Below are positions 1 through 64,000 of a stretch of DNA of 64,000 nt, one piece after another. The stretch is from Alphaproteobacteria bacterium (GTDB lineage Bacteria > Pseudomonadota > Alphaproteobacteria > RF32 > CAG-239). Position 1 is the first letter of the stretch. Each line of letters starts with the position of its first letter. Position numbers and translations under genes: made by a program. The stretch covers positions 81,263 to 145,262 of the forward strand of contig SUUJ01000002.1 in the NCBI GenBank assembly GCA_015062585.1, read 5' to 3'. The notes under the pieces were generated by a model. The model was not told where the DNA came from and did no database searches. It saw only the letters and a list, made by a program, of their open reading frames with translations.

Positions 1-380
1 TCATCATTTTCATCATCTTCTTTTGCACTTTTTTCAACGGCTGTTGCGATAGAATATAATTCGTCGTTTTTTATAACATCTGCCACTACCGCCCAATTTA
101 GCGGCGATATAAAGGAATAGTCATTATTAGCGGTTATTTGTGGTATAAATCTCTTGATATCGGCAAGTCTGGCGCCTCGCAAACCTCGACCGGGAGAAAG
201 AAAAGATATAGCCTCTAAAATATTTGTTTTGCCCGAGCCGTTTTCACCATAAATAACAATAGGCGACATTTTTGCTTCTAGGCGTAAAGAAGCATAGTTT
301 CTAAAGTTAGTTAAAGTCAGGCGTTCGACACCTGACTTTAATTTTGTTAAATTAGCAAGATTATTAGCTAAATCACCCAT
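1..380 (-). CDS. recF: DNA replication/repair protein RecF, N-terminal part (gene continues past window start)
   Basis: Minus-strand translation from an ATG that overlaps the dnaN stop gives [69 protein letters not shown]. This contains the RecF Walker A motif GENGSGKTN and the LSPGRG motif. The dnaA-dnaN-recF order is conserved. No stop codon before position 1. Confidence 0.8.
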
Positions 381-1498
381 TATATTCTCATCGGCATAAG
401 CACATAAATTGCGCTGTTGTCAGATGTGTCATGAATAACCGAAGGAGATGAAGCGTCAGCAAAAGAAATGCGTACGGCATCACCTTTTACTTCGGCCAAA
501 ATATCTAACAAGTAACGGAAATTATAGCCGATTTCCAAAGGTTGATGTTCGTATTTTGCTTCCAAATCTTCTGAAGCACTGCCCAAATCAGGACTTGAAG
601 TAACAATCGAAACCTTATTGGTGTTGGTCAGCATTTTAATTGCTCTTGTTCTTTCGGCAACAACCGAAACACGATCAACAGCAGCAGCCAATTCTTTAAC
701 ATTAAGCTCTAAAGATTTGTCATTATCTGTCGGAATAACTCTTTCATAATCAGGATATGTTCCGTCAATAAGTTTTGATGTCAAAGTAATATCTGTTACG
801 CAGAAGCGAACTTTGTTTTCAGATATTTCAACGGTAACATTTTCAATTGAGCTGTCATCCAATAATTTTCTGATTTCACCGACTGTTTTGCGAGGAATGA
901 TAACACCTTTAAGGTCTTCAGCACCTTTTGGCAGAGGTGTTTCAACACAAGCAAGTCTGTGACCGTCGGTTGCAACAATACGCAAAACTTCAGAAGAACC
1001 TTCTTTCTTGGCATGTACATACAAACCGTTTAAGTAATATCTGGTTTCTTCGGTCGAAACGGCAAATTGGGTGCGGTCGATAACATCTTTCAACTCATCC
1101 TTTGCCATAACGAAAGAAACAGGCAACTTGTCGCCGGAAATAACCGGAAAATCTTCAACAGGAATAGTAGATAACGAAAATTTAGAACGGCCGGAAGAAA
1201 TGCTTAACTGACCTTTGTCATCAGGATAAATCAATTCAACTTGGCTTCCGTCAGATAGCTTTCTGACAATGTCATACAACATATGCGCCGGAGCTGTGGT
1301 TGCACCTGCTTCAGTGATTTTTGCATCGGCAATTTCGGTAATTTCCGTATCCATATCGGTAGCCTTAAAGCTTATACCATCATCTAATGTTTCGATTCTG
1401 ACATTAGACAATACCGGAATGGTGTTTCTTTTTTCAACAATGCTCTGAACATGGCTCAGAGTTTTTAATAAATGTGCTCGCTCAATAGTAAATCTCAT
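380..1498 (-). CDS. dnaN: DNA polymerase III beta sliding clamp
   Basis: 372-aa [39 protein letters not shown]..., with the typical beta-clamp N-terminus and length. Lies immediately downstream of dnaA. Confidence 0.95.
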
Positions 1499-1608
1499 AT
1501 TATTTTTCCAAAAAAACGACTTATTGTTAATATTGCTTCAAATGATAGCATATCGCGCTAAAATCAAAAGCTAAAACAATAAGTCGTCAACAGTTTTTTT
1601 AACGTAAT

Positions 1609-3054
1609 TTAAGCTTCGAGAGTTCTTCTTAAAGCATCAACATTTTCAGCCAAAGAAACATCTTCCATGATAAGTTCTTCAACCTTGCGAACAGCGTGCA
1701 TAACCGTTGTGTGATCGCGGTCAAATTTGCGTCCGATTTCCGGCAAAGAGCGAGAAGTAAGCTGTTTTGCCAAATACATAGCAATTTGACGCGGACGAGC
1801 AACAGTACGAGCTCTGCGAGAAGATTGCATTTCTTTAACCGAAATATTGAAGTGTTCGGCTACTTTCTTTTGAATTTCATCAATTGTTGTGCGTTTATCA
1901 AAAGAGCGTAGCATATCTTTTAATATGTCTTGAGTCATATCCAAAGTTATCTCGTGATTGCTCAAAAGTTGGGAATGAGCAATAACTCTGCGCAAAGCAC
2001 CTTCCAACTCTCTGATGTTAGAGGTAATCTTGGTGGCTAAAAATTCAGCAACCTTTGGAGGAAGTTCAAGACCTAATTGTTTTGCTTTGTTATTTAAGAT
2101 TCCGATTCTCAAATCAAAATCTGTCGGGTGAATATCAGCAACCAAACCGCAACCCAAACGCGATTTTAAGCGTGCTTCGATTCCTTCCAAATCAGCCGGT
2201 GATTTGTCGGCAGAAATAATGATTTGACGGCCTTCTTCTATCAAAGAATTGAATGTGTAGAAAAATTCTTCTTGAGTGGTATCTTTTCCGCCCATAAATT
2301 GAACATCATCAACCATCAAAACATCAACTGAACGGAATTGCTCCTTAAATGCGGTAGTATCTTTGTAACGGAGAGCTCTTACAAATTTGTACATAAATTT
2401 TTCGGCTGACAAATATACAATATTTCTTGAAGGGTCTTGCTGTTTAATATGCCAGGCGATAGCGTGCATAAGGTGGGTTTTGCCTAATCCTACGCCTGAA
2501 TACAGGAACAATGGATTAAATGATATATTGCGGGATTCGGCAACTTTACGAGCAGCTGCATAAGCAAATTCATTGGTCTTTCCGACAACAAAATTATCAA
2601 AAGTATATTGAGGATTCAACGGAACAGACAATGAATCACCCATCAAGCCTTCATTAGTATTGGCCACAACAGATTTTGCACCTGATTGGTAAATGTTTTG
2701 CGGCATCGGAGATGTGGTGATCTTTTTTAATAAAGAGCGACAAGTAGGGTTATATAAACCTTTGTTAATAGCTAAATCTTGACCGGCTTGGACTATGAAG
2801 TTGATGTTTTTTATAGAAGGGTTTTTCTTTTCCCAAATTTTGTGGATTCTATCGCTGTAATTTGTAATTACCCAGTTACGCATAAAGCGGGTCGGAACGC
2901 AAATATTCATTGTTCCTTCGTTAAACGATCCTATCGTTAAAGGCTTGAGCCAACTGTCAAAGGCGGTATCACCTACTTCTGCTTTAAGTTGCTCACAAAT
3001 CTGTCCCCATTGATCTTGGACAGAGGCTTCGTTAACCAATGCTTCTTCAGCCAT
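1609..3054 (-). CDS. dnaA: Chromosomal replication initiator DnaA
   Basis: 481 aa. AAA+ Walker A GVGLGKTHL, the sensor region, and a C-terminal DNA-binding helix (HTTVMHAVRKVEEL). Confidence 0.95.
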   Translation of the reverse strand: MAEEALVNEASVQDQWGQICEQLKAEVGDTAFDSWLKPLTIGSFNEGTMNICVPTRFMRNWVITNYSDRIHKIWEKKNPSIKNINFIVQAGQDLAINKGLYNPTCRSLLKKITTSPMPQNIYQSGAKSVVANTNEGLMGDSLSVPLNPQYTFDNFVVGKTNEFAYAAARKVAESRNISFNPLFLYSGVGLGKTHLMHAIAWHIKQQDPSRNIVYLSAEKFMYKFVRALRYKDTTAFKEQFRSVDVLMVDDVQFMGGKDTTQEEFFYTFNSLIEEGRQIIISADKSPADLEGIEARLKSRLGCGLVADIHPTDFDLRIGILNNKAKQLGLELPPKVAEFLATKITSNIRELEGALRRVIAHSQLLSNHEITLDMTQDILKDMLRSFDKRTTIDEIQKKVAEHFNISVKEMQSSRRARTVARPRQIAMYLAKQLTSRSLPEIGRKFDRDHTTVMHAVRKVEELIMEDVSLAENVDALRRTLEA

Positions 3055-3594
3055 TTCTACTCCCCAATTTATTCTTAAATAATTAAAACCTAAAGTCAGT
3101 AAATCTATATATTTATAAAGAATATGTTATTACCAAAACCAAACAGTATTTATCCGTTATAAAAATGCAATGTGTTGCAAAACCGACTACAATCAAAAAC
3201 AAACATTCCCCTTATTTGCTTATGGTTGTATTTTTGCAATATCATTCTGTCTGCAATCTTTAACGATATAAAATGTACTTCTTTACATAGCATATATAAA
3301 TATAAAACTGACAACTAATATAATAGACGCTACTGTCAATGCTTTTAGATTCTATCAAAGTTTTATTTAATCAAAAAACTCTCTAACAAAGTGATTTGGA
3401 TATTAGATGAAAAAAAAAGAAAAACAATAGAACTTTTATAGAACATTGCAATTAATTTTCTTGACAAGGGATTCTTTAGGAGTCGAACGGATTCTGCCGC
3501 TTTTAGACAAAAAGAGCGCAAACCCTACGACTCTAATTTACAATAAAATAGAGGTTGGTTTGCGCTTAATAAAAAAAGCTGATTAAAGAGTATA

Positions 3595-3855
3595 TTACAA
3601 AGCTTTAATCTTTTGAGAAAGGCGAGAAATTTTACGAGATGCTGTATTCATCTTGAAAACGCCTTTTCTTACGGCACGCATCAATTCTGATTCGGCTGTT
3701 CTAAAAGCTGTGTTTGCCAACTCTTTATCACCGGCAACAATAGCGGCTTCCACTTTCTTAACGAAAGTGCGAACGCGATTTCTGCGAGCTCCGTTAATAA
3801 CGGCTCTTTTGTTGTTTCTTACGATTCTGCTTTTTGCAGACTTATGATTGGCCAT
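3595..3855 (-). CDS. rpsT: 30S ribosomal protein S20
   Basis: 86 aa, [36 protein letters not shown]... Basic S20 signature. Confidence 0.9.
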
Positions 3856-3979
3856 TTTTATTTTTCCATTTCAATTAAAAAAAGTTATTCCAATGTTTTA
3901 TAAATGTAATGCTTTATAGACTTGAACATCACCTAAAGTCAACAATAATTTTACTCAAAAGTCAGATTCTTTCGTTTTT

Positions 3980-4729
3980 TTATTTAAAATTATTCAAAAT
4001 ATTGGCAAATTCAGGCGTATTCATACTTAATCTGCAACTTTTAAGTTCTAATTCAAGGCCGTTTTGCAGGTTCATATTCTCTACCTGGCGCAAAGTTTCT
4101 TTTGCTTGAAGAACTGCTTGATAGGGCAACGAGGCGATTCTGTTTGCTATACGAACGGCTTCGGTATTTAAATCTTGTAATGGTACAACCCTGCTTATAA
4201 GACCGCAATAAGTTGCTTCTTCTGCGCTGATAGCTTTTCCGGTCAAAACAATATCCATAGTTTTTGCTTTACCGATTCTATGTATCAATCGGGAACAACC
4301 ACCAAAAGAAGGAATTGTTCCGATAGACAATTCCGGATATCCGAATTGAGCCGATTCTGCTGCTAAAATAATATCTCCGGCCAAAGCTAAGTCACAACCA
4401 AGTCCCAAAGCATAACCCGAAACAGCAACAATAATCGGTTTAGAACAATGTACGATTTTATTAAATTCGTCTTGCCAAGCTTTTAAGGCCAAGCTTTGTT
4501 GATTAACCTCACAACTTAGGTCTTTCATATCGATTCCGGCAGCAAAAACTTCGTCACTTCCCTTTATAATAATGCATCTTATCTCATCATTATAATCCCA
4601 ATCCTGAATTTGGTATGCTATTTCATTCAGCATTTCCAAATTTACGGCATTCATTTCGTTTGGTCTGTTTAAGGTAATCGTACCGATATATTCATCAACA
4701 TTTGTCAAAATAGTGTTGTTTCCATCCAT
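3980..4729 (-). CDS. Enoyl-CoA hydratase/isomerase (crotonase) family protein
   Basis: 249 aa with crotonase-fold motifs: the AAGIDMKDL oxyanion region and GYALGLGCDLALAGDIILAAESAQFGYPE. Confidence 0.8.
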   Translation of the reverse strand: MDGNNTILTNVDEYIGTITLNRPNEMNAVNLEMLNEIAYQIQDWDYNDEIRCIIIKGSDEVFAAGIDMKDLSCEVNQQSLALKAWQDEFNKIVHCSKPIIVAVSGYALGLGCDLALAGDIILAAESAQFGYPELSIGTIPSFGGCSRLIHRIGKAKTMDIVLTGKAISAEEATYCGLISRVVPLQDLNTEAVRIANRIASLPYQAVLQAKETLRQVENMNLQNGLELELKSCRLSMNTPEFANILNNFK

Positions 4730-4739
4730 GGCTTTTTCC

Positions 4740-5108
4740 TTATTGAGCTTTGCTTTTTACTACAAGTCTTAAAATCAACGGTTTTTTCGATTCTTCAGAT
4801 ATTTCCAGAGTTTCTCCATCGCGTTCAAACAATATTGTTTGTTCTGTTCTTTTTTTTCTCACCCAACCCATTTGCGGCAAAGTGTCTTCATAAAACTTTT
4901 TTATTTCCTTAAAGCTTTTCTTTTCTGAAGAAAAATAAGTTTCAAACAATCTAATTTCTTCATTGCCGAAGCTCAAAGATCCGTTTTCTATTTGAGCTAC
5001 ACCGTCAGGAAGAGGCATATCTTCCAATCCTTCAACGAATACGGCTTTTGCCTGAGTATAAACAAATAATGTCATAACAAAAAATAAAACAAATAAACTT
5101 TTTTTCAT
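4740..5108 (-). CDS. Secreted hypothetical protein
   Basis: 122 aa with an N-terminal signal peptide (MKKSLFVLFFVMTLFVYTQAKA). Its start overlaps the fpg stop by 4 nt (ATGA). Confidence 0.5.
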   Translation of the reverse strand: MKKSLFVLFFVMTLFVYTQAKAVFVEGLEDMPLPDGVAQIENGSLSFGNEEIRLFETYFSSEKKSFKEIKKFYEDTLPQMGWVRKKRTEQTILFERDGETLEISEESKKPLILRLVVKSKAQ

Positions 5109-5944
5109 TTTTGTAAGCTTTCACAATAAAAGGTCGATCTACCGGCAATGTTGATTGATTTGATTCCGCCGGTTGTTTTTATATCACATGTACAATGAGG
5201 ACATTTTTGCCCTGTTTTATTATAAACGCAATGCATATTTTGAAAATACCCAAGGCTTCCGTCCGGTTTTTTATAATCTCGTAGTGTCGAACCTCCGGCA
5301 TCAATAGCTTTTTGCAATACTTTTTTTGTATTTTCTATTATCAGGTTACATTCATCTAAAGTGATTTTATCGCAGGTCCTTGTCGGTAATATTCTGGATT
5401 CGTATAATATTTCCGAAGCATAAATGTTTCCGATTCCCGCGATTATGGTTTGATCCAAAAGAGCTGCTTTTATAAGCGTAGATTTTTTCTTTTGCAAATT
5501 ATTATAAAGATATTTTGCATCAATGACTTTGCTGAAAGGGTCGATTCCCACATTTTTGAGATATTTGTTTTTGCTGATTTCATCTTTTTTACAATATGTA
5601 AAAAGTCCGAAGCGACGCGGGTCATTATAGGTTAAAAAACCGTTAGATGTTTTAATAATTATGTGGTCGTGCTTATCAATAGCATTGATTTCGTCCGAAA
5701 TTTTTACTTTTCCGCTCATTCCCATATGCCAAATAATACAAAAATCATTGTCTAAATGAATGACAATATATTTTGCAATCCGTTCATAATTGATAATTTT
5801 AGCATTTTTTACGATGTGCTCCATGTCATCGGGGATTAAATCTCTTAATCTTCGATTCCTTATTTCTATATCCAAAATTTTGGCACATCCTATGCCTTTT
5901 TTAATAGCATTTTTTATAGTTTCGACTTCAGGTAATTCAGGCAT
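5105..5944 (-). CDS. mutM: Formamidopyrimidine-DNA glycosylase (Fpg/MutM)
   Basis: The internal Met gives the canonical MPELPEVETI N-terminus (catalytic Pro2, Glu3). C-terminal zinc finger CPHCTCDIKTTGGIKSINIAGRSTFYC. The upstream 23 codons of ORF 5105..6013 are probably not translated. Confidence 0.85.
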   Translation of the reverse strand: MPELPEVETIKNAIKKGIGCAKILDIEIRNRRLRDLIPDDMEHIVKNAKIINYERIAKYIVIHLDNDFCIIWHMGMSGKVKISDEINAIDKHDHIIIKTSNGFLTYNDPRRFGLFTYCKKDEISKNKYLKNVGIDPFSKVIDAKYLYNNLQKKKSTLIKAALLDQTIIAGIGNIYASEILYESRILPTRTCDKITLDECNLIIENTKKVLQKAIDAGGSTLRDYKKPDGSLGYFQNMHCVYNKTGQKCPHCTCDIKTTGGIKSINIAGRSTFYCESLQK

Positions 5945-6110
5945 GGCATCTTTCGTTGTTAAAAGAGGATTTATTAAAAAAAAGTATAATTGTTTTTTAC
6001 TTGAAAACAACACCTAAATTATTTGTTTTATCTAAAAATTAAAAAAACTTGCACTAATTTGTTTAATGCGTTAATTTGCTAAGAATTGTTGTTTATATGA
6101 ATAAGAAAAA

Positions 6111-6647
6111 ATGATTAGAAAAACGCGTCGTCAAAGTAAATATTTTGCCCCACAGAATGAAAACACCAAGCATATCTGTGATCATCCCGGATGCAACAAA
6201 TCCGGTGAATATCGCGCGCCCAAAGACAGGAAGTTGAAAGAATACTATTGGTTTTGCTTAGAGCATGTTCAAGAGTATAATGCCAAATGGAATTATTACG
6301 GTGACGATTCCTTTGTCGAAGAAGAGGATGTTTTCCGCCAAAAATTCAAGTTTTCATCTCATGTTAAATATAATTTCGGCTTTGATTTAAACGGAGATTA
6401 TGACTTTTTTAATAAATATTCTTACTCAAGCGCTAACGAGCATATTCGTCTTTCTGCAGACGAGCGCGAGGGCTTAAAACTTATGGAATTGTCATACGAT
6501 AATCTAAGTGCCGATTCTTTGAAAAAAGCGTATAAAATTGCCGTAAAAAAATATCATCCCGATTTGAACAAAGCAGATAAAACTTTGGAAGAAAAATTTA
6601 AGATTGTCAGCACATCGTACAAATCTTTATTAAGCAAACTGTCTTAG
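6111..6647 (+). CDS. J-domain protein with N-terminal Cys/His zinc-ribbon-like region
   Basis: C-terminal J domain ([19 protein letters not shown]) and N-terminal CDHPGC...FCLEH. Confidence 0.7.
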   Translation: MIRKTRRQSKYFAPQNENTKHICDHPGCNKSGEYRAPKDRKLKEYYWFCLEHVQEYNAKWNYYGDDSFVEEEDVFRQKFKFSSHVKYNFGFDLNGDYDFFNKYSYSSANEHIRLSADEREGLKLMELSYDNLSADSLKKAYKIAVKKYHPDLNKADKTLEEKFKIVSTSYKSLLSKLS

Positions 6648-7483
6648 CGTTGTTTGGCTCTGTCAAGATTCTTTTCTAACTGTTTAAGCCTTTCTTTTTT
6701 CAGCTTTTTGTCTTTTTCTTTATCAATATTGCGATTGTCTTTTCTTCCTGATTTTTCCAGAATGAGTTTAGCCGCTTTTTTATTGCTTTTTTCTTTTCCG
6801 ATATCAGCTATATCTTTAGCGTTCATTTTTTCCGATAAAGAGTTTAAGTCGCCTTCTGTATTAAGAATACCTGACTTTTTCATCTTTTCCAGACCGGTTA
6901 TCAGATTTTGAGCTTCTTTTGAAGAAAGATTCTCAGTTTTAAGTTTTGTCTGTGAAGCAATATTTTCCAATAAGCTGTTTTCAAAAGTTCTGGCATCAAA
7001 AGAAACATCCATGGTCTTTTGCGCAACAACCTTTTTGCTTATTTCTTTCAGTCCAAGCTCTTTTGAGCGTTGGTTTGCTTGCAAGATACCGGCAACCTTT
7101 CCGGCAGTTTCTTGCATTTTGAGATTCTCTATACTTTTATTTGCGTTTAATCTTGTTTTTTCTTCATCGCTTAGCGCGTTAAATAAAGAATTACCCATTT
7201 CATCAAAAGAAAAATCAAAGATTACAGAAGTTTTTCCGTCTTCCTCGTCTTCATCATCATCGTCATAAACATCTCTGATTTTACTTTTAATTTTTTTCAA
7301 ATTTGGAGTTATTTTAGTAATGCTTTTGGTAACTTTTTTGCTGTTTTTATCAGAGTCGGCAGCAACCATGGCTTTTTTTTGATCAAGCCTTCGAGATATG
7401 CGGGTATTTTTCGAAAAACCTTTTCCGATTCCCCAATCTATATTTGAGCTACTATCTTCTTCGTTCATAGTTTTTCCAAACAT
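6644..7483 (-). CDS. Hypothetical highly charged (Lys/Asp/Glu-rich) protein
   Basis: 279-aa ORF, low complexity, with an acidic DDDDEDEEDG stretch. Convergent with the J-domain gene. No recognised domain. Confidence 0.45.
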   Translation of the reverse strand: MFGKTMNEEDSSSNIDWGIGKGFSKNTRISRRLDQKKAMVAADSDKNSKKVTKSITKITPNLKKIKSKIRDVYDDDDEDEEDGKTSVIFDFSFDEMGNSLFNALSDEEKTRLNANKSIENLKMQETAGKVAGILQANQRSKELGLKEISKKVVAQKTMDVSFDARTFENSLLENIASQTKLKTENLSSKEAQNLITGLEKMKKSGILNTEGDLNSLSEKMNAKDIADIGKEKSNKKAAKLILEKSGRKDNRNIDKEKDKKLKKERLKQLEKNLDRAKQR

Positions 7484-7525
7484 TAGCTATCACTATTTAT
7501 AGGTATTGTTACATAAATTTATATT

Positions 7526-9217
7526 TTAATCAATGCTTTTATATACAATAAGAAGCGCACCATCCGACAGGTTTTTTACGGATACTTGTATTTTTTTATC
7601 ATCCAACCGCTTCAAAGTTATAGTTTTGGAAGTGCGATTAAGCATATTAGCACTAATGCCTTTCTTTACTTTTTCCCATTCATCTTTATTGGCAAAAAAT
7701 TGTTGTTGGCTATCCAAAATCTCTTCAAAAGTAGGTTCTCCGGCTAAGAAAACTTTGTCAGCATCCCACATTTTTATATAAGCATCATTATAAAAACTTA
7801 AACGACTGTTTGCGCCGAATATAAGGACTCCGTCAAAAATACCGGTTAAAATTTCATTTTGTACGGACATCAAGGCATTGTAGGCCGATGTTGTCGCAAT
7901 TCTGTCGGTAATATCTTCAAAAGCAAAAACTACGCCGCCCATCGGATACGGAGCCTGCATTCTGCGAAAAGTTTTACCGTTTGGCAAATGCATCAAATCG
8001 CTCACCGGTTCAATAATTTGCAAAAATTTCTTTTGTTCATCTTTTTTATAAGCTTTATAATCAGGAACCTCGGGCAGCATTCTATTTTCTCTGATATAAT
8101 CTAAAAAGCTCAAATAAGTTTGCGGAGCATTAAGCCAAGCGGAATCAAGTTTCCACAAGGTAGTAAACGCCTGGTTGTTAAATTGAAGACTCATGTCCTG
8201 ATTAAATACGGCAAAAGCCGTTCCCAAGGCTTGTAAAATTTCTAATTGAGCTTCTTGGTGCTGTTTTAAATTTCGTTTTAACTCGTCCAGTTCGTTTATG
8301 TTAATAAGGCAACCGGCACTATAAGTTTTTTCCAAATTTTGTTCAGGATAAAAGGGTGTTTCATAAGCTTCCATTGCAACTCGCGAACCTTTTATTACAA
8401 CACCGACCTTTGTTTTTGAGCCTCGTTTGCTTTTATGAACACCGGCTGCCAAGTTTCTGGATACGCTTTCACCGCTTGTTCCGGTAATTTCCAAGTGCTC
8501 TTCAATAATATTATTTCGGTTTTTATCAGGAATAAATTCTACAAATTTTTTATTACAATATGATATATCAAGATTTTCATCTCTGAGCCACACGGCAAAA
8601 GGCAGATTATCTAAAATATCTTGTTGCAACAGGTGTTTTTTCTCAGTGTCGGATAATTCTTTTTCCAAAGTTTTTATGCGGTTTGTCGCAAAACTGACAT
8701 CTCTAAACCATATCATATCGCAATAAATATTGCCGTCAGCACCGTTAATTCGGTTTCCTTCCAATCTGATGTATTTGTTTGAAGATTTTAGTAAAAAGTA
8801 ATCTTCAAAGGCAACACCTTCTTCTTTTAACAGTCCGACATATTTTAATATTTTTTTTGCATCATCTTTGTAAAAGCTTTTCAAAACTTCGTTAAAGTCT
8901 GATTTTACACCTTTTTCCAAACCCAAAATAACAGCCAATCGACGAGAGCATCTTTCGGTAATATATTTTCTCGGGTCATTAACTTTTTCATCAGGATAAA
9001 TAAAGGCAAAATATCCGTCATGCGAGGCGTACAATGTTTCGGCATAACGCTCTCTGTCACGGCGCAAGAAATAATTTTTTTGCTTTAGTTTCAAAAAGAA
9101 GAAAAACAACAAAAACAAAGAACATATTAAAAAAACAACGATTCCGGCGATGAGGTACCAAAGCTCCGGAGCTGCGTAAAACATATTCAAAAGTAATTCT
9201 TTATCCATTTTGCCCAA
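7526..9217 (-). CDS. Membrane-anchored PAS-domain protein (no recognisable kinase or output domain)
   Basis: 563 aa, with one N-terminal TM helix (LWYLIAGIVVFLICSLFLLFFFFL) followed by PAS-like repeats. No HisKA/HATPase or GGDEF/EAL motifs seen. Confidence 0.55.
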   Translation of the reverse strand: MGKMDKELLLNMFYAAPELWYLIAGIVVFLICSLFLLFFFFLKLKQKNYFLRRDRERYAETLYASHDGYFAFIYPDEKVNDPRKYITERCSRRLAVILGLEKGVKSDFNEVLKSFYKDDAKKILKYVGLLKEEGVAFEDYFLLKSSNKYIRLEGNRINGADGNIYCDMIWFRDVSFATNRIKTLEKELSDTEKKHLLQQDILDNLPFAVWLRDENLDISYCNKKFVEFIPDKNRNNIIEEHLEITGTSGESVSRNLAAGVHKSKRGSKTKVGVVIKGSRVAMEAYETPFYPEQNLEKTYSAGCLININELDELKRNLKQHQEAQLEILQALGTAFAVFNQDMSLQFNNQAFTTLWKLDSAWLNAPQTYLSFLDYIRENRMLPEVPDYKAYKKDEQKKFLQIIEPVSDLMHLPNGKTFRRMQAPYPMGGVVFAFEDITDRIATTSAYNALMSVQNEILTGIFDGVLIFGANSRLSFYNDAYIKMWDADKVFLAGEPTFEEILDSQQQFFANKDEWEKVKKGISANMLNRTSKTITLKRLDDKKIQVSVKNLSDGALLIVYKSID

Positions 9218-9286
9218 CTTTGAAAGAAAATAATTGTTTGTTAACTGATTTTATTATATAAAAAAGATTATTAAAACTTAAAATTT

Positions 9287-9970
9287 ATGGCAAGTGGAAA
9301 AATGTACAACCTTACTTTTGATACAACAGGATCGTCTTGTAGTATAGTTTTAAAAAAAGATGACGAAATTATAGATATTTTTGAAAAATCTATGGATTTC
9401 GGACAGTCTGAAGAGTTGATGATCCAAATCAAAAATATTTTGCAAAACAATAGCTTGGGCTTTGCTGATATAGGAGCTTTGTTTGTGTGTGTAGGCCCCG
9501 GATCATTTACCGGCGTGCGCTCATCTATTTCGGCAGCCAGAGTATTCAGTATAGCTTGCCCTGATTTGAAAGTAGGCGGAGTTTCAGCTTTTGATGCCTA
9601 TATAAACACTATGACAACAGATGAAACCGCAGATATAAATGCGGTAATTATTGAAACTCGTCGCGATGACTTTTATATTCAAATTTTTGATAAAAACTTA
9701 AACAAAATAAGTGAGCCTTGCGCTCTAGACAGAGTTGCAATCATAGAAAAGTTAAAAAATTTCGGTTGTGCTGTTTCAATGGTTGGTGACGGTGTTGAAC
9801 GATTTTTATCATTACCTAGCGGTCTTTGCTTAAAAAGCATCAAAATACTGGATTGTTTGCCTGTAAAAGTGTTGGCGCAAACCGGCCTAAAACAGCTTAA
9901 AGATAAAAAGATAAACTATCCTAAGCCACTGTATTTAAGAGCTCCGGATGTATCAATACCAAAATCTTAA
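9287..9970 (+). CDS. tsaB: tRNA threonylcarbamoyladenosine biosynthesis protein TsaB (YeaZ family)
   Basis: Kae1/YgjD-like fold lacking metal ligands. GPGSFTGVRSSISAARVFS motif. Confidence 0.8.
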   Translation: MASGKMYNLTFDTTGSSCSIVLKKDDEIIDIFEKSMDFGQSEELMIQIKNILQNNSLGFADIGALFVCVGPGSFTGVRSSISAARVFSIACPDLKVGGVSAFDAYINTMTTDETADINAVIIETRRDDFYIQIFDKNLNKISEPCALDRVAIIEKLKNFGCAVSMVGDGVERFLSLPSGLCLKSIKILDCLPVKVLAQTGLKQLKDKKINYPKPLYLRAPDVSIPKS

Positions 9971-9975
9971 AAATC

Positions 9976-11466
9976 TTATTTTTTCGAAGATATTTCGTAT
10001 CCGTTATCACCGTCAACAGCCGAATTTGCAAAAGCAAAATCATTGGCGTTAACAGAGTGGATTCTATACAAGACATCACCTCGTTCGACTTTGTCGCCGA
10101 CTTTCTTAAATAAATCCAGTCCTGAACCGGGGGTTTGTTGTGCGCCGGCTAAAATACCGATACGATTTATGCGAGAGTTGTTTATTGATTCAACAACACC
10201 ATGCTTATCTGCAGTAATATCGCGAGTCAATCTGCCAAGTTGTGCTTGCGGGGCTTTGCCTTGGGTGTAAATAATTCTGTTAAGAGCTTCTAAAGCGCGT
10301 CCTGACGCAAGAATTTCTTTTGCAATGTGATAACCTTGACCTCCGCGAACTTTCGGATCAAATTCGATAAGCCTTCCCGCCAAGAACAAAGACTTTTCTT
10401 TCAAATCTTGTGGCGCATTTTCCTTATTACGCAAAACTCTCATAACATCGCGAGCCTCTAAGACGGAACCAACGCCATTACCGATAGGTTCGCTTCCGTC
10501 TGTAATAACGGCGTCAACCTGAATATTCAGCATATCGCCGATATATTCTATCATTTTTCTTATTTTTAAGGCGTCATTAGTGGTTTTTATATTTGAATTC
10601 GGTCCTACGGGAATATCAACCAACAAATGCGATACACCGGTAATCAACTTAATAGCAATAATCGAGGCCAATACATGTTCTTGCTTAACCATTCCCAAGT
10701 TGCGTTGCACGGAAGATATAACCTTACTTGCATAGGTTATGGGCAGATTATAGTGGTTAACAATAGCACCTCGGTTTTCGCGAATAGATTTTCTAATGAT
10801 TTTTTCATCAATATCGACATTTGCCAAAACACCGAAAGTATCGGCAACACCGGCACAAGAGGTTAAAGATCTTGAAGCTGTTTTCATCACCGGCAAACCG
10901 TAAGCAGCCACGATTGCTGCAACAATAATATCGGTCTTATTACCCGGAACACCGCCCATACAGTGATGATCTACTACAATATTTTCATTATCCCAATTAT
11001 AACATTCATCGCCGGCTAAAGCTTCGGTCAAAGCCAAAACTTCCTGAACCGTCATAAAAGAGCCTGTCGCCACCAAAAATGATGCAACATCCATATTTGA
11101 ATATTTTTTTGCGGTAATATCTTTTATGATTGCTTTGTATTCGCTGTCATACAACACATTACCTGATATTTTTCTTTTTATTGAGGCAACGGAAGATGGT
11201 ACGGTAGCTAAACTGACGGTAACATTAGCGCCTTCGGGAAGATTAAGTTGCTCAAAAGCTTGATTGTTTACACCTAATTGATTTGGAGATACAATAGATT
11301 CGTCATCAACCACTTCCAAAAAAGCGCCCACCGGCTCAGCACCGCCGTGAACCTCTATTTTGGTAACATTTTTAATGTCCTCAACTTTGTAAATATCGCA
11401 ATCTCTGTGCAGATAAACAATATTCTCGTTAAAAGAATTTATTGCAACATGTTTCAGAGATAACAT
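9976..11466 (-). CDS. Thymidine/AMP phosphorylase family protein
   Basis: 496 aa. Glycosyl-transferase family 3 signatures (HHCMGGVPGNKTD, TASRSLTSCAGVADTF) and the pyrimidine-nucleoside phosphorylase C-terminal region. Confidence 0.7.
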   Translation of the reverse strand: MLSLKHVAINSFNENIVYLHRDCDIYKVEDIKNVTKIEVHGGAEPVGAFLEVVDDESIVSPNQLGVNNQAFEQLNLPEGANVTVSLATVPSSVASIKRKISGNVLYDSEYKAIIKDITAKKYSNMDVASFLVATGSFMTVQEVLALTEALAGDECYNWDNENIVVDHHCMGGVPGNKTDIIVAAIVAAYGLPVMKTASRSLTSCAGVADTFGVLANVDIDEKIIRKSIRENRGAIVNHYNLPITYASKVISSVQRNLGMVKQEHVLASIIAIKLITGVSHLLVDIPVGPNSNIKTTNDALKIRKMIEYIGDMLNIQVDAVITDGSEPIGNGVGSVLEARDVMRVLRNKENAPQDLKEKSLFLAGRLIEFDPKVRGGQGYHIAKEILASGRALEALNRIIYTQGKAPQAQLGRLTRDITADKHGVVESINNSRINRIGILAGAQQTPGSGLDLFKKVGDKVERGDVLYRIHSVNANDFAFANSAVDGDNGYEISSKK

Positions 11467-11489
11467 TTTTCAGCCCTCACTAAAAGGTT

Positions 11490-12341
11490 TTAATCTTTTT
11501 TATTAAGTAACAATCTTAAAACTTTTACCAACTTATCTTTCAATTCTGTTCTTTCAAAAACAATATCAACCATTCCGTGTTTTTGCAAGTATTCGGCTTT
11601 TTGGAAACCTTCCGGCAGAGTTTCACGAATTGTTTGTTCAATAACTCTGGCTCCGGCAAATCCGATAATACAGCCTTTTTCAGCCATATGTATATCGCCC
11701 AACATAGCAAAAGAAGCAGAAACGCCGCCTGTTGTCGGGTCTGTCAAAACTGAAATATATGGTAAATTTTTCTCTTTTAACATATTGATTGCCGCGGTGG
11801 TTCTGGCCATTTGCATCAAAGACAAAATACCTTCTTGCATTCTGGCACCGCCTGATGCCGAAATTATTACTAAAGGAGCAGATGTTTTTGTTGCAAACTC
11901 AGCCGCCTTGACGATACCCTCGCCCACAGCCGTTCCCATTGATCCGCCCATAAAAGTAAAATCAAGAGCGGCGACAACGGTTTTAATTTTTCCGATATTT
12001 CCGCAAGCCACCAAAACAGCGTCATCATTTTTGGTTAAACGACGATAAGACTTTAACCTGTCGGAATATTTTTTTGAATCTTTGAAAGAGAGAGGGTCGT
12101 CGACCAACTTAGGCAAAGCCAAGTTTTTGTACTTTCCTTCATCAAAAAGCATTTCAAATCGATTTTTTAACGGCAAGCGCAGATGATGTCCGCAAAAAGA
12201 ACAAATATAAAAGTCTTTTTCCAACTCTTTGCTAAACAACATCTGTCCGCATTCCGGACACTTGGTCCAAAGATTGTCGGCGATTTCCTTTGATGTTGTT
12301 TTTTTTATCTTAGGTCTGACAAAATCAGCAATCCAGTTCAT
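11490..12341 (-). CDS. accD: Acetyl-CoA carboxylase carboxyltransferase beta subunit
   Basis: N-terminal zinc ribbon CPECGQ...CSFCGHH plus the carboxyltransferase domain. Confidence 0.9.
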   Translation of the reverse strand: MNWIADFVRPKIKKTTSKEIADNLWTKCPECGQMLFSKELEKDFYICSFCGHHLRLPLKNRFEMLFDEGKYKNLALPKLVDDPLSFKDSKKYSDRLKSYRRLTKNDDAVLVACGNIGKIKTVVAALDFTFMGGSMGTAVGEGIVKAAEFATKTSAPLVIISASGGARMQEGILSLMQMARTTAAINMLKEKNLPYISVLTDPTTGGVSASFAMLGDIHMAEKGCIIGFAGARVIEQTIRETLPEGFQKAEYLQKHGMVDIVFERTELKDKLVKVLRLLLNKKD

Positions 12342-12362
12342 TATAAAATCCTTTTTTGCTTT

Positions 12363-12743
12363 TTATTTCTTAGAAAATATATTTTTAAATTTTTCTTTCC
12401 AAGATTTTTTCTCTGCCACGGGGGCTGCTGTCTTCATTTCTTGAATATCACCTTGCAAATCTTCAACTTCCTTGGTGAGCTTTTCTTGTTCTTTTGAAAG
12501 TTTTTTGTTTTGTTTTTTATGAGCTCTCAGCGAACTGCGAACTTTTGCGTGGGATAGCCATGAAAACAAGTTGCCGACAAAATATCCCAAAAAGAACAAA
12601 ACAAAAGTAACAACGCTCAAAGAAGTGATAACTTCGATATCGGTAGGCCATAATTTAAGCGTGACAAAGTCGTTATTAACTATAGCAAATATCAAAAGTA
12701 AAACAAATAGCGGCAATCCTATAATCAGTTTTACAAATCCCAT
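12363..12743 (-). CDS. lapA: LapA-like (DUF1049) inner membrane protein
   Basis: 126 aa with two TM helices followed by a coiled-coil tail. Located directly downstream of ihfB, as in other Proteobacteria. Confidence 0.55.
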   Translation of the reverse strand: MGFVKLIIGLPLFVLLLIFAIVNNDFVTLKLWPTDIEVITSLSVVTFVLFFLGYFVGNLFSWLSHAKVRSSLRAHKKQNKKLSKEQEKLTKEVEDLQGDIQEMKTAAPVAEKKSWKEKFKNIFSKK

Positions 12744-12778
12744 AAGCGTTGCTCCTTTATAAAAAATAAAAACAGATT

Positions 12779-13060
12779 CTATTTTTTGTTAAGAGATTCA
12801 AACAATTGTTTACCTGTCTTAAAATGCGGAATTTTTCTTTCCTCTACTTTAACTTGTTCGCCGGTGCGAGGATTTTTTGCCACTCTGGGAGCGCGAGTTC
12901 TTACCGAAAAGGCACCAAAACCGCGAAATTCTACGCGATCGCCGTTAGCTAAAGAGTTTGTAATCGTGTCGAAAACAACAGAAACAATGCGTTCAACATC
13001 TTTTAACAAAAGATGAGGGTTTTTAGCTGCAATTTTTTCAATCAATTCAGATTTAGTCAT
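12779..13060 (-). CDS. ihfB: Integration host factor beta subunit (HU/IHF family)
   Basis: 93 aa. [13 protein letters not shown]...[29 protein letters not shown] matches the IHF-beta arm. Confidence 0.8.
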
Positions 13061-13164
13061 TTTTTATCCTTTTTCTTTATATTTTAATTAAGTTTATTTG
13101 TTTATTTATCAATACATCATTTTATAAAAAAACCAACATATTATTTTTTATTTATCCAAAACAA

Positions 13165-14295
13165 TTACTCATTTGCGGCAATATAAGATATTGATGTCTG
13201 ATTCGTTTCGCCTACCTCTATTGCTTCTATTTTTTCAATTCGTTTAGATATTTTAGATGACGATATTTTAATGGAATCAATATCATCATTAGCCTGTTTA
13301 AAGTGCCTGCCCAGATTGTCGATTCTTTCATCTAAACGGCAGATATCCTCAATTAGCAAGCCCACTTCTTTTTGAATAACACCGGCTTGTTCACGCATAT
13401 ACGCATCTTTTAACACGGCACGAACAGTATTTAATGTAGCCATCAATGTAGTGGGAGAAACTATCCAAACCTTGGCTTTGTACGATGTTTCGACCACATC
13501 GATAAAATTAGCGTGTAATTCTGCATAAATTGCTTCGCTTGGCAAAAACATTAAGGCCGATTCGGCTGTTTCGCCGCTTATAATATACTTTTCGGATATG
13601 TCTTTTATGTGCTTTATGACCGAAGCCTTAAAAAATCTTTCTGCTTCGATTTTTTCTCTGTCATTTTGGGCGTTGCGCAAGGCTTGGTAGCTTTCTAAAG
13701 GGAATTTTGCGTCAACGACAATAGATCCCGGCGGATTCGGTAAATTAAGCAAACAGTCTGCTTTTTTACCATTGCTCAACATGGCTTGAAAAGAATAAGC
13801 ACTGGGAGGCAAAATAGATGTAACCAAGTCATTAAGTTGAATCTCGCCAAATGCACCTCGAGATTGTTTGTTTGATAAAACTTCTTGCAAAGACACAACT
13901 TGTTCGGAAAGAGATGATATTTTTTGTTGTGCTACATCAATTTTTGCCAATCTTTCACGCAAGTCGGTCAAAGTTTGATTGGTTTTTGCCGTGCTTTGTT
14001 GCAATCCTTCGCCCACACTTTTGGTTACAGCCAAAAGCTTTTCATCAACCATTTTCAAAACAGCAAGCTTTTGCTCGTTCAAGGCTTCTAACAAGCGATT
14101 CTGCTCTTGGATATTAGATTCGTTCAATAGAGCCAAGCGACCGGCAAGTTCTCCTTGAGTTTGTAAGAAAATATCTTTGATGTTGCTGTCTTTTCGACGA
14201 AGTGACAGCCAAAAAAAGCCAATAGAGATAATAGCCAAGGCCATTATCAAAAAAATTCCTATATAATCCAATATAAAGCTATTCAGGTTTTGCAA
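13165..14295 (-). CDS. rmuC: DNA recombination protein RmuC
   Basis: 376 aa. N-terminal TM, long coiled coil, and the C-terminal RmuC nuclease-like domain ([15 protein letters not shown]). Confidence 0.8.
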
Positions 14296-15253
14296 GGTGT
14301 CTTCCCATCTTCAAAAATTTGTCCGTTCTGCGTTTTTTTAATTCGTCACCGGTATGAACCGAAAGTTCTTTCAGATGACGAGCAATTACATCGCCTACTC
14401 TTAAAATTGTTTCTTTGTGATTTCTTTGCGCACCACCAATCGGCTCAGCAATAATTTCATCAATTGTTCCAAGTCTGCGCAAGTCTTGAGCGGTTAAACA
14501 CAAAGCTTCGGTCGCTTCCTTTACCTTTTCGGCAGAACGCCACAAAATAGAAGCACAACCTTCAGGCGATATAACCGAATATATAGAATGTTCAAGCATA
14601 AGGATTCTGTTGGCCGTAGCAATAGCTATTGCACCACCGGAACCGCCTTCACCGATTATTACCGAAATAAAAGGAACTTTTAAATTCAAGCATTTTTCAA
14701 TACTCGAGGCTATTGCTTGGGCTTGTCCTCTTTCTTCGGCGTCAACACCCGGAAAAGCACCTGATGTATCAACAAAAGCAATTACCGGAAGAGAAAATTT
14801 ATTAGCCAAATCCATCAATCTTTGAGCTTTGCGATATCCCTCAGGCTTTGCCATTCCAAAATTATATTTTACGCGCGATTCTAAATCATTACCTTTTTCT
14901 TGACCGATAACCACAACACTTTGGCCTCTGAAACGGCCGATTCCCCCGACCATGGCAAAGTCATCAGCAAAAGCCCTGTCGCCGCACAAATGTTCAAAAT
15001 CTTCAAACAAAACATTTATATAATCCAGGCAATGCGGACGATTGGGATGACGAGCTACTTGTGATTTTTGCCAAGGGGTGAGCTTGGTGTATATCTGTTT
15101 TAGCAATCTTTCGGATTTTTGTTGCAGGCGCGTTACTTCTGCCCCGATGTTAATTCCTTCGCCGGCCTCAACCTGTTTCAATCTTTTTATTTTTTCTTCA
15201 ACTTCGGCTATTGTTTTTTCAAATTCGAGAGTAATGATTTCGTTGTTTTCCAT
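14279..15253 (-). CDS. accA: Acetyl-CoA carboxylase carboxyltransferase alpha subunit
   Basis: 324 aa, canonical AccA ([17 protein letters not shown]...GGSGGAIAI). Its 3' end overlaps the rmuC start by 17 nt. Confidence 0.9.
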
Positions 15254-15428
15254 AAATTCAGCCTCTTCAGCAAATTTTGTATTTTTTTCAATCAGTCGAT
15301 TTATACCATATTTTTTTTCAAAATGCCAAGCTATTTTTCTTTTTGTGTAAGAAGCTATGAATTTTGTTTAAAAAAATGATAAACCTGATATTTATATATA
15401 ATATTTTAATATCCGGTGGAGTTTTTAT

Positions 15429-16550
15429 ATGATTCTGACTATTGCTTTGTTTAGTGTTGTTTTTTCATCAATCATATGGTTGGCTTATTCTATAAGATAT
15501 ATAACCGATTCTTTAGGTGATATGTCTTTTTTTGATGCCGGACTGTTAAATGTTTTGCTATATACTTTATTTGTTTGTCTGCCTGAATTTGTTATTTGGA
15601 TGATTTTTGGCTTTTTCAGCCAACACATCAACGGTCGAACAATCAGTCGCCAGATGTTCAAGCTTTTTGCCCAAATGAAAAAAAATCAAGAATATTCGGA
15701 TTTACTTGCTCGCATTATGCTTGAGACCGGAGAAAATATACGCAATTCTTTTATGATGAACAATTTTGATGTTCTCGTCGCCGATATGAATGAGCTGCTG
15801 TGTGAAATTCTTCAAAGAGACAATCTTATAACTTATGAAGAAGCAGGACAGCTTTGGACCAAGGTTCAAAACGGCGGAAAATGGGCGTTTGGAAAAGTTG
15901 TTATTGAGCGCTACAATAATTTTCCCGAGTTTAAAAATGATTTGTCAAAAGACGCCAAAATTGATAATGTTTTGGCCGGTTCCATTATGGAATTTTGCGC
16001 ACGCTATCAGTCATTGATAAGTTTGCTTGAAAAATATGACAAAGAAAAAACTTTCTTAAATGTGATAGAAACAGGTGTCTTTGGCAAAGTCTTTTCGGTT
16101 ATGGCTTCAATATCCGATGATTTAAGAAGGGTTAGAGAGCCCAGTGCTTCCAAAGAATTTGAAGAGTTTTCCGCAAACAAAAACAATAAAAAAGATACTT
16201 TTACCAAAACAACAAGTATTTTAAGCCGCTTTGCTTATCGCAAAAAAGATTTGCCTAAGATAAGAAGTGATAAAAAAGATGATTTTTCAAAAGCATTGGA
16301 GCGTTCATTTTCTGATGAGCCGATGATAGAAGAACCTAAAAAAGAATTTAGAGAAGACCACAAAGAACCGACTTTTACGGATGATTTTGATGGCAAAAAA
16401 GAACCTATGTCAGAAAATATCCCCGATTCTCAAAAAGTCTTGAACGATTTGAAAAAACAATGGGACGAAATAGAGCAAAAACAAACAGAAGAAGACGCTT
16501 TGGCTTATCCTTTTGGTGGTTGGACAGATGCTGAAAAGTATCAGAAATAG
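15429..16550 (+). CDS. Hypothetical membrane protein with acidic C-terminal tail
   Basis: 373 aa with two N-terminal TM helices and a Lys/Glu/Asp-rich C-terminus. Divergent from accA. No domain recognised. Confidence 0.45.
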   Translation: MILTIALFSVVFSSIIWLAYSIRYITDSLGDMSFFDAGLLNVLLYTLFVCLPEFVIWMIFGFFSQHINGRTISRQMFKLFAQMKKNQEYSDLLARIMLETGENIRNSFMMNNFDVLVADMNELLCEILQRDNLITYEEAGQLWTKVQNGGKWAFGKVVIERYNNFPEFKNDLSKDAKIDNVLAGSIMEFCARYQSLISLLEKYDKEKTFLNVIETGVFGKVFSVMASISDDLRRVREPSASKEFEEFSANKNNKKDTFTKTTSILSRFAYRKKDLPKIRSDKKDDFSKALERSFSDEPMIEEPKKEFREDHKEPTFTDDFDGKKEPMSENIPDSQKVLNDLKKQWDEIEQKQTEEDALAYPFGGWTDAEKYQK

Positions 16551-18333
16551 CCTGATTCTATTGTTTTTGACAATTGTAAGTTTTGACACTGAAGCCAAAA
16601 CACAGGTTGTCGATTCTTTTTCATTGACCAATATTCCGAAATATGACGCAAATTTTACCCATTTTGCCTATGTAAATCCCAAAGCACCAAAAGGCGGAAA
16701 AATTACGCTTCCTGCTTACGGTTCATTTGACAGTTTTAATCCTTTTATTTTTAAGGGAATAGCTTTTTCCGAAGGGGCAGATCTTTCGTTAGAAAGCTTG
16801 GGTTTTTCACCGCTTGACGATCAAACTTCGGTTTATCCGTTATTGGCTGAAAAATTTGAATTTTCGGAAGATAACAGCTTTGTCGGTTTCTTCTTAAACA
16901 AAAATGCTAAGTTTTCAGATGGTTCTCCCGTAACATCCGACGATGTTATTTTTTCTTTTAACAGCCTAATTCAAAAAGGTTCACCTATTTACAAAATTTA
17001 TTATTCTGATGTTGATAGGGTAGAAAAAATAAACTCACATCATGTGCGTTTTCATTACAAGAAAGGGGCTAAAAATCGCGAATTACCGCTTATTTTAAGC
17101 CAGTTCAAAGTTTTTTCCGCTAAGCATTTTAAGGACAAAGATTTTGCCACACCTACGCTAGAACCCATGCTTGGTAGCGGTGCTTATCAAATAACTTCTT
17201 TTGAGCCGAACAAATTTGTAGAATTAACACGCAACAAAAACTATTGGGGCAAAAATTTGCCATCTCGCAAAGGTTATTACAATTTTGACACCATCCGCTA
17301 CGATTTTTACCAAGATACGACCGTAACCCTTCAAGCTCTGTTTTCCGGAAGTATTGATGCCAGAGAAGAGTATATAGCTAAAAGCTGGGTCAGCGGATAT
17401 GATAATAAGTTAGTGAAAGAGGGTAATATAATCAAAGAAGAAATTTATCATAACAATCCGGCAACACTGCAATTTTTCGGATTTAATACCAGATTACCAA
17501 AGTTTTCAGACAGACGAGTTCGCGAAGCTATCGGCTTGGCTTTTAATTTTGAATGGGCTAATGAAAAGCTTTTTTATAATCAGTATAATAGAATTTACAG
17601 CTTGTTTTCCAATACCGATATGGCGGCAAAAGGTTTGCCTAAAGGAAAAGAAAAAGCAATCTTAAGCAAATACAAAAAAGATTTACCGCCAAATATTTTT
17701 ACTAAAGAATACAGCTTGCCGGATAATTCTACTTCTGAAAAACAGCGCGAAAATTTAAAAAAAGCGGTAGAGTTGCTAAATCAAGCCGGATACGATTTTG
17801 TTGACGGCAAAATGACCAACCTAAAAACAGGAAAACCTTTGGAAATAGAGGTATTAAGCAACGCTGCAAACGGCTCGTCATTTACTCGTGTAATGCTTCC
17901 GTTTATTGAAAATTTGCGCAAAATAGGTATTAAAATGACCTTTCGCAATTTAGAAGTAAATATTTTCAAAAATCGACTTGATAATTTTGAGTATGAAATG
18001 GCAATTTTGTCGTTTCGCTTGAGCAATTTGCCCGGCAACGAACAAAGGGAGCTTTGGGGTTCGCAATCGGCTGATATGGTCGGTTCATATAATGTTATGG
18101 GTATTAAAAACAAAATAGTCGATTCTTTAATAACAAATTTAATTGAAGCGCAAGACAACAATAATTACAAAGCCTATGTCAGCGCCTTAGACAGAGTTAT
18201 GATGAATGAGCACTATTTTATTCCGCAATGGTATTCGCCTTTTGACAGGATAGCCTACCACAAAAGGTTGCAACATCCCAAAACAAACATAAAAACCGGC
18301 GCAGATATACATACTTGGTGGATTAAGGAGTAA
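16528..18333 (+). CDS. ABC transporter substrate-binding protein, family 5 (YejA/oligopeptide-like)
   Basis: About 600 aa SBP_bac_5-like protein with a signal peptide (MLKSIRNSLILLFLTIVSFDTEA). The ORF track begins at 16513. Followed by the permease gene. Confidence 0.75.
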   Translation: MLKSIRNSLILLFLTIVSFDTEAKTQVVDSFSLTNIPKYDANFTHFAYVNPKAPKGGKITLPAYGSFDSFNPFIFKGIAFSEGADLSLESLGFSPLDDQTSVYPLLAEKFEFSEDNSFVGFFLNKNAKFSDGSPVTSDDVIFSFNSLIQKGSPIYKIYYSDVDRVEKINSHHVRFHYKKGAKNRELPLILSQFKVFSAKHFKDKDFATPTLEPMLGSGAYQITSFEPNKFVELTRNKNYWGKNLPSRKGYYNFDTIRYDFYQDTTVTLQALFSGSIDAREEYIAKSWVSGYDNKLVKEGNIIKEEIYHNNPATLQFFGFNTRLPKFSDRRVREAIGLAFNFEWANEKLFYNQYNRIYSLFSNTDMAAKGLPKGKEKAILSKYKKDLPPNIFTKEYSLPDNSTSEKQRENLKKAVELLNQAGYDFVDGKMTNLKTGKPLEIEVLSNAANGSSFTRVMLPFIENLRKIGIKMTFRNLEVNIFKNRLDNFEYEMAILSFRLSNLPGNEQRELWGSQSADMVGSYNVMGIKNKIVDSLITNLIEAQDNNNYKAYVSALDRVMMNEHYFIPQWYSPFDRIAYHKRLQHPKTNIKTGADIHTWWIKE

Positions 18334-18336
18334 AAA

Positions 18337-19413
18337 ATGAGAAATTATATACTTAAAAGACTTATTCTTATTCCTTTTACTCTACTGGGTATTTTGACAC
18401 TCAATTTTGTTATTATCCAGTTTGCCCCCGGCGGACCGGTAGAGCATGTTTTAGCTCAATATCGCGGTATGAATACTGACGCCACCTCATCAATTTCCGG
18501 TAGCGCCGGTGCGCATATGGAAGGCGCTGCAAAGAGTAAATATCAAGGAGCTTCCGGAGTTCCGCAAGATTTAATAGTTGAATTAGAAAAGCAATTCGGT
18601 TTTGATAAGCCTGCATATATTCGCTTTTTCAAAATGATAAAAGATTATGCTTTGTTTGATTTCGGCAAAAGCTTTTACCAAAACAAAACAGTCGGTCAGC
18701 TGATTTTGGAAAGAATGCCTGTTTCAATATCTTTGGGTTTATGGTCGACTTTGATTATATACCTTATTGCCATACCCTTAGGTATAAAAAAAGCCGTAAA
18801 TGACGGTTCAAAATTTGATGTTATAAGCTCATTTGCGGTGGTTTTCGGTTCGGCAATGCCGGTGTTTTTGTTTGCGGTATTTTTAATAGTGTTTTTTGCC
18901 GGTGGTACCTACTTCAATTGGTTTCCTCTTCACTCGTTAACTTCAGACAATTGGGCGGATTTAAGCTGGTTTGGTAAGATAAAAGACTATTTTTGGCATA
19001 TAACCCTACCGGTAACAGCTATGGTAGTCGGCGGATTTGCGTCACTTACCATGCTTACCAAAAACTCGTTTTTAGATGAGATAAATAAACAATATGTTCT
19101 AACCGCTAAAGCCAAAGGATTGAACGAAAATCAGATTTTATACGGTCATGTCTTTCGAAACGCTATGTTGATAGTGATAGCCGGCTTTCCGTCACTGCTC
19201 ATAAAGATGTTGTTTACCGGCTCGCTTTTAATAGAGGTTATTTTTTCATTAAACGGATTAGGCTTGTTAGGTTACCAAGCGATTATGACGCGTGACTATC
19301 CTGTTATTTTTGGCACAATGTATATCTTTGCATTGTTAGGATTAGTACTAAAACTTATCTCAGATATAACTTATTGTCTGATTGATCCTCGTATCAATTT
19401 TGAATCTCGTTAA
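18337..19413 (+). CDS. ABC transporter permease (YejB/OppB-like)
   Basis: 358 aa with six predicted TM segments. Contains the BPD_transp_1 signature region. Confidence 0.8.
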   Translation: MRNYILKRLILIPFTLLGILTLNFVIIQFAPGGPVEHVLAQYRGMNTDATSSISGSAGAHMEGAAKSKYQGASGVPQDLIVELEKQFGFDKPAYIRFFKMIKDYALFDFGKSFYQNKTVGQLILERMPVSISLGLWSTLIIYLIAIPLGIKKAVNDGSKFDVISSFAVVFGSAMPVFLFAVFLIVFFAGGTYFNWFPLHSLTSDNWADLSWFGKIKDYFWHITLPVTAMVVGGFASLTMLTKNSFLDEINKQYVLTAKAKGLNENQILYGHVFRNAMLIVIAGFPSLLIKMLFTGSLLIEVIFSLNGLGLLGYQAIMTRDYPVIFGTMYIFALLGLVLKLISDITYCLIDPRINFESR

Positions 19414-19440
19414 ATAAATAAAAAATATTTCTAAAAAACT

Positions 19441-19470
19441 CTTGCATAGGTATTTTTTGATTCCTATATA
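19441..19470 (+). promoter_or_regulatory. Candidate sigma32 (RpoH) heat-shock promoter of dnaK
   Basis: CTTGCAT, then 16 nt, then CCTATATA, about 55 nt upstream of the dnaK ATG. Resembles the alphaproteobacterial sigma32 consensus CTTG-N16/17-CYTATNT. Confidence 0.4.
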
Positions 19471-19523
19471 AGCTAGTAGCAAAGAAAAATGAACTTATTT
19501 TATTAAACAAAAAGGATAAAAAA

Positions 19524-21431
19524 ATGAGCAATAAAGTAATAGGTATTGACCTTGGAACAACAAACTCTTGTTTTGCCGTTATGGAAGGCGGCGAAGCTAA
19601 AGTTTTAGAAAACTCTGAAGGTGCACGCACAACTCCTTCAATGGTAGCATTTACCGACACCGAACGCTTGGTTGGTTTCCCTGCAAAACGCCAAGCCGTA
19701 ACCAATCCGGAAAACACTCTGTTTGCAATCAAACGCTTAATCGGTCGTCGTTTTGATTCTGCCGAAGTAAAAAAAGACAAAGAGCTTGTTCCTTTCAAAA
19801 TTATTGAAGGCGATAACGGTGATGCATGGGTCGAAGCCAAAGGACAAAAATATGCTCCGTCTCAAATTTCAGCTATTGTATTGCAAAAAATTAAAGAATA
19901 CGCCGAAAGCTATTTGGGAGAAAAGATTGAAAAAGCCGTAATTACCGTACCGGCATATTTTAACGACTCTCAACGCCAAGCAACCAAAGATGCCGGTAAA
20001 ATTGCAGGCTTAGAAGTTTTGCGTATCATCAACGAGCCTACAGCTGCCGCTTTGGCTTATGGTATGGATAAAAAAACCAGCGGAACAATCGCTGTTTATG
20101 ACCTTGGTGGTGGTACATTTGATATTTCTATTTTGGAAATCGGTGATGGCGTATTCGAAGTAAAATCAACCAATGGTGATACATTCTTGGGTGGTGAAGA
20201 CTTTGACCAACGCTTGGTAAATTACTTGGCTGAGGAGTTCAAAAAAGAATCAGGTATTGACCTTAAAGCTGACAGACTTGCTTTACAACGCTTAAAAGAA
20301 GCTGCTGAAAAAGCTAAGATTGAATTGTCTTCAACTACACAAACCGAAGTAAACTTGCCGTTTATTACCGCTGATGCCACAGGTCCGAAGCACTTAAATA
20401 TTAAATTAACTCGTGCCAAACTTGAATCAATCGTTGAAGATTTGATTGATAGGACGGTTGAGCCTTGCAAAAAAGCTTTGGCTGACGCCGGAATTTCTGC
20501 TTCGGAAATCAGCGAAGTTATCTTGGTCGGTGGTATGACTCGTATGCCGAAAGTACAAGAAAAAGTTAAAGAAATCTTTGGCAAAGAAGCTCACAAAGGT
20601 GTAAATCCTGACGAAGTTGTTGCTGTCGGTGCTTCAATTCAAGGCGGTGTTTTGATGGGCGATGTCAAAGATGTGTTGTTGCTTGATGTAACACCGCTTT
20701 CTTTGGGTATTGAAACTTTGGGTGGAGTGTTCACTCGCTTGATTGATAGAAACACAACTATTCCGACCCGCAAATCGCAAGTATTTTCAACTGCCGAAGA
20801 CGGTCAAACAGCTGTTACTATCCGCGTATTCCAAGGCGAACGCGAAATGGCTGTCGACAACAAATTGCTCGGTCAATTTGATTTAGTAGGTATTCCGCCG
20901 GCACCTCGCGGTATGCCGCAAATTGAAGTTACTTTTGATATTGACGCCAACGGTATTGTTAATGTTTCAGCTAAGGATAAGGCTACCAACAAAGAGCAGG
21001 CTATCAGAATTCAAGCCAGTGGTGGTTTGTCTGACGCCGATATTGAAAAAATGGTAAAAGACGCCGAAGCTAATGCCGAAGCTGATAAAAAGTTAAAAGA
21101 AATTGTCGAAGCTAAAAACCATGCCGAAGCTTTAGTTCACTCAACCGAAAAAACTTTGAAAGAACATGGCGATAAAGTATCATCAGCTGAAAAAGAAGCT
21201 ATTGAAAAAGAAATCAATGCTTTGAAAACAGCTTTAGAAGCTGATGATTTGGCAGTTATCAAAGAAAAAACCGAAAGCTTAATGCAGGCTTCAATGAAAC
21301 TGGGTGAGGCTATGTACAAAGCTCAGGCCGAAGCTCAGGCTCAAGCCGGAGCAGCTCAAGGAGCTGAAGCCAATCCGGAACAACCGAAAGACGAAAAGGT
21401 TGTAGACGCCGACTTCGAAGAAGTAAAATAA
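19524..21431 (+). CDS. dnaK: Molecular chaperone DnaK (Hsp70)
   Basis: 635 aa. [22 protein letters not shown], and the C-terminal EEVK. Confidence 0.97.
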
Positions 21432-21446
21432 GTTCTTATTGCTCAA

Positions 21447-21480
21447 AGAAAACCCCGTCTGTTAAGGCGGGGTTTTTTTT
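21447..21480 (+). terminator. Rho-independent terminator after dnaK
   Basis: AAAACCCCGTCTGTTAAGGCGGGGTTTTTTTT. A nearly identical hairpin follows the giant ORF at 46131. Confidence 0.8.
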
Positions 21481-21496
21481 AGTTTCTCCAAAAAAA

Positions 21497-21913
21497 TTAC
21501 GCAGATTTGAGGCTATTCTCTATAGAATCCTTGAAATGTTTGAAAAAATCACCATCCTTTTCAAATAGCATAACTTTCAACATATGCAAGTGTCCCATCA
21601 TAAAACAAGCCTCAGGGTCATCAACGCTTTCTGGTGAAAATTCTTGCGCTTCACAATCCATTTGAAGGAACGAGGAAAGTGTCTTTCCATCAAAAGTATT
21701 TGTTAAAACACCTTCTTTGGATAATTTTTCACTTACTCTCTTCAATAGAGAAGCTTTTTCATCAAAATCACCCATAAAAATAGGTGCTTTACCTTTAACT
21801 TCTCCTTGCTCGCTTACCAAATAGATGAATGACTTAAGAGTGCCATCTTTTACGTTGATACCTTTCTTTTCAAGATTTAGAAAAACTTTTTGTTGTTGTT
21901 GTTGTGTTGTCAT
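21497..21913 (-). CDS. Hypothetical protein (poly-Gln N-terminus)
   Basis: 138 aa, MTTQQQQQKVFLNL... No recognised domain. Confidence 0.4.
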   Translation of the reverse strand: MTTQQQQQKVFLNLEKKGINVKDGTLKSFIYLVSEQGEVKGKAPIFMGDFDEKASLLKRVSEKLSKEGVLTNTFDGKTLSSFLQMDCEAQEFSPESVDDPEACFMMGHLHMLKVMLFEKDGDFFKHFKDSIENSLKSA

Positions 21914-21949
21914 AATGCTTTTATTTTTTATTGTTAGTGTTTCTTGTTA

Positions 21950-22503
21950 ATTAGTTATCAAAGATAAACTTCCACTAGCTTACGCAAGCGGAATTAACCA
22001 TCCCGAACTTCGTTCGTCCAGCCTTAAAGCTTCGCAAGCCTAATGGCTGGGTTGGATTGTCTACATCTACTTGCTTACGCAGGTAGTGTTACATACGAAG
22101 CATAAAAAATATTATTCTGTCACAAATTAACGCAAACATTAACAAAGTAAACGCAAAAAGCAAAAACTTATGAAAACGAAATACATAATAAGGACAGAAT
22201 AATATTTTATGATAAGTATATTATACCATGTTTACCCTCCCTGGTCAAGAGATGTAACTTTTTGAAAAACAAGGATAAAATAAAAAATAGCTGTCATAAC
22301 TTGAGCGAATGAAATAAAATAAAATAAAATGTCATTCCTCGCTCGGCGCTTTTGCGTCCGTGCGTCAAGGAATCTCATCTTTGCGCCAGCTACTAATTAA
22401 AGAAAAAAATTGAAGATCCCTTGACCTCACTTCGTTCGGAGGGATGACAGCTTAAATTTATGTAATGCCTTGAGTGAGGATATGAGGGAGACTAGGCATT
22501 TTC
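21950..22503. repeat. Intergenic repeat desert with several short palindromic repeat elements of the same family as at 62.5-63.5 kb
   Basis: Copies at 22322-22390 (AAATAAAATGTCATTCCTCGCTCGGCGCTTTTGCG...) and 22412-22503 (GAAGATCCC...GGGATGAC...ATGTAATGCCTTGAG...AGACTAGGCAT). A 14-bp inverted repeat, AATATTATTCTGTC / GACAGAATAATATT, lies at 22108-22121 and 22193-22206. Confidence 0.75.
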
Positions 22504-22506
22504 TGC

Positions 22507-23070
22507 TTAGCTTAATTTAATTTCTTCTAAAACACAGTCAAAACTCTCGTCTTTTGGTGAACAGGCATAAGCCCCGACCTCAACCGGCTGTTTTATTTCA
22601 GAATGATTTACAACGCGTATCTGCGCATATTTTTCATCATCTAACGCGTAATATACTACAAAATTTGATTCTCTGCGTTTTACTCTGAAGTTGATAGTTT
22701 TTATATCATCACTTAATGAAACGGTTGACCAATCACAATAACCGTTATTAGCAACAACAACTCCCAATTGTACGATGCCTGCTCCCATTGGCAAAAGTCC
22801 TGCTTTTATCCAATTTTTGCTGTCATATCGGATCATAACTCCACATTGAGCCGAATCAACAGTCTTTTCAAAAGACCATTTTGCATCGACGACAAAATTA
22901 TCGTTTTTATTACAAGCAAAAAAATGCCCATCTTCTTTTGATATGCCAAAAAGACTGTTTTGCCAAAAATCAGTATGAGGTTTGGTGGTAATAAGCAAGC
23001 CTTTTTCAATAAATTCAACATTTTTAGGCTCGTTAATCCAATCAAAATTTCTTATTTCTTCCAGTAACAT
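22507..23070 (-). CDS. DUF1349-like (concanavalin-fold) protein
   Basis: 187 aa, [20 protein letters not shown]... Resembles the DUF1349 / 3-keto-disaccharide hydrolase-like family. Its start overlaps the cbpA-like stop (TAATG). Confidence 0.5.
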   Translation of the reverse strand: MLLEEIRNFDWINEPKNVEFIEKGLLITTKPHTDFWQNSLFGISKEDGHFFACNKNDNFVVDAKWSFEKTVDSAQCGVMIRYDSKNWIKAGLLPMGAGIVQLGVVVANNGYCDWSTVSLSDDIKTINFRVKRRESNFVVYYALDDEKYAQIRVVNHSEIKQPVEVGAYACSPKDESFDCVLEEIKLS

Positions 23071-24014
23071 TAAAAAGTCCTAATATTTTCATCCGGCATA
23101 TTTTTTAACAAATTTTCTAACTCTGAATTTTTTTCTTTCGGCATAATTACATTCAAAATCACAATTTGGTCGCCACCTTTAACACCTTTGCCTTTCAGAC
23201 GCAATTTATCGCCGGTTGAGGCATAAGCAGGAATATTTAAGGCAACTTTGCCCGAAATTGTCGGAACGGTAACCTTAGCCCCTAGGATAGCTTCTTTTAA
23301 TGAAATGGGCAATTCCACGGAAATATTTTTGCCGTCCAAAGTAAAATAGGGATGTTTTTCGACATTAAGAGTAATCAAAACATCACCGTTTGCACCGCCG
23401 TTAAAACCTTGTTCCCCAAGTCCTTTAAGGCGTAAAGTTTGTCCGTCGACCGTACCTTGCGGTATCTTTACATTGATATTTTTGCCGTTGATATTTACGG
23501 TTTTGCTATCACCATTAGCTGCCGATAAAAAATCGATTTTCATAGTATAGTTAATATCATTACCCTTGCGCGAACGCATTGGTTGAGCACCGCCGAAACC
23601 ATTACCGAAAGGCGAAGAAGAGCCACCGGCAAATTTTGAAAAAATATCACTTCCGAAAATATCCGAAAAATCGAATGAGGCACCGTTTCCAAAACCGCCG
23701 GAACTGTATGACTGGTAGCCCCCGCCAAACGGATTTCCGTTACCGAAAGGATTGCCTCCGCCAAATCCCCCGGCGCCAAAACCGGTAGGTTTCCCGTCTG
23801 CATCGATTTCTTTATTGTCATATTTTTTGCGTTTTTCTTTGTCACCCAAAATATCATAAGCGCAAGAAATTTCCTTAAATTTCTCGGCAGCCTCTTTATT
23901 ATCTTTGTTCAAATCCGGATGATATTTACGCGCAAGTTTACGATATGCCGACTTTATCTCATTTTCCGTAGAGTTTTTAGACACACCCAAAATATTGTAC
24001 AAATCTTTTGTCAT
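23070..24014 (-). CDS. CbpA-like J-domain co-chaperone (DnaJ class lacking the zinc finger)
   Basis: J domain ([35 protein letters not shown]), Gly/Phe-rich linker and DnaJ C-terminal domains. No CxxCxGxG repeats. Confidence 0.8.
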
Positions 24015-24046
24015 GGTAACCTGAAAATAAATTTATCTTTTATAGA

Positions 24047-24076
24047 TATATAAGCAAACAAACCGGTCTTTGCAAG
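24047..24076 (-). promoter_or_regulatory. Candidate sigma32-type promoter of the cbpA-like gene
   Basis: Minus strand: CTTGCAA, then 15 nt, then CTTATATA, just upstream of the ATG at 24014. Confidence 0.35.
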
Positions 24077-24082
24077 TTTATT

Positions 24083-24364
24083 TTAGTCGCAAACAAAGGT
24101 TGCGTGACGGCGTTTATCAGGCTTGGTTGTAATTTTGTGCAACAATGCTCGTCTTTTGTTTGCCTTATCAAAACAATATACCGCTGCCAGTCCGGCAACT
24201 TCGTCAATGCGAACATTTGTATATTCGTAAATAACATGCGATGACGCTTCTTCTACCACATTAACATTTACCGCCAAGCGATTATATTCGGGCCAAACAT
24301 ACTCTTTATCGCCAAAATGACAAGCGCTCAACAGTAATATTGCGCCAAAAACCAATTTTTTCAT
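24083..24364 (-). CDS. Small lipoprotein
   Basis: MKKLVFGAILLLSAC with lipobox LSAC. The ORF track's TTG start is replaced by the ATG at 24364. Confidence 0.5.
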   Translation of the reverse strand: MKKLVFGAILLLSACHFGDKEYVWPEYNRLAVNVNVVEEASSHVIYEYTNVRIDEVAGLAAVYCFDKANKRRALLHKITTKPDKRRHATFVCD

Positions 24365-24534
24365 CAAATTTTCTCCTGTACTTTAGCTTGTTTTCCTTTT
24401 ATCGCTTTGTCATTTACAACAACCGGTTCCGACAAACCTTTAACCTGTTGACCGCCTTTAGCTTTAATCACTTTTGCTCGCATATTGTTGATGCTGGTAT
24501 GAAACTTTGCAAATTTGTCGTCCATATTGTCCAT
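24364..24534 (-). CDS. Unlisted small basic ORF (56 aa), translationally coupled to the lipoprotein gene
   Basis: MDNMDDKFAKFHTSINNMRAKVIKAKGGQQVKGLSEPVVVNDKAIKGKQAKVQEKI. GAGG-type RBS 7 nt upstream. Its TGA overlaps the lipoprotein ATG (TGATG). Shorter than the ORF-track cutoff. Confidence 0.3.
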   Translation of the reverse strand: MDNMDDKFAKFHTSINNMRAKVIKAKGGQQVKGLSEPVVVNDKAIKGKQAKVQEKI

Positions 24535-24597
24535 AGTGCCCTCGCAAAAATAAACTTATCAGTAATTTTATACTACAATCAAACTGTTAAATATTGT

Positions 24598-24900
24598 TTA
24601 ATCAAGCTCGTTATAAATATCTTTGCCGGCTTTTATCAGAATTTTATAAACTTTTTCGTTTGTAGAATTTTTTGAGCGATTGTTTGAGAGTTTGCTCATC
24701 ATACGATTCAATTTTTGTTTAAATCTTTCATTTTCACGCAAAGCAGCCAATTCAGACAAATTTTCTTCATCATTTATCTTAAAATCGGTCACGGCTTTCA
24801 GTGTTGCAATATAAGAAGCTTCTTTTTGTGCGGCAAATTGCGCATAAGCAGTACCGGTATTAAGTAACAGGGCAAAAAACAGAATATGTAATATTTTCAT
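24598..24900 (-). CDS. Small secreted hypothetical protein
   Basis: 100 aa with signal peptide MKILHILFFALLLNTGTAYA. Confidence 0.45.
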   Translation of the reverse strand: MKILHILFFALLLNTGTAYAQFAAQKEASYIATLKAVTDFKINDEENLSELAALRENERFKQKLNRMMSKLSNNRSKNSTNEKVYKILIKAGKDIYNELD

Positions 24901-25001
24901 TTATAAACCACTCTTTCAATAAAAGGTTGTTTTAATGGATATAATATTTATACTACAAATAATCGATTCTAAAGACTATTGATTTTTGAAAGTTATCAAA
25001 T

Positions 25002-25985
25002 ATGAAAAAAACACTATGGGTTTTGCTTGATGACAGAAGAGGAAGTGTCGGACAAGCAAAAGGAATTATAGAAGCTTTGGGCGATAGCATAAACATCGTA
25101 GAAAAACAGCTTGTATACAACAAATTTGCATCTTTACCAAACTGGATAAGAGGCCGTACACTCATAGGTGTTGATACTAAAAAATCTGATAACATAGATT
25201 CTTTATATCCCGATATGATATTGTCCACTTCGCGCCGTACTTTATCAGTAGCTCGACATATCAGAAAAAAATCAAAAAACACATCAAAAATCGTTCAACT
25301 TATGTACCCAAGCGAGGGTATCGGACTTAAAGATATAGAATTTTTTGTCGTACCCACACACGATTCCATAGCTAAGCAAAAGCATAAAAAAGCTTTTGTT
25401 ATTACCGGTGCTCCTACCAGAATTTTTGAAGAAAAAATACAGACAACAGCCAAAGAATGGGAACCTGTTTTTTCATCACTTCCAAGACCTTGGATATCGG
25501 TAATTATCGGTGGAGCTATCAAAGGCAAACCCTGGCCTTTGGCTGAAGCGCAAAACCTATTGAATAATATAAAAAACATTCATCAAAAAATCGGCGGTTC
25601 AATTTTAATAACTACTTCACGGCGAACCGGCGATGAACCGCAAAAATTGATTATGGACGGAATTAAGGATATTCCTCAATACACTTATGTTTGGGGCGAG
25701 AAAAAAGAAAATCCGATAATGGGTTTTTATGCATGTGCTGATATTATAATTGCAACCGGCGATTCTGTTTCTATGTGTTGCGAGGCTTGCGGAACCGGAC
25801 ATCCGGTGTTATTGTACAAAGGCATTGGTTGGTTACCTAAAAAGCACACTCGTTTTGTAAACTCGCTGATTGAACAAGGCTATGCTCAAGATATTACATC
25901 GGCGGATGCTCTGAATTTTAAGCCGGGCAAGACTTTAAATCCGTCTATTCAAATAGCCGAAAAGATATTGCAAACACTGAAATAA
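25002..25985 (+). CDS. ELM1/DUF1022 family (mitochondrial-fission ELM1-like, glycosyltransferase-like) protein
   Basis: 327 aa. The N-terminus LLDDRRGSVGQAKGIIEALG matches the conserved start of the alphaproteobacterial ELM1 family. Confidence 0.65.
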   Translation: MKKTLWVLLDDRRGSVGQAKGIIEALGDSINIVEKQLVYNKFASLPNWIRGRTLIGVDTKKSDNIDSLYPDMILSTSRRTLSVARHIRKKSKNTSKIVQLMYPSEGIGLKDIEFFVVPTHDSIAKQKHKKAFVITGAPTRIFEEKIQTTAKEWEPVFSSLPRPWISVIIGGAIKGKPWPLAEAQNLLNNIKNIHQKIGGSILITTSRRTGDEPQKLIMDGIKDIPQYTYVWGEKKENPIMGFYACADIIIATGDSVSMCCEACGTGHPVLLYKGIGWLPKKHTRFVNSLIEQGYAQDITSADALNFKPGKTLNPSIQIAEKILQTLK

Positions 25986-26004
25986 TGATTTTTGCCGGAA
26001 ATAA

Positions 26005-26778
26005 CTAGAAAAATTCGCTTATTTCTTCATCAATATTGCCATTTGTCAAAGATTTTACGGGATCTTCTCTTCGAACAGCTACGCATTTTTGGAACATTCG
26101 GCCAAAATAGGTTGTTTTTCGCCAAGAATATTGGCTTCTTATTTCAGGATCTACATAAGAACTGATGTCTCTATCCCACAAGCGCTCAACAAAAGGATGA
26201 TGCAAGCGATTATACATTCTTACTACATAGCGCAATGGGTGATAATATAAAGGATTGTGCCAATCAACAAAAATAACTTTTCCGCCCTTTTTTACCATAT
26301 TTAAGGCGTTGTTTATCAGTTTTCTTTTAGACGCCGAAGGCATTTGTGACAGTAGCATAAAGCAAACAACGGCATCGTACAAATATTTTGACTTAACCGT
26401 TCGAACATCCTGCTGATAAAAATTAACCCCCTTAAAAGAAGATGAGTAAGTGTTTCTTGCTCTTTTTATTTCGTTATAACAAACATCAAGGATATCATAT
26501 TGGGTATAAGCTCCCACAGTAAGAGCAGTTTCTTCTATTTGGTTTCCGAAAGTAATACCAAGCTGTAAAATATTGTCTCTTAACTTTAATTCTTTATTTA
26601 AGGAACGAACTAAAGTGCCATATTGAAAAAAAGTACGCCAATTACAGGCAAAAAGGTTATTTTCTTTTTTGCATTTTTCAGGATTATTATATATGTCACC
26701 ATATATAAAATCCAAATAAGGAGGTAATTTTTTATTCTTTTTGTTAATATTCATTTTCTCTCTCTTGCAATATTTCAA
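26005..26778 (-). CDS. Class I SAM-dependent methyltransferase
   Basis: 257 aa with a Methyltransf_11-like core (ILQLGITFG ... KKGGKVIFVDW). Confidence 0.65.
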   Translation of the reverse strand: MKYCKREKMNINKKNKKLPPYLDFIYGDIYNNPEKCKKENNLFACNWRTFFQYGTLVRSLNKELKLRDNILQLGITFGNQIEETALTVGAYTQYDILDVCYNEIKRARNTYSSSFKGVNFYQQDVRTVKSKYLYDAVVCFMLLSQMPSASKRKLINNALNMVKKGGKVIFVDWHNPLYYHPLRYVVRMYNRLHHPFVERLWDRDISSYVDPEIRSQYSWRKTTYFGRMFQKCVAVRREDPVKSLTNGNIDEEISEFF

Positions 26779-27088
26779 TAACCTTTAAAATGCTTTTTTG
26801 ATAACAATCTTTACTTTCGCTTATAAGTTGACCGACCTTAGTTTTTCTGTTGTTAATCAAATTATCTTCAATCTTCGTACATATTTTGGAAAAATCTTCC
26901 ATTCCGAAAACAAGGCTGCTTGATCGCCAACAGTGAAAAATGCGGCTTTTTTCCTTGTCGGAAACATTATGCATCACATCCCAAGATTTATTTGATTGTG
27001 CCAAATAATCTTTAAGCAAACCTTGCATTTTGCTTTTTCCGAAAATGTTTAAATATTCACAAAGTTGTTTTTGATTTATATTAGTCAT
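26744..27088 (-). CDS. Putative Hpt (histidine phosphotransfer)-like protein
   Basis: 114-aa helical protein. The H-x-x-R-S-S-S-L-V-F-G pattern around IFHCWRSSSLVFGM resembles the Hpt HxxKGxxxxxG motif. Overlaps the response-regulator gene by 4 nt. Weak call. Confidence 0.35.
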   Translation of the reverse strand: MTNINQKQLCEYLNIFGKSKMQGLLKDYLAQSNKSWDVMHNVSDKEKSRIFHCWRSSSLVFGMEDFSKICTKIEDNLINNRKTKVGQLISESKDCYQKSILKVIEILQERENEY

Positions 27089-27756
27089 GATTTTTTCAAT
27101 AATCCCAAAGTTGTTGCCTGAGCTACTGCTCCGGTTCGGTTATATACATTAAGTAGTTTCAAAATGGCGGTAACATGCAATTTTACAGTACCCTCGGTAA
27201 GACCTAATTCATAAGCTATTTGTTTGTTTGATTTTCCTTCAGCAATTAATTTTAAAACATCAAGTTGTCTTGGAGAAAGAATTCTGATTTTTTCACTTAA
27301 ATCAGCATTATGATTTAATTCGTCAATCTTTTTCAAGTCATCAAGACTTGATTCGGTTGAGCTTTTTAACAGCTCGGGCGGAATATATACGCCACCGGAC
27401 AAAACAAGGTTTACGGCTGACAAAATAACGGCATTAGACGATGTTTTCGGAATGTATCCGGCAGCCCCCAAATCCAAAGTTTTTTGTACAATCTCTTTTT
27501 CAAACACGGCTGACAAAATGATAATAGGTGTTTCAGGAAGCTTATCGTGAATTTCTTTTAAAGCATCAAGCCAAATACCTCCCGGCATTGCCAAATCGGT
27601 TAAAATCAGGTCAAATCCCGATTCATTTTTAACAACATCCAAAAGCTCAATATAGTTTTTTGCTTTTATCAGTTCGGCAGATGGATTAAAATCAGTTAAA
27701 ATAATTTCCAAACCTTTTAAAAAAAGCTCATGATCATCAGCTATGAGTATTTTCAT
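27085..27756 (-). CDS. NarL/FixJ-family response regulator (REC + LuxR HTH)
   Basis: Start reassigned to MKILIADDHELF behind AAGGAG. Phospho-acceptor D in LILTDLAMPG. C-terminal LuxR HTH (LSPRQLDVLKLIAEGKSNKQIAYELGLTEGTVKLH). Confidence 0.85.
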   Translation of the reverse strand: MKILIADDHELFLKGLEIILTDFNPSAELIKAKNYIELLDVVKNESGFDLILTDLAMPGGIWLDALKEIHDKLPETPIIILSAVFEKEIVQKTLDLGAAGYIPKTSSNAVILSAVNLVLSGGVYIPPELLKSSTESSLDDLKKIDELNHNADLSEKIRILSPRQLDVLKLIAEGKSNKQIAYELGLTEGTVKLHVTAILKLLNVYNRTGAVAQATTLGLLKKS

Positions 27757-27770
27757 ATTTACACTCCTTA

Positions 27771-28505
27771 TCAGTTCCAATCACCTTTAACCGCTTGCCA
27801 AACAGCCAATGCCGATACAACCGCTGTTTCTGCTCGCAAGATTCTGGGGCCTAAGCTCACATTTTTAACAAACGGAAAACTCGCTATAAACCTTGCCTCT
27901 TCGTCACTAAAGCCGCCCTCAGGCCCGACCAACAAAGCAACGGATTTATTTTTACATTCGTTAAAAACCGTTACAATATTATCTGTTGCTCTACGCTCGT
28001 TCATAAAAAACAATGTTCTTTTACTATCCCAATCAGCTAAAACATCTTTTAATTTTTTTGCTGTTTCAATTTGCGGAATACTGAGTCTTTCACATTGTTC
28101 GGCAGCTTCGATTGACTGAACAACAAATCTTTCTGTTTTAACTTTATCACAGTTTGTAAAATGAGTAATAACCGGTATTATTTTACTAACACCTAATTCT
28201 GTTGATTTTTCAATAACAAAATCTGTATTATCTTTTTTTAATGGCGCAAACAACAGCCATACATCTGCTTCATTATTGGGGCATCTTGTTTGTTTTTGAG
28301 GCTGAATAATTGTGCATTTTTTATCGATTTTTACTATTGTGGCACAAAATTCGCCGTCTTTTTCGTTAAAACACACAATATTATCACCAGTTTTACAACG
28401 CATAACATTACACAAATAATGCGATTTATCCGAAGGGAGATTAACATCCCTGGCAACAGCGAGATTATCTTTTATGTAAATTCTTATGCTTTTTTGTGTT
28501 GTCAT
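27771..28505 (-). CDS. rsmE: 16S rRNA (uracil1498-N3)-methyltransferase
   Basis: 244 aa with the PUA-like N-terminus and GPEGGFSDEE motif. Confidence 0.8.
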   Translation of the reverse strand: MTTQKSIRIYIKDNLAVARDVNLPSDKSHYLCNVMRCKTGDNIVCFNEKDGEFCATIVKIDKKCTIIQPQKQTRCPNNEADVWLLFAPLKKDNTDFVIEKSTELGVSKIIPVITHFTNCDKVKTERFVVQSIEAAEQCERLSIPQIETAKKLKDVLADWDSKRTLFFMNERRATDNIVTVFNECKNKSVALLVGPEGGFSDEEARFIASFPFVKNVSLGPRILRAETAVVSALAVWQAVKGDWN

Positions 28506-28990
28506 TTCAATTTCACTACCAACATTCTTGATTTTTCAATTTCGTTTGTCGCAGTATTTTTATAATCAAAATACACAAAAGAAGTAACTCGTTTTGTCAG
28601 TTCGTAAGTTATCTTTTTTACGCCGTCAGTTGTTTCTTCCGAATTGTGCGTCAAAGCCGAAGAGCTGACTTTGGTTTCCCAAATGTAGCCATCTTCTTCC
28701 TCTTCAATGGATACAACAACACGATCTCGGTATTTTAAGTATACTGTTGCCTGAGTTGAACCGGTTAAATCTGCCGTTACCGTTTCAGGCTTCATTGTAT
28801 GTTGCTCAAGAGCTCTTTCCGAAGAACCGGCGCTTCTGGTTGCGGCGATAGCATTTGGATTGGTAGAAGCTCTGTTATCGTTGGCTACATTTCTGAATGA
28901 CAAAGCTTTAGACGCTTTCAATTTTACGAAAGCTTCTGCATTAAAAGCTAAAAGAAGAGAACAACAAAAAAACAATATTCTTAATATCAT
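28502..28990 (-). CDS. Secreted hypothetical protein
   Basis: Start at MILRILFFCCSLLLAFNAEA behind GGAGG. Overlaps the rsmE start by 4 nt. Confidence 0.45.
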   Translation of the reverse strand: MILRILFFCCSLLLAFNAEAFVKLKASKALSFRNVANDNRASTNPNAIAATRSAGSSERALEQHTMKPETVTADLTGSTQATVYLKYRDRVVVSIEEEEDGYIWETKVSSSALTHNSEETTDGVKKITYELTKRVTSFVYFDYKNTATNEIEKSRMLVVKLK

Positions 28991-29119
28991 GTTACCTCCA
29001 AAGAAACTAAAATGTGTGCACATATTTCACATAACATCTTCCAATATTTATTATATCGTTTATTTTTAACATAAGAAAGTGAATATTTGGTTACGAAATA
29101 AAATTTTAGGAAATTTTTT

Positions 29120-29776
29120 ATGATTATCACAATAGACGGTCCTGCTGCCGCCGGAAAAGGCACTCTTTCATCTAAATTGGCGCAAAAATACAATTTGGCA
29201 TATTTTGATACCGGTATGATTTATCGGGCGGTGGGCGTAGATTTGATAACCAAAGGTGTTAATCCCGACGATGAAACTCAGGCATTGGCTTCGGCGCAGA
29301 GTATGACCTTTTCTAAAATGATGGATTTGTCAAAGCACACTGATTTTCGTTCCAATTTAGGAGGGCAGGCCGCTTCTAAAGTAGCTTCTCAAACACCGGT
29401 ACGCCATGCCTTGCTTAAAATGCAGCAAGATTTTGCTCTTAATCCGCAATTTGAAAACGGCCAAAAAGCAGACGGTGTTGTTTATGACGGCAGAGATACC
29501 GGAACAGTCGTTTGTCCTAATGCAGATGTAAAAATTTTTATTACAGCATCTCCGGAAGTAAGAGCCATGCGCCGTCACAAAGAATTTATCGAAAAAGGGT
29601 TAGATTCTGATTATGAAGAAGTTTTAGCTCAAACCAAAGAAAGAGATTTAAGAGATTCTACCAGAGCCACTGCTCCGCTAAAGCCTGCCGACGATGCAAT
29701 TATCATCGATACATCAAATTTGGCTATTGAAGAAGTGTTTAATAAAGTTTGTGCGATAATTGATAGCAAAATATAG
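29120..29776 (+). CDS. cmk: Cytidylate kinase
   Basis: MIITIDGPAAAGKGTLSSKLAQ... P-loop. cmk-rpsA synteny. Confidence 0.9.
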   Translation: MIITIDGPAAAGKGTLSSKLAQKYNLAYFDTGMIYRAVGVDLITKGVNPDDETQALASAQSMTFSKMMDLSKHTDFRSNLGGQAASKVASQTPVRHALLKMQQDFALNPQFENGQKADGVVYDGRDTGTVVCPNADVKIFITASPEVRAMRRHKEFIEKGLDSDYEEVLAQTKERDLRDSTRATAPLKPADDAIIIDTSNLAIEEVFNKVCAIIDSKI

Positions 29777-29929
29777 CAAATTTTACTTGAAAAATAAATA
29801 TTTATGTGTATAAATAGGCACACTTGAGCAAGTGTGGTGCGCAACCTTGCCTTGTATTTAACCTCGCACAAGTCCGCCGAAACTTTATTTTTTTATCGGG
29901 TCTGGCATTTTATTGAAATATTTAATTTT

Positions 29930-31612
29930 ATGACAAATACTGAATTTAAAATCCCTGAAACAAACGAAAACTTTGAAGAATTGTTGAATGAACAATTCGG
30001 TGATAACGGTATTACCGGTTCGGTTGTAAAGGGTACAATTATCCGTTTAACACCTGATTTTGCAACAGTTGATGTTGGTTTGAAATCAGAAGGCCGCATT
30101 CCTCTTCGTGAATTTGGTCAAAACCCTGAAATCAAAGTTGGCGACATCGTAGAAGTATATGTTGATCGTTATGAAGATCGTGACGGCAACATAGTTCTTT
30201 CACGTGAAAAAGCTCGCCGTGAAGAAGCTTGGGTTGATTTGGAAAAATCTTTGAATGCCGGCGAAAGAGTAAACGGTGTTATTTTCGGTCGCGTAAAAGG
30301 TGGTTTCACTGTAGATTTGAACGGTGCTATCGCTTTCTTGCCCGGCTCACAAATCGATATTCGTCCTATTCGCGACATCACACCTTTGATGGGTGTTGTT
30401 CAACCGTTCCAAATTTTGAAAATGGATAAGGTTAGAGGCAACATCGTTGTTTCTCGTCGTGTTGTTTTGGAAGAAACCAGAGCCGAAGCTCGCGCTGAAT
30501 TGATTAGCGACCTTAAAGAAGGTTCAATCCTTGAAGGTATTGTTAAAAACATCACTGATTACGGTGCATTTATTGATTTGGGTGGCGTTGACGGTTTGTT
30601 GCATGTTACCGATATTTCTTGGCGTCGTATCAATCACCCGGCAGAAGTTTTGTCTGTTGGTCAAACAATCAAAGTTCAAGTTATCAAATTCAATGAAGAC
30701 AACCAACGCATCAGCTTGGGTATGAAACAACTTGAATCTGATCCTTGGGCCAAAGTTGAAGGCAAATACAATGTTGGTGATGTATATACCGGTAAAGTTA
30801 CAAATATCACTGATTACGGTGCATTTGTTGAACTCGAAAACGGTATCGAAGGTTTGGTCCATGTTTCAGAAATGAGTTGGACACGCAAAAATGTACACCC
30901 GGGCAAAATCGTTTCTACTTCTCAAGAAGTCGAAGTTAAGGTTTTGGAAGTTGATGCTGACAAACGCCGTATCAGCTTGGGTATCAAACAATGCACACCA
31001 AATCCTTGGGCTGCATACATTGAAGAACACGCTGTCGGTTCTGTTATTCAAGGCAAAATCAAAAACATTACCGAATTTGGTTTGTTTGTAGGATTGTCTG
31101 ACGAAATCGACGGTATGATTCACTTGTCTGATATCTCTTGGGATAAAGCCGGTGAAGAAGCTGTTAAAGAATACAGCAAAGGTCAAGATGTTGAAGCTAA
31201 AATCATTGATGTTGATGTTGAAAAAGAACGCATCAGCTTGGGTATTAAACAATTAACAGAAAATACCGTTGCTGCTGCTTTAGAAAGCATCAAAAAAGGT
31301 GATGTTGTAAAAGCTACCGTTACTTCTGTTGAAGACAAAGTTGTAAATGTTGATGTAAACGGCCTTTCAGCCAGCATCAAAAAAGCTGATTTGTCAAAGG
31401 ACAAAGCTTTGCAAGATACAGCTAACTTCAAAGAAGGTGATGTTGTAGAAGCCAAAGTTACCACAGTTGATAAGAAAAACTCAAAAGTAACTTTGTCAAT
31501 CAAAGCTTTAGAAATCGAAGAAGAAAAGAAAACCTTAGAAGAATATTCTTCTGCTACAGGTAACTCTGCTCTCGGAGATGCTCTTGGCGAAGCCTTGAAG
31601 AAAAACGCTTAA
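29930..31612 (+). CDS. rpsA: 30S ribosomal protein S1
   Basis: Six S1 repeats. ATG at 29930 chosen (MTNTEFKIPE...). The GTG at 29834 in the ORF track is probably upstream read-through. Confidence 0.93.
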   Translation: MTNTEFKIPETNENFEELLNEQFGDNGITGSVVKGTIIRLTPDFATVDVGLKSEGRIPLREFGQNPEIKVGDIVEVYVDRYEDRDGNIVLSREKARREEAWVDLEKSLNAGERVNGVIFGRVKGGFTVDLNGAIAFLPGSQIDIRPIRDITPLMGVVQPFQILKMDKVRGNIVVSRRVVLEETRAEARAELISDLKEGSILEGIVKNITDYGAFIDLGGVDGLLHVTDISWRRINHPAEVLSVGQTIKVQVIKFNEDNQRISLGMKQLESDPWAKVEGKYNVGDVYTGKVTNITDYGAFVELENGIEGLVHVSEMSWTRKNVHPGKIVSTSQEVEVKVLEVDADKRRISLGIKQCTPNPWAAYIEEHAVGSVIQGKIKNITEFGLFVGLSDEIDGMIHLSDISWDKAGEEAVKEYSKGQDVEAKIIDVDVEKERISLGIKQLTENTVAAALESIKKGDVVKATVTSVEDKVVNVDVNGLSASIKKADLSKDKALQDTANFKEGDVVEAKVTTVDKKNSKVTLSIKALEIEEEKKTLEEYSSATGNSALGDALGEALKKNA

Positions 31613-31633
31613 TTTTTAAGTGCTTTTAAGATA

Positions 31634-31670
31634 AAAATAACCCCTCTGTTTTTTAGAGGGGTTATTTTTT
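31634..31670. terminator. Bidirectional rho-independent terminator between rpsA and the convergent repressor gene
   Basis: AAAAATAACCCCTCTGTTTTTTAGAGGGGTTATTTTTT. T/A runs on both sides. Confidence 0.8.
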
Positions 31671-31929
31671 AATCATTATATTTATCAAACAGCATTTTTA
31701 ATTCTTCTATCTTCTTGTCCTTTTCGCTGTCAGAGTTAAATGATTGAGCAACGCAGTGGTGTAAATGTTTTTGTAAAATGTTTGACTCTACAGATTTTAA
31801 GGCTGAACGAACTGCGCGAAGTTGCATTAAAATATCTGTACAATATCTCTTGTCATCAATCATTTTCTTTATGCCTTCAATTTGTCCGGATATACGGTTT
31901 AATCGAGGCAAATTGTCTGAATGGTCCAT
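31669..31929 (-). CDS. CsoR/RcnR/FrmR-family metal-sensing transcriptional repressor (DUF156)
   Basis: 86-aa helical protein with conserved Cys (RYCTDIL) and HLHHC ligand positions. Confidence 0.75.
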   Translation of the reverse strand: MDHSDNLPRLNRISGQIEGIKKMIDDKRYCTDILMQLRAVRSALKSVESNILQKHLHHCVAQSFNSDSEKDKKIEELKMLFDKYND

Positions 31930-31941
31930 TTTATAATCCCT

Positions 31942-32835
31942 TTACAAGCAACAATCTTTACAATTGCTTTCTTTTGTTTCTAATTGAATGTTTGAGTGAT
32001 GCACATCAAAATTTTTTGCTAAAATATTTCTTGCTTTTTCAAGAACTGTAATATCTTCAGATACAATATGGCAATCTAAAGATATATGTTCTTCGTCAAT
32101 ATTCCATACATGAATATGATGAACATCGGAAACATTTTTGATTTTTAACAGGCGCTTTTTTATTTCGTCAATATCAATATTATCCGGAGTTGCATTCATC
32201 AATATTTTAGTGATTTTCGGAAAAGCAACGATTGAGTGAAAAACCATATATCCGGCAATCATCAAGGCGATAATACCATCAACAAAATGCCAATCAAAAT
32301 AAACCACACAAAGGCCTGAGATGATAACCCCTACTGACCCCAAGGCGTCAGCCAAGTTATGTAAAAACAACATTTTCATATTGGCGTTATGATGTGATTC
32401 GTGGTGCGATAATTTGGCGGTTATTCCATCAACAATCAATGCTATTATAGAGATATAAATAATCAACTCGCCATTTATATTTTGCGGTGAAATTATCCTG
32501 TTTATTCCTTCTACAAAAAGGTATAACGCAGATATAAACAGTAGGATAAGGTTAACAAAAGCGCCGATAATCTCCGCGCGCTTAAAACCGAAAGTAAAAT
32601 GTTTATTCGATTTTTTTAGCCCTATTTTATAGGCCAAAACAGCAATCAAAATCGACAAAGCGTCAGAAGTATTGTGCAAAGCATCACCTATTAAGGCAAC
32701 GCTTCCGCCGACAATACCGGCAATCAGTTCCACCACACTCAGCAGAATATTTATGGCAAAAGACCAAGTCAAATAAATGACTGTTTTTGCATTTACCTTG
32801 TGATTATGGTGATGTTCGTGATGGTGCGAATGCAT
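31942..32835 (-). CDS. Cation diffusion facilitator (CzcD/DmeF-like) divalent-metal efflux transporter
   Basis: His-rich N-terminus MHSHHHEHHHNHK, six TM helices, and CDF motifs (SVALIGDALHNTSDALS, HIHVWNIDEEHISLDCHI). The upstream part of ORF 31942..32946 overlaps the small Cys-rich ORF in another frame and is probably not translated. Confidence 0.8.
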   Translation of the reverse strand: MHSHHHEHHHNHKVNAKTVIYLTWSFAINILLSVVELIAGIVGGSVALIGDALHNTSDALSILIAVLAYKIGLKKSNKHFTFGFKRAEIIGAFVNLILLFISALYLFVEGINRIISPQNINGELIIYISIIALIVDGITAKLSHHESHHNANMKMLFLHNLADALGSVGVIISGLCVVYFDWHFVDGIIALMIAGYMVFHSIVAFPKITKILMNATPDNIDIDEIKKRLLKIKNVSDVHHIHVWNIDEEHISLDCHIVSEDITVLEKARNILAKNFDVHHSNIQLETKESNCKDCCL

Positions 32836-32851
32836 AAAAACCTCGCCAAAT

Positions 32852-32977
32852 CTATTTTGATTCTTTTTCTTCACACTGGCATTTTTCGCCACATTTACAG
32901 GTTGTACCGTCGCATTGACAATTGTCACCGCATTGGCAATTTTCACAAGTACATTTTGGGTTTGAACATTTAGCCAT
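32852..32977 (-). CDS. Small Cys-rich metallothionein-like peptide (41 aa)
   Basis: MAKCSNPKCTCENCQCGDNCQCDGTTCKCGEKCQCEEKESK: 13 Cys in 41 residues arranged as CxC/CxxC. GGAGAAAT RBS 4 nt upstream of the ATG. First gene of the putative operon with the CDF and CsoR-like genes. Confidence 0.5.
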   Translation of the reverse strand: MAKCSNPKCTCENCQCGDNCQCDGTTCKCGEKCQCEEKESK

Positions 32978-33089
32978 TGTATTTCTCCTTAATATAAATA
33001 CCCTTACGGGGTATAAGTATAATAGTAAATAAACAAAAGTCAACAAAAAGCTCCCAAAATTTTGAGAGCTTTTTTGTTTTGTTATTTGA

Positions 33090-35525
33090 TTATTTACCTA
33101 AGCAACCATGAGTTTCTTTGGCATATTTGGCATAACATTTATAAAATTTAGCCAAACCCTGTTGTACGGCATTGTTAACGGAACCACGAGGATATTTGCC
33201 GTCCTTATCAGCCTTTCCTGCCTTGATTCCGGTCAAGATTTCGATTCCGTCATCTACCGTATCAACAGCCCAAATATGGAATTTTTCTTCATCTACGGCT
33301 GTACAAATGTCTTCACGAAGCATCAAATCAGCAACATTGGTACGAGGAATAATTACGCCTTGGTCACCGGTTAATCCTTGGTGAACGCACACATCAAAGA
33401 AGCCTTCGATTTTTTCGTTAACACCGCCGATTGGCTGAATTTCGCCAAATTGGTTTATTGAGCCTGTAACCGCGATATTTTGCTTTATCGGGATACCTGA
33501 TATTGCCGATAACAAGCAATAATATTCGGTAGAAGATGCGCTATCTCCGTCAACACCACCGTAAGATTGTTCAAATACAATAGAAGCATTTAATGATAAT
33601 GGGCAGAATTTTGCAAAACGGTTAGCAAGCAAACTTTCCAAAATCAACACACCTTTAGAGTGGATTGGTCCGCTCATTTCAACTTCGCGTTCAATATTTA
33701 CAAACTCACCCTTACCGATTCTGACTTGTGTAGTAATACGAGAAGGTTTTCCAAAGCTGTTACGAGAGAAATTGTAAACAACCAACCCGTTAATTTGTCC
33801 AACTTTTTTGCCTTTAATATCAATGAGTATAGTACCTTTGTCAATTTGCTCAAGCATGGCTTCTTTAATGCGTCCGCCGCGATAAATCTGAGCCTCAATA
33901 GCCTGATCAATATGGTTTTTACCGATATGATTTGACTTAGATTTTCTTGCCCAATAATCAGCTTCGCGCAACAAATCGCCGATAGAAGCAATATGAGCGG
34001 TCAATTTTTCCGAGCTTTCGGCCAAACGTGAAGAATATTCAATAATTTTTGCAACCGCCTGTTTGTTTAGTGAACGCAATTTTTTCTTCTTTGACAATGA
34101 ACCGATAAGTTTAGCATATTCGATTTCGTTTTCTTCGGTTCTATCCATCAAAATACCAAAATCCGCCTCAACCTTGAAGTAATCAGAAAAATCAGGGTCA
34201 CGCTCACTCAAAAGCTCGTAAAGTTCGGCATCACCGGTCAAAATAATCTTAACATTTAATGGTATCGGTTCCGGATCAAGTGAAATTGTAGTAAAAGAAG
34301 TTTCCTCGCTTGGGGCTTCAATTTTGATACATTTAGAAGCAATAGCGCGTTTTAATGAATCCCAAGCAAAAGGTTGCATTAGCATTTTTCTTGCATCAAT
34401 CAACAAGAAGCCACCATTTGCCTGATGAAGAGCGCCGGCTTTAATCAAGCTAAAGTCAGTCAACAATGCACCATATTGTTGGATTCTTTCAACCTTGCCG
34501 ACCAAATTTCCTTGTGTCGGGTGATCAAGATGAATAATCGGAGCGCCGCTATCAGGTTCATTTTTGACAATAACATTTACCTTAAATTTAGCGTATTTAT
34601 CTTCTTCCGGCTGTTTAATTTTTGAAAGCAAAGAACCTAAAGGGTCTTCTGGATCCGGAGTTTGAGTTGTTTCGGAAGACGGCATAAACTCATCAATATT
34701 ATCAATAATATAATGATATATTTTGCGTAAGAACTCATTTACTTGGCGCATTCCCTTATATTCGGCATGCAATTCGTCAATCGGTGCTTTTACCGTATTT
34801 TTCAAGAATTTTACGCGCAATTTATTTATTTCTTCGCGTTGCTTGTCTTCCCAAGCCGGTAAATCATTAGCAGAGTTTTCAATTTCGGCTTGCATTTGAT
34901 TCAAATCTTCAATAAGTTGCTTTTTCTCTTCTTCCGGCAACTCATCAAAGGCTTCCGGACTTAAAACCTCGCCGTTTTTGACCGGAGCAACCACTAAACC
35001 GACAGGCATATGAAGTAAAGAAACGCTTTTGCCTTTAGCTTTTTTTTGCAACAATTTGATATATTTTTCTTTAGATTGTTTATATTTTTCTTGAATAATA
35101 TTAACGCCGGCTTTGTATTCATCGCTTTCAAAAATAGCCGGAATATTGGTAGAAAATCCCTCTATCAGTTTATCAATGTCTTTTGCAAAATTTACAGCTG
35201 TTCCTGCCGGAAAAGATATTGCGCATGGTTTATACGGTTCTTCAAAATTATATACATAAGCCCAATCATCAGGTGTCGGACGACTTTTTGCTTCTTTAGC
35301 CAACACGCGCTTTACCAACGAGCTTTTTCCGGTTCCCTCAGGGCCTAAACAAAAAAGATTATAGCCCTTTGATTGAATGTTAATACCAAGCTCAACCGCC
35401 GCTAAAGCTCTGTCCTGACCCAAGGCAGACAATCTTTCTTCCAATTCGGCAGTAGAAGAAAATGAAAATTTTTGCGGGTCGCATTTGGTATATAATTTAT
35501 CGGACTGTAGTTTGGTAATGCTCAT
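33090..35525 (-). CDS. Lon-like ATP-dependent protease (AAA_32/Lon_2 family with C-terminal S16 Lon protease domain)
   Basis: 811 aa. Walker A GPEGTGKSS, a long helical insert, and a Lon proteolytic domain with catalytic Ser (GGVDGDSAS) and Lys (GGVNEKIEG). Not a classical LonA. Confidence 0.8.
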   Translation of the reverse strand: MSITKLQSDKLYTKCDPQKFSFSSTAELEERLSALGQDRALAAVELGINIQSKGYNLFCLGPEGTGKSSLVKRVLAKEAKSRPTPDDWAYVYNFEEPYKPCAISFPAGTAVNFAKDIDKLIEGFSTNIPAIFESDEYKAGVNIIQEKYKQSKEKYIKLLQKKAKGKSVSLLHMPVGLVVAPVKNGEVLSPEAFDELPEEEKKQLIEDLNQMQAEIENSANDLPAWEDKQREEINKLRVKFLKNTVKAPIDELHAEYKGMRQVNEFLRKIYHYIIDNIDEFMPSSETTQTPDPEDPLGSLLSKIKQPEEDKYAKFKVNVIVKNEPDSGAPIIHLDHPTQGNLVGKVERIQQYGALLTDFSLIKAGALHQANGGFLLIDARKMLMQPFAWDSLKRAIASKCIKIEAPSEETSFTTISLDPEPIPLNVKIILTGDAELYELLSERDPDFSDYFKVEADFGILMDRTEENEIEYAKLIGSLSKKKKLRSLNKQAVAKIIEYSSRLAESSEKLTAHIASIGDLLREADYWARKSKSNHIGKNHIDQAIEAQIYRGGRIKEAMLEQIDKGTILIDIKGKKVGQINGLVVYNFSRNSFGKPSRITTQVRIGKGEFVNIEREVEMSGPIHSKGVLILESLLANRFAKFCPLSLNASIVFEQSYGGVDGDSASSTEYYCLLSAISGIPIKQNIAVTGSINQFGEIQPIGGVNEKIEGFFDVCVHQGLTGDQGVIIPRTNVADLMLREDICTAVDEEKFHIWAVDTVDDGIEILTGIKAGKADKDGKYPRGSVNNAVQQGLAKFYKCYAKYAKETHGCLGK

Positions 35526-35613
35526 AATAAACCTCTGTATATTAAAAATTTAGTAACCTATTTTAGAGTATAAATGTATAAAAGCTAATTTTGAGTAAAG
35601 AAAATACAAATAC

Positions 35614-37014
35614 ATGGAAATTTTACCTATTATATTTTTATCGGTCGTCTTTATATTAACTTTTCTTGTGGTTGTTCATTCTACAAAGAAGATAAGAAGC
35701 ATATTTTTAAAAAAATTGATAAATAAAAGTCTTTGTAATAAACCGATATACTGTTCCTTGCTTGTCGATAATATTTGCTTATATATCTTGAAAAGTAACA
35801 AAAAAAGAAAAAATAAAATAATAAATGCGCTAATAAAAAATGATTTTACATCAGCATTTGAGCAAATTTCAGACAAAAAAATATCAAACAGTCTAAGGCT
35901 GATAGATGGAAAAAAAGTAGAAGAAAGCAATGATATTTTGCATTATTTATTAAGAGCAAAATATTATCTCAAAACAAACAATCAAGACAAGGCCGGAAAA
36001 ATATTACAAAAAATATCAGGCAAAAAAATGTCTCCGGCGCAAAAAATGTATCTGCGATATTTACTTGCACAGGTTGCTGTTTTTGAAGGCGATATGCTTA
36101 CAGCTACCGAAGATTTAAGCACCGTTCTTCGATTTTTTAAGAAAAAAAAGATGTATTTCGAAGAAGCCGAAGCATATTTTTTGTTGGGTACGATTTATCG
36201 TGTCAGCGGCCTTTACGATACATCGGAATTTATGTTGCGAACATCCTGCGAAATATACTCACAACTCAGTTCTGCGCGTGGAGAAGCCGAATCTTTAGGA
36301 ACATTGGGATTGTTAATGAGTGTTCAAAAGAGGTTTGATGAGGCTAAAGACTATTATGCTAAGGCTCTTGAAAAAGCAAAAAATCACAAAAATCTGCAAG
36401 AATTTATAATGTTGCAACAAATAATGACAGAATTTTTAAAAGGCGATTTAAAAACAGCAAATAAAGAAGCAAACACGCTATTGAAAAAAGCAAAAAACAA
36501 TATGGTAAAAGCTTCTGTTAACGATATTTTGTCGCGAATAAGTCTTGCGGAAAAAAAATATTCTGTAGCTGTAAAATATGCCAAAGAATCAGCACACAAG
36601 TTTTTGATAAATAAAAATTATCCGGCCTTTTTTGAAAGCTCATATATATATGCTTCTGCTTTGTTTGAAAACGGCAAATTAGCTGAAAGTGAAAGCGTTT
36701 TAAGAGATTTGATAGAAAAAGAAAAAAAATATTCTTGTTGTTATCATATTGCAAATGTCTATACATTATTAGGATTGGTTTTGTTAAAAAACAAGCAATA
36801 CGATAGAGCCAAGGCTGTTTTTAATCAGGCGCTTTCAAAAGAATTTTACAATGACAGAAAGGTCGGTATAGCTATTGATTATGCCAATTTAGCCATAGTA
36901 GAAAAAAATCAGGGCAACACTGAAGAAGCTTTTAACAATATTCAAAAAGCGCTTGCGCAAGTAAAAGATATTGATGACGAATTATACAACAAAATTAAAT
37001 CGCTAATTGATTAA
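35614..37014 (+). CDS. Membrane-anchored TPR-repeat protein
   Basis: 466 aa with one N-terminal TM and multiple TPR-like helix pairs (AEAYFLLGTIYRVSGLYD..., LGLVLLKNKQYDRAKAVFNQAL). Confidence 0.55.
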   Translation: MEILPIIFLSVVFILTFLVVVHSTKKIRSIFLKKLINKSLCNKPIYCSLLVDNICLYILKSNKKRKNKIINALIKNDFTSAFEQISDKKISNSLRLIDGKKVEESNDILHYLLRAKYYLKTNNQDKAGKILQKISGKKMSPAQKMYLRYLLAQVAVFEGDMLTATEDLSTVLRFFKKKKMYFEEAEAYFLLGTIYRVSGLYDTSEFMLRTSCEIYSQLSSARGEAESLGTLGLLMSVQKRFDEAKDYYAKALEKAKNHKNLQEFIMLQQIMTEFLKGDLKTANKEANTLLKKAKNNMVKASVNDILSRISLAEKKYSVAVKYAKESAHKFLINKNYPAFFESSYIYASALFENGKLAESESVLRDLIEKEKKYSCCYHIANVYTLLGLVLLKNKQYDRAKAVFNQALSKEFYNDRKVGIAIDYANLAIVEKNQGNTEEAFNNIQKALAQVKDIDDELYNKIKSLID

Positions 37015-37769
37015 AAAATGAGATCAAACTTAATGTTTGAGGAACTTTTGCCTTCTTCAATTCTTAAATTATCGATTCCCGTATTGTTAAAGCCCAAAAC
37101 ATAAAAGCTTGGCATGGTAAAAAACTTTAAATAAGAAGATTTGGTCAGAAACACTCTGTTTTTAACCGAAAGTCGAGTTTGCAACATAAATTTTTTCAAA
37201 TGTTTATTCCACGATGGAACCCCAAACTCTCCATACACAACGACAGGACCATCTTGCTTTATGATAAAGTTGCGCAATTGATTAAATATGCGTTTGCGAG
37301 TATCCGATTTGATTTTGCGTAAATCAACTTTTATTATAGTTATAGGATGATTTTTTTCACCTTTTATAAAAGGAGCCGTAATATTATCAGCCAACACAAG
37401 AGAGCCTGTTAAACCAGAATCTTTGGGCAAACTGCTGGATATTTCCAAATTTTCATCAAAAACCAATTCTATCTTCTGCTTACCATCATAGGATTCGGAT
37501 AAAAATATATTTCCCGAAGCGCTGAGGGCTGTATAATTTATAAGAAAGAGCATTATAAAAATCAGCGATATTTTATACTTTTTTACAATAAGCGAATATC
37601 CGAACATTAAAAATGAAAAGACATACAGTTGAAACAAATTGGGAAAAGAAAAGTCAAAATCAAGGTTAATCAAAGACAACAAAGTAAAAAATGTCAAAAC
37701 AACAGAAGTGACATTTAAAAATAAATTTTCGCGAATTTGATGTTTTTTTTGACTTAAGTAACCCATTGT
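37011..37769 (-). CDS. Hypothetical polytopic membrane protein
   Basis: Start moved to the internal Met (MGYLSQKK...) so it does not share its start codon with the divergent gene at 37853. Three or four N-terminal TM helices plus a C-terminal soluble region. Confidence 0.4.
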   Translation of the reverse strand, partial: TMGYLSQKKHQIRENLFLNVTSVVLTFFTLLSLINLDFDFSFPNLFQLYVFSFLMFGYSLIVKKYKISLIFIMLFLINYTALSASGNIFLSESYDGKQKIELVFDENLEISSSLPKDSGLTGSLVLADNITAPFIKGEKNHPITIIKVDLRKIKSDTRKRIFNQLRNFIIKQDGPVVVYGEFGVPSWNKHLKKFMLQTRLSVKNRVFLTKSSYLKFFTMPSFYVLGFNNTGIDNLRIEEGKSSSNIKFDLIF

Positions 37770-37852
37770 TAATTTGTTTGTATTAAGTTTAACATAACTG
37801 ATAGTGTCATTATATGACAAAAAAATAATTTGTAAATGTAAGAAAGCGCACA

Positions 37853-39244
37853 ATGGAAAAAATAGAATTACAAGAGCTCATGCCGGAATTATCAATACGA
37901 TTTAATGATTTTATAGCGTCATTAAACACATATTTCAGCACAGGTGACAATGTCAGAATAATATCTTTTTTGCTTTTATCCTTGGCGATTGCTCTATTTA
38001 TTCTTCTGATGGCAGTTATATTTGTTCGTCATATTATAAGTATTGTCAAAGGAAACAGAACATCTTCCGGTGCGTCCGGTAACGAGTTTAACGACTTTGA
38101 TGATGTTTTTGACCTTGAAGATGAAGATGAATTAGAAAGAGAATTACAAAGAGAACTCGAACTTGCGGCTAATGAACAACAAATGCAAGAAGAGCAAGAG
38201 TTAGAGCACGAATTACGAACAAAAGAGCGTATGGAACGTGATAATATCGAACGCACGGAACGAGAAGAAAAAGAGAAAAAAGAGCGCCAAAAAGAAGCAA
38301 AAAAACGCTTAGAGAATGAAGGATATTATCAAAATAAACAATATAAGGAAGCCGGCATAGATTTAGACTGGAAAATAGGCCAAAAAGTCGAAAAATCTGA
38401 CAATAAGGTTGAAAATATCGAAGCTTTGTCAATGTCTTACAAACAAAGCAGTGTAGAGTTGAACAATCTTATGGGTTTGGCAATTGATATGCTTGGTCGC
38501 GGCGTTGATGAATTAAAAATTGCCCAAACGCTTAATTTCAAAAATCAGGGTATGAGCGATGAAAACGAGATTCTAAAGGCCATCGATTCCTTAAAAGAGT
38601 TTATTAACCTGTCAATTTTGGGAAAATTTGCAAAGCTTGAAGCATACAACGAGCTTCCCAATGAAGACCAAGCCTTGTACCACTTAGCCAATGGCGATCC
38701 GACGCTGGCTTTGGCTTTGTTGGAAAATCTTATGGATAGTCGAATTGATAAGGCAAATATGAGTTCCTCAGAAGAAAAACGCCAACAAATATATGCCGAA
38801 GTTTCTAAATATGCTTGTTGCTTCGGTTCATTAGCCGAAATGAATGATATAATGCTTGCAACTTCATCATACGAACTGGCAATTGAATTGCAATCAACCA
38901 ATGTTGTGGCTTGGGGACGCTTAGGTGATGTTTATAAAAAGGCCAGTTCAATGCCAAAAGCAGTTTGGGCTTATCAAAATGTATTAAATTTTGCCGATTC
39001 TGAAATAGACATAAATCAAATAGCCAATGCCAATAAAAATATATCGGAACAACTATACGCCGAAGGTAACAGCTTACAGGCTGCAAAATTATATAACAGC
39101 TCAAAACAATACTATGATTCTTTGGGTATAAATCGTCGCTTAGATAAAAAAGAAGTAGAAATTATAGAGCTCATCGAAAGCAACAAAGAAACATCTTTGC
39201 CTGAGATGATAAATAAACTTTTAAGTCGAGAAAGAGTTATTTAG
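37853..39244 (+). CDS. Hypothetical TM protein with highly charged coiled-coil and TPR/Sel1-like C-terminus
   Basis: 463 aa. TM at residues 35-57. E/R/K-rich segment (ERELQRELELAANEQQMQEEQELEHELRTKERMERDNIERTEREEKEKKERQKEAKKR). Helical-repeat C-terminus. Confidence 0.45.
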   Translation: MEKIELQELMPELSIRFNDFIASLNTYFSTGDNVRIISFLLLSLAIALFILLMAVIFVRHIISIVKGNRTSSGASGNEFNDFDDVFDLEDEDELERELQRELELAANEQQMQEEQELEHELRTKERMERDNIERTEREEKEKKERQKEAKKRLENEGYYQNKQYKEAGIDLDWKIGQKVEKSDNKVENIEALSMSYKQSSVELNNLMGLAIDMLGRGVDELKIAQTLNFKNQGMSDENEILKAIDSLKEFINLSILGKFAKLEAYNELPNEDQALYHLANGDPTLALALLENLMDSRIDKANMSSSEEKRQQIYAEVSKYACCFGSLAEMNDIMLATSSYELAIELQSTNVVAWGRLGDVYKKASSMPKAVWAYQNVLNFADSEIDINQIANANKNISEQLYAEGNSLQAAKLYNSSKQYYDSLGINRRLDKKEVEIIELIESNKETSLPEMINKLLSRERVI

Positions 39245-49089: not shown

Positions 49090-49223
49090 TTAAATCTTAG
49101 AACAAGGTCTTTAATAATATAGCTTTGTCGTAAATGCAAGTGTTTTTTTCAAACATTAGCGAATATTTAATATTATTATCTTATAGTTTATTATCACTGT
49201 ATCGGACTCTTTAGGAGCAATTT

Positions 49224-50108
49224 ATGAGCGAAAAAATACTGGATTTTGAAGTTGATTACAGCAAATTAAAAATATTTGACGAGTTTAATACCAAAGATAT
49301 TAAATTTCCTGTTGTTTTGTCTTCGCCTCATGCCGGCAATATGTTCCCTAAGGAATTTTTGCAAAATTCCGCACTAAGTGAACAAGAGCTGAAAATATCT
49401 GAAGATTGCTTTGTTACCGATTTAATTAAAAAAGCTTCAGATGAAGGGATTCCCCTCATAAGTCTAAATATTCCGCGCACTTTTGTTGATGTAAACCGAG
49501 ATAAAATAGAACTTGATGAGACAATGTTTTACAATGCTCCCAAAACTCAGGATATAAATTCTCGCCGTTGCCGCGTCGGTTTGGGTGTTTTGCATAGAAT
49601 AGTCTATCAAAACAAAGAAATATATGACGGTTTGCTTAATTATAACGAGGCTCAGGAGCGGATTCGCAATGTTTATGAGCCATATCACAAGCGTCTAAAA
49701 CAGTTGATTGACAAATGTGTCCGCAAATTCGGGTTTTGCTTGGTGGTAGATTGCCATTCCATGCCGTCAATGATATGTAATGTAATGAATGAGAGCAAAC
49801 CGCTTGATTTTTGCGTGTGTAATCTGTTTGGCGAAAGTTGTCCGGATGAAATATCGGCAAAATTGTACCAAGCTGTGCAATCAGACGGATTCCGCGTAGA
49901 ATATAACCGTCCTTATGCCGGTGCCTATATAACTTTTAACTACTGTCAGCCTCGAAAAAAGATATATACAATCCAATTAGAGATAAATCGAGCTATTTAT
50001 ATGGATGAAAAAACTTATCAAAAAAACACGCAATTTCAAGATGTTGCCTCGCATATAAGTAATTCTTTGATAAGTTTGGCGCATTTTTTACTGGATTTTA
50101 AAAAATAA
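49224..50108 (+). CDS. N-formylglutamate amidohydrolase (FGase) family protein
   Basis: 294 aa. VLSSPHAGN... region typical of the FGase/HutG-like zinc amidohydrolases. Confidence 0.6.
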   Translation: MSEKILDFEVDYSKLKIFDEFNTKDIKFPVVLSSPHAGNMFPKEFLQNSALSEQELKISEDCFVTDLIKKASDEGIPLISLNIPRTFVDVNRDKIELDETMFYNAPKTQDINSRRCRVGLGVLHRIVYQNKEIYDGLLNYNEAQERIRNVYEPYHKRLKQLIDKCVRKFGFCLVVDCHSMPSMICNVMNESKPLDFCVCNLFGESCPDEISAKLYQAVQSDGFRVEYNRPYAGAYITFNYCQPRKKIYTIQLEINRAIYMDEKTYQKNTQFQDVASHISNSLISLAHFLLDFKK

Positions 50109-50319
50109 TCATGTTATAAGCCTCACTTGAATGTTAACGATTTGTTAATATTTTATATTACAGATCGTTTGTTTTTCTGACTCTTTTGCTCAGAAATTTT
50201 GGCTAACTAAACCTTAAGTTTTATATTTTTTACAAATATTTTTTTACCGTTAAGCAAGTTTGAAATTGGCATATTTGTTGCATAAGGGATACTTGTGGTA
50301 AACTTGAGGGAACAGAGGG

Positions 50320-51057
50320 ATGCGACTTTTCGTATCAAATTTTTTGATGTTTTTGTTGCTATTGTTGATGCTAATTCAACCGGTGGAAGCTTCCGAGTAC
50401 GAAAAATATGCCGATACAGTGGAAGTTTGTGAGGTTGCAGCTCAACATTATGAAAAAGAATACCAAATAAAAAAACACCTTCTGACAACAATAACAAATG
50501 TTGAATCTGGTCGCTGGAATCAAGCAAAACAGCGCAATACTGCGTGGCCTTGGACAGTAAATGCACAAGGTAAGGGGCATTTTTACGCTACAAAACAGCA
50601 AGCTATTGAAGCTGTGAAAAAACTACAAGCCAGAGGTATAAGAAGTATAGATGTCGGATGTATGCAAATAAACTTAGCATACCACCCCGATGCTTTTGAA
50701 AATTTGGAAGAAGCTTTTAACCCGCACAAAAATGTGGAATACGGAGCTAAGTTTTTAACAAGATTATATGAACAAAAAGGAAATTGGAACAAGGCTGCAA
50801 CAGCTTATCATTCTAATACTCCTGTAAAAGCAAAGAAATATGCAAAGAAACTTTCTCGCGTATACAAAGACATTGTGCAAGCAAGCTTAGATATAAAACC
50901 TGTTAACAAAGTAGTACGCAATACAAAAAAACTTGAAAAAGTTAATGGCTTTGCTAAAAATAATAAAATGATAAATGCCGGTGCCGTAAAAACCGCTAAT
51001 GCTTGGCGTGAGGCAAAATTGGCTGAATATTATATGAAAAAAGCAAAGCAACTATAA
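50320..51057 (+). CDS. Lytic transglycosylase (SLT domain) with signal peptide
   Basis: Signal peptide, then TNVESGRWN...QINLAYH, the SLT family-1 catalytic Glu-Ser motif and Y-rich region. Confidence 0.75.
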   Translation: MRLFVSNFLMFLLLLLMLIQPVEASEYEKYADTVEVCEVAAQHYEKEYQIKKHLLTTITNVESGRWNQAKQRNTAWPWTVNAQGKGHFYATKQQAIEAVKKLQARGIRSIDVGCMQINLAYHPDAFENLEEAFNPHKNVEYGAKFLTRLYEQKGNWNKAATAYHSNTPVKAKKYAKKLSRVYKDIVQASLDIKPVNKVVRNTKKLEKVNGFAKNNKMINAGAVKTANAWREAKLAEYYMKKAKQL

Positions 51058-51085
51058 ATAACGGGTTTTGATTGAGTAAATTTTA

Positions 51086-51123
51086 AACACAAGGCCTACG
51101 ATTAAGTAAGCCTTGTGTTTTGT
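51086..51123 (+). terminator. Rho-independent terminator after the transglycosylase gene
   Basis: AACACAAGGCCTACGATTAAGTAAGCCTTGTGTTTTG. Confidence 0.7.
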
Positions 51124-51171
51124 ATAAAAGGGCGCAAAACTTTTAAATAATTTTTTTCAAAGGATTGTAAG

Positions 51172-51906
51172 ATGAAGCTAGAGAAATATTCCAAAAATTA
51201 TACCGTTCGTTCCTATGAATGTGATTGTAATAACAGTTTGCGTATCCTTACACTAATGAATATTTTGCAAGATATTGCTGATGAAAATGCGGCTCTTTTG
51301 GGTTTTGGTCTTGAGTTTTGTATTAAAAACGGTCTTACTTGGGTAGGAACTAACTATGTGTTAGAAATTGATCGCCTTCCGCAGATTCACGAGAATATTA
51401 AGATTGTAACCTGGCCGTCGGCTCGCAACAAATTTTCTGCCTATCGTGATTTTGAAGTGTTTGGCGAGGATGGAAAATCTATTGTCAGAGCTACAAGCGA
51501 ATGGGCATTGATATCACTGGAAAGAAGAAGACCTGTTTCGGTTACAGATAATCTTCCGATAAAAGAAGTTGTGGAATCTCGCGCAATCACAACGCTCTTT
51601 CCCAAAATAGAAGAAGTACAGGAATTTGAAAATCAATATAAGTTTAGAGTTCGTTTTGATGATATCGACATCAACAAGCACATAAATAATGCTGTATATA
51701 TCTTATGGGCAAGTGAGGCTGTCGATTCCGAGTTCAGATTGGCTCACAATCCGGCCAAAATAAGTATAAATTTTAAAAAAGAAGGGTTTATCGGTGAAAA
51801 AGTTATGGTAATAACCGAACAAAATGCCCAAAACACACTTCACAGCATTAGAACCTATGGTGATAACGAGCGTGAATTGGCCCGCGTTTCAATAGAATGG
51901 AAATAG
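51172..51906 (+). CDS. Acyl-ACP thioesterase family protein (tandem hotdog)
   Basis: 244 aa with the N-terminal pattern of FatA/B-like acyl-ACP thioesterases (YTVRSYECDCNNSLRILTLMNILQD). Confidence 0.65.
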   Translation: MKLEKYSKNYTVRSYECDCNNSLRILTLMNILQDIADENAALLGFGLEFCIKNGLTWVGTNYVLEIDRLPQIHENIKIVTWPSARNKFSAYRDFEVFGEDGKSIVRATSEWALISLERRRPVSVTDNLPIKEVVESRAITTLFPKIEEVQEFENQYKFRVRFDDIDINKHINNAVYILWASEAVDSEFRLAHNPAKISINFKKEGFIGEKVMVITEQNAQNTLHSIRTYGDNERELARVSIEWK

Positions 51907-52637
51907 AGCATATGCAAGATGTAGAAAAAGATTATTTGCTGGATAAAAAAGTTGTAATTTATCACCCAAAAGGTTTGTATAAAGCCTCTTCGGATGCTGT
52001 TTGGCTTTCATCATCAGTGGCAAAGGTCAAAAAAGGTGATAATATTTTGGATGTTGGTTCCGGCGGTGGTGCTGTTTCATTGTGTCTTGCCTCCAGGTTT
52101 AAAGAAAGTCAAATTACCATAACCGGAGTCGAATTACAGCAAGAGCTGGCTAAAAGTTCTAACGACAGCGCCAAAGCTAACGGGTTTGACTTTGTTCATT
52201 TTGAAAACTGCAATATTTTTGAAGCAAAATTAAAACCTTGCTCATTTGCTCATGTTGTAACCAATCCGCCGTATTCGTCTTCGGATATGCCGTCGCCCAA
52301 CGATTCCAAAGCAACAGCACATAATTTTAAATTTGAGGATTTGAAAAAGTGGCTTGATTTTTGTATCAAGATGTTAAAACCTCAAGGAATGTTCTATATT
52401 ATAAATCGTGCCGAAGCCTTAGAAGACATAATATCGCACATCAGCGGTAAACTTGGAGCCATCGAAGTTTTTCCTCTTTATTCCAAACAAGGACAAAAGG
52501 CCAAAAGAGTAATAATCAGAGCCAAAAAAGATTCAAAAACTCCTTTGGTTATACATTCTCCGATAATTGTTCATAACAAGACGGGTGATTATTCTGACAA
52601 GGCCGAGCAAATATTACGCTCAGGTCAAGCAATTTAA
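51897..52637 (+). CDS. SAM-dependent N6-adenine methyltransferase (TrmN6/YfiC-like small MTase)
   Basis: VGSGGGAVSL motif I and VVTNPPY motif IV. Overlaps the thioesterase stop by 10 nt. Confidence 0.65.
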   Translation: MEIEHMQDVEKDYLLDKKVVIYHPKGLYKASSDAVWLSSSVAKVKKGDNILDVGSGGGAVSLCLASRFKESQITITGVELQQELAKSSNDSAKANGFDFVHFENCNIFEAKLKPCSFAHVVTNPPYSSSDMPSPNDSKATAHNFKFEDLKKWLDFCIKMLKPQGMFYIINRAEALEDIISHISGKLGAIEVFPLYSKQGQKAKRVIIRAKKDSKTPLVIHSPIIVHNKTGDYSDKAEQILRSGQAI

Positions 52638-52741
52638 CATCTTGACATAAATTTGTTTTGCTTATATAAAACCACTGTCCGAGGACTCTGAACAATGGTG
52701 TTCAGAGCTTTAAATAACTAATAAATAACCGGAGAAATAAA

Positions 52742-52876
52742 ATGAAAAGAACATATCAACCTTCAAAATTGGTTAGAGCTCGTCGTCACGGATTCCGTGC
52801 TCGTATGGCAACAGCCGGCGGTCGCAAAGTTTTGTCTGCTCGTCGTGCTCACGGTCGTAAAAAACTTTCTGCATAA
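52742..52876 (+). CDS. rpmH: 50S ribosomal protein L34
   Basis: [44 protein letters not shown]. Not in the ORF track because it is under 60 aa. RBS GGAGAAAT. Confidence 0.9.
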
Positions 52877-52885
52877 TTTTTATAA

Positions 52886-53278
52886 ATGAAAGTTTTTACC
52901 TTAAAAAAACGAAAAGATTTTCTAAAAGCCGCTAAAGGATATAAGGTTGTTACCAACGGCCTTGTCTTGCAAGCGGCTTTAAGTTTTCCTATACCTGAAG
53001 AAGAATGTTGTTTTGTCGGATATACCACATCAAAAAAAATCGGCAAAGCACATATAAGAAATTTTGTTCGTCGTCGCTTGCGCGCAATAGTGCAACAAGT
53101 TATGTCTGACAATGCTTTATCAGGTGTTGATTATGTTTTAATCGGTCGTCACAATACCGCCGAACTCAATTTTGAATATTTATGCAAAAAAGTGAAAAAC
53201 GCTATTGTCGAAATAAATCAGCAAATTTTAGAAAAAGAGAAAAAATATGCTAAAAAAACTGATGATATTGCTGATTAA
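52886..53278 (+). CDS. rnpA: RNase P protein component
   Basis: 130-aa basic protein, [10 protein letters not shown]... rpmH-rnpA synteny. Confidence 0.85.
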
Positions 53279-53480
53279 ATTCTACCAAAAATGCTTGTCT
53301 CCGCTAATGCCCAATGTTTGCCGCTATACTCCCAGTTGTTCGCAATATTTTATCGAGGCTCTTCAAATTCATGGAGTGATAAAAGGCAGCTTCTTAGGTG
53401 TAAAACGCATATTAAGATGTCATCCGTGGAGCAATAGCGGTTATGACCCTGTTCCTCCCAAAAAACAAAATAACGAATAA
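53247..53480 (+). CDS. yidD: Membrane protein insertion efficiency factor YidD
   Basis: 77 aa, [31 protein letters not shown]. Conserved Cys pattern. Overlaps rnpA. Confidence 0.8.
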
Positions 53481-53562
53481 CACAATATAATCCTTGCTTA
53501 TCCTATAATTTTATACTAAATAATAGTCATTATAGCTTTGTTTTAAGGAGTTTTGTATAAAA

Positions 53563-55242
53563 ATGAAAGAAGAAACTAAAGGTTTGTATTTGGCAATTTT
53601 GTTGTCTGCAATAGCTATTTTGGCAGTCAATTGGATTTGGCCGGCACAAGAAGTTGTGATGGAAGAAAAACCGGTCGCTGAAATAAAAGTTCAAGAAAGC
53701 ACAAAAAAAGCTGAGTTGGACAAAGAAGTTTATACTTCCGAAAATCGAAAGGTCATCAGTGTTGCCGACGCCTTAAAACAAGACAAAAGAATATCCTTAA
53801 AAAATAACAAAATAAGCGGAAGTATCAGAACAAAGGGTGCTCGTTTTGATAATATATATCTTCGTAAATACAAAAATACACTGGAAGAAAACAGTACAGA
53901 TGTAGAATTATTACAACCGGCAGAAACTTTGACTCCTTATTATGCCGAATTTGGTTGGTTGTCTACTGACAAGTCTGTTAAACTTCCCAAATCAGATACA
54001 ATATGGCGTGTTATTGGCAAAGAACTTACCCCTGAAACTCCGATAACAATGGAATGGAATAACGGAGTAGGATTAAAATTTATTCGTCGCATTTCGCTTG
54101 ATGAAAATTATATGTTCAGTATTGAGCAAATCGTTGAAAACAATTCGGGAAAAGATATCAAATTATATCCCTACGGAATGGTAAACCGTGTATATAATGC
54201 CGAAAGCAATACCGCGGTTGTCCATGAGGGAATGTTAGGTGTTGTTGACGGCAAACTCAGAGAGTTTAAACCCAAAGATTTAGATGAGGGCGAAAAAGAA
54301 GAATTTACATCACAAGGCGGATGGGCCGGTTTTGGAGAAAGATATTGGTTTGCAGCCTTTACCCTAAACAACTCGCAAGAGAGCAATGTTCGTTTTACCA
54401 AAACAGCAAAAGACACTTATCAGAGCGACTTTGTAGGCTCTGCCGTAGAAATAGCCAATGGTTCTGTTGCTACAAACAAAACTCAATTTTTTGCCGGAGC
54501 CAAAGAAATAGCGTTGCTTGATGCGTACGCTAAAACAAACGACATTCAAAAGTTTGATTTGGCAGTTGATTTCGGTTGGTACTACTTTTTAACCAAACCG
54601 TTTTTCTATATTTTGGACTTTTTATACAAGATGATAGGAAATATGGGTTGGGCTATACTTGTTTTTGCTGCATTGCTTCGTTTAGTAATGTTTCCTATTG
54701 CCAACAAGTCATACGAAAATATGTCTAAGATGAAAAAGGTTCAACCGAAGATACAAGCCATTCAAGAAACTCACAAGGATGATAAAGTTCGTTTGCAACA
54801 AGAAATGATGGCTTTGTATAAGAAAGAAAAAATCAATCCGGCATCAGGTTGTTTACCCATGTTTATTCAAATACCGGTATTTTTCTCATTGTATAAGGTG
54901 CTAAACATAGCTATCGAAATTCGTCATGCCGAATTTATCGGTTGGATAAAAGACTTGTCATCACCTGATCCGATGACCTTGTCATATATGACCGGTTGGC
55001 CGATACCAAGCTTTTTTGATTTGGGCGTATGGCCTATACTTATGGGCTTGACTATGTTTTTGCAACAAAAATTATCACCCAAACCGGCCAATAAAGACCA
55101 AGCCAGAATGTTTGCGCTCATGCCCATATTCTTTACCTTTATGCTTGGCCATTTTGCCTCAGGATTGGTTATTTATTGGACCTTGAGCAATGTATTATCC
55201 ATAATTCAACAAAAGGCTATTATGAAAAAGGTCGGAGCATAA
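53563..55242 (+). CDS. yidC: Membrane protein insertase YidC
   Basis: 559 aa. N-terminal TM, large periplasmic domain, and a C-terminal five-TM core. Confidence 0.93.
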
Positions 55243-55247
55243 AACTT

Positions 55248-55892
55248 ATGGAATTTGAGGACAAAGGTTATAGCTCAGAGCAACTTGAAGCGGCAAATAA
55301 CTTGTTTACCAAAAACAAGACAACATTTGTTTTAGGTGTGGCAAAGTTAGAGCAACTTCCTATAACCGAAATGCCGGAAATAGCTTTTGCCGGCCGTTCA
55401 AATGTCGGAAAATCGAGTATTATAAATGCTCTTACCTCACAAAAAGGGCTGGCCAAAACCTCTAATACACCGGGACGCACCCAACAGCTCAATTTTTTCA
55501 ATTTAGCTGACAAAATTCATATTGTCGACTTGCCCGGTTATGGTTTTGCCAAGGCTCCCGAAGCTCAGGTAAAACAATGGCAAAAGGTTATCTTTGCTTA
55601 TTTACAGGGTAGAGTAAATTTAAAAAGAGTTTTTGTTTTAATCGATTCTCGTCACGGTATTAAAAAAGTCGATTTAGATATAATGGAATTACTTGATAAA
55701 GCAGCAGTAACCTATCAAATCGTATTAACCAAGCTGGACAAGATTGGTTCGGGCAATTTGGCTAAAGTAAAATCCGAAGCCGAAGCCGAGGTAAAAAAAC
55801 ACGCTGCCGCTTATACCAAAGTTTTGGCAACCAGTTCGGAAAAAAATATCGGAATAGATGAATTACGCGTCGAAATTGCCGGATTTATCTGA
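55248..55892 (+). CDS. engB: Ribosome biogenesis GTP-binding protein YihA/EngB
   Basis: Start at MEFEDKG. G1 GRSNVGKSS and G3 DLPGYG. Position after yidC is typical for alphaproteobacteria. Confidence 0.88.
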
Positions 55893-55900
55893 GAATAAGT

Positions 55901-57628
55901 CTATTTTTGCTCATCTATAACAAATTCCTTGATACATAAAGTAAATACTCTGTTTACATTATTACTTGGGCTACTAACCTTTATCGAAATTTTATTTTTT
56001 CCGTGTAGTGCGGATAAAGGAATGTTATAAGTGGCGACTTCATTTTGTATAGGAGACGGACCTGTTGTAGCATTTTCATACACAACAACATCATTTACAA
56101 AAATCTTAAAAGGATCATTTACTTTCATATAGTTCATTTCAAGGTAGAGATTATTTTTTGGCTGTTTATCCAAGGTCATCGAAATGAATGTTGCGCCGTT
56201 ACACCATGGACTTTTTTCTCCAAAATCCACATAAGCTCCAAGAGTTTTATTATCAAGCTTTTGCCCGATTTTATAATTTTTATATGAAGCTTTTATATTA
56301 TCAAATTTTTTAAATTCATTATATAATTTATTATTCGCGCCTACCAACAAATTAAAGTCATTACCTTTTTGTTCCAACAAAGTTTTATTTTCTCTAAACA
56401 GAGAGCGTCCAATTCCAAATTTGGCAATATCATATCCCATTGCTTCCAAGATAGTTGGAGCAAAGTCATAGGTCGTAAATTTTCTTTGTTTGTTATGAGT
56501 TTTTGCAACTGTGTTAATGAAAATATTAAGAGTTTCTTCTGCCGAGAACAAATCATTTGATATTTGATGATCACCCAAAAGCAATATAGTAGTGCGTTCT
56601 CCGAAGGGCTGTTTTTTTACCCAATCAACAAATTTTTTGGCAGACATTCCGGTACAAGCAGCAGCATCTCGAATATCATCAAATTTTTTTTCACAGTTCG
56701 GGTCATAATAAGCATTTGGCGTGCTATGCATATCCAGAGTTGTCAAAGCCACAAAAAATGGCTCTTTCAAATTCAAGATTTCGTCTTTTGCCACTTCAAA
56801 CAAAACCCTGTCTTTTAGGCCTCCGAACTCATTTCCTTTATAATCTTCACTAATTTTTTTAGCCCCATCTTCAAACTCAAAAAGACCTTTAGCTACATCA
56901 AAACCTCGTTGCTCAGCAAAATAATTTGCTCGTGAAAACTTTATATCGGCAGCTTTTAAGTATGCAGTAGAATAGCCGTTTTCTTTTAACAAATCAGGAA
57001 TACACTTAATGCTTGGCAAAAAGTTCATATAATCATCACCCGAGGTTTTGCCGTTTTGTAACAAAGGAAGTCCGCAGAGTGAAGCAAATTGAGCGTGAAT
57101 AGTCGAAAAAGTTTCATTTGTTTGTTTAAATCCGTCAAAAGAAATATTTTCCCCTCTGAGTTGAGCCAAAGTCGGAGATACATTATCTTCGGCAAACCGT
57201 TTTTCAAAACTTTCCAGATATACAATAATCAGATTATTTTTTACTTCTTTTTCAATTTTTGGCGCTACATAATTTTCTTCATAAAAAGTTGTTGTTGTAT
57301 TTTTGTATCTGTAATAAGCAATTATATCGAACTCAAAAATCGGCAATAAGAAGAACAGAATTGATAAAATAATTATATGTTTTGCTTTTAAAAAGCAGAC
57401 ACCCAAAAATGCAACAACAAGCAAAATAGAGGAATAAATTTTGATTTTTCTTACCGCCCAATCAAGATAAAAAACCTCATCAAATACGGACAAAAATTTA
57501 TCAATGGAAACAATACCGAAATTAAAATAAGTATAAGCAATCACGCCGGCAGTTATAACCGCGGCATAAAAAAGGACAAATAAAAACACATCTGCTAATA
57601 CCGATTTTATTTTCATGACTGCTTCCAA
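55901..57628 (-). CDS. LTA-synthase/sulfatase-family (phosphoglycerol- or phosphoethanolamine-transferase-like) membrane protein with extra C-terminal domain
   Basis: 575 aa. Five N-terminal TM helices, then a sulfatase-like domain (IIVYLESFE, LLLGDHQ), then a roughly 150-aa C-terminal extension. Start may be the Met at 57616. Confidence 0.65.
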   Translation of the reverse strand: MEAVMKIKSVLADVFLFVLFYAAVITAGVIAYTYFNFGIVSIDKFLSVFDEVFYLDWAVRKIKIYSSILLVVAFLGVCFLKAKHIIILSILFFLLPIFEFDIIAYYRYKNTTTTFYEENYVAPKIEKEVKNNLIIVYLESFEKRFAEDNVSPTLAQLRGENISFDGFKQTNETFSTIHAQFASLCGLPLLQNGKTSGDDYMNFLPSIKCIPDLLKENGYSTAYLKAADIKFSRANYFAEQRGFDVAKGLFEFEDGAKKISEDYKGNEFGGLKDRVLFEVAKDEILNLKEPFFVALTTLDMHSTPNAYYDPNCEKKFDDIRDAAACTGMSAKKFVDWVKKQPFGERTTILLLGDHQISNDLFSAEETLNIFINTVAKTHNKQRKFTTYDFAPTILEAMGYDIAKFGIGRSLFRENKTLLEQKGNDFNLLVGANNKLYNEFKKFDNIKASYKNYKIGQKLDNKTLGAYVDFGEKSPWCNGATFISMTLDKQPKNNLYLEMNYMKVNDPFKIFVNDVVVYENATTGPSPIQNEVATYNIPLSALHGKNKISIKVSSPSNNVNRVFTLCIKEFVIDEQK

Positions 57629-58467
57629 AATTCCTTCAAATTATCCAATATACTCAAAGCGTCTTTTCTACCCAATTCGTACATAGCCTTAACTTTGCCC
57701 AAGTCTTTTTCCATGCGTTTTACACCCAAATCGACCGATGGGCGAATAATCAGAGTGTTTGGCGAGTTTTTTGCCTCACTTTCAACAAACTCAAGCTGTT
57801 TGTTATACATATCTGCGCGATTCTCAATAGCCTGAGCAAACAAAGGAAACTTGCGATAAACCCATTTGGAAAAACTGTCAAATTTTGATTTTTTCTTTTT
57901 GTATCCTTCAGGGCGGGTAAGAACAACCACATTTTTTTCAAACCCCATTTTTTGTGAGGCTTCTAGAGGAATAGAGTCGCAAATTCCGCCATCAAGCAAT
58001 TTTTTGCCGTCAATTTCAACAATCTTTGAAAACACCGGCAATGAAGCAGACGCGCGCAAATAAGTAATACTTCGCCTTAATTCGGTGCAATGTATATATT
58101 CGGCTTTTCCTGTTTCGATATTTGAACATACGGCATAAAATTTAGTTTTAGCTTTTTCAAAAGTATCATGATCAAAAGGGTCCAAAATTTCGGGCAACTC
58201 ATAATAGCAAAATTTTGTATCGACGACATTTCCGGTCAAAAGCCAATTTCTAAGGCTCATAAACTTATAATTGTTGCTGTGTTTCATATAATATCTGATA
58301 GATCGTCCGATTTGTCCCGACACATAAGACGCGCCGTGTATTGCGCCGGCAGACACGCCGACCACCTGATCGGCAATCAAACCGTTTTCGAGCAAAACAT
58401 CCAAAACACCGGCGGTATAAATACCTCTTTTAGCCCCGCCTTCCAAAACCAAAGCCACACTCATCAA
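57613..58467 (-). CDS. Patatin-like phospholipase
   Basis: GGAKRG oxyanion motif, GVSAG nucleophile elbow, and DGG catalytic Asp. Confidence 0.85.
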   Translation of the reverse strand: MMSVALVLEGGAKRGIYTAGVLDVLLENGLIADQVVGVSAGAIHGASYVSGQIGRSIRYYMKHSNNYKFMSLRNWLLTGNVVDTKFCYYELPEILDPFDHDTFEKAKTKFYAVCSNIETGKAEYIHCTELRRSITYLRASASLPVFSKIVEIDGKKLLDGGICDSIPLEASQKMGFEKNVVVLTRPEGYKKKKSKFDSFSKWVYRKFPLFAQAIENRADMYNKQLEFVESEAKNSPNTLIIRPSVDLGVKRMEKDLGKVKAMYELGRKDALSILDNLKEFWKQS

Positions 58468-58626
58468 AAATTCCTTAAAACATCAATTAAAAACAAGTGC
58501 AATAATATTTTACTGATAACCGATAATACAGAAAAATAGTTAATATGTTCATAATTTGAAATATTAAAATTTTTCAAATAGCTCATATATAAGAAATTCA
58601 TACATTCAATCGAAAGGATAAAAACA

Positions 58627-59073
58627 ATGAAATATTTTGCATTTGTTATCGGACTTTTTTCAATCTGCACCATAGCATTGGCACAAGAAAACGATATGCT
58701 GCAAACCGAGTTGGAAGAAGAATATTATCAAAGGATGAATACATCGCCCGACAAGTCGCGAATCTACATTTTTTTCAATAATCAGCCCTGTCCTAATTGT
58801 CCGCAAGCCATTGAAATGATTGAAGAAGCCTACAATCAAAACTACCTCAACAACTACGAGCTTTTTTTAATAAACTATGCCGAAGATGCCAACTCCGGTT
58901 TTATCGAAGAATACAATTTAAGCAATCCGCTCGAGGTTGTAATGGTCGATGTCCAAAATGCGACTCCGACGGGTTTTCAAAAAATCGAAGGATTGCAAAA
59001 TATGACGGCTAATCCGAGTGCTTTTAACGAATTTTTCACCACTCAAGTAAACGGATATTTGCAAAATGACTGA
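58627..59073 (+). CDS. Secreted small protein with CxxC motif
   Basis: Signal peptide MKYFAFVIGLFSICTIALA, then NNQPCPNCPQ. Confidence 0.45.
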   Translation: MKYFAFVIGLFSICTIALAQENDMLQTELEEEYYQRMNTSPDKSRIYIFFNNQPCPNCPQAIEMIEEAYNQNYLNNYELFLINYAEDANSGFIEEYNLSNPLEVVMVDVQNATPTGFQKIEGLQNMTANPSAFNEFFTTQVNGYLQND

Positions 59074-59385
59074 TTTTTTTGTCATTTTAAAGGGTTAGAA
59101 GCACTTTTTTTTGTCAAAAACTCTTGTCATAGGGGGTAAAATATGATACTATATAAGATATGCAAAATACTATTTATCTCAATAATTTGGCCTATAATTA
59201 GAAAAAATCACGGGATTTCTTAACTTTTTAGACAATAGCGTTTGTCTTTGGTTGAAATCATACAACAGATTTTTTTTAGCCGAAATTCTATTCTAAGGTT
59301 TTGCAAATAAATACAGTTCTCTCCGCATATTAGCGTATGTGCGGTTCAATATATAGAAATATTAACTTAAAAAACAATAGAAATT

Positions 59386-61263
59386 ATGAAACAAAAGAAA
59401 CTTCAAATCCTAGCGTGGATTGGTATTGTTATGGCAATGTTTGCCATTGAAAGTTGCGAAATGCAAAACGCCCCAGACTTAGATTTTAATCAACAGGGGA
59501 TTTATGTCAAGGGAGACGGCAAAGACAGTATTCCTTATGCTGTACATGATACCGTTTTCATCCCAAGTGACAGTACTGTTATAAACTTTATTGACAGTAC
59601 TGTTATAAACTTTATTGACAGTACGGTTATTACTTACATAGACAGTGTTATATACGATACTTTGCCCAGCGGTGAAGTGGACACAATCTACATCTACCGT
59701 AAGCCAAAGATCAACTGTGTTAAATTTTTTGAGGGACAAATATTCCTTCACGACAGCACAGGGCTTGTCTATGCAATGAGTTTCCCATATTCAATGAATA
59801 TTGCGGACACTCTGAGGTTTAAGACAGAAGCTGATACTATCAGTATGCTGACAGGCAATACCTTTATTTTCAAAGACTTAGGCACTTCTAAAGTTGATGT
59901 CCGTTTTTCTAACGAAACAGATATCATCACATCAAGTGTTGATGTTCCTTGGGTTATGGGATTGACCATTAACGGCGATTATGTTGAAACTTGTGTCGAT
60001 TACACCTTAAATGTTTCGATACTGGAAAGAAAGACCGAAAATGGGTACCTGTACCTCAAGGTCAACTACGCAATCACCTTCGAGGATGATTACGGAATTA
60101 CTAGGTCCGCGATTTCTAAAAATCAGGTAATTGTTGCTCCTATCAAGGAGGAAGAAAAACCTGAGCCTGAGAATGTACGCACTAAAGATATCGACTATGT
60201 TATAGATACAGCTCAGACCCACCAAGGTGGTAGATTGACAGCAATCATCAACATTGTCAATTCTTTAGAGACTATTGAAGATTCCACTATTTCTGTAGAA
60301 GCTCCGATAGTTTTATCCATCAAAGCAGGTGACTCAACATCTGTTATCGGCTCAAATTTTGATGTTACTCCAGGTGTTCTAAGATTGGAGGAGTCAAAAT
60401 GTGAGGCTAAAAGTACCACCAAAGACGGTGTTACAATTAGCTGGAATGAATACACGGTAATGTGTCCTCAGGACATTGTTGCTGGTGGAGAGCATTTGAA
60501 TGTCGTACAAACCGTTACTTATACTAACGATTATGTAATCACATTCGAAGACACCACAGTAGCTATTCCTTTAACCTTGGATGTACAACAAATATCCAAG
60601 AGCGATGATGGAGATGTTAAGGCAGAGGGTGGTTATGCAAAGCAAGATGTTAAGTTGACTTATGAGGCCAGCTTGACAGATATGCAAACAATGGTTGAAC
60701 TGACAGACAAAGCTGAGCAAAAGATCAGTATTCTCTTCAAGGCGATTAGCTTTGATGGTCAGGTAGTTGATACTGTTTATCAGACAGCTACTTATCCGGA
60801 CATTAATGAGATTCCGATAATTTGCACTGCTGTGTTGACTCACAGTGAGACAAATCCATCTCAGCACTATGTCCACTACCGCTTTGAAGGTAGCGCAAAC
60901 ACATCTTGGACTTCAGTAACACTGACAGACGCTGAATATGATTATATAATAAATCATAAAGGCGCACCTATGGCTGGCCAATGGGCTCTTACTGTTTGCT
61001 ACCCAAATGGCAAAACAGGAGATGTCGTAGTCGGTTATTTGGACGATCATTGTCCAATAGAGGTTATGTATTATAGCCCCGGATATAACGACTACACGGT
61101 AATGACCAGTCAGAACACAATGTTTGGCGCTCTTAACCGTGCAGTTGTTTGCAGTGGTTCAAGATTGTCAAACGGACTGATAGAGTTAAAAAACCCAACT
61201 GATGTTAAGTTGGGCGAGAAAGTGATATATCCTGCACAAACAAGTGCTATCTACTTTCTCTAA
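59386..61263 (+). CDS. Large lipoprotein with in-frame 24-bp tandem repeats (DSTVINFI x3)
   Basis: Signal peptide MKQKKLQILAWIGIVMAMFAIESC. Tandem DNA repeat GACAGTACTGTTATAAACTTTATT at 59570-59645. Beta-rich composition. Confidence 0.5.
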   Translation: MKQKKLQILAWIGIVMAMFAIESCEMQNAPDLDFNQQGIYVKGDGKDSIPYAVHDTVFIPSDSTVINFIDSTVINFIDSTVITYIDSVIYDTLPSGEVDTIYIYRKPKINCVKFFEGQIFLHDSTGLVYAMSFPYSMNIADTLRFKTEADTISMLTGNTFIFKDLGTSKVDVRFSNETDIITSSVDVPWVMGLTINGDYVETCVDYTLNVSILERKTENGYLYLKVNYAITFEDDYGITRSAISKNQVIVAPIKEEEKPEPENVRTKDIDYVIDTAQTHQGGRLTAIINIVNSLETIEDSTISVEAPIVLSIKAGDSTSVIGSNFDVTPGVLRLEESKCEAKSTTKDGVTISWNEYTVMCPQDIVAGGEHLNVVQTVTYTNDYVITFEDTTVAIPLTLDVQQISKSDDGDVKAEGGYAKQDVKLTYEASLTDMQTMVELTDKAEQKISILFKAISFDGQVVDTVYQTATYPDINEIPIICTAVLTHSETNPSQHYVHYRFEGSANTSWTSVTLTDAEYDYIINHKGAPMAGQWALTVCYPNGKTGDVVVGYLDDHCPIEVMYYSPGYNDYTVMTSQNTMFGALNRAVVCSGSRLSNGLIELKNPTDVKLGEKVIYPAQTSAIYFL

Positions 61264-61330
61264 TATGTAGAACCCGCCGGCATATTTGCAAAGATTTTTT
61301 TGTAAATATGCTAGCATAAATCCTAGAATT

Positions 61331-62440
61331 ATGGCAAAAAAGAAATGGCTGTTATTGATTATCATGATAGCCTCTATAAGCGCACACGCGCAGTACACAG
61401 CATCCCACAATTTTTACGCTGTTACAGAAGCGGAGATGGGGATTGACTCGGTAAAAACCGATCCAAGATATTGGGCGGGATTTAATATATCCAACACACT
61501 TGTATGGCCCAACGGCCTCATGGTTGATCTTGGAGGCGCTTATGCCCTCTCGTCAAAATATGAAGTCAAAGGAACTTTTAATACGGGTATCGGATACAAA
61601 TTTACCGATTGGTTTAACGCTAAAGCTGTTCTAAAAAATGGTTTCGCAACCTCATTAGACAGTATTAGCTTTCATAATACCAAGAACGATGACTGGTATT
61701 ATGAATACCGAAAGAGTCCGTATTATTTAGTTAACTTTAATTTAGAAGCCATCTTCAAAATTAAAGACTTTATTATAGGATTATCAGCTGGTTATAACCA
61801 CTATACTCCTATAGGCAACATAAATAAGACTTTAGGTGAAAATTGGGTGTTGGAAAACTCTTCAATAGCCCCTAAAAACAGCTTAACCTTAGGGTTAAAT
61901 GTTGGATATTCTATCCCCAACACAGTAAAAAAAGACGGAGACAATCCGTTTGAGTTTTTTGCTGAAACTGGTTGGAATAGTCTTTTCGGAGCCAAAGCCG
62001 GAATTGCCACAGGTTATACCTGGCGTATGAACTATTGGCTTATGTTGGAGGCATCAACCGGAATTGATTATTATTGGCAAAGCCAAAGTTTGGCTGCCAA
62101 CATCAAGTTCGGACCAAAATTTGCTCCTTGGGGTTATAATTCAAAAGTTATTTTTGCTCTTTATGGGCAAGTTGCTTTTGGTGAGTACTATGGCTTGAAA
62201 TACAATGTACAAGCTGAAAACCCTGAGCGACTGGATGTAGGAGGTTTGAATAATACTTTGGGTCTCAACCTTATGTTGACACCTGAAGTTTCACTAAACC
62301 TCAACCGTGTTGGTATATTGTTTGGTTGCCGAGGCGGATATTTTTTCCGTTCCGGATTTGACGGTCACAATGTGACGGCAACCGTAAGCGATTACAAAGG
62401 GTGGAACATCGAGCCTTATCTGGCGATAAGGATCAATTAG
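61331..62440 (+). CDS. Putative outer-membrane beta-barrel protein
   Basis: Start at MAKKKWLLLIIMIASISAHAQ (Bacteroidetes-style signal peptide). Alternating amphipathic beta-strand pattern, Gly/Tyr/Asn-rich. Confidence 0.45.
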   Translation: MAKKKWLLLIIMIASISAHAQYTASHNFYAVTEAEMGIDSVKTDPRYWAGFNISNTLVWPNGLMVDLGGAYALSSKYEVKGTFNTGIGYKFTDWFNAKAVLKNGFATSLDSISFHNTKNDDWYYEYRKSPYYLVNFNLEAIFKIKDFIIGLSAGYNHYTPIGNINKTLGENWVLENSSIAPKNSLTLGLNVGYSIPNTVKKDGDNPFEFFAETGWNSLFGAKAGIATGYTWRMNYWLMLEASTGIDYYWQSQSLAANIKFGPKFAPWGYNSKVIFALYGQVAFGEYYGLKYNVQAENPERLDVGGLNNTLGLNLMLTPEVSLNLNRVGILFGCRGGYFFRSGFDGHNVTATVSDYKGWNIEPYLAIRIN

Positions 62441-62461
62441 ACTAGAAATCCCTATTAATTT

Positions 62462-62500
62462 AGAGAGCCGACACCTTGTGTGTCGACTCTCTTTTTTTTT
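62462..62500 (+). terminator. Rho-independent terminator
   Basis: AGAGAGCCGACACCTTGTGTGTCGACTCTCTTTTTTTTTT. Confidence 0.7.
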
Positions 62501-62520
62501 ATATCAAAACAACAACGCCA

Positions 62521-62760
62521 TCACCTGAGAGAATAAATAATGTTATTCCTCGCGCGGCGCTTTGCCGTAAAAACATATGTCATCGCCTGAGTGAGCTTGC
62601 GAACGAGGTTAGCGATCTTCAAATTATTCTTAAAAACAAGGAAGATCCCTGGAATTTTTTGTTGCACAAAAAATAGGGATGACTTTGTTGTTGTTTTATG
62701 TCATGCCTTGAGCGGAACTTTAGTGTAGCGAGACTAGGCATCTTCAAATTAGATTAAATT
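62521..62760. repeat. Cluster of palindromic repeat elements (upstream arm of the array flanking the GIY-YIG gene)
   Basis: 62527-62575: GAATAAATAATGTTATTCCTCGCGCGGCGCTTTGCCG. 62577-62622: ATGTCATCGCCTGAGTGAGCTTGCGAACGAGGTTAGCGATCTTC. 62641-62746: GAAGATCCCT...GGGATGACTTTGTTGTTGTTT...ATGTCATGCCTTGAGCGG...AGACTAGGCATCTTC. Confidence 0.75.
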
Positions 62761-62802
62761 ATTACATTGACTTAATAAATTGATATATATTATATTTTTT
62801 AT

Positions 62803-63096
62803 ATGAAAACAATGTATGTATATATAATGACCAATATAAATAATACCACACTGTATGTTGGTGTTACAAATGATTTGTGTCGTCGAGTATATGAACATAA
62901 AAATGATATATTTAAAGGTTTTACAGCAAAATATTCTCTCCATAAATTAGTTTATTTTGAAACTTTTGAAGATGAATTATCTGCTATTGCTTGTGAAAAA
63001 TATTTAAAAAAATGTTTTAGAAAAACAAAAGAAAAACTAATCAGCAAAAAGAATCCTCAATGGAATGATTTGTCTGATGATTTTAAACTAATCTGA
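62803..63096 (+). CDS. Standalone GIY-YIG nuclease domain protein (COG2827/YhbQ-like)
   Basis: 97 aa: YVYIMTN..LYVGVTNDLCRRVYEHKN. GIY-YIG motifs with conserved Arg and Glu. Confidence 0.8.
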   Translation: MKTMYVYIMTNINNTTLYVGVTNDLCRRVYEHKNDIFKGFTAKYSLHKLVYFETFEDELSAIACEKYLKKCFRKTKEKLISKKNPQWNDLSDDFKLI

Positions 63097-63490
63097 AGAT
63101 CGCTAACCTCGTTCGCAAGCTCACTCAAGCGATGACTTATTTTTTATAAGAAACAACAACAAAGTCATCCCTCGATTGCGTTGAGCAATCGTCTAGGGAT
63201 CTTCAAATTAAATAAAACAAGAACCGCGATTTATGTTTTTTAGCTTTTTTTGACCGGAAACTATCCTTTTATGCACCCAAAGTCAGCCAACGGATGTGAA
63301 GGGCACATCCGGTTGAAAAAAGCGTATAAAAAAACATCTTGAGCGGTGACTTTTGGTTACTTTTGGTCATTCAAAAGTAACATAAGAATAATTTGAAGAT
63401 GCCTAGTCTCGCTACACTAAAGTTCCGCTCAAGGTATGACCTTATTTTTTTCGCCAAAGCGCCGAGCGAGGAATGACATTATTTATTCAC
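63095..63490. repeat. Inverted copies of the same palindromic repeat elements (downstream arm)
   Basis: 63095-63204 is the reverse complement of the 62577-62746 pattern (GAAGATCGCTAACCTCGTTCGCAAGCTCACTCA...AAAGTCATCCCTCG...GGGATCTTC). 63395-63488 is the reverse complement of 62527-62575 plus the 62700-62746 core (GAAGATGCCTAGTCTCGCTACACTAAAGTTCCGCTCAAGGTATGAC...CGCCGAGCGAGGAATGACATTATTTATTC). Additional perfect hairpins at 63290-63315 and 63352-63381. Confidence 0.75.
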
Positions 63491-63618
63491 TTAAGACGAC
63501 GACATTTTTTATCATTGCTTTGGTGGTAGCGACGCGGAAATTTCGGCATACTTATAAAAAAAGCGGAACTTATTTTAATCAAAAGCCCCGCTTTTACTCT
63601 AGGAGTTAGTGCTGTTTA

Positions 63619-64000
63619 TTAAAAAGTAAATCTTATACCGGCATACCATTCATGACCGTTTATTTCACCTTCTTCAATCTTACCCAAGGTATAATAACGA
63701 TAACCGGCATCAATATTCAAACATTTGTTAATTCTCAATGTCAAACCGGCACCGGCCTGCCAAGAAAATTTACTATCTTCACTAGTAAAGGTATTCTGAT
63801 TGTTTCTAATTTTAAATTCTATCTCGCTATAACCGATACCACCGTTGATATAAGGGCTTATCCAATAGTTTGGCATAAAGTCAATATAGCCGTTCAACAT
63901 CAATGACTGAGCCTCAACATAAGTCGAGTTTGCCCAATTTCCGACACTATTGTAGCTTTCTTCTTCAGCGTTATCTCTAACAACATATTCTATTTCACCG
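63619..64000 (-). CDS. Outer-membrane beta-barrel protein (OmpA/OmpW-like porin family), C-terminal part; gene continues past window end
   Basis: Ends ...GHEWYAGIRFTF with the proteobacterial C-terminal Phe signature. The minus-strand reading frame stays open to position 64000. Confidence 0.55.
   Translation of the reverse strand, partial: GEIEYVVRDNAEEESYNSVGNWANSTYVEAQSLMLNGYIDFMPNYWISPYINGGIGYSEIEFKIRNNQNTFTSEDSKFSWQAGAGLTLRINKCLNIDAGYRYYTLGKIEEGEINGHEWYAGIRFTF

Follow-up and report, generated by a model that had tools for sequence, protein, structure and literature searches.

Two repeat clusters and a GIY-YIG gene

The window, which is the whole 64-kb stretch of DNA that was analyzed, holds two clusters of short repeats. 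One lies at the end of a DUF1349 gene near 22 kb, and the other surrounds a small GIY-YIG nuclease gene at 62-63 kb. The repeats are real and their basic unit is an oriented hairpin of 45-52 nt with the consensus GTC-AT(N)(S)C(T)...(A)G(S)(N)AT-CTTC(AAATTA). Covariance model R1, run over the window with filters off, detected eight significant units (E = 3e-17 to 3e-5) and one decayed unit (E = 0.35). Three units are within 22327-22509 and six are within 62575-63444, two half-units complete the set, and the rest of the 64 kb contains no R1 match with E < 0.6. The units are labeled here as candidate Ssn-related motifs (SRM) and the nuclease gene as an ssnA homologue. The features are as follows.

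22327..22382, plus strand: SRM unit type f, full-length form, GTCATTCCT-CGCTCGGCGCTTTTGCGTCCGTGCG-TCA-AGGAATC-TCA (R1 26.9 bits, E = 2.7e-5; outside the training set)
22406..22452, minus strand: SRM unit type g, GTCATCCCTCCGAACGAAGTGAGGTCAAGGGATCTTC (R1 E = 1.2e-13)
22458..22509, plus strand: decayed SRM unit, GTAATGCCTTGAGTGAGG...GACTAGGCATTTTC (R1 13.5 bits, E = 0.35)
62542..62564, plus strand: truncated unit, 5' half of type f, GTTATTCCTCGCGCGGCGCTTTG, read from the sequence
62575..62626, plus strand: SRM unit a, GTCATCGCCTGAGTGAGCTTGCGAACGAGGTTAGCGATCTTC (R1 E = 2.3e-11)
62635..62687, minus strand: SRM unit b, GTCATCCCTATTTTTTGTGCAACAAAAAATTCCAGGGATCTTC (R1 E = 1.1e-12)
62696..62751, plus strand: SRM unit c, GTCATGCCTTGAGCGGAAC...GAGACTAGGCATCTTC (R1 E = 5.9e-11)
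62803..63096, plus strand: ssnA homologue, single-domain GIY-YIG nuclease of 97 aa (Pfam PF01541)
63089..63140, minus strand: SRM unit a', inverted copy of unit a (R1 E = 1.4e-11)
63160..63210, plus strand: SRM unit d, GTCATCCCT-CGATTGC-GTTGA-GCAATCG-TCT-AGGGATC-TTC (R1 65.9 bits, E = 2.6e-17)
63205..63394, no strand: long-palindrome module of ~190 nt, a mosaic partner of the SRM units and itself no SRM
63389..63444, minus strand: SRM unit c', GTCATACC..., with one basal-stem mismatch (R1 E = 7.3e-7)
63454..63477, minus strand: truncated unit, 5' half of type f, GTCATTCCTCGCTCGGCGCTTTGG, inverted partner of 62542-62564 (I2, I4)

An inverted-repeat search of the window returned four pairs (I1-I4) with arms of 52-65 nt and 81-98% complementarity. 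Unit a is the inverted partner of 63089-63140 (I1, 65 nt, 89% complementary), unit c is the inverted partner of 63389-63444 (I3, 52 nt, 98% complementary), and the half-unit at 62542-62564 pairs with 63428-63491 (I2). A relaxed pattern consisting of GTCAT + xyz ... z'y'x' + ATC has 10 sites in the window compared to a mean of 1.07 and a maximum of 4 in 200 Markov shuffles. Chance is far from sufficient to explain the repeats. A scan for tRNAs was negative in their neighborhood, and Rfam has no relevant family at gathering thresholds over the whole window or at E <= 1 over both loci. The Rfam hits at E <= 1 were chance fragments of miRNA, CrcZ and glmS.

A preliminary description of this DNA had reported palindromic repeats of roughly 100 bp at two loci and in both orientations. 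The sequence blocks that it quoted are in the window, the units fall in the two clusters given above and on both strands, and copies lie at gene ends as described, abutting the DUF1349 stop (22507) and overlapping the GIY-YIG stop (63094-63096). The repeat stands but its size does not, as the ~100-bp GAAGAT...ATCTTC palindrome is two units joined tail to tail (22406-22509, 62635-62751 and 63089-63210). A "second module" (AAATAATGTCATTCCTCGC..) does recur, not as a separate module but as type f, another unit type of the same family, which is full length at 22327-22382 and reduced to its 5' half at 62542-62564 (+) and 63454-63477 (-). The count of at least five copies becomes nine units plus two half-units. 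Only the right part of the span assigned to the first cluster, 21950-22503, belongs to the family. The segment 21950-22320 was considered as a set of decayed copies and rejected; it is left out of the feature because BLAST found no similar DNA among loci L001-L133 and the covariance model gave no match. This segment carries three hairpins with GNRA loops, unrelated to the family, that follow a promoter-like site. The first cluster had also been placed at one end of a segment separating dnaK from dnaJ. There is no split dnaKJ operon, as the gene with the J domain is encoded on the other strand and has no zinc-finger domain match.

The units form a two-tiered hairpin

The local hairpin has two tiers. 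A 6-bp basal stem is followed by three bulged nucleotides on the 3' side (mostly TCA) and a variable upper stem of ~7 bp that is sometimes closed through tandem G.A pairs. A set of 160 distinct units was chosen from the anchors alone; Watson-Crick pairing holds in 84-91% of cases at their basal pairs, and C-G/G-C swaps occur at ratios of 81/50 and 108/31. An upper stem forms only in the register with a 3-nt 3' bulge and is then 66-91% paired. Covariation was also measured on alignment A1, where 90% of the cells are paired compared to 64.7% in shuffles; none of 500 shuffles reached 90%, and slid controls were 30-44% paired. Cells changed on both sides numbered 200 versus 63.5 in shuffles. On A1, pairing reaches 97% in the basal stem (ATNSCT/AGSNAT), which has C-G/G-C covariation. 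The GTC head and the C after the palindrome are invariant columns, and the first upper-stem pair exhibits G-U-type changes (11 U-G). One genome has at least nine unit types whose upper stems are unrelated, and the CTTC(AAATTA) tail is conserved.

Folding as DNA distinguishes the unit types. Unit d is the cleanest two-tier hairpin (-11.4 kcal/mol, z = -6.3), unit b folds at -10.2 kcal/mol (z = -5.2), and a near-identical copy of type f at 15343-15389 of contig L002 folds at -13.3 kcal/mol (z = -5.4). Types a, c, e, g and h fold weakly alone (z of -1.0 to +1.2) unless non-canonical G.A pairs are counted. The upper part of type g is also present in L017 together with a compensatory basal-stem change, ATGCCT/AGGCAT. 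The decayed unit at 22458-22509 has an interior related to types c and h; its head has changed from GTC to GTA, the C after the palindrome has become T (ATT), and its 3' end overlaps the DUF1349 stop codon. The 190-nt module has its own fold on either strand (plus, z = -5.5; minus, z = -4.5), and copies with 91-98% identity are found in L002 (three), L103, L137 and L142. A 33-codon ORF within this module was rejected as a small gene, its start being lost or its frame shifted in the other copies.

The repeats match SRMs and flank an SsnA homologue

Chenal et al. (Nat Commun 2025) described SRM hairpins together with SsnA, a GIY-YIG nuclease that acts on single-stranded DNA (PMC11893778). The Neisseria NTS is CGTCATTCCCGCGMAVGCGGGAATCYRG; the GTC before its palindrome is needed for cutting, and the C right after it is needed for binding and is the most critical base (PMC11893778). 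The corresponding GTC-AT..AT-C arrangement is present in eight of the nine window units, the exception being the decayed unit 22458-22509. The palindrome begins with AT, ends with AT and is able to form a hairpin, as in SRMs, and the head and tail of the published string (HGTCWY...RNCYNB) fit six of the nine units. The complete string, HGTCWYN(0-2)YYVSBRHN(0-5)WNVSBRGN(0-2)RNCYNB, has 0 matches in the window (shuffle mean 0.05) and does match the canonical NTS used as a positive control. It misses the window units because their head-tail distance is 25-36 nt compared to 14-23 nt in the string.

The GIY-YIG protein was compared with SsnA directly. Residues 4-76 match PF01541 (E = 9e-16) with no other domain found, and the product is 94 aa if translation starts at M4 (62812). 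Pairwise BLASTP with N. gonorrhoeae SsnA gives 43% identity over 89 aa without gaps (E = 9e-26). The catalytic and cofactor residues of SsnA are Y6, Y17 and E64, for which mutants have been described (PMC11893778), and Y7, Y18 and E65 of the window protein align with them. In a tblastn search of a 7.3-Gb collection, two gonococcal chromosomes each gave a single site (E = 1e-14). This site is a 94-aa ORF with Y6, Y17 and E64, and 16 NTS copies surround it within 3.2 kb. Ssn proteins are recognized by homology to Neisseria SsnA with E < 1e-10 and by CDD family cd10448 (PMC11893778). The window protein falls below this E value and has the small size (about 94 aa) and single GIY-YIG domain of the family. 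A PDB sequence search found no Ssn structure and only weak matches to the UPF0213 structures 1zg2 and 1ywl (E = 5e-4 and 0.012), and NCBIfam had nothing above cut-off for this protein.

The gene and the repeats are arranged around each other. Units a, b and c lie upstream of ssnA, and a', d and c' lie downstream, with a' and c' inverted relative to a and c. Unit c is directly upstream of the promoter-like site of ssnA (62767-62796, promoter scan), and the GAAGAT end of a' overlaps the ssnA TGA stop. There is a single copy of ssnA, and units are found elsewhere too, mostly between genes, at sites without ssnA. The SRM-ssnA-SRM layout recurs in other MAGs (L007-L017), where the homologues are 71-74% identical and the unit interiors differ. 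These results very probably identify the repeats as a local variant of the SRM family and the flanked gene as that of their cognate SsnA-family nuclease. The family had been thought possibly undescribed. Its head, its tail and its gene association are those of the NTS/SRM-SsnA system reported in 2025 (PMC11893778), and SRM-type repeats around an ssnA homologue make this a new example of a known system.

SRM units appear to be dispersed and mostly intergenic

Further copies distinguish a dispersed family from a local duplication. A third cluster in the source species is at 15249-15766 of L002, at least four additional contig contexts in a closely related strain end in these repeats, and related MAGs carry units on at least 5-8 different contigs each. 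The strict pattern matched at least 116 stretches in species-representative genomes, and most of the matches listed are from ruminant-gut Alphaproteobacteria. The unconstrained stem positions are complementary in 88 of 94 of the listed matches from ruminant-gut Alphaproteobacteria and in 14 of 39 from other taxa. Among the matches listed, ssnA is absent from all strict-pattern loci and the source species does not appear. A metagenome scan with the type-f module found 7 contigs from one assembly other than that of the source.

The units are mostly outside genes. Open frames cover 83% of the DNA and contain 18% of the units, and the window copies are all between genes. The preliminary description was correct in calling the repeats intergenic and in suspecting a dispersed family. 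The in-frame insertion that it proposed to look for, as in Rickettsia palindromic elements, is not the pattern of units that are depleted in ORFs.

Genome rearrangements have junctions inside SRM units

Contigs from other samples encode an identical GIY-YIG protein, and the DNA that they share with the window is 98-100% identical. In these contigs the ssnA cassette is inverted or joined to other loci, and every junction is inside an SRM unit. The inversion junction of L006 is inside unit a. The L003 junction is inside unit c, and c' is the junction of the L003 arrangement. L002 diverges from the window at unit c'. The rearranged contigs were assembled from metagenomes. Mis-joins are probably not the cause, because "k141" in the contig names implies a 141-mer, which is longer than the repeats (52-69 nt). 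The 22-kb cluster was compared across 23 contigs and had no different gene neighborhood, all 23 being grouped as one place.

The SRM arrays are preferred sites of genome rearrangement here. The preliminary suggestion that the repeats serve as recombination substrates is supported because the junctions in strain contigs, those of the inversion and of the other rearrangements, fall inside SRM units, namely a and c. The exchanges may be driven either by the nuclease or by ordinary homologous recombination between the 50-65-nt inverted repeats.

A bolder proposal, which we regard as unlikely, is that the SRM/Ssn pair of this clade is an active DNA-rearrangement system that goes beyond a filter on incoming DNA. 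The nuclease would nick the two-tier hairpins on extrusion and its own cassette would invert as a consequence. Exchange would also occur between distant SRM arrays beside surface-protein, pilus and flagellar genes, and the hypervariable upper stems over an invariant basal stem and TCA bulge could be an address code for the pairing of units.

Other explanations for the repeats

The ~100-bp GAAGAT...ATCTTC composites could be miniature inverted-repeat transposable elements that depend on a transposase elsewhere and have the GIY-YIG gene as an unrelated neighbor. The composites do have inverted termini and recur as blocks; positions 22328-22460 of the window recur at 86-91% identity in L050, L094 and L117, positions 62577-62653 recur in L122, and the 190-nt module moves along with the units. 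This reading is already disfavored and its probability is very low. The conserved entity is the single oriented unit, which is found singly, head to head, tail to tail and in tandem, and no target-site duplication is visible at the ends of the composites. The head and tail of the unit match the NTS and not any IS end, and the pairing of the GIY-YIG gene with the hairpins recurs in relatives that have different unit interiors. No transposase was seen in the loci examined, the window ORFs having been scanned in part. Conservation through a transcript, as terminators, mRNA stabilizers or small RNAs, is improbable by a similar measure, if slightly less so. The position of the units at gene ends, the hairpin-like covariation and the G-U-type changes at the first upper-stem pair would fit RNA. 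The hairpins nevertheless lack a T-run, the units continuing with CTTCAAATTA, and there were two weak terminator-like matches only, both on unit fragments (62651-62637 on the minus strand and 22492-22510 on the plus strand, the latter in the decayed unit). Relative to their neighboring genes the units point either way, a terminator of its own (62469-62485) serves the porin-like gene upstream, and Rfam has no match. The terminator role in the preliminary description is not sustained by these observations. The homologous Neisseria nuclease, moreover, does not touch RNA (PMC11893778). The units may have an extra effect on transcripts.

Two known classes of repeat resemble the units and are still less credible as explanations, each being extremely improbable. 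Rickettsia palindromic elements (RPEs) are 100-150 nt long and are often in frame within genes. The preliminary description had called the repeats RPE-like and had likened the genome to AT-rich endosymbionts. That the repeats are short and palindromic and that the alphaproteobacterial genome is AT-rich (36% GC) are consistent with selfish repeats of a reduced endosymbiont genome, and Rickettsia and Wolbachia are listed among SRM-rich genomes (PMC11893778). The comparison fails on size, with units of 45-52 nt that are half as long as had been stated, and on location, with the low share of units in open frames noted above. It also fails on lifestyle, as the relatives of the organism are uncultured Alphaproteobacteria with flagella, pili and porins, known from rumen and gut MAGs. 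The second class, REP/BIME-type elements, is serviced by RAYT, an IS200/IS605-like Y1 transposase, and REP hairpins typically have the conserved head GTAG. The window has short oriented hairpins that alternate in orientation, cluster and are inverted around a nuclease gene, and SRM-Ssn was likened to REP/RAYT by its authors (PMC11893778). The flanked gene, however, encodes a GIY-YIG nuclease homologous to SsnA and not a Y1 transposase, and the head of the window units is GTCAT rather than that of REP. A literature search found no paper that joins GIY-YIG with REP hairpins; GIY-YIG and RAYT together returned only irrelevant papers on fungal mitogenomes.

Proposed mechanism and significance

The SRM/SsnA identification suggests how the units would be processed. 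The hairpin would fold when the DNA becomes single-stranded in replication, repair or recombination or as incoming DNA, as in the Neisseria and Wolbachia homologues (PMC11893778). By analogy with homologues at 43% identity, the small monomeric nuclease is predicted to bind the basal stem and the C that follows it. Extrapolation from the same proteins would then place its cut on the strand that it binds, a few nucleotides 5' of GTC. It would probably leave RNA, double-stranded DNA and the complementary strand uncut. Recognition of the longer, bulged window hairpin is assumed because the head-tail spacing of the published string is shorter.

The Ssn/SRM system is extended by these results to an uncultured lineage of ruminant-gut Alphaproteobacteria. 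Its hairpin architecture of basal stem, TCA bulge and free upper stem is invisible to the published motif, and because that motif is blind to a 25-36-nt spacing, motif-based censuses probably undercount SRM-bearing genomes. Since many unit types are built on one basal stem, the nuclease may recognize only the base of the hairpin. Such base-only reading would be useful to know in developing Ssn enzymes as programmable cutters of single-stranded DNA. The strain-level inversions are natural evidence from outside Neisseria for SRM arrays as sites of rearrangement.

Comparison with known systems

The closest system is NTS/SRM-SsnA. Both have an oriented hairpin whose AT...AT palindrome is preceded by GTC and followed by C, and copies on both sides of a single-domain GIY-YIG gene of 94-97 aa. 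The further copies of the window family, known in the source species from three loci in all, are likewise clustered and mostly intergenic where seen. The window hairpin differs in being longer and two-tiered, with a TCA bulge and a hypervariable upper stem, and in having at least nine unit types per genome and a conserved CTTC(AAATTA) tail. The host in this case is an uncultured ruminant-gut alphaproteobacterium, and unlike in Neisseria no link to natural transformation is known. A literature search found no later Ssn papers.

The layout at 62-63 kb, an SRM, the 190-nt palindromic module and another SRM beside porin and OMP genes, resembles the dRS3/NIME arrays of Neisseria. NIMEs have short hairpin repeats between other repeated modules in intergenic arrays. 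In both cases hairpin repeats alternate with other modules of 50-200 nt beside surface-protein genes, whereas the module sequences are unrelated. The dRS3/NIME arrays are associated with elevated recombination (PMC11893778).

REP/BIME-RAYT shares a domesticated nuclease gene bracketed by inverted copies of the single-stranded DNA hairpin that is recognized, with the hairpins in mosaics, and differs in the fold of the enzyme, which is HUH Y1 in RAYT and GIY-YIG here. RPEs are likewise short palindromic repeats in Alphaproteobacteria. The window units differ from them in being ~50 nt long and intergenic and in having an identifiable putative partner nuclease.

The repeat unit

Judged by sequence, the window repeats are members of the Ssn-related motif (SRM) family, whose cognate nuclease is the GIY-YIG protein SsnA, with a distinctive long, bulged hairpin. 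Both regions were read and a repeat finder was run, and the sequence blocks cited in the preliminary description are present. Each unit forms an oriented hairpin that spans about 45-52 nt with its short conserved flanks, in the layout GTC - AT N S C (T) - variable interior - (A) G S N AT - C TTC (AAATTA). Two such units placed tail to tail make up the palindromic element of roughly 100 bp originally described, whose termini are GAAGAT...ATCTTC. The sequence of the proposed second module (AAATAATGTCATTCCTCGC...) is also present, not as a separate module but as one more unit type of the SRM family (type f).

Type-f copies, located by sequence
22327-22382, full-length type-f unit
62542-62564, plus strand, 5' half only
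63454-63477, minus strand, 5' half only

A relaxed pattern, GTCAT plus three bases followed by the complement of those bases plus ATC, matched 10 sites in the window compared with a mean of 1.07 and a maximum of 4 in 200 Markov shuffles. A covariance model was built from 67 distinct units, six of them from the window but without the type-f unit at 22327-22382, and searched unfiltered across the whole window. There were eight matches with E-values of 3e-17 to 3e-5 plus one decayed copy (E = 0.35), three at 22327-22509 and six at 62575-63444, and the type-f unit was recovered despite its absence from training. No further match better than E = 0.6 was found in the rest of the 64 kb. The left part of the span first assigned to the repeats, 21950-22320, has neither a model match nor similar DNA among the related loci L001-L133 and is removed from the family.

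A two-helix hairpin

Selection by two anchors alone (GTCAT ... ATCTTC) yielded 160 distinct units across the window and related loci. The share of units with Watson-Crick pairing is 72-91% for the four variable basal pairs, and at two basal positions C-G and G-C replace each other freely (81/50 and 108/31). When all registers above the basal stem were tried, a second helix of about 7 pairs (66-91% complementary) arose only with three bulged nucleotides on the 3' side. The bulged bases read TCA in 81 of the 138 units with at least three of the four variable basal pairs. In a unit alignment whose membership partly favored helix 1 pairing and was not selected for helix 2, the two-helix model paired 90% of cells compared with 64.7% in column shuffles, none of 500 reaching 90%. 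Cells altered on both sides numbered 200 versus 63.5 in shuffles, sliding the partner by 1-3 columns as a control left 30-44% of cells paired, and all 7 upper-stem pairs had compensatory changes.

Strong hairpins were predicted for types b, d, and f folded as ssDNA (z = -5.2 to -6.3). The folds of types a, c, e, g, and h come out weak unless putative tandem G.A pairs (Y-GA-R context; our own reading of the units) are counted. At least nine unit types occur in one genome, and their upper stems lack sequence kinship. The basal stem of type g is ATCCCT/AGGGAT in the window and ATGCCT/AGGCAT in L017, a related locus, a case in which one upper part can be compatible with compensated basal stems across species. 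The constant basal stem, bulge, and flanks compared with the free upper stem suggest that the nuclease reads the hairpin base only.

Relationship to NTS and SsnA

SRMs comprise NTS, a repeat of Neisseria (CGTCATTCCCGCGMAVGCGGGAATCYRG), together with related repeats from many phyla, and they flank ssnA, a GIY-YIG gene for a single-domain protein of 94 aa (Chenal et al. 2025, PMC11893778). The hairpin is bound by SsnA only as ssDNA and only on one strand, with cleavage a few nucleotides upstream. Cutting depends most on the three bases that precede the palindrome, and binding on the C directly after it. Residues Y6, Y17, and E64 were mutated in that study, and homologues from Wolbachia and other Neisseria act alike, each on its own motif (PMC11893778).

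The corresponding gene in the window is:
62803-63096, ssnA homologue ORF, 97 aa (94 aa from the fourth codon), PF01541

GIY-YIG (PF01541, E = 9e-16) is the sole domain of the 97-aa protein, and a promoter-like site 5' of the gene ends at 62796. Six units bracket the gene: a+, b-, and c+ upstream, and a'-, d+, and c'- followed by a half unit downstream, with a' overlapping the stop codon. The repeat finder returned a/a' as a 65-nt inverted repeat and c/c' as a 52-nt one. A bona fide SsnA was obtained by tblastn (E = 1e-14) from two N. gonorrhoeae chromosomes in a plasmid collection as a 94-aa ORF with Y6, Y17, and E64 amid 16 NTS copies in 3.2 kb. The window protein is 43% identical to gonococcal SsnA over 89 residues without gaps (E = 9e-26), and its Y7, Y18, and E65 line up with the three catalytic residues. 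UPF0213 structures matched it marginally. The two gonococcal entries, NZ_CP119140.1 and NZ_CP119142.1 (PLSDB), are complete 2.17-Mb chromosomes filed as plasmids.

The window units share with NTS the exact head GTC, the AT...AT palindrome, and the following C. The published degenerate SRM string had no match in the window and did match a canonical NTS control. Its head and tail fit 6 of 9 window units, but the 25-36 nt between them exceeds the permitted 14-23 nt, which accounts for the missing matches. Relative to that string, the window units are a local variant in their two-tier hairpin with its TCA bulge, their unconstrained upper stem, and their conserved tail CTTC(AAATTA), a variant that still falls inside the "20-50 nt inverted repeats" of the authors' verbal description (PMC11893778). 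The family, thought at first to be possibly undescribed, is thus largely accounted for by the 2025 paper.

Four other explanations were considered, and none explains the NTS-type head and tail and the SsnA homologue jointly. A MITE family moved by an unseen transposase is disfavored by the lack of target duplications and by the conserved entity being the unit rather than the composite. For REP/RAYT elements both the enzyme and the head are wrong, and the initial likening to RPE fails on unit size and location. RNA stabilizers or terminators, the latter a function suggested earlier, do not fit units that lack a T-run, occur in both orientations, and belong to no Rfam family, and a distinct terminator lies at 62469-62485.

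Dispersal and rearrangement

The identical GIY-YIG protein is encoded on 23 metagenome contigs. One of them, L002, shares 10.6 kb with the window at 99.8% identity and has an extra six-unit cluster 5 kb beyond, between unrelated genes. Seven contigs of one closely related strain matched the type-f module in a metagenome scan; the strain's longest shared stretch (5.6 kb) is 98% identical to contig L003, and other shared stretches have 78-97% identity. Four of the seven have new flanks with the repeat at the contig end. One genome per species was scanned with GTCATNSC-N(20-34)-GSNATCTTCAAATT, giving at least 116 stretches; about 80 of those listed are from uncultured Alphaproteobacteria of the gut or rumen of cattle, goat, sheep, roe-deer, and reindeer. 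Two stem positions left free by the pattern are complementary in 88 of 94 listed matches from these Alphaproteobacteria versus 14 of 39 in all other taxa listed (chance expectation 1 in 8). Single MAGs have matches on at least 5-8 different contigs among those listed. The L002 cluster, the related-strain contigs, and these multi-contig matches indicate a dispersed family rather than a local duplication. None of the listed MAG loci carrying units contains ssnA; MAG JAZRHM01 has units on some contigs and ssnA on another. Stop-to-stop frames of at least 120 codons make up 83% of the DNA and contain 18% of 168 units. The host is a gut bacterium with flagella, pili, and a GC content of 36%, not an endosymbiont.

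Contigs from other samples encoding the identical GIY-YIG protein provide natural evidence for rearrangement at window-type repeats. L006 consists of window 62579-63145 followed by the reverse complement of 62638-62412, with unit a/a' as the overlap. In their 5' flanks, their 3' tails, and an internal C/T difference, its two a-units are reciprocal hybrids of window a and a'; the contig reads as a simple inversion spanning b-c-ssnA. In L003, unit c/c' links the reverse complement of window 64000-63389 with 62700-63138, and the contig departs from the window directly after unit a', into a flagellin region. L002 tracks the window as far as unit c', beyond which it passes into another locus; all 19 mismatches of a 1147-nt alignment are inside the interior of c'. 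Every junction in L006, L003, and L002 therefore lies in an SRM unit, as anticipated by the proposal that the repeats are recombination substrates. L003 and L006 were probably assembled with 141-mers ("k141" names), which are longer than the 52-69-nt repeats and would argue against mis-joins. No contig with another gene neighborhood was found for the first locus among 23 contigs, all grouped as one place.

Neighboring features

The minus strand of 21950-22110 has three hairpins with GNRA tetraloops (GUAA, GCGA, GUAA; RNA fold z = -3.8). They are preceded by a strong promoter-like site at 22248-22220 (TTGACC-17-TATAAT with TG), and beyond them starts an orphan 138-aa ORF (21913-21497) without a family match. 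The region has no Rfam match and no similar DNA among L001-L133; it looks like a structured 5' leader outside the SRM family. The first locus had been placed at one end of a segment separating dnaK from dnaJ. DnaJ and DnaJ_C domains but no zinc finger were matched in the J-domain protein, whose gene is on the strand opposite to dnaK (19524-21431, plus; 23070-24014, minus). Both points suggest a CbpA-type co-chaperone and not a dnaJ that was separated from a dnaKJ operon. In L096 (1400-1700), a roe-deer rumen MAG locus, a second SRM subfamily with the palindrome CGTCATTGCGAGG...GTGGCAATC lies downstream of dnaK in tandem with a window-type unit. SRMs thus occur beyond dnaK in two species with unrelated neighboring genes.

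Copies of a long-palindrome module of about 190 nt
Window 63205-63394, fold z = -5.5
L002 10403-10592, 10771-10961, and 15408-15597
L103 252-440
L137 32-218

These copies are 91-98% identical and always adjoin SRM units. The module is probably non-coding, since its 33-codon ORF is not conserved. The SRM-module-SRM mosaic brings to mind Neisseria intergenic mosaic elements.

Proposed mechanism and comparison with Neisseria

By analogy with the homologues, the hairpin would form once the DNA is single-stranded, a monomeric nuclease would bind the basal stem and following C, and the same strand would then be cut a few nucleotides 5' of GTC. Possible roles are restriction of incoming single-stranded DNA, as in Neisseria, and promotion of rearrangements; alternatively, the elements may be no more than selfish.

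One side of the ssnA/SRM locus has two large orphan surface-type genes (59386-62440), for a putative lipoprotein of 625 aa and a porin-like protein of 384 aa, both of which lack a Pfam match. On the other side are an OMP beta-barrel gene (63619 onward) and a type IVb pilus-like cluster with T2SSE, T2SSF, secretin, PilO, and TcpQ (L001/L003), and flagellar genes adjoin the locus in other strains. SRM arrays beside surface-structure genes parallel the pattern in Neisseria.

Follow-up and report, generated by a model that had tools for sequence, protein, structure and literature searches.

The window, the whole 64-kb stretch of DNA that was analysed, carries on its minus strand a compact operon that probably (we put the probability at about 0.7) works as a metal-inducible detoxification system, with a metallothionein-like peptide acting as a metal sink. 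In the order of transcription, the operon, which belongs to uncultured gut bacteria, encodes a 41-residue peptide rich in cysteine, a CDF-family efflux pump and a CsoR/RcnR-family repressor, the genes being separated by gaps of 16 and 12 nt (Table 1). There is also good reason to believe that the peptide is the founding example of a bacterial family that has escaped curation, has the core motif C-x-N-P-x-C-x-C-x-x-C-x-C-G-x-x-C-x-C and is predicted to bind metal.

Table 1. Features of the operon and their positions in the window.
Feature	Position	Strand	Details
41-aa Cys-only metallothionein-like peptide gene	32852..32977	minus	ATG 32977, stop 32852; encodes MAKCSNPKCTCENCQCGDNCQCDGTTCKCGEKCQCEEKESK
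Ribosome-binding site AAGGAGA	32984..32990	minus	6 nt before the peptide ATG; from sequence
CDF-family efflux pump, 297 aa	31942..32835	minus	PF01545 (E=5e-41) and ZT_dimer; starts MHSHHHEHHHNHK
CsoR/RcnR-family repressor, 86 aa	31669..31929	minus	PF02583 (former DUF156), E=1.4e-28
Intrinsic terminator of the upstream LonC-like protease gene	33045..33074	minus	13-bp stem, then a T run
Sigma-70-type promoter	33016..33043	minus	-35 TTGACT 33043-33038, 16-nt spacer, -10 TATACT 33021-33016
Palindromic operator candidate ATACCCCGTAAGGGTAT (TAC-N9-GTA)	32998..33014	.	Immediately follows the -10 element
Intrinsic terminator ending the operon	31628..31669	minus	15-bp stem, -20.4 kcal/mol, z = -6.2, then a U run

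The peptide gene and its family

The 41-codon ORF is a real gene, far beyond what chance would produce, because it is conserved in at least 12 other genomes besides the window and is under strong purifying selection: over codons 1-29, synonymous sites are near saturation (pS 0.34-1.1), whereas pN is 0-0.10. Third codon positions vary freely among the relatives, and in one orthologous locus, L017, the peptide is identical to that of the window at seven synonymous changes, the CDF of the same locus being only 81% identical. The original prediction of a minus-strand ORF preceded by a good ribosome-binding site therefore proved to be sound, and all orthologues have AGGAG or AAGGA at the position of this site. 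Moreover, 16 public contigs carry a gene call for the identical 41-aa product, with its neighbours unchanged; where members of the family are named at all, they are named only 'hypothetical protein'.

Eleven residues of the peptide are Cys (27%), and not 13 as had been counted at first. They are arranged as foreseen, in four CxC pairs together with CxxC spacing, and His, Phe, Tyr and Trp are all absent. Such a composition, characteristic of metallothioneins (low mass, ~15-30% Cys in CxC/CxxC, few or no aromatic residues), was found for the peptide and across 28 members of the family. In these 28 members C4, N6, P7, C9, C11, C14, C16, G17, C20 and C22 are invariant, so that not only the Cys codons, whose loss in relatives would have spoken against the gene, but also three non-Cys residues are preserved. 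The close relatives of the window peptide have nine core Cys in common, and the number of C-terminal CxC units differs among relatives, giving 9-13 Cys in total.

A single degenerate DNA pattern gave nine genome hits, and the family amounts to about 40 protein clusters; a looser motif scan returned over 100 contigs from metagenomes and about 18 of viral origin. Several candidates were rejected: in one locus of the genome scan (L011) the DNA pattern had been matched by chance in a different frame, about 12 metagenome and viral hits were chance matches or CC-rich junk, and P0053, a protein of 897 aa that shares a 90% cluster with P0004, has no relation to the family. The tblastn searches with the window peptide against plasmids and with a viral-type peptide against phage records yielded zero matches, for which the low-complexity filter of BLAST is possibly responsible.

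Comparison with known metallothioneins

Searches of Pfam, NCBIfam and PDB sequences with the peptide and with profiles returned nothing significant, and no description of the family was found in the protein-family databases and literature searched. According to reviews, bacterial metallothioneins are rare and comprise essentially the SmtA/BmtA family and MymT (PMC7558416, PMC11672702). None of 36 family members (the window peptide and 35 relatives) matched the model PF02069 at E<=10, whereas an SmtA control gave E=4.5e-21 and 75 bits, and the probability of an hhalign match between the peptide and SmtA was 4.4%. The earlier statement that the peptide has no resemblance to SmtA is thus correct as far as family membership is concerned, but it goes too far, as the string KCxCExCxC is found at residues 8-16 of both proteins. 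The SmtA/BmtA and smtB systems, like the operon described here, pair a small bacterial metallothionein gene with a dedicated metal-sensing repressor, and the SmtA system protects against Zn/Cd. However, the zinc-finger core of SmtA, which contains aromatic residues and His ligands, is absent from the window peptide, and the regulator of SmtA belongs to the ArsR/SmtB type instead of the CsoR family.

Another parallel is offered by the RicR-MymT system, in which a repressor of the CsoR family, with TACCC...GGGTA as its palindrome, controls a tiny, Cys-rich, metal-sequestering peptide that had earlier escaped annotation: in M. tuberculosis RicR, a CsoR paralogue, represses the small Cu(I) metallothionein MymT (PMC3944814; PMC7558416). 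MymT differs in having His ligands and in standing outside any operon with its repressor or a pump, whereas a CDF pump is co-transcribed in the window operon. Pfam contains no MymT model, and hhalign gave a probability of 2% between the window peptide and a sequence taken as that of MymT.

The sole Pfam matches were to the eukaryotic metallothionein family PF02067, obtained for 11 of the 28 members with a best E of 0.01; they lie far under the cut-off (16 vs 25 bits) and are probably compositional. Dipteran Mtn proteins of this family are similar to the peptide in size (~40 residues), in Cys content (~25-30%, in CxC/CxxC spacing), in the lack of aromatic residues and in being unstructured without metal, but the conserved N-P and G-D-N residues are peculiar to the bacterial family. 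Vertebrate metallothioneins, like the peptide family, have 9-Cys and 11-Cys sets, in their beta and alpha domains respectively. An AlphaFold2 model based on a 22-sequence alignment had no confident fold (pLDDT 64, pTM 0.28), a result which is compatible with cluster-dependent folding and is not evidence of it. A paper on a 'TrxA thioredoxin-metallothionein chimera' was considered and set aside, its domain being of the SmtA type and not of the present family.

Operon organisation and the predicted operator

The proposal that the three genes are co-transcribed is supported by the single upstream promoter and operator, the short intergenic spacers and the terminators on both sides. The promoter matches the sigma-70 consensus at 10 of 12 positions, and TTGAC of its -35 element is invariant in seven aligned orthologous promoters. 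The upstream terminator would shield the operon from read-through from the LonC-like gene, and the same hairpin is present upstream in four other loci (L009, L013, L017 and L020); the terminator at the other end separates the repressor gene from rpsA, a convergent gene. Horizontal acquisition of the operon as an island found no support, as its GC content of 33-37% is like that of the surroundings and the synteny LonC-operon-rpsA is conserved.

The TAC-N9-GTA site occurs once in the 64 kb, with 0.26 occurrences expected by chance. Its half-sites, TATACCC and GGTAT, are invariant in seven aligned pump-type promoters, and similar TACCC-N-GGTA repeats were seen in one or two copies upstream in the other repressor-linked loci examined. 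As a pseudopalindrome with G/C tracts it matches both the published consensus of type-2 CsoR operators, ATATACCCCTNAGGGGTATAT (PMC3902906), and the RicR site, TACCCCGCTGGGTA (PMC3944814), and is predicted to be bound by the operon's own CsoR-family repressor.

The repressor and the pump

The assignment of the third gene to the DUF156 metal-sensing repressors was confirmed (99.6 bits against PF02583, cut-off 22.8), yet its proposed likeness to RcnR/DmeR was not. The H-C-H-H ligand set of the latter was found neither in the window protein nor in any orthologue: RcnR and DmeR have a His at the position of CsoR Cys65 (PMC7055735), where the window protein has Cys59, in addition to Tyr29 before Cys30. 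The key residues H3, Y29-C30, H55, C59 and E75 align with those of Geobacillus and S. lividans CsoR, and the spacing from C30 to E75 (25, 4, 16) equals that of the ligand and second-shell residues C36, H61, C65 and E81 of M. tuberculosis CsoR (PMC7055735). The protein consequently has the x-C-H-C set of Cu sensors of the CsoR type, with the second-shell Tyr before the first Cys and the Glu, and all orthologues retain RYC...H-x3-C as well as an N-terminal His five residues before a conserved Pro. In the PDB, the two closest matches were CsoR entries for Cu(I) sensors, 4M1P (1.2e-17) and 4ADZ, with InrS 5FMN (9e-12) in third place. Among the NCBIfam models, RicR scored highest with 76 bits (cut-off 175 not reached), RcnR gave 42 bits (cut-off 138), and a weak match to FrmR was also seen. 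By these comparisons the repressor is CsoR-like rather than RcnR/DmeR-like, because Cys occupies the Z position and the best structural matches are Cu-CsoRs.

Likeness to Cu sensors should be read with InrS, the nickel sensor of Synechocystis, in mind. This protein has the same C-H-C set and an N-terminal His on a flexible tail; its ligands are H21, C53, H78 and C82, and it binds Zn at 1e-13 M (PMC7055735). As InrS carries Cu-type ligands and nevertheless senses Ni, the ligand set does not dictate Cu sensing. It differs from the window repressor in having Pro instead of Tyr before the first Cys, in the location of its His (~10 residues before the position aligned with Pro8 of the window protein, where the distance is 5) and in controlling an MFS-type exporter rather than a CDF pump and a metallothionein-like peptide. 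One CsoR of Bradyrhizobium is responsive to Cu, Zn and Cd.

The second gene, 16 nt after the peptide gene, encodes, as anticipated, a CDF protein with a His-rich N-terminus. Its C-terminal tail ends in CKDCCL, and H-x3-D is present in TM2 and TM5, which together with the PF01545 and ZT_dimer matches is the pattern of Zn-type CDF proteins. The best PDB match was human ZnT8, and the segments HNTSD and HNLAD align with the site residues mutated in 6XPD. The closest named model was ZitB (171.6 bits, E=2.4e-50), though not at orthologue level, the equivalog cut-off being 408; DmeF reached 98.4 bits (cut-off 250) and only the N-terminal half aligned, so that the DmeF-type parallel originally drawn for the pump is not borne out. 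The pump looks ZitB/ZnT-like, which points to an exporter of Zn/Cd (Co/Ni). We know of no CDF protein established as a Cu(I) exporter. The DmeR-DmeF and RcnR-RcnA systems do resemble the operon in encoding a four-helix-bundle repressor of the same family with a pump under its control, and DmeF is itself a CDF; however, they are Co/Ni efflux systems and have no metallothionein part. Signatures of P-type ATPases (DKTGT) and HMA domains (GMxCxxC), which would have marked a second metal system and so helped to identify the metal, were sought, and none was found in the 64-kb window.

Distribution of the module and alternative functions of the peptide

The peptide almost always adjoins a CsoR-family (PF02583) repressor, in the layouts peptide-CDF-repressor, peptide-repressor-CDF and peptide-repressor. 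This linkage recurs in at least four lineages, including gut Alphaproteobacteria, Elusimicrobiaceae and Gastranaerophilales, and the module was found in gut, termite-gut, soil, freshwater and marine metagenomes as well as on viral contigs. A linkage so tight, whatever the gene order and even without a pump, would also be expected if the peptide were a metallochaperone or sensor accessory passing metal to the repressor, as CopZ does to CopY, or to the CDF on its cytoplasmic side, and thereby tuned induction or fed export. The apparent in-frame fusion of peptide and repressor in P0007 and the occurrence of the module as the N-terminal domain of CopY/BlaI-type repressors agree with such a role. 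Nevertheless, 11 thiols far exceed the need of a chaperone, known metallochaperones using, as far as we are aware, one CxxC, and a Cys count that ranges from 9 to 13 by gain and loss of repeats is more in keeping with capacity than with a specific docking surface. The position of the peptide gene, first in the operon and with the strongest ribosome-binding site, suggests high-copy expression, and some copies (L014, L025-L027) occur singly, with no regulator beside them. We therefore consider the chaperone role unlikely.

The fusions to CopY/BlaI-type repressors, to a plastocyanin and, in one copy, to an AhpC/TSA peroxiredoxin point to metal or thiol chemistry, and the last of them would suit a thiol-rich buffer against oxidants, persulfides or aldehydes, with a repressor sensing such stress as CstR and FrmR do. 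Relatives from the wider subfamilies adjoin AraC-type or HxlR-type regulators and DJ-1/PfpI genes, and two sensors of the CsoR family, FrmR and CstR, respond to signals other than metals. Yet, as far as we know, CstR is without the His and FrmR without the second Cys, whereas the window repressor keeps the full metal set of C-H-C with Tyr and Glu; furthermore, in two independent gene orders the transcript also includes a cation efflux pump, and the operator is of the Cu-CsoR type. A redox or electrophile buffer is, in our opinion, quite improbable.

It was correctly noticed at the outset that a long ORF, 31942..32946, crosses the peptide gene in a different frame. This +1 frame is open from GTG 32946 into the CDF in the window, and short upstream ORFs can serve as leaders, hence the small ORF might be an N-terminal extension of the CDF or a regulatory leader instead of an independent gene. 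However, the peptide ORF and the CDF differ in frame by 0, 1 or 2 depending on the locus, only 4 of 11 loci have the overlapping frame open (in the other 7 the upstream extension of the CDF is only 3-7 codons), and this frame is not conserved at the amino-acid level, in contrast to the nearly invariant Cys frame. Many loci hold the peptide without any CDF, and both the orthologues and the public gene calls of 297 aa place the start of the pump at ATG 32835 and not at 32946. The extension or leader reading, of very low probability, is already largely refuted, and the GTG ORF is an accident of stop-free Cys codons. Equally improbable is a SCIFF or ranthipeptide-like RiPP precursor, a post-translationally modified Cys-rich natural product, although the peptide is short and Cys-rich and a radical-SAM gene lies next to it on the opposite strand in L021: Radical_SAM was found in 2 of 143 neighbours, that of L021 has a BATS (biotin/thiamin synthase-like) domain seen in that locus alone, the neighbour surveys revealed no recurrent maturase/radical-SAM, protease or RiPP exporter, and the constant partner of the peptide is a metal-sensing repressor.

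Discussion

The preferred reading, that of a metal-inducible detoxification operon, suggests the following mechanism. At low metal, the CsoR-family repressor would occupy the operator abutting the -10 element and block transcription; when metal fills Cys30, His55, Cys59 and possibly His3, the repressor would release the DNA. A single transcript would then yield the peptide, the ZitB/ZnT-like pump and more repressor, the pump exporting the metal and the extra repressor providing autoregulation. The peptide, with 11 thiolates and no hydrophobic core, would fold round a metal-thiolate cluster and buffer cytosolic metal as a metallothionein. Against this reading count the solitary copies that have no regulator, and the wider-subfamily copies next to AraC-type or HxlR-type regulators and DJ-1/PfpI genes, which would suit a redox or electrophile role equally.

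As for the metal, the sensor and the operator look Cu(I)-type, while the pump looks Zn/Cd-type, and there is no obvious agreement on one metal, which also counts against the reading. We infer Cu(I) as the inducer at about 45%, Zn/Cd at about 40% and Ni/Co at about 15%. A more far-reaching proposal, which we offer tentatively and regard as rather unlikely in full, is that the module is a third, widespread family of bacterial metallothioneins and, at the same time, that its partner repressor in the gut alphaproteobacterial operon is the first member of the CsoR/RcnR family with a natural response to Zn/Cd, using a Cys2His2 site (H3, C30, H55, C59) to switch on the peptide and the ZitB-like pump together. 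To the best of our knowledge, no CsoR-family member has been established as a dedicated Zn sensor. The combination of a Cu-type sensor with a Zn-type pump provides a natural test of reading metal specificity from the ligand sets of CsoR/RcnR proteins.

Peptides of 31-47 residues are easily synthesised and could serve as metal-binding tags or in bioremediation. If the peptides do bind metal, cytosolic buffering by metallothioneins would be much commoner in bacteria than has been thought, and the bacteria concerned would include those of the gut and rumen that meet Zn and Cu from feed supplements.

The peptide gene and its operon

The 41-codon ORF with a good ribosome-binding site was found as originally predicted, and is followed on the same strand by the CDF and CsoR/RcnR-family (PF02583, former DUF156) repressor genes. 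The translated peptide contains 11 Cys, not the 13 counted earlier, and neither His nor aromatic residues. The GC content of the operon is like that of its surroundings in the window. The exact peptide was called on 16 public contigs, and the order LonC-peptide-CDF (297 aa)-repressor-rpsA was present in 16/16; housekeeping genes flank the operon, with kept synteny in all of them.

Features of the peptide operon and its flanks
Feature	Position	Strand	Details
LonC-like AAA+ protease gene (811 aa, PF13654 + PF20437)	33090-35525	-	gene end at 33090
Terminator hairpin	33074-33045	-	between LonC-like gene and promoter
Promoter	-35 TTGACT 33043-33038; -10 TATACT 33021-33016	-	16-nt spacer
Palindrome ATACCCCGTAAGGGTAT	33014-32998		perfect arms; adjoins -10 directly downstream
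Ribosome-binding site AAGGAGA	32990-32984	-
Peptide gene	ATG 32977 to stop 32852	-	product MAKCSNPKCTCENCQCGDNCQCDGTTCKCGEKCQCEEKESK
CDF transporter (297 aa)	32835..31942	-	N-terminus MHSHHHEHHHNHK...; begins 16 nt past peptide ORF
PF02583 repressor (86 aa)	31929..31669	-	begins 12 nt past CDF stop
Hairpin and U run closing the operon	3' of repressor gene, facing convergent rpsA		-20.4 kcal/mol, z = -6.2
cmk-rpsA	29120-31612	+	housekeeping neighbour across from LonC-like gene

The small ORF is a genuine gene. A word-indexed search of 5.8 billion proteins returned five relatives, and a degenerate DNA pattern for CGDNCxCDGT, scanned over 185,579 species genomes, gave nine true copies and one chance match (L011), which was excluded. 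These copies belong mostly to MAGs of uncultured gut or rumen Alphaproteobacteria, and one to an Elusimicrobiaceae MAG. Profile searches enlarged the family to about 40 clusters; where named by their source (Gastranaerophilales, Bacteroidetes), the members are 'hypothetical protein'. The Cys codons proved to be conserved in relatives: 28 diverse members all have C4, N6, P7, C9, C11, C14, C16, G17, C20 and C22, and over codons 1-29 synonymous differences amount to 0.34-1.1 per site against 0-0.10 for non-synonymous ones. At locus L017 the gene differs by seven synonymous changes and still specifies the identical 41-aa peptide, next to a CDF that is only 81% identical. The C-terminus varies by gain or loss of CxC units (9-13 Cys). 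In its last third (window 32852-32890; same positions in L013, L016 and L020) the varying units are G-E-x-C-x-C, giving 9, 10, 11, 12 or 13 Cys in close relatives, among which residues 1-29 are nearly invariant.

The constant partner of the peptide is the repressor, not the pump. The peptide-CDF-repressor layout occurs in the window, L009, L013, L016, L017, L019 and L020, and peptide-repressor-CDF in L023 and L024; L001-L008, L012, L015, L018, L021 and L022, from unrelated neighbourhoods and phyla, have the repressor and no pump. A minority of copies are solitary: L014, L025 and L026 near a resolvase, and L027 near an AraC-type gene (L027:2832-3404). The gut-type member P0035 (88 contigs), which has no adjoining repressor at L025:3501-3617 and L026:3501-3617 and lies near the resolvase and unannotated small genes, may be on a mobile element. 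In P0007 (109 aa, representative library) the peptide (residues 1-31) appears to be joined in frame to a CsoR-family repressor minus its N-terminal tail; this would reflect either a deletion-fusion in nature or an error of assembly.

Repressor, predicted operator and pump

The closest solved relatives of the repressor are the Cu(I)-sensing CsoRs of Geobacillus (4M1P, 1.2e-17) and S. lividans (4ADZ, 1.5e-15), followed by InrS (9e-12). Its Y29-C30, H55, C59 and E75 have the spacing of Y35-C36, H61, C65 and E81, the ligands and hydrogen-bond network of Mtb CsoR (PMC7055735). At the position of C65 in CsoR, RcnR and DmeR have His (PMC7055735), therefore the RcnR/DmeR label does not suit the window repressor, which has Cys there and scores well under the cut-off of the NCBIfam RcnR model. 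The pump is not DmeF-like either: the DmeF model also scored well below cut-off, and the best alignments of the pump are to ZitB (NCBIfam, 172 bits, under the equivalog cut-off) and human ZnT8. In the alignment, the H-x3-D motifs in TM2 and TM5 of the pump match the site residues of ZnT8, which is the tetrahedral Zn/Cd/Co-type site. The CDF, whose N-terminus is His-rich, also has a Cys-rich cytoplasmic tail: its C-terminus (window 31942-31980, minus strand) reads ...ETKESNCKDCCL and may serve for docking or metal binding.

All repressor orthologues carry a His five residues ahead of the conserved Pro of the PRLNR motif, therefore an InrS-like H-C-H-C ligand set is possible. This His is kept despite otherwise unrelated N-terminal tails (window 31929-31900; L001, L006, L012, L015, L021, L023). 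Pump-less versions have an extra Cys near it (CNPSH, APCH or HPCH), and operons that include a CDF may have another ligand set than those that lack one.

One or two TACCC-N-GGTA inverted repeats overlap or follow the promoter in every repressor-linked locus with upstream sequence read. An alignment of seven promoters leaves nothing invariant but TTGAC, part of the -10 element and the half-sites TATACCC/GGTAT. The 64-kb window holds no second copy of the palindrome, which fits the streptomycete CsoR type-2 consensus (ATATACCCCTNAGGGGTATAT, essential TAC-N9-GTA; PMC3902906) and resembles the RicR site (TACCCCGCTGGGTA; PMC3944814).

Proposed function

The peptide matched no Pfam, NCBIfam or PDB family. 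The 28 members scanned gave only sub-threshold matches, to eukaryotic metallothionein families (PF02067 in 11/28, best E=0.01), whereas the SmtA control (sequence verified against PDB 1JJD) matched PF02069 at 4.5e-21. The claimed lack of resemblance to SmtA holds at the profile level (hhalign of the family against SmtA, 4.4% probability) but not for K-C-x-C-E-x-C-x-C, residues 8-16 in both and all that they have in common. AlphaFold2 found no fold for the peptide. A metallothionein would fit its size and composition, the plasticity of its repeats and its regulated co-expression with both a metal sensor and a pump. By logic, the nearest system is RicR-MymT; the peptide showed no sequence relation to the MymT sequence used.

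We consider it probable (about 70%) that the operon is repressor-controlled and metal-inducible: the repressor would govern it, metal would induce it, the peptide would buffer and the CDF export the metal, and the repressor would reset the system. Cu(I) is favoured by the repressor residues, operator type and MymT precedent. Zn/Cd is favoured by the pump: its retention in the operon in two gene orders argues that it handles the sensed metal, and Zn/Cd are, to our knowledge, the only metals that Cys-only metallothioneins and HD/HD CDFs both typically take as substrates. A C-H-C set with an added His does not have to signify copper, as InrS illustrates (PMC7055735), and one CsoR, from Bradyrhizobium, is responsive to Cu, Zn and Cd alike.

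That the peptide is instead a chaperone or sensor accessory is unlikely, and a non-metal thiol buffer somewhat more so. The long GTG ORF 31942..32946 (minus strand), noted originally as masking the peptide in another frame, is an artefact, because the TGY-rich sequence lacks stops in the +1 frame. A CDF start at GTG 32946 was rejected: the peptide-to-CDF frame offset is 0, 1 or 2 depending on the locus, and the upstream extension is open in only 4/11 loci. A CDF extension or untranslated region is very improbable; a RiPP precursor is equally so.

As a logic, the combination of a repressor with a metallothionein and a pump is already known. The peptide family, its CsoR-family repressor/CDF pairing and its breadth appear to be undescribed, no description having been found in the databases and open-access literature searched.

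A wider family of Cys modules

The looser DNA motif C-x-N-P-x-C-x-C-x-x-C-x-C-G matched 21 viral contigs and, among metagenome contigs, at least 120; chance accounts for about a dozen of these matches, three of them viral. The small Cys-rich ORFs come from soil, rhizosphere, termite-gut, freshwater and marine metagenomes (L029-L147; e.g. L029:1148-1188, L055:9105-9145, L037:598-713). They include an 8-Cys soil/rhizosphere subfamily, usually with an AraC-type regulator of ~190 aa upstream among the matches listed, an 11-Cys termite-gut form and a 14-Cys subfamily with tandem duplications, none matching any curated Pfam or NCBIfam family. AraC-type (HTH_18) proteins make up 24 of the 143 neighbour proteins among the matches listed, on the same strand just upstream (L029, L033, L035, L054, L065, L070 and others); HxlR (5), DUF5134 (6), DJ-1/PfpI (3) and HMA (2) domains also recur, and termite-gut and some gut forms have a common neighbour family of ~119 aa. 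This suggests that different sensors govern the same kind of peptide.

Approximately 18 viral contigs (IMG/VR, L148-L168; e.g. L148:2606-2646, L152:13466-13506) carry family members, one form having 31 aa, 9 Cys (MCNNPKCKCKNCKCGDNCTCDEVNPCGLECK) and conserved flanking genes, and another 64 aa with an N-terminal signal peptide. Metallothionein-like genes borne by phage would be unusual.

The Cys module also occurs as the N-terminal domain of BlaI/CopY-type winged-helix repressors (PF03965; L052, L068, L083, L101, L133, L145; truncated in L043 and L049), and is N-terminally fused to an AhpC/TSA peroxiredoxin (L044) and a membrane-anchored plastocyanin-type cupredoxin (L128). The fusions to CopY-type repressors and to the cupredoxin point rather to copper. 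None of the wider subfamilies, viral-contig and fused forms included, matches a curated family; together they show that the Cys module is a portable thiolate-rich unit of metal or redox contexts.

Follow-up and report, generated by a model that had tools for sequence, protein, structure and literature searches.

The window, i.e. the whole 64-kb stretch of DNA that was analysed, represents a housekeeping part of the chromosome (dnaK, dnaJ, rpsA, lon, accA/D, yidC, and rnpA). It contains a chromosomal slot with the gene order yidC–engB, sulfatase, patatin, a 148-aa protein, a gene pair, an outer-membrane protein (OMP), and type IV pilus genes, in which the pair codes for a lipoprotein-like protein of 625 aa and an OMP-like, probably beta-barrel protein of 369 aa (Table 1). 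As proposed by the first-pass annotation of this DNA, the two genes form one transcription unit, with one putative promoter and one terminator common to both. The long upstream gap (312 bp; 59074-59385) was found as described, and so was the repeat zone downstream, where a GIY-YIG ORF (62803-63096; Pfam E-value of 9e-16) lies inside nested inverted repeats. The lipoprotein gene was located directly upstream of the barrel gene in every genome examined, the two always being adjacent at a distance of 11-90 nt, and both families were homologous across species.

Table 1. Features of the lipoprotein–barrel locus (positions in the window).
Feature	Position	Strand	Evidence
Promoter-like site, TTGTCA-17-TACTAT, upstream TG	59124..59152	+	Consensus scan
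Leader hairpin HP1, AGACAA-TAGCGT-TTGTCT	59230..59247	+	Upstream of every orthologue; in minimum free energy (MFE) fold
Leader hairpin HP2, CCGCATAT-TAGCGT-ATGTGCGG	59323..59344	+	Loop identical to that of HP1
Lipoprotein gene, 625 aa	59386..61263	+	ORF; family recovered by profile search
Third TAGCGT-loop hairpin, AATCC-TAGCGT-GGATT	59406..59421	+	Inside signal-peptide codons
Three in-frame 24-bp units (DSTVINFI x2, DSTVITYI), aa 62-85	59569..59640	+	TRF
Amino-acid-hypervariable patch, aa 399-458, end of domain B	60580..60759	+	pN/pS
Lipoprotein C-terminal domain	60760..61263	+	Deeply divergent allele in its place in L006
OMP-like gene, 369 aa, probably beta-barrel	61331..62440	+	ORF; orthologue alignment
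Intrinsic terminator ending the operon	62463..62500	+	12-bp stem with one mismatch, then 9 T; core detected by scan

The lipoprotein ORF was borne out. Its N-terminus (MKQKKLQILAWIGIVMAMFAIESC) displays the charged region, the hydrophobic region, and the lipobox cysteine (MKQKK...FAIES-C24) of a predicted Sec/SPII lipoprotein, and the hydrophobic region terminated in a cysteine in all full-length orthologues (AIS-C, MSS-C, NTG-C, FAS-C, FVA-C, and MTS-C). The lipobox of the window protein, I-E-S-C, has an atypical Glu at position -2. The signal peptide with Cys24 (59455-59457) is followed by a stalk of D-[ST]-[IV] repeats, domain A, a Pro/Glu linker (aa 253-263), domain B, and a C-terminal domain that ends in ...IYFL, the C-terminus carrying an aromatic end motif (YFY/LFY/YFL). 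The 24-bp in-frame tandem repeat reported earlier was confirmed by TRF (59568-59630; 2.6 copies, 97% matches, score of 119), and the number of units varied between strains, as had been suspected, with three units in the window and two in the orthologues P0002 and P0003. Comparable repeats with units of 6, 8, or 12 aa occurred in other orthologous lipoproteins (for instance, DSIVYR x4 in L019), D-[ST]-[IV] repeats being a hallmark of the whole lipoprotein family.

For the second ORF, the mechanical start was TTG 61286; the ATG at 61331 yields a protein of 369 aa starting with MAKKKWLLLIIMIASISAHAQ and ending at 62440, in agreement with public gene calls and the orthologue alignment. This protein has a predicted SPI signal peptide (MAKKKWLLLIIMIASISAHA|Q), which would be cleaved after AHA to leave a mature part that begins with Q. 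The mature barrel proteins contained 10-16% Gly, 14-17% aromatic residues, and 20-22% N+S+T, with many amphipathic strands and no hydrophobic helix. In most orthologues the C-terminus was alternating and L/F-terminal (...KLSIAL, ...RVAVAL, ...KFEFAF, and ...GCVSF). Both barrel alleles of the present species end otherwise (...LAIRIN and ...IIRYNNP), the window allele being without a hydrophobic last residue, so that the earlier remark on a missing C-terminal Phe was correct; the same holds for the terminal F of the proteobacterial-type OMP at the window end (partial OMP_b-brl ORF; 63619-63903, minus strand; ending in ...RFTF). The barrel protein was homologous to its slot partner in other species (hhalign, 98.1%; E-value of 7e-14). 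AF2 models, made from input alignments of 3 (lipoprotein) and 2 (barrel protein) sequences, reached a pLDDT of 30.5 and 34.5, respectively. Foldseek matches of the lipoprotein model were meaningless. The low-confidence barrel model was all-beta with about 17 strands, and its top 50 PDB matches in Foldseek were almost all outer-membrane (OM) barrels, these matches being weak (E >= 2e-3; TM <= 0.33). Taken together, composition, strand pattern, the C-terminal motif of the orthologues, and these weak matches suggest that the 369-aa protein is probably a beta-barrel. As structure prediction failed, the folds and the exact function of the pair remain inferred.

Neither the lipoprotein nor the barrel protein matched Pfam, NCBIfam, or PDB sequences, and PHROGs, PDB sequence profiles, Pfam at E <= 10, and NCBIfam provided nothing usable for the pair; Pfam OMP families were likewise unmatched by the barrel protein at E <= 10. 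The lipoprotein might be envisaged as a fimbrial subunit of the Bacteroidetes type (Mfa/FimA-like) or as a component of some other pilus, as it is a beta-rich lipoprotein precursor and adjoins a type IV pilus cluster. This is very unlikely, given that the window protein and three orthologues did not match Pfam fimbrial/fimbrillin families at E <= 10 and that the pilus genes (T2SSE/F, PilO, secretin, and PilS-type pilins) constitute a separate, oppositely oriented, conserved cluster.

The slot was identical for every homologue with recoverable context, the hosts being related "Alphaproteobacteria bacterium" gut MAGs. The same slot and neighbours were retrieved in L001-L009, L010, L011-13, L014-15, L016, L018-19, and L096-97, and synteny was kept across at least eight species-level genomes; the loci of further relatives were located by a patatin-anchored scan. 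When 1.84 billion representatives were searched with a profile, 13 distant relatives of the lipoprotein were recovered, and a word-indexed search with a 14-sequence profile returned close relatives only. No homologues outside the alphaproteobacterial MAG lineage were found, either among 5.8e9 word-indexed proteins or in the exhaustive profile search of 1.84e9 proteins. A 1559-aa match (P0012; 24 matched stretches) was set aside as a low-complexity artefact.

This distribution contradicts the earlier proposal, based on the style of the signal peptides, that the pair came from Bacteroidetes as a surface module by recent horizontal transfer. According to the Q-rule of Bacteroidetes, Gln occurs at position +1 after SPI cleavage in hosts with an inner-membrane glutaminyl cyclase (PMC5837995, PMC10653852), and the mature barrel protein indeed begins with Q after AxA in a similar way (PMC5837995). 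However, the AxA|Q site is not peculiar to the pair, since the native, 100%-conserved 148-aa neighbour has ALA|QE; Q at +1 was present in these two proteins and in none of the four other SPI-type proteins found in the window. Codon usage is more favourable to an import, as the synonymous-codon likelihoods of the pair (-1.13 and -1.12) were the lowest of the 47 window genes (mean of -0.985, sd of 0.041), so that no other gene of the window was as atypical in its synonymous codons (z of around -3.5). Similarly, GC3 of the pair in L014 amounted to 0.49 and 0.44, versus about 0.33 in the flanks. In contrast, GC3 of the pair was not above that of its immediate neighbours in the window strain and in L011. 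Atypical codons combined with a neighbour-like GC3 fit allele exchange among related lineages and not an import from another phylum. Hence, the atypical codon usage anticipated by the first-pass annotation was found, whereas homologue taxonomy and synteny turned out against its proposal, and a Bacteroidetes origin is extremely improbable.

Between species, the slot neighbours were 80-93% identical, versus 20-30% for the lipoprotein and 19-25% for the barrel protein. Within the species, the flanks were about 99% identical, versus 50-80% for window positions ~60,700-62,680, covering the C-terminus of the lipoprotein and the barrel gene. The two barrel alleles in the species shared 64% protein identity, with a dS of about 1.5, compared with 0.02-0.06 in the flanks, and a dN/dS of 0.16. 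The divergent alleles lay between near-identical flanks and had breakpoints that differed per strain. Indeed, the divergent block of L006 runs unbroken across the intergenic spacer, and its lipoprotein C-terminal domain differs from the window version with a pS of 0.78 and a pN of 0.30; L007 joins a window-type lipoprotein C-terminus (pS of 0.07) with the other barrel allele. This pattern suggests that old alleles were exchanged through recombination; some of the mosaic junctions, which were all taken from metagenome assemblies, may be chimeric. The case of L007 weakens a tight co-evolution of lipoprotein and barrel, as a different barrel allele is not always accompanied by a different lipoprotein C-terminus. 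The variation is known here as between-strain differences, and neither silent cassettes, nor an invertible promoter, nor a slippage-prone homopolymer was seen. The adjacent pilin gene was hypervariable too. Surface-antigen loci that are hypervariable by allelic exchange or repeat-length variation occur elsewhere, as is the case for neisserial TbpB, PorA, and pilin, and for the Vlp repeat lipoproteins of Mycoplasma. The present locus resembles these by its divergent alleles between near-identical flanks, its mosaic genes, its variable-length in-frame lipoprotein repeat, and the hypervariable adjacent pilin, but the protein families are unrelated and only between-strain variation was seen here.

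Upstream of the C-terminal domain, a patch at the end of domain B (aa 399-458) had a pN/pS of 2.4-3.7 in all three allele pairs, with a pS equal to that of the clonal flanks, an excess that is only suggestive because Fisher p-values were 0.13-0.17 per pair. The changes clustered at the same codons in the three alleles and were almost all non-synonymous, as might be expected if a diversity-generating retroelement or other programmed mutagenesis had made them. This origin has, nevertheless, very little probability, as a template-repeat copy of the patch was absent across the 64-kb window, none of the genes called in the 10 kb to the left and right coded for a reverse transcriptase, the patch is not C-terminal, and the substitutions were spread over more than one base type.

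The block CTCTTGTCA...TAnTAT was kept in seven out of seven aligned upstream regions from different species, and the promoter-like site concerned (Table 1) may function as a sigma-70-like promoter, judged from the sequence. Downstream of this site lies a leader of about 230 nt, in which two hairpins have UAGCGU as their common loop. Pairing in HP1 was preserved in a variant with GACAAA/TTTGTC as stem. The HP2 stem varied in sequence between species and remained paired (92.9% of alignment cells, compared with 64% or less in slid controls), with six of its eight pairs changed on both sides and a covariation score that was reached by none of 500 shuffles. The significance of the third hairpin is uncertain, as it is confined to this species and not conserved in others. 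In L019, leader and lipoprotein gene were duplicated as one unit. At the gathering score, Rfam recognized two tRNAs only in the whole window, and at a relaxed threshold its best matches to 59050-59480 had E-values of at least 1.2 and scores far under the cut-offs, HP2 being unmatched. A metagenome scan for HP1 gave 54 matches. A single one was genuine, namely that in L093, which belongs to the same species; the others were dismissed, being without HP2, leader similarity, or the two proteins.

The arrangement recalls the ops/JUMPStart leader, in which the 12-nt ops element (GGCGGTAGCGTG) forms a small hairpin and G4-A7 are read by RfaH (PMC5995543). In both cases, a long 5' leader with a short conserved hairpin motif, here in two copies, precedes a surface-structure operon, and TAGCGT corresponds to ops positions 6-11. 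In contrast, G4 and G5 read by RfaH are not conserved here, the bases 5' of TAGCGT vary (AA, AT, or GA), and the stems are 5-9 bp long and about 95 nt apart. The loop motif was not accepted as an ops element, since only a 6-mer is common to both and the likeness may be due to chance. No NusG paralogue was found in the window. Specialised NusG paralogues other than RfaH also use leader hairpins.

The pair most probably functions as follows. Barrel and lipoprotein would act together at the cell surface, the barrel anchoring the lipoprotein or aiding its exposure, and a beta-rich stalk of D-[ST]-[IV] repeats would hold the lipoprotein off the membrane, its length shifting via the gain or loss of repeat units. 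Homologous recombination would swap old, deeply diverged alleles between strains, with breakpoints inside and between both genes, and the short patch of aa 399-458 gathers amino-acid changes. Exposure of the two proteins to host immunity or phages would keep the locus polymorphic. The conserved hairpins of the leader probably serve to recruit a dedicated regulator, which would act on elongation or on mRNA fate.

A related possibility is that the barrel is a dedicated translocator that flips the neighbouring lipoprotein to the surface, acting like Slam (type XI secretion; TbpB, fHbp, and HpuA as substrates) while being an unrelated protein. Slam (DUF560) adjoins the surface lipoproteins TbpB, fHbp, HpuA, and NilC (PMC5449769, PMC8406197), and a lipobox gene beside a barrel gene is the signature used for finding Slam substrates (PMC5449769). 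The present pair shows this arrangement in a host-associated proteobacterium, its linkage is strict in every genome, and its lipoprotein resembles TbpB and fHbp in being hypervariable, carries a long tether behind its lipidated Cys, and bears the aromatic end motif. However, all Slams combine a 14-strand DUF560 barrel with an N-terminal periplasmic TPR domain (PMC5449769), whereas DUF560 and TPR were unmatched in six barrel orthologues (Pfam at E <= 10; NCBIfam also unmatched). Slams exceed the barrel protein in length by about 130 aa, and the mature part of the latter (~348 aa) is filled by the beta-strand pattern, leaving no room for both domains. A Slam cargo is expected to have an eight-stranded TbpB-like barrel domain; the lipoprotein has no sequence relation to TbpB-like proteins, and the fHbp matches of its low-confidence model were meaningless (probability <= 0.08; TM of 0.07). 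Finally, translocators are usually conserved, whereas the present barrel varies no less than its cargo and is indeed the more variable partner. A Slam-like role is thus rather unlikely.

Alternatively, the two proteins may be independent. The barrel would then be a porin of the ordinary kind or a phage receptor, subject to frequency-dependent selection, and the 3' end of the lipoprotein gene would vary only by spill-over of the recombination tracts that replace barrel alleles. The barrel gene being more divergent at every level, the exchange of its allele in L007 without that of the lipoprotein C-terminus, and the continuous block of L006 all fit this explanation. Against it, the whole lipoprotein has diverged between species, beyond its 3' end, and possesses its own hypervariable patch and repeat variation; leader and lipoprotein were duplicated as a unit in L019; and the promoter and terminator are common to both genes. 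Independence is therefore doubtful as well.

Co-transcribed lipoproteins and barrels that form one surface unit are represented in Bacteroidetes by SusCD, RagAB, and BtuB-BtuG, among which strain-level variability is also common. The pair differs from these, as it matched neither a TonB-dependent receptor or plug nor SusD/RagB (Pfam and NCBIfam), its barrel (369 aa) is about one third the size, and its host is alphaproteobacterial, without Bacteroidota homologues in the profile search. A more far-reaching and tentative idea, to which only a low probability can be given, is that the pair represents an undescribed lipoprotein display system, consisting of a small barrel and a cognate, repeat-stalked lipoprotein unrelated in sequence to Slam, Bam, Lpt, and Sus, and governed by a new leader element, in which a dedicated protein, either an antiterminator or an RNA-binding regulator, would recognize the two hairpins with their invariant UAGCGU loop.

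As a whole, the region is best explained, with a probability of about 60%, as a two-gene operon that is native to an uncultured alphaproteobacterial lineage of the gut or rumen, has a fixed place in the chromosome, and constitutes a fast-changing surface module. The signal-peptide style by itself poorly indicates cross-phylum transfer. The lipoprotein and the barrel protein each define a family without a relative in Pfam, NCBIfam, or PDB. In view of their strict linkage, they might embody a new way of displaying lipoproteins at the surface, and the leader hairpins, which covary, might be a new cis-regulatory element. Lastly, no other part of this otherwise clonal segment of the chromosome varies as much, and the locus may therefore serve as a strain-typing marker and would indicate which features of these cells are 'seen' by phages or host immunity.

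The gene pair most likely encodes an outer-membrane lipoprotein and a beta-barrel protein that are co-transcribed and act together at the cell surface. Public gene calls and orthologues agree on the ATG start of the barrel gene, and the statements of the first-pass annotation on the open reading frames, the repeat, the upstream gap and the downstream zone were all borne out on re-checking. The window is ordinary chromosome (GC about 36%) and contains dnaK, dnaJ, rpsA, cmk, lon, accA/accD, rpmH-rnpA-yidD-yidC-engB and two tRNA genes. The NCBI entries for the pair (E7004_01780/85) read 'MAG: hypothetical protein' from Alphaproteobacteria bacterium, and the GTDB relatives are Alphaproteobacteria bacterium MAGs, for instance from sheep colon. 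Elsewhere in the window, a tRNA-Arg gene separates a 1523-aa ORF from a 363-aa ORF about 375 nt downstream of it.

Features of the gene pair and its surroundings, in window positions
Feature	Position	Strand	Description
1523-aa ORF	41542-46113	+	no precomputed Pfam family on record
363-aa ORF	46488-47579		classic LSGC lipobox
Sulfatase-family (phosphoglycerol-transferase-like) gene, part encoding the C-terminal portion	55901-57065	-	
Patatin+DUF6363 phospholipase gene	57613-58467	-	
148-aa secreted protein gene	58627-59073	+	CPNC motif; ALA|Q cleavage site
Gap upstream of lipoprotein gene	59074-59385		312 bp
Promoter-like site	in the 312-bp gap		TTGTCA-17-TACTAT; conserved
Leader hairpin HP1	59230-59247		stem conserved
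Leader hairpin HP2	59323-59344		stem sequence differs in nearly every species, pairing kept
Lipoprotein ORF	59386..61263	+	625 aa; N-terminus MKQKKLQILAWIGIVMAMFAIESC
Third TAGCGT-loop hairpin	59406-59421		AATCC-TAGCGT-GGATT; within lipoprotein signal-peptide codons; this species only
24-bp repeat (TRF)	59568-59630		2.6 copies; 97% matches; score 119
Barrel ORF	61331 (best start, ATG)		369 aa; N-terminus MAKKKWLLLIIMIASISAHAQ..., C-terminus ...LAIRIN
Terminator of the pair	62463-62500		hairpin, then T-run
Nested inverted repeats	62528-63491		at least four pairs, e.g. 62700-62751 with 63389-63440 (98%)
GIY-YIG ORF	62803-63096		inside the nested inverted repeats

The two proteins represent two uncharacterised, lineage-restricted families. 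Neither had a match in Pfam (even at E <= 10), NCBIfam, PHROGs or the PDB sequences. A word-indexed search of 5.8e9 proteins retrieved lipoprotein relatives only at 80% identity or higher and a single barrel relative (63%). When 1.84e9 representatives were searched exhaustively with a HMMER profile, 13 genuine distant relatives of the lipoprotein (20-35% identity) came to light. Structure prediction on shallow alignments gave no usable fold for either protein. Almost all top Foldseek matches of the barrel model were outer-membrane barrels, at weak scores (TM <= 0.33), which is at most consistent with a barrel fold.

The first-pass annotation had proposed a surface module acquired horizontally from Bacteroidetes. 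The surface module is supported; the foreign origin is not. For every cluster with a fetchable contig, the lipoprotein gene occupies the same slot, an outcome that the annotation itself had named as telling against acquisition. The order is yidC-engB, the sulfatase-family gene, patatin, the 148-aa secreted protein, the lipoprotein (572-627 aa) and, directly after it, a signal-peptide protein of 354-375 aa, followed by a small OMP_b-brl protein, pilins and a type IV pilus cluster. The signal-peptide proteins at this position are true homologues of the window barrel (hhalign probability 98.1%, E 7e-14), and the synteny of the pair is native. Composition speaks on both sides: by synonymous-codon likelihood the pair ranks lowest of 47 genes (z about -3.5), but its GC3 (0.38 and 0.39) is no different from that of the genes directly beside it; in other species the value varies between level with the flanks (L011) and far above them (L014). 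A pattern of this kind is expected if related lineages exchange alleles repeatedly, and it contains no pointer to Bacteroidetes.

Several neighbouring genes deserve mention in their own right. The patatin+DUF6363 gene finds its best GTDB matches beyond the lineage in Firmicutes (Lachnospiraceae, Oscillospiraceae and Clostridium; 49-58% identity) and not in Proteobacteria. It may have been acquired long ago from members of another phylum in the gut. The 148-aa protein, with the highest GC3 of the window (0.43), is 100% conserved among strains and always lies just upstream of the pair; its match to the ArsF thioredoxin-like family is sub-threshold (E 8e-8, 32.7 bits versus a cut-off of 60). In the related locus L096 (5586-7360 and 9199-10993), two genes are each split into a pair of ORFs, of 229 and 330 aa for the lipoprotein and of 92 and 450 aa for the sulfatase-family protein; these are either pseudogenes or assembly errors. 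Contigs that are otherwise 100% identical to the window part from it at the repeats of the GIY-YIG zone: one (L003) departs at about 62,650, lacks the GIY-YIG ORF and runs into fabA/bamA, and another (L002) departs at about 63,400 and runs into a 1114-aa ORF and flagellar genes. The zone has the appearance of an element that is mobile or prone to recombination, or else of a place where the assembly breaks.

Between species, the neighbouring proteins are well conserved (YidC 83%, EngB 93%, patatin 80-88% and T2SSE 86-89% identity); the lipoproteins are only 20-30% and the barrels 19-25% identical. Variation is also found within the species. Compared with the window strain, the DNA of strain L006 is 97-100% identical on either side of a divergent block at about 60,700-62,680, which takes in the final third of the lipoprotein gene together with the entire barrel gene and is only 50-80% identical. 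Synonymous divergence is saturated in this block (barrel dS about 1.5; lipoprotein aa 459-625, pS 0.78; neighbouring genes, dS 0.01-0.10) and the barrel dN/dS is 0.16, indicating old alleles under purifying selection as opposed to recent bursts of mutation. A third strain (L007-L009) combines a lipoprotein C-terminus of the window type with the other barrel allele; therefore, the breakpoints differ and the genes are mosaics. In all three pairs of alleles compared, lipoprotein codons 399-458 differ by 15-19 nonsynonymous but only 1-2 synonymous changes; this amino-acid hypervariability is suggestive only (pN/pS 2.4-3.7; per-pair Fisher p 0.13-0.17). A DGR as the source of this patch is unlikely, since the 64-kb window holds no template copy of it.

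Two further genes vary in the neighbourhood. The C-terminal-encoding, periplasmic part of the sulfatase-family gene, a second hypervariable envelope gene of the region, shows 62-81% DNA identity between strains in which the adjoining sequence is about 99% identical. Similarly, a pilin-like 212-aa gene (L001, 15175-15813), about 1.2-1.8 kb past the window end and adjoining the type IV pilus cluster, encodes proteins that are 61% identical (dS about 1.1) in the same two strains, with adjoining T2SSE and T2SSF at 99-100%.

The 24-bp repeat of the lipoprotein gene is translated in frame as DSTVINFI, DSTVINFI and DSTVITYI, and the 8-aa unit occurs three times in the window allele and twice in the close relatives P0002 and P0003. 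In all orthologues, the lipobox linker leads directly into a tract of D-[ST]-[IV]-rich repeats, whose period and copy number vary (L019, DSIVYR x4; L014, DTIVQVDTLVNW x2; L011 and L018, many DTV units); this suggests a conserved, length-variable, beta-prone stalk. Of the phase or length variation proposed at first, length variation thus stands; the units keep the frame, which argues against on/off phase variation.

The upstream gap is more conserved across species than the coding regions downstream. Both of its hairpins have 6-nt TAGCGT loops (TAACGT in two species). For HP2, 92.9% of cells are paired and both sides have changed in six of eight pairs; the covariation score was reached by none of 500 shuffles, and pairing in slid controls does not exceed 64%. 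The related contigs L096/L097 add one more stem variant. Across the window and some 100 kb from related loci, TAGCGT-loop hairpins occur at this place only, with one exception: L019 has, at 2300-4867, a further lipoprotein paralogue (753 aa, middle domain duplicated internally) that is convergent on the canonical pair and has in front of it a duplicate of the leader, with promoter, HP1 and HP2, at about 90% identity. The leader had no Rfam match, and a metagenome scan for HP1 gave only chance matches besides the same species. The loop corresponds to positions 6-11 of the RfaH ops element (PMC5995543); this likeness is only a lead, because the bases read by RfaH are absent. Three species (L011, about 9900-9990; L016; L018) have about 90 nt of additional sequence separating HP2 from the start codon. 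A long inverted repeat (GGACCACCGAGC ... CGAGGTGGTC) lies within this insert, which may be another structure of the leader or a small element that has inserted there.

In gene logic, the pair resembles Slam and its neighbouring surface lipoproteins (PMC5449769), although its barrel lacks both defining domains of Slam. It is likewise similar in concept to the SusCD and BtuBG lipoprotein-barrel units, but unlike them in sequence and size, and it behaves as classic hypervariable antigen loci do. Phages or host immunity probably select for polymorphism at the pair, with homologous recombination shuffling old alleles, the repeat stalk tuning lipoprotein length and a dedicated leader element controlling expression of two presumably surface-exposed partners. 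The main weight of the finding lies in the extreme mosaic variability of the pair together with its covarying leader hairpins.

Follow-up and report, generated by a model that had tools for sequence, protein, structure and literature searches.

A probable ssnA-type GIY-YIG nuclease gene and its candidate cognate hairpin repeats in an alphaproteobacterial genome

Why should a small, free-standing nuclease gene lie between inverted copies of a palindromic repeat? The question is raised by a 64,000-nucleotide stretch of alphaproteobacterial DNA (the window), in which a 97-amino-acid ORF with a GIY-YIG domain is set in a mosaic of hairpin repeats of ~40-50 nt, with inverted partner copies on both sides. 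The original prediction saw in this layout a MITE-like or cassette-like mobile unit, or else a gene inserted into a repeat hotspot, and raised a relationship to homing endonucleases. Judging from the comparisons described below, it is quite probable that the ORF is an ssnA-type gene and that the palindromic units around it, as variants of the NTS/SRM (CGTC-tagged REP) type, serve as its cognate hairpins. The arrangement is real, but it was explained in 2025 (PMC11893778) and is unusual only in the shape of its hairpins.

The predicted GIY-YIG ORF is indeed present, matching Pfam domain PF01541 with E=9.4e-16 (58.3 bits against a cut-off of 22.6). The domain covers residues 4-76, a conserved extension continues as far as L90, and the protein consists of this single domain. 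Residues Y7, Y18, R28, E65 and N84 are invariant among 85 homologues, and a catalytic domain with conserved Tyr, Tyr, Arg, Glu and Asn places the protein in the GIY-YIG superfamily. One segment reads KKC[FY]RKTK in the window protein versus KKWxRxWK in most homologues.

Ssn proteins are a family of single-domain GIY-YIG nucleases for which single-stranded DNA is the only substrate (PMC11893778). When the window protein is compared by BLASTP with the SsnA orthologue of N. gonorrhoeae, the alignment is ungapped and covers 89 of 94 residues at 43% identity (E=9e-26). This orthologue, a 94-aa ORF (L212:1489-1770) taken from a chromosome record filed as ‘plasmid’ in PLSDB, served as a proxy for N. 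meningitidis SsnA (CAX49033.1). It is surrounded by canonical NTS copies and carries Y6, Y17 and E64, which align with Y7, Y18 and E65 of the window protein; mutating these three residues in Neisseria SsnA abolished cutting (PMC11893778). Measured against the N. gonorrhoeae proxy, the window protein falls within the homology limits of the family (E<1e-10 and >75% of SsnA; Chenal et al. 2025), and it has the expected size and composition, a single domain of ~90-150 aa without an extra DNA-binding domain. The family is further defined by a top CDD assignment to cd10448 (GIY-YIG_unchar_3) (PMC11893778). Judged by its sequence, the ORF belongs to the Ssn family, with its catalytic residues conserved.

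The GIY-YIG domain is also the classic homing-endonuclease fold, and a selfish, free-standing enzyme that cuts a double-stranded target in genomes lacking the gene might simply have landed in a repeat-rich spacer. A weak match to TIGR01453, the group-I-intron endonuclease model, points in this direction, but it reaches 23.3 bits against a cut-off of 56.05 and covers residues 6-39 only; the NCBIfam search with the protein yielded sub-threshold matches only. The 97-aa protein is a single domain without the DNA-binding extension of I-TevI or Seg proteins, its homologues were not found among 50,697 phage records, and the association with repeats is systematic across phyla. Furthermore, it is an ungapped homologue of SsnA, which leaves double-stranded DNA uncut, and specificity for single-stranded DNA has been demonstrated for four Ssn enzymes (PMC11893778). 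The homing reading, at odds with relatives that cut single-stranded DNA only, is extremely unlikely to be correct.

The units surrounding the gene follow the order X H A(+) C(-) B(+) gene A'(-) D(+) spacer B'(-) H' X' (Table 1). Their inverted pairs are as real as predicted, including the one with a single mismatch (62700-62751 versus 63389-63440, 52 nt, 98% identity) and the outer one (62528-62591 versus 63428-63491, 64 nt, 81%), the latter pairing the two sets of half-units. A third pair joins unit A to its copy after the gene (62570-62634 versus 63081-63145, 65 nt, 89%). However, A/A' and B/B' are interleaved rather than simply nested, with the gene between two head-to-head dimers, C-/B+ and A'-/D+. 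The proposal that a block of ~170 bp upstream is mirrored after the stop codon holds for unit A (~60 nt) and a 22-nt stretch (62675-62696 versus 63151-63172), but not for the remainder of the block. Several repeat ‘copies’ (62517-62567 and 63452-63503) are only the 5' halves of units. B is the closest unit 5' of the gene and the tail of A' supplies the final codons and stop codon of ssn; the tags of both units are directed away from the gene. The -10 box of the promoter-like site ends 7 nt ahead of the ATG, and this start codon is preceded by no Shine-Dalgarno sequence.

Table 1. Features of the nuclease locus and of a second repeat cluster, with positions in the window.
Feature	Position	Strand	Description
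Second cluster	22293..22501		Same repeat family, without nuclease gene; half unit at 22293, T unit at 22331-22375 (+), unit at 22414-22448 (-), GTAAT variant at 22462-22501 (+)
Two 5' half-units	62517..62567	+	A-type start GCCATCACCTGAGAG, AATAAATAAT joint, T-type start GTTATTCCTCGCGCGGCGCTTTGCCG
Hairpin unit A	62579..62626	+	GTC tag, basal stem ATCGC(C)/GCGAT, 23-nt loop, C, tail TTCAAATTA
Hairpin unit C	62636..62683	-	GTC, ATCCCT, inner helix ATTTTTTGT/ACAAAAAAT, 3-nt bulge TCC, AGGGAT, C
Hairpin unit B	62700..62751	+	GTC, ATGCCT, 28-nt loop, AGGCAT, C, tail TTCAAATTA
Promoter-like site	62767..62796	+	TTGACT-18-TATATT; 10/12 consensus positions; consensus match only
ssn gene	62803..63096	+	97-aa single-domain GIY-YIG nuclease, Ssn family; Y7, Y18, R28, H32, E65, N84 conserved
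Hairpin unit A'	63085..63136	-	Inverted copy of A; head-to-head dimer with D
Hairpin unit D	63164..63210	+	GTC, ATCCCT, inner helix CGATTGC/GCAATCG, bulge TCT, AGGGAT, C, tail TTCAAATTA
Spacer, 178 nt	63211..63388		Without other copy in the window
Hairpin unit B'	63389..63440	-	Inverted copy of B, one mismatch
Two 5' half-units	63452..63503	-	T-type GTCATTCCTCGCTCGGCGCTTTGGCG, A-type GTCGTCGTCTTAAGTGA; inverted partner of 62517-62567

The repeat family extends beyond the gene. The window contains 10 matches to the pattern GTCATNNCY-N14-44-RNNATCT, where 0.52 would be expected, and none of 100 shuffled sequences reached 10. Eight of the 10 matches fall in two clusters, six of these eight around the ssn gene, and in the sister strain (locus L001) repeats likewise lie away from the gene, at 6450-6860. 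All eight intact window units keep the GTC, the AT...AT and the C after the stem; the base before GTC is T in four of them and otherwise A or G (AGTC or GGTC). Each has a 6-bp basal stem that leads either into a long loop (23-28 nt) or into an inner helix of variable sequence with a 3-nt bulge. As single-stranded DNA, units C, D and T fold into hairpins with z-scores of -4.5 to -5.4 (C, -10.5 kcal/mol, z=-4.5; D, -11.7 kcal/mol, z=-5.4), and beyond the basal stem units A and B fold no better than shuffled sequence. An inner helix flush on the 5' side with a 3-nt bulge on the 3' side is common to 59 of 187 distinct long units from the window and related contigs. Among all units with such a bulge its sequence is TCA in 33, TCC in 15 and TCT in five, and the inner-helix sequences differ widely among the 59. 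An already described RNA family as the source of the hairpins was ruled out by a search of Rfam at gathering thresholds, which returned nothing at the locus and only two tRNAs elsewhere in the window.

Repeats that occur away from the gene might suggest mere coincidence, namely a housekeeping GIY-YIG gene that has nothing to do with the repeats and shares a spacer in which their build-up is tolerated. A metagenome scan could be read in the same way. The pattern used, GTCATSCCT-N14-44-AGGSATCTTC, gave 120 matches, mostly single ones in unrelated GC-rich contigs, and was too permissive, so we used only contigs with at least three units; 12 of these 17 lack a homologue of the nuclease in the stretch fetched. 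Against coincidence stands the comparison of 80 homologous loci from many phyla, in which strict units number 1.32 per kb within 500 bp of the gene versus 0.14 per kb beyond. Within the same loci, 39% of gene-adjacent non-ORF segments carry a unit versus 9% of the others (odds ratio 6.4, p=7e-8), which also disposes of the idea of a mere repeat hotspot. Unit orientation and spacing are consistent among loci: the closest unit 5' of the gene is ‘+’ in 24 of 29 loci and the closest 3' unit is ‘-’ in 19 of 23, with median gaps of 29 nt upstream and 14 nt downstream. The window, with B+ before the gene and A'- after it, has this common ‘+ gene -’ arrangement. The original prediction would have given way to repeats that occur independently of the gene and are missing from relatives with the gene in the same position; the repeats do occur independently, but relatives that keep ssn beside the same outer-membrane-protein gene keep the flanking repeats too.

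The same association has been published on a genome-wide scale, together with in vitro binding and cutting of the flanking repeats by Ssn (PMC11893778). At least one SRM lies near 71% of ssnA homologues, and SRMs occur on both sides in 42% (PMC11893778). The link between nuclease and repeats is thus real and recurs across phyla, and a chance encounter in a hotspot is almost certainly not its explanation. We had also considered that the pairing of such a nuclease with CGTC-tagged REPs might be undescribed, which is ruled out by the published NTS/SRM-ssnA-NTS/SRM architecture (Chenal et al., Nat Commun 2025, PMC11893778).

Could the repeat-gene-repeat unit instead be a mobile element, present or recent, of an IS- or REPtron-like kind, whose nuclease moves its own gene and spreads the hairpins? 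In many phyla, inverted hairpins with outward tags closely bracket the ORF, and the authors who described Ssn remark on the likeness to IS elements and to REP/RAYT (PMC11893778). Homologues of 74-85% identity have unrelated gene neighbours and often lie at the end of a contig, two copies of the gene are present in some loci, and proteins 50-60% identical are found in distant phyla. Strain-specific repeat content at fixed junctions and the stacking of 5' half-units upstream of full hairpins can be read in the same direction.

However, the window (64 kb) and the N. gonorrhoeae record (2.17 Mb) each hold one copy of the gene, and in lineages whose proteins are only 71% identical it still adjoins one and the same outer-membrane-protein gene, at the 3' end. 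The target-site duplication proposed for the outer repeat edges is absent, 62517 and 63503 being flanked by CAACAAC and ATTTTTT. The phage records gave 0 matches, and 32 of 33 matches in the plasmid collection are non-mobilizable replicons, some of them records of 2-5 Mb. An element with fixed ends is not seen either: the units on the two flanks form direct repeats in one lineage but inverted repeats in another. No transposase or integrase occurs among the neighbour genes with domains on record, and the locus lacks the combination of terminal inverted repeats, target-site duplication and transposase that defines IS elements and MITEs. GIY-YIG nucleases are not known to carry out strand transfer. 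Given these observations, the mobile unit of the original prediction seems unlikely. Mobility of this kind and the Ssn explanation overlap, and the former does not exclude the latter.

Another way to account for the inverted copies would be an invertible switch, in which recombination between A and A' or between B and B' flips the gene or its promoter. B and B' are suitable substrates, with 98% identity over 52 nt in inverted orientation, and the gene and its outer-membrane-protein neighbour have one relative orientation in the window and L001 and the opposite one in L002-L011. The other flank is not conserved between these lineages, so a larger rearrangement accounts equally well for the flip. 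The orientation is the same in both available strains, and no invertase gene was seen nearby. Moreover, inversion would not switch expression, as it would carry along the promoter-like site, which is itself part of the segment. We regard such a switch as very unlikely.

With the locus viewed as an ssnA-type gene among its cognate repeats, a mechanism can be proposed by homology with the enzymes of Neisseria, N. elongata, N. wadsworthii and Wolbachia. Ssn enzymes cut just 5' of a ‘GTC-tagged’ hairpin (NTS/SRM), and ssn genes are typically flanked by such hairpins (PMC11893778). In Neisseria, the GTC tag, a stem that starts with AT and the C after the stem are needed for cutting and binding (PMC11893778). 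A window unit would fold into a hairpin once the DNA becomes single-stranded, for example in incoming transforming DNA or in replication or repair intermediates. The enzyme would then bind the base of the hairpin, read the AT-started stem and the next C, and cut the same strand a few nucleotides 5' of the tag, leaving double-stranded DNA and the complementary strand uncut. Each flank of the gene carries units in both orientations, so that whichever strand is exposed as single-stranded DNA would be cut to the left and to the right of the gene. Such cuts in Neisseria shorten homology arms and reduce allelic replacement of repeat-bracketed genes, and N. meningitidis is the only species in which a role in transformation has been demonstrated (PMC11893778). 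By analogy, nuclease activity and some biological role would be expected in the window organism. The copies that flank the gene itself represent the usual signature of the family, and the same repeats are scattered at other loci.

What sets the locus apart is the form of the hairpin. The published SRM pattern, HGTCWYN(0-2)YYVSBRHN(0-5)WNVSBRGN(0-2)RNCYNB, has 0 matches in the window and in loci L001, L003, L012 and L013, and nine in the Neisseria locus L212, which served as positive control. We therefore file the repeats as SRM-like variants rather than strict SRMs; that the enzyme recognises such longer hairpins, with their bulges or large loops, is inferred. By the layout of an SRM (a hairpin-forming inverted repeat of 20-50 nt that flanks ssn, with GTC directly 5' and C directly 3' of the palindrome), all eight intact units qualify. 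The enzyme seems to require no more than the tag, the 6-bp basal stem and the C behind it, whatever the distal helix. If so, this bears on how Ssn specificity is read, and the published motif search would under-count cognate repeats. The freely variable inner helix of the window units sits uneasily with the finding that, in Neisseria, a changed palindrome sequence abolished activity even when the hairpin was kept (PMC11893778).

The half-units raise the question of how the repeats arise. Relative to full hairpins, 5' half-units lie upstream in 23 cases versus downstream in seven, and in L001 they behave as a repeated 62-nt module. Unit content differs between the two strains at fixed junctions, and the spacer is missing from the same locus in L001. 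True nested insertion as the origin of the half-units was ruled out, the expected 3' halves being missing. We raise, as a tentative and rather doubtful idea, a joint reading in which a clade of Ssn enzymes from gut and rumen Alphaproteobacteria has its own recognition element, missed by the SRM definition, and in which Ssn generates or spreads CGTC-tagged REPs. In this element, the 6-bp basal stem and the 3-nt TCM bulge would be combined with a distal helix that is free to vary. The 5' half-unit stacks, the fixed unit-type junctions and the replacement of units from strain to strain would be scars of cutting and rejoining by Ssn. If true, many Ssn homologues now counted as repeat-less would have divergent cognate hairpins, and Ssn would be the long-missing enzyme behind CGTC-tagged REPs. 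The half-unit stacks and fixed junctions offer a concrete handle on whether Ssn enzymes create these repeats. The Ssn family, proposed as a toolbox of sequence-specific cutters of single-stranded DNA, also gains one more nuclease-hairpin pair, this one of an uncultured alphaproteobacterium of the gut.

Among known systems, the GIY-YIG homing endonucleases (I-TevI and Seg proteins) share the catalytic core, but they are multi-domain enzymes of phage and intron contexts with double-stranded homing sites, whereas the window protein is a single domain without phage homologues. UPF0213/BH0048 and Slx1-like proteins are likewise small stand-alone GIY-YIG domains, but an association with repeats is not described for this group. 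UPF0213/BH0048 (PDB 1zg2), the sole solved structure found by sequence, is a distant match (E=5e-4, 24 bits, versus E=9e-26 for SsnA). REPtrons, in which RAYT (TnpA-REP, a Y1 HUH transposase) accompanies GTAG-tagged REPs, also present a low-copy gene bracketed by an inverted, dispersed hairpin that is recognised as single-stranded DNA. However, their enzyme is a HUH tyrosine transesterase rather than a GIY-YIG hydrolytic nuclease, with unrelated fold and chemistry, and their tag is GTAG rather than GTC.

Closer to the window repeats are the CGTC-tagged REPs (Di Nocera, De Gregorio & Rocco 2013, PMC3733652), which include Neisseria dRS3 and Rickettsia RPE-4/RPE-6. Features in common are an unpaired (C/T)GTC tag at one terminus, AT at both ends of the stem, a mostly head-to-head dimeric arrangement and Alphaproteobacteria as main hosts. 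The window units agree with them in the tag (CGTC/TGTC, with AT at the first two stem positions) and depart from their shape, which is given as stems of 8-9 bp, loops of 4-5 nt and a CCA tail; the same study found no enzyme dedicated to these REPs (PMC3733652). In contrast, the window units combine short or interrupted stems with long loops and a CTT tail, and they surround an Ssn gene.

The closest counterpart is Ssn/SsnA of Neisseria (PMC11893778). The window differs from it in its host, an uncultured, AT-rich gut or rumen alphaproteobacterium, in hairpins of 40-50 nt rather than 28 nt, in a 6-bp basal stem followed either by a 23-28-nt loop or by an inner helix that varies in sequence and has a 3-nt TCM bulge, and in a CTTC tail rather than CYRG/CCA. 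The two systems have in common a single-domain GIY-YIG protein of ~95 aa that aligns without gaps and with coinciding catalytic Y, Y and E, a gene flanked on both sides by GTC-tagged hairpins with outward tags, and repeats dispersed at other loci, adjoining outer-membrane-protein and pilin-like genes.

The 97-aa ORF at 62803-63096 (+), which carries a GIY-YIG domain (PF01541, E=9.4e-16) in a window of 36% G+C, is on sequence grounds a member of the Ssn (ssDNA nuclease) family. Its locus exemplifies the Ssn nuclease and hairpin-repeat system described in 2025, and adds to it a hairpin variant missed by the published motif and a new host, which its best homologues place among uncultured gut or rumen alphaproteobacteria. 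The family comprises the single-domain GIY-YIG proteins of CDD family cd10448 (Chenal et al. 2025, PMC11893778). The 94-aa SsnA of Neisseria meningitidis binds its hairpin repeat, the NTS (CGTCATTCCCGCGMAVGCGGGAATCYRG), solely as ssDNA and cuts a few nt upstream of it; cutting depends most on the three bases before the palindrome (GTC), binding depends most on the C directly after it, and the mutants Y6A, Y17A and E64A lose cutting (PMC11893778).

As a stand-in for SsnA, we used the single matching place found by tblastn of the plasmid collection in an N. gonorrhoeae record (NZ_CP119140.1, 2,168,363 bp), which PLSDB labels a plasmid and which is almost without annotation but evidently represents the N. 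gonorrhoeae chromosome. This match, a 94-aa ORF with Y6, Y17 and E64 and with canonical NTS copies around it, is taken as the SsnA orthologue. Compared with it, the window protein gives an ungapped alignment of 89 residues (43% identity, E=9e-26) and, with this orthologue as reference, counts as Ssn by the homology definition of Chenal et al. 2025. In this alignment the three catalytic residues correspond to Y7, Y18 and E65 in the window, and these three, together with R28 and N84, do not vary across 85 homologues. Among solved structures, the closest in sequence is 1zg2, a distant UPF0213 protein (E=5e-4). A -10-like box ends 7 nt ahead of the ssn ATG, with no Shine-Dalgarno sequence, in both lineages (window 62767-62805; a close relative's locus, L003, 2965-3003), and the mRNA may be leaderless.

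One repeat family builds the spacer on each side of the ssn gene. Each unit opens with GTC and AT plus 4 nt; a 20-28-nt insert separates these from the complementary 4 nt and a second AT, after which come C and usually TTCAAATTA. This pattern occurs 10 times in the window, where 0.52 occurrences are expected, and 8 of the 10 lie in two clusters. The original prediction of a repeat-bracketed gene is real and far above chance, and its coordinates were correct to within a few bases, although its geometry needs revision. The downstream block is not a mirror of the upstream 170 bp, with which it shares no more than unit A and a 22-nt stretch, and the inverted pairs A/A' (65 nt, 89%) and B/B' (52 nt, 98%) are interleaved rather than nested. 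A third inverted pair joins half-units XH and H'X' (64 nt, 81%). Two head-to-head dimers, C-/B+ and A'-/D+, flank the gene, whose last codons and stop codon come from the tail of A'. The 178-nt spacer is missing from the same locus of the sister strain (L001) and holds an imperfect hairpin at about 63288-63315.

Features of the ssn locus and of related repeat clusters (window coordinates unless a locus is named)
Feature	Position	Strand	Remark
Terminator of upstream 384-aa ORF	62469-62485		bounds ssn spacer on upstream side
Half-units X and H (stack)	62517-62567		outermost upstream
Unit A	from 62579	+	upstream of gene
Unit C	62643-62683	-	upstream of gene
Unit B	from 62700	+	nearest unit upstream of gene
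Unit A'	63097-63136	-	nearest unit downstream of gene
Unit D	from 63164	+	downstream of A'
Spacer, 178 nt	63211-63388		between D and B'
Unit B'	63397-63440	-	after the spacer
Half-units H' and X' (stack)	63452-63503		outermost downstream
Beta-barrel outer-membrane-protein gene	starts 63619	-	convergent with ssn; bounds other side
Second cluster	22293-22501		no nuclease gene; half unit, T unit (+), unit (-), GTAAT variant (+)
Half-unit stack, L001	4670-4790		
Half-unit stacks, locus L027	2855-2990, 3309-3560		

The window units retain the GTC tag, the AT-started stem and the C directly after it, in a hairpin longer than the published Ssn-related motif (SRM). The bulged type (C, D and T) has a 6-bp basal stem that runs straight into a second helix, and its 3' side carries a 3-nt bulge that is mostly TCA, TCC or TCT in such units; as ssDNA, C, D and T give good folds (z = -4.5 to -5.4). 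The same geometry is present in 59 of 187 distinct long units from the window, its relatives and metagenome contigs, and the inner helices keep their complementarity while differing widely in sequence. In the open-loop type (A and B), the basal stem alone pairs, closing a 23-28-nt loop of the form TGAGYG...GAGACT, and folding is no better than that of shuffled sequence. The published SRM search pattern has no match in the window, L001 or three loci of close relatives (L003, L012, L013), compared with 9 in a 3.3-kb Neisseria locus. Judged by their sequence, the window repeats are a variant of the SRM/CGTC-REP kind and not strict published SRMs. M4, T15 and E58 of the protein are clade-specific, and residues 69-76 read KKC[FY]RKTK in the closest clade members versus KKWxRxWK in most homologues; all of these positions are candidates for setting specificity towards the variant hairpin.

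At least one SRM lies near 71% of ssnA homologues, and 42% have one on each side (PMC11893778). The association recurs here. In L001, the Ssn protein is 97% identical and occupies the same locus, with different repeat content. In a more distant lineage (71% identical; L002-L011), ssn adjoins the orthologous outer-membrane-protein gene, as in the window, and is flanked by the same kind of units, some in direct orientation. We also compared 80 loci whose homologues are 50-80% identical and come from many phyla, including Bacteroidota, Nitrospirota, Omnitrophota, Saccharimonadia, Ignavibacteriota, Chloroflexota and several classes of Pseudomonadota; repeats common to both flanks of the gene are frequent in these loci. 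A strict motif (GTCAT, 4-nt stem, loop, complementary stem, AT) was found 154 times in real sequence versus 18 in shuffled, and is ten times denser less than 500 bp from the gene than further off (1.32/kb vs 0.14/kb). The association survives an intergenic control, since, within the same loci, 39% of gene-adjacent non-ORF segments hold a unit versus 9% of other non-ORF segments (odds ratio 6.4, p=7e-8). Upstream, the closest unit shares the gene's strand in 24 of 29 cases (median gap 29 nt); downstream, the closest unit lies on the other strand in 19 of 23 (median gap 14 nt). The window fits this layout, with B+ upstream and A'- downstream.

Adjoining the window's repeat cluster are 384-aa (61286-62440) and 625-aa (59386-61263) proteins without a Pfam match, the latter with a short tandem peptide repeat near its N-terminus (DSTVINFI DSTVINFI DSTVITYI). 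They are 64% and 80% identical to their L001 counterparts (3435-4589 and 1551-3407), compared with 97% for Ssn, which is reminiscent of Neisseria, where genes next to dRS3 show raised diversity.

The bracketing had suggested a MITE-like or cassette-like mobile unit, or a homing endonuclease. We found no support for either, and several observations count against a present-day mobile cassette: the gene is single copy in the 64-kb window (tblastn), no target-site duplication was found at the outer repeat edges, neighbours with recorded domains include no transposase or integrase, 50,697 phage records contain no homologue, 32 of 33 plasmid-collection matches are on non-mobilizable replicons (several of 2-5 Mb), and ssn has kept the outer-membrane-protein gene as its neighbour across lineages down to 71% protein identity. 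Past mobility of the gene is left open by three further findings. Homologues of 74-85% identity lie in unrelated neighbourhoods, with bulged units beside each; some loci hold two copies of the nuclease gene; and ssn adjoins the 3' end of the orthologous outer-membrane-protein gene in both lineages (window 62803-63619; L002 2127-3294) but is oriented oppositely in them, as would fit either a larger rearrangement or an inversion through the inverted repeat copies.

Repeats also occur away from the gene. The window's second cluster has no nuclease gene; it sits between ORFs 21497-21913(-) and 22507-23070(-), near dnaK/dnaJ. Among metagenome contigs with at least 3 units, 12 of 17 lack a homologue in the fetched stretch. 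L001 has another cluster beyond the outer-membrane-protein gene, with a 95% copy of the A'-D module. In L001 5691-7634, which continues the window beyond 64000, this Opa-like beta-barrel gene has a repeat cluster on either side, and next to it come genes for type IV pilus parts, namely pilin-like (PilS), T2SSF and T2SSE.

Truncated 5' half-units (tag and 5' arm, without the 3' arm) are stacked upstream of full hairpins, and in Nitrospirales form arrays with a 21-25-nt period. Over all loci, 23 copies of 5' halves lie upstream versus 7 downstream, and 3' halves number 5 and 5. T-type units always follow the TGAGYG(A) of an A- or B-type half, joined by AATRAATAAT, and units have been replaced between the window and L001. 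If Ssn also made or spread repeats through recurrent cutting and rejoining at the tag, one would predict the half-unit stacks, the fixed T-type junction and the strain-to-strain replacement, but these do not prove it.

Family membership, conserved catalytic residues, DNA determinants, layout and repeat dispersal are directly supported. By analogy with the characterised enzymes, the Ssn protein would bind a unit after its extrusion as a hairpin in ssDNA, and would cut the hairpin-bearing strand a few nt 5' of GTC. Each flank of the gene holds units of both orientations, so that a single strand would receive cuts on both flanks whatever its polarity. Cuts of this kind in Neisseria make homology arms shorter and replacement of repeat-bracketed genes less frequent, and in N. 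meningitidis SsnA reduces transformation by repeat-carrying DNA (PMC11893778). Chenal et al. 2025 leave the role of Ssn in other bacteria open (PMC11893778).

The tag, AT-started stem and head-to-head dimers of the window units fit the CGTC-tagged REPs, which have a (C/T)GTC tag, a stem starting with AT and a preference for head-to-head dimers, and which include Neisseria dRS3 and Rickettsia RPE-4 and RPE-6 (Di Nocera et al. 2013, PMC3733652). That study reported no dedicated enzyme for these repeats (PMC3733652); one was supplied by Chenal et al. 2025, who likened the NTS-ssnA-NTS arrangement to insertion sequences and to REP/RAYT systems (PMC11893778).
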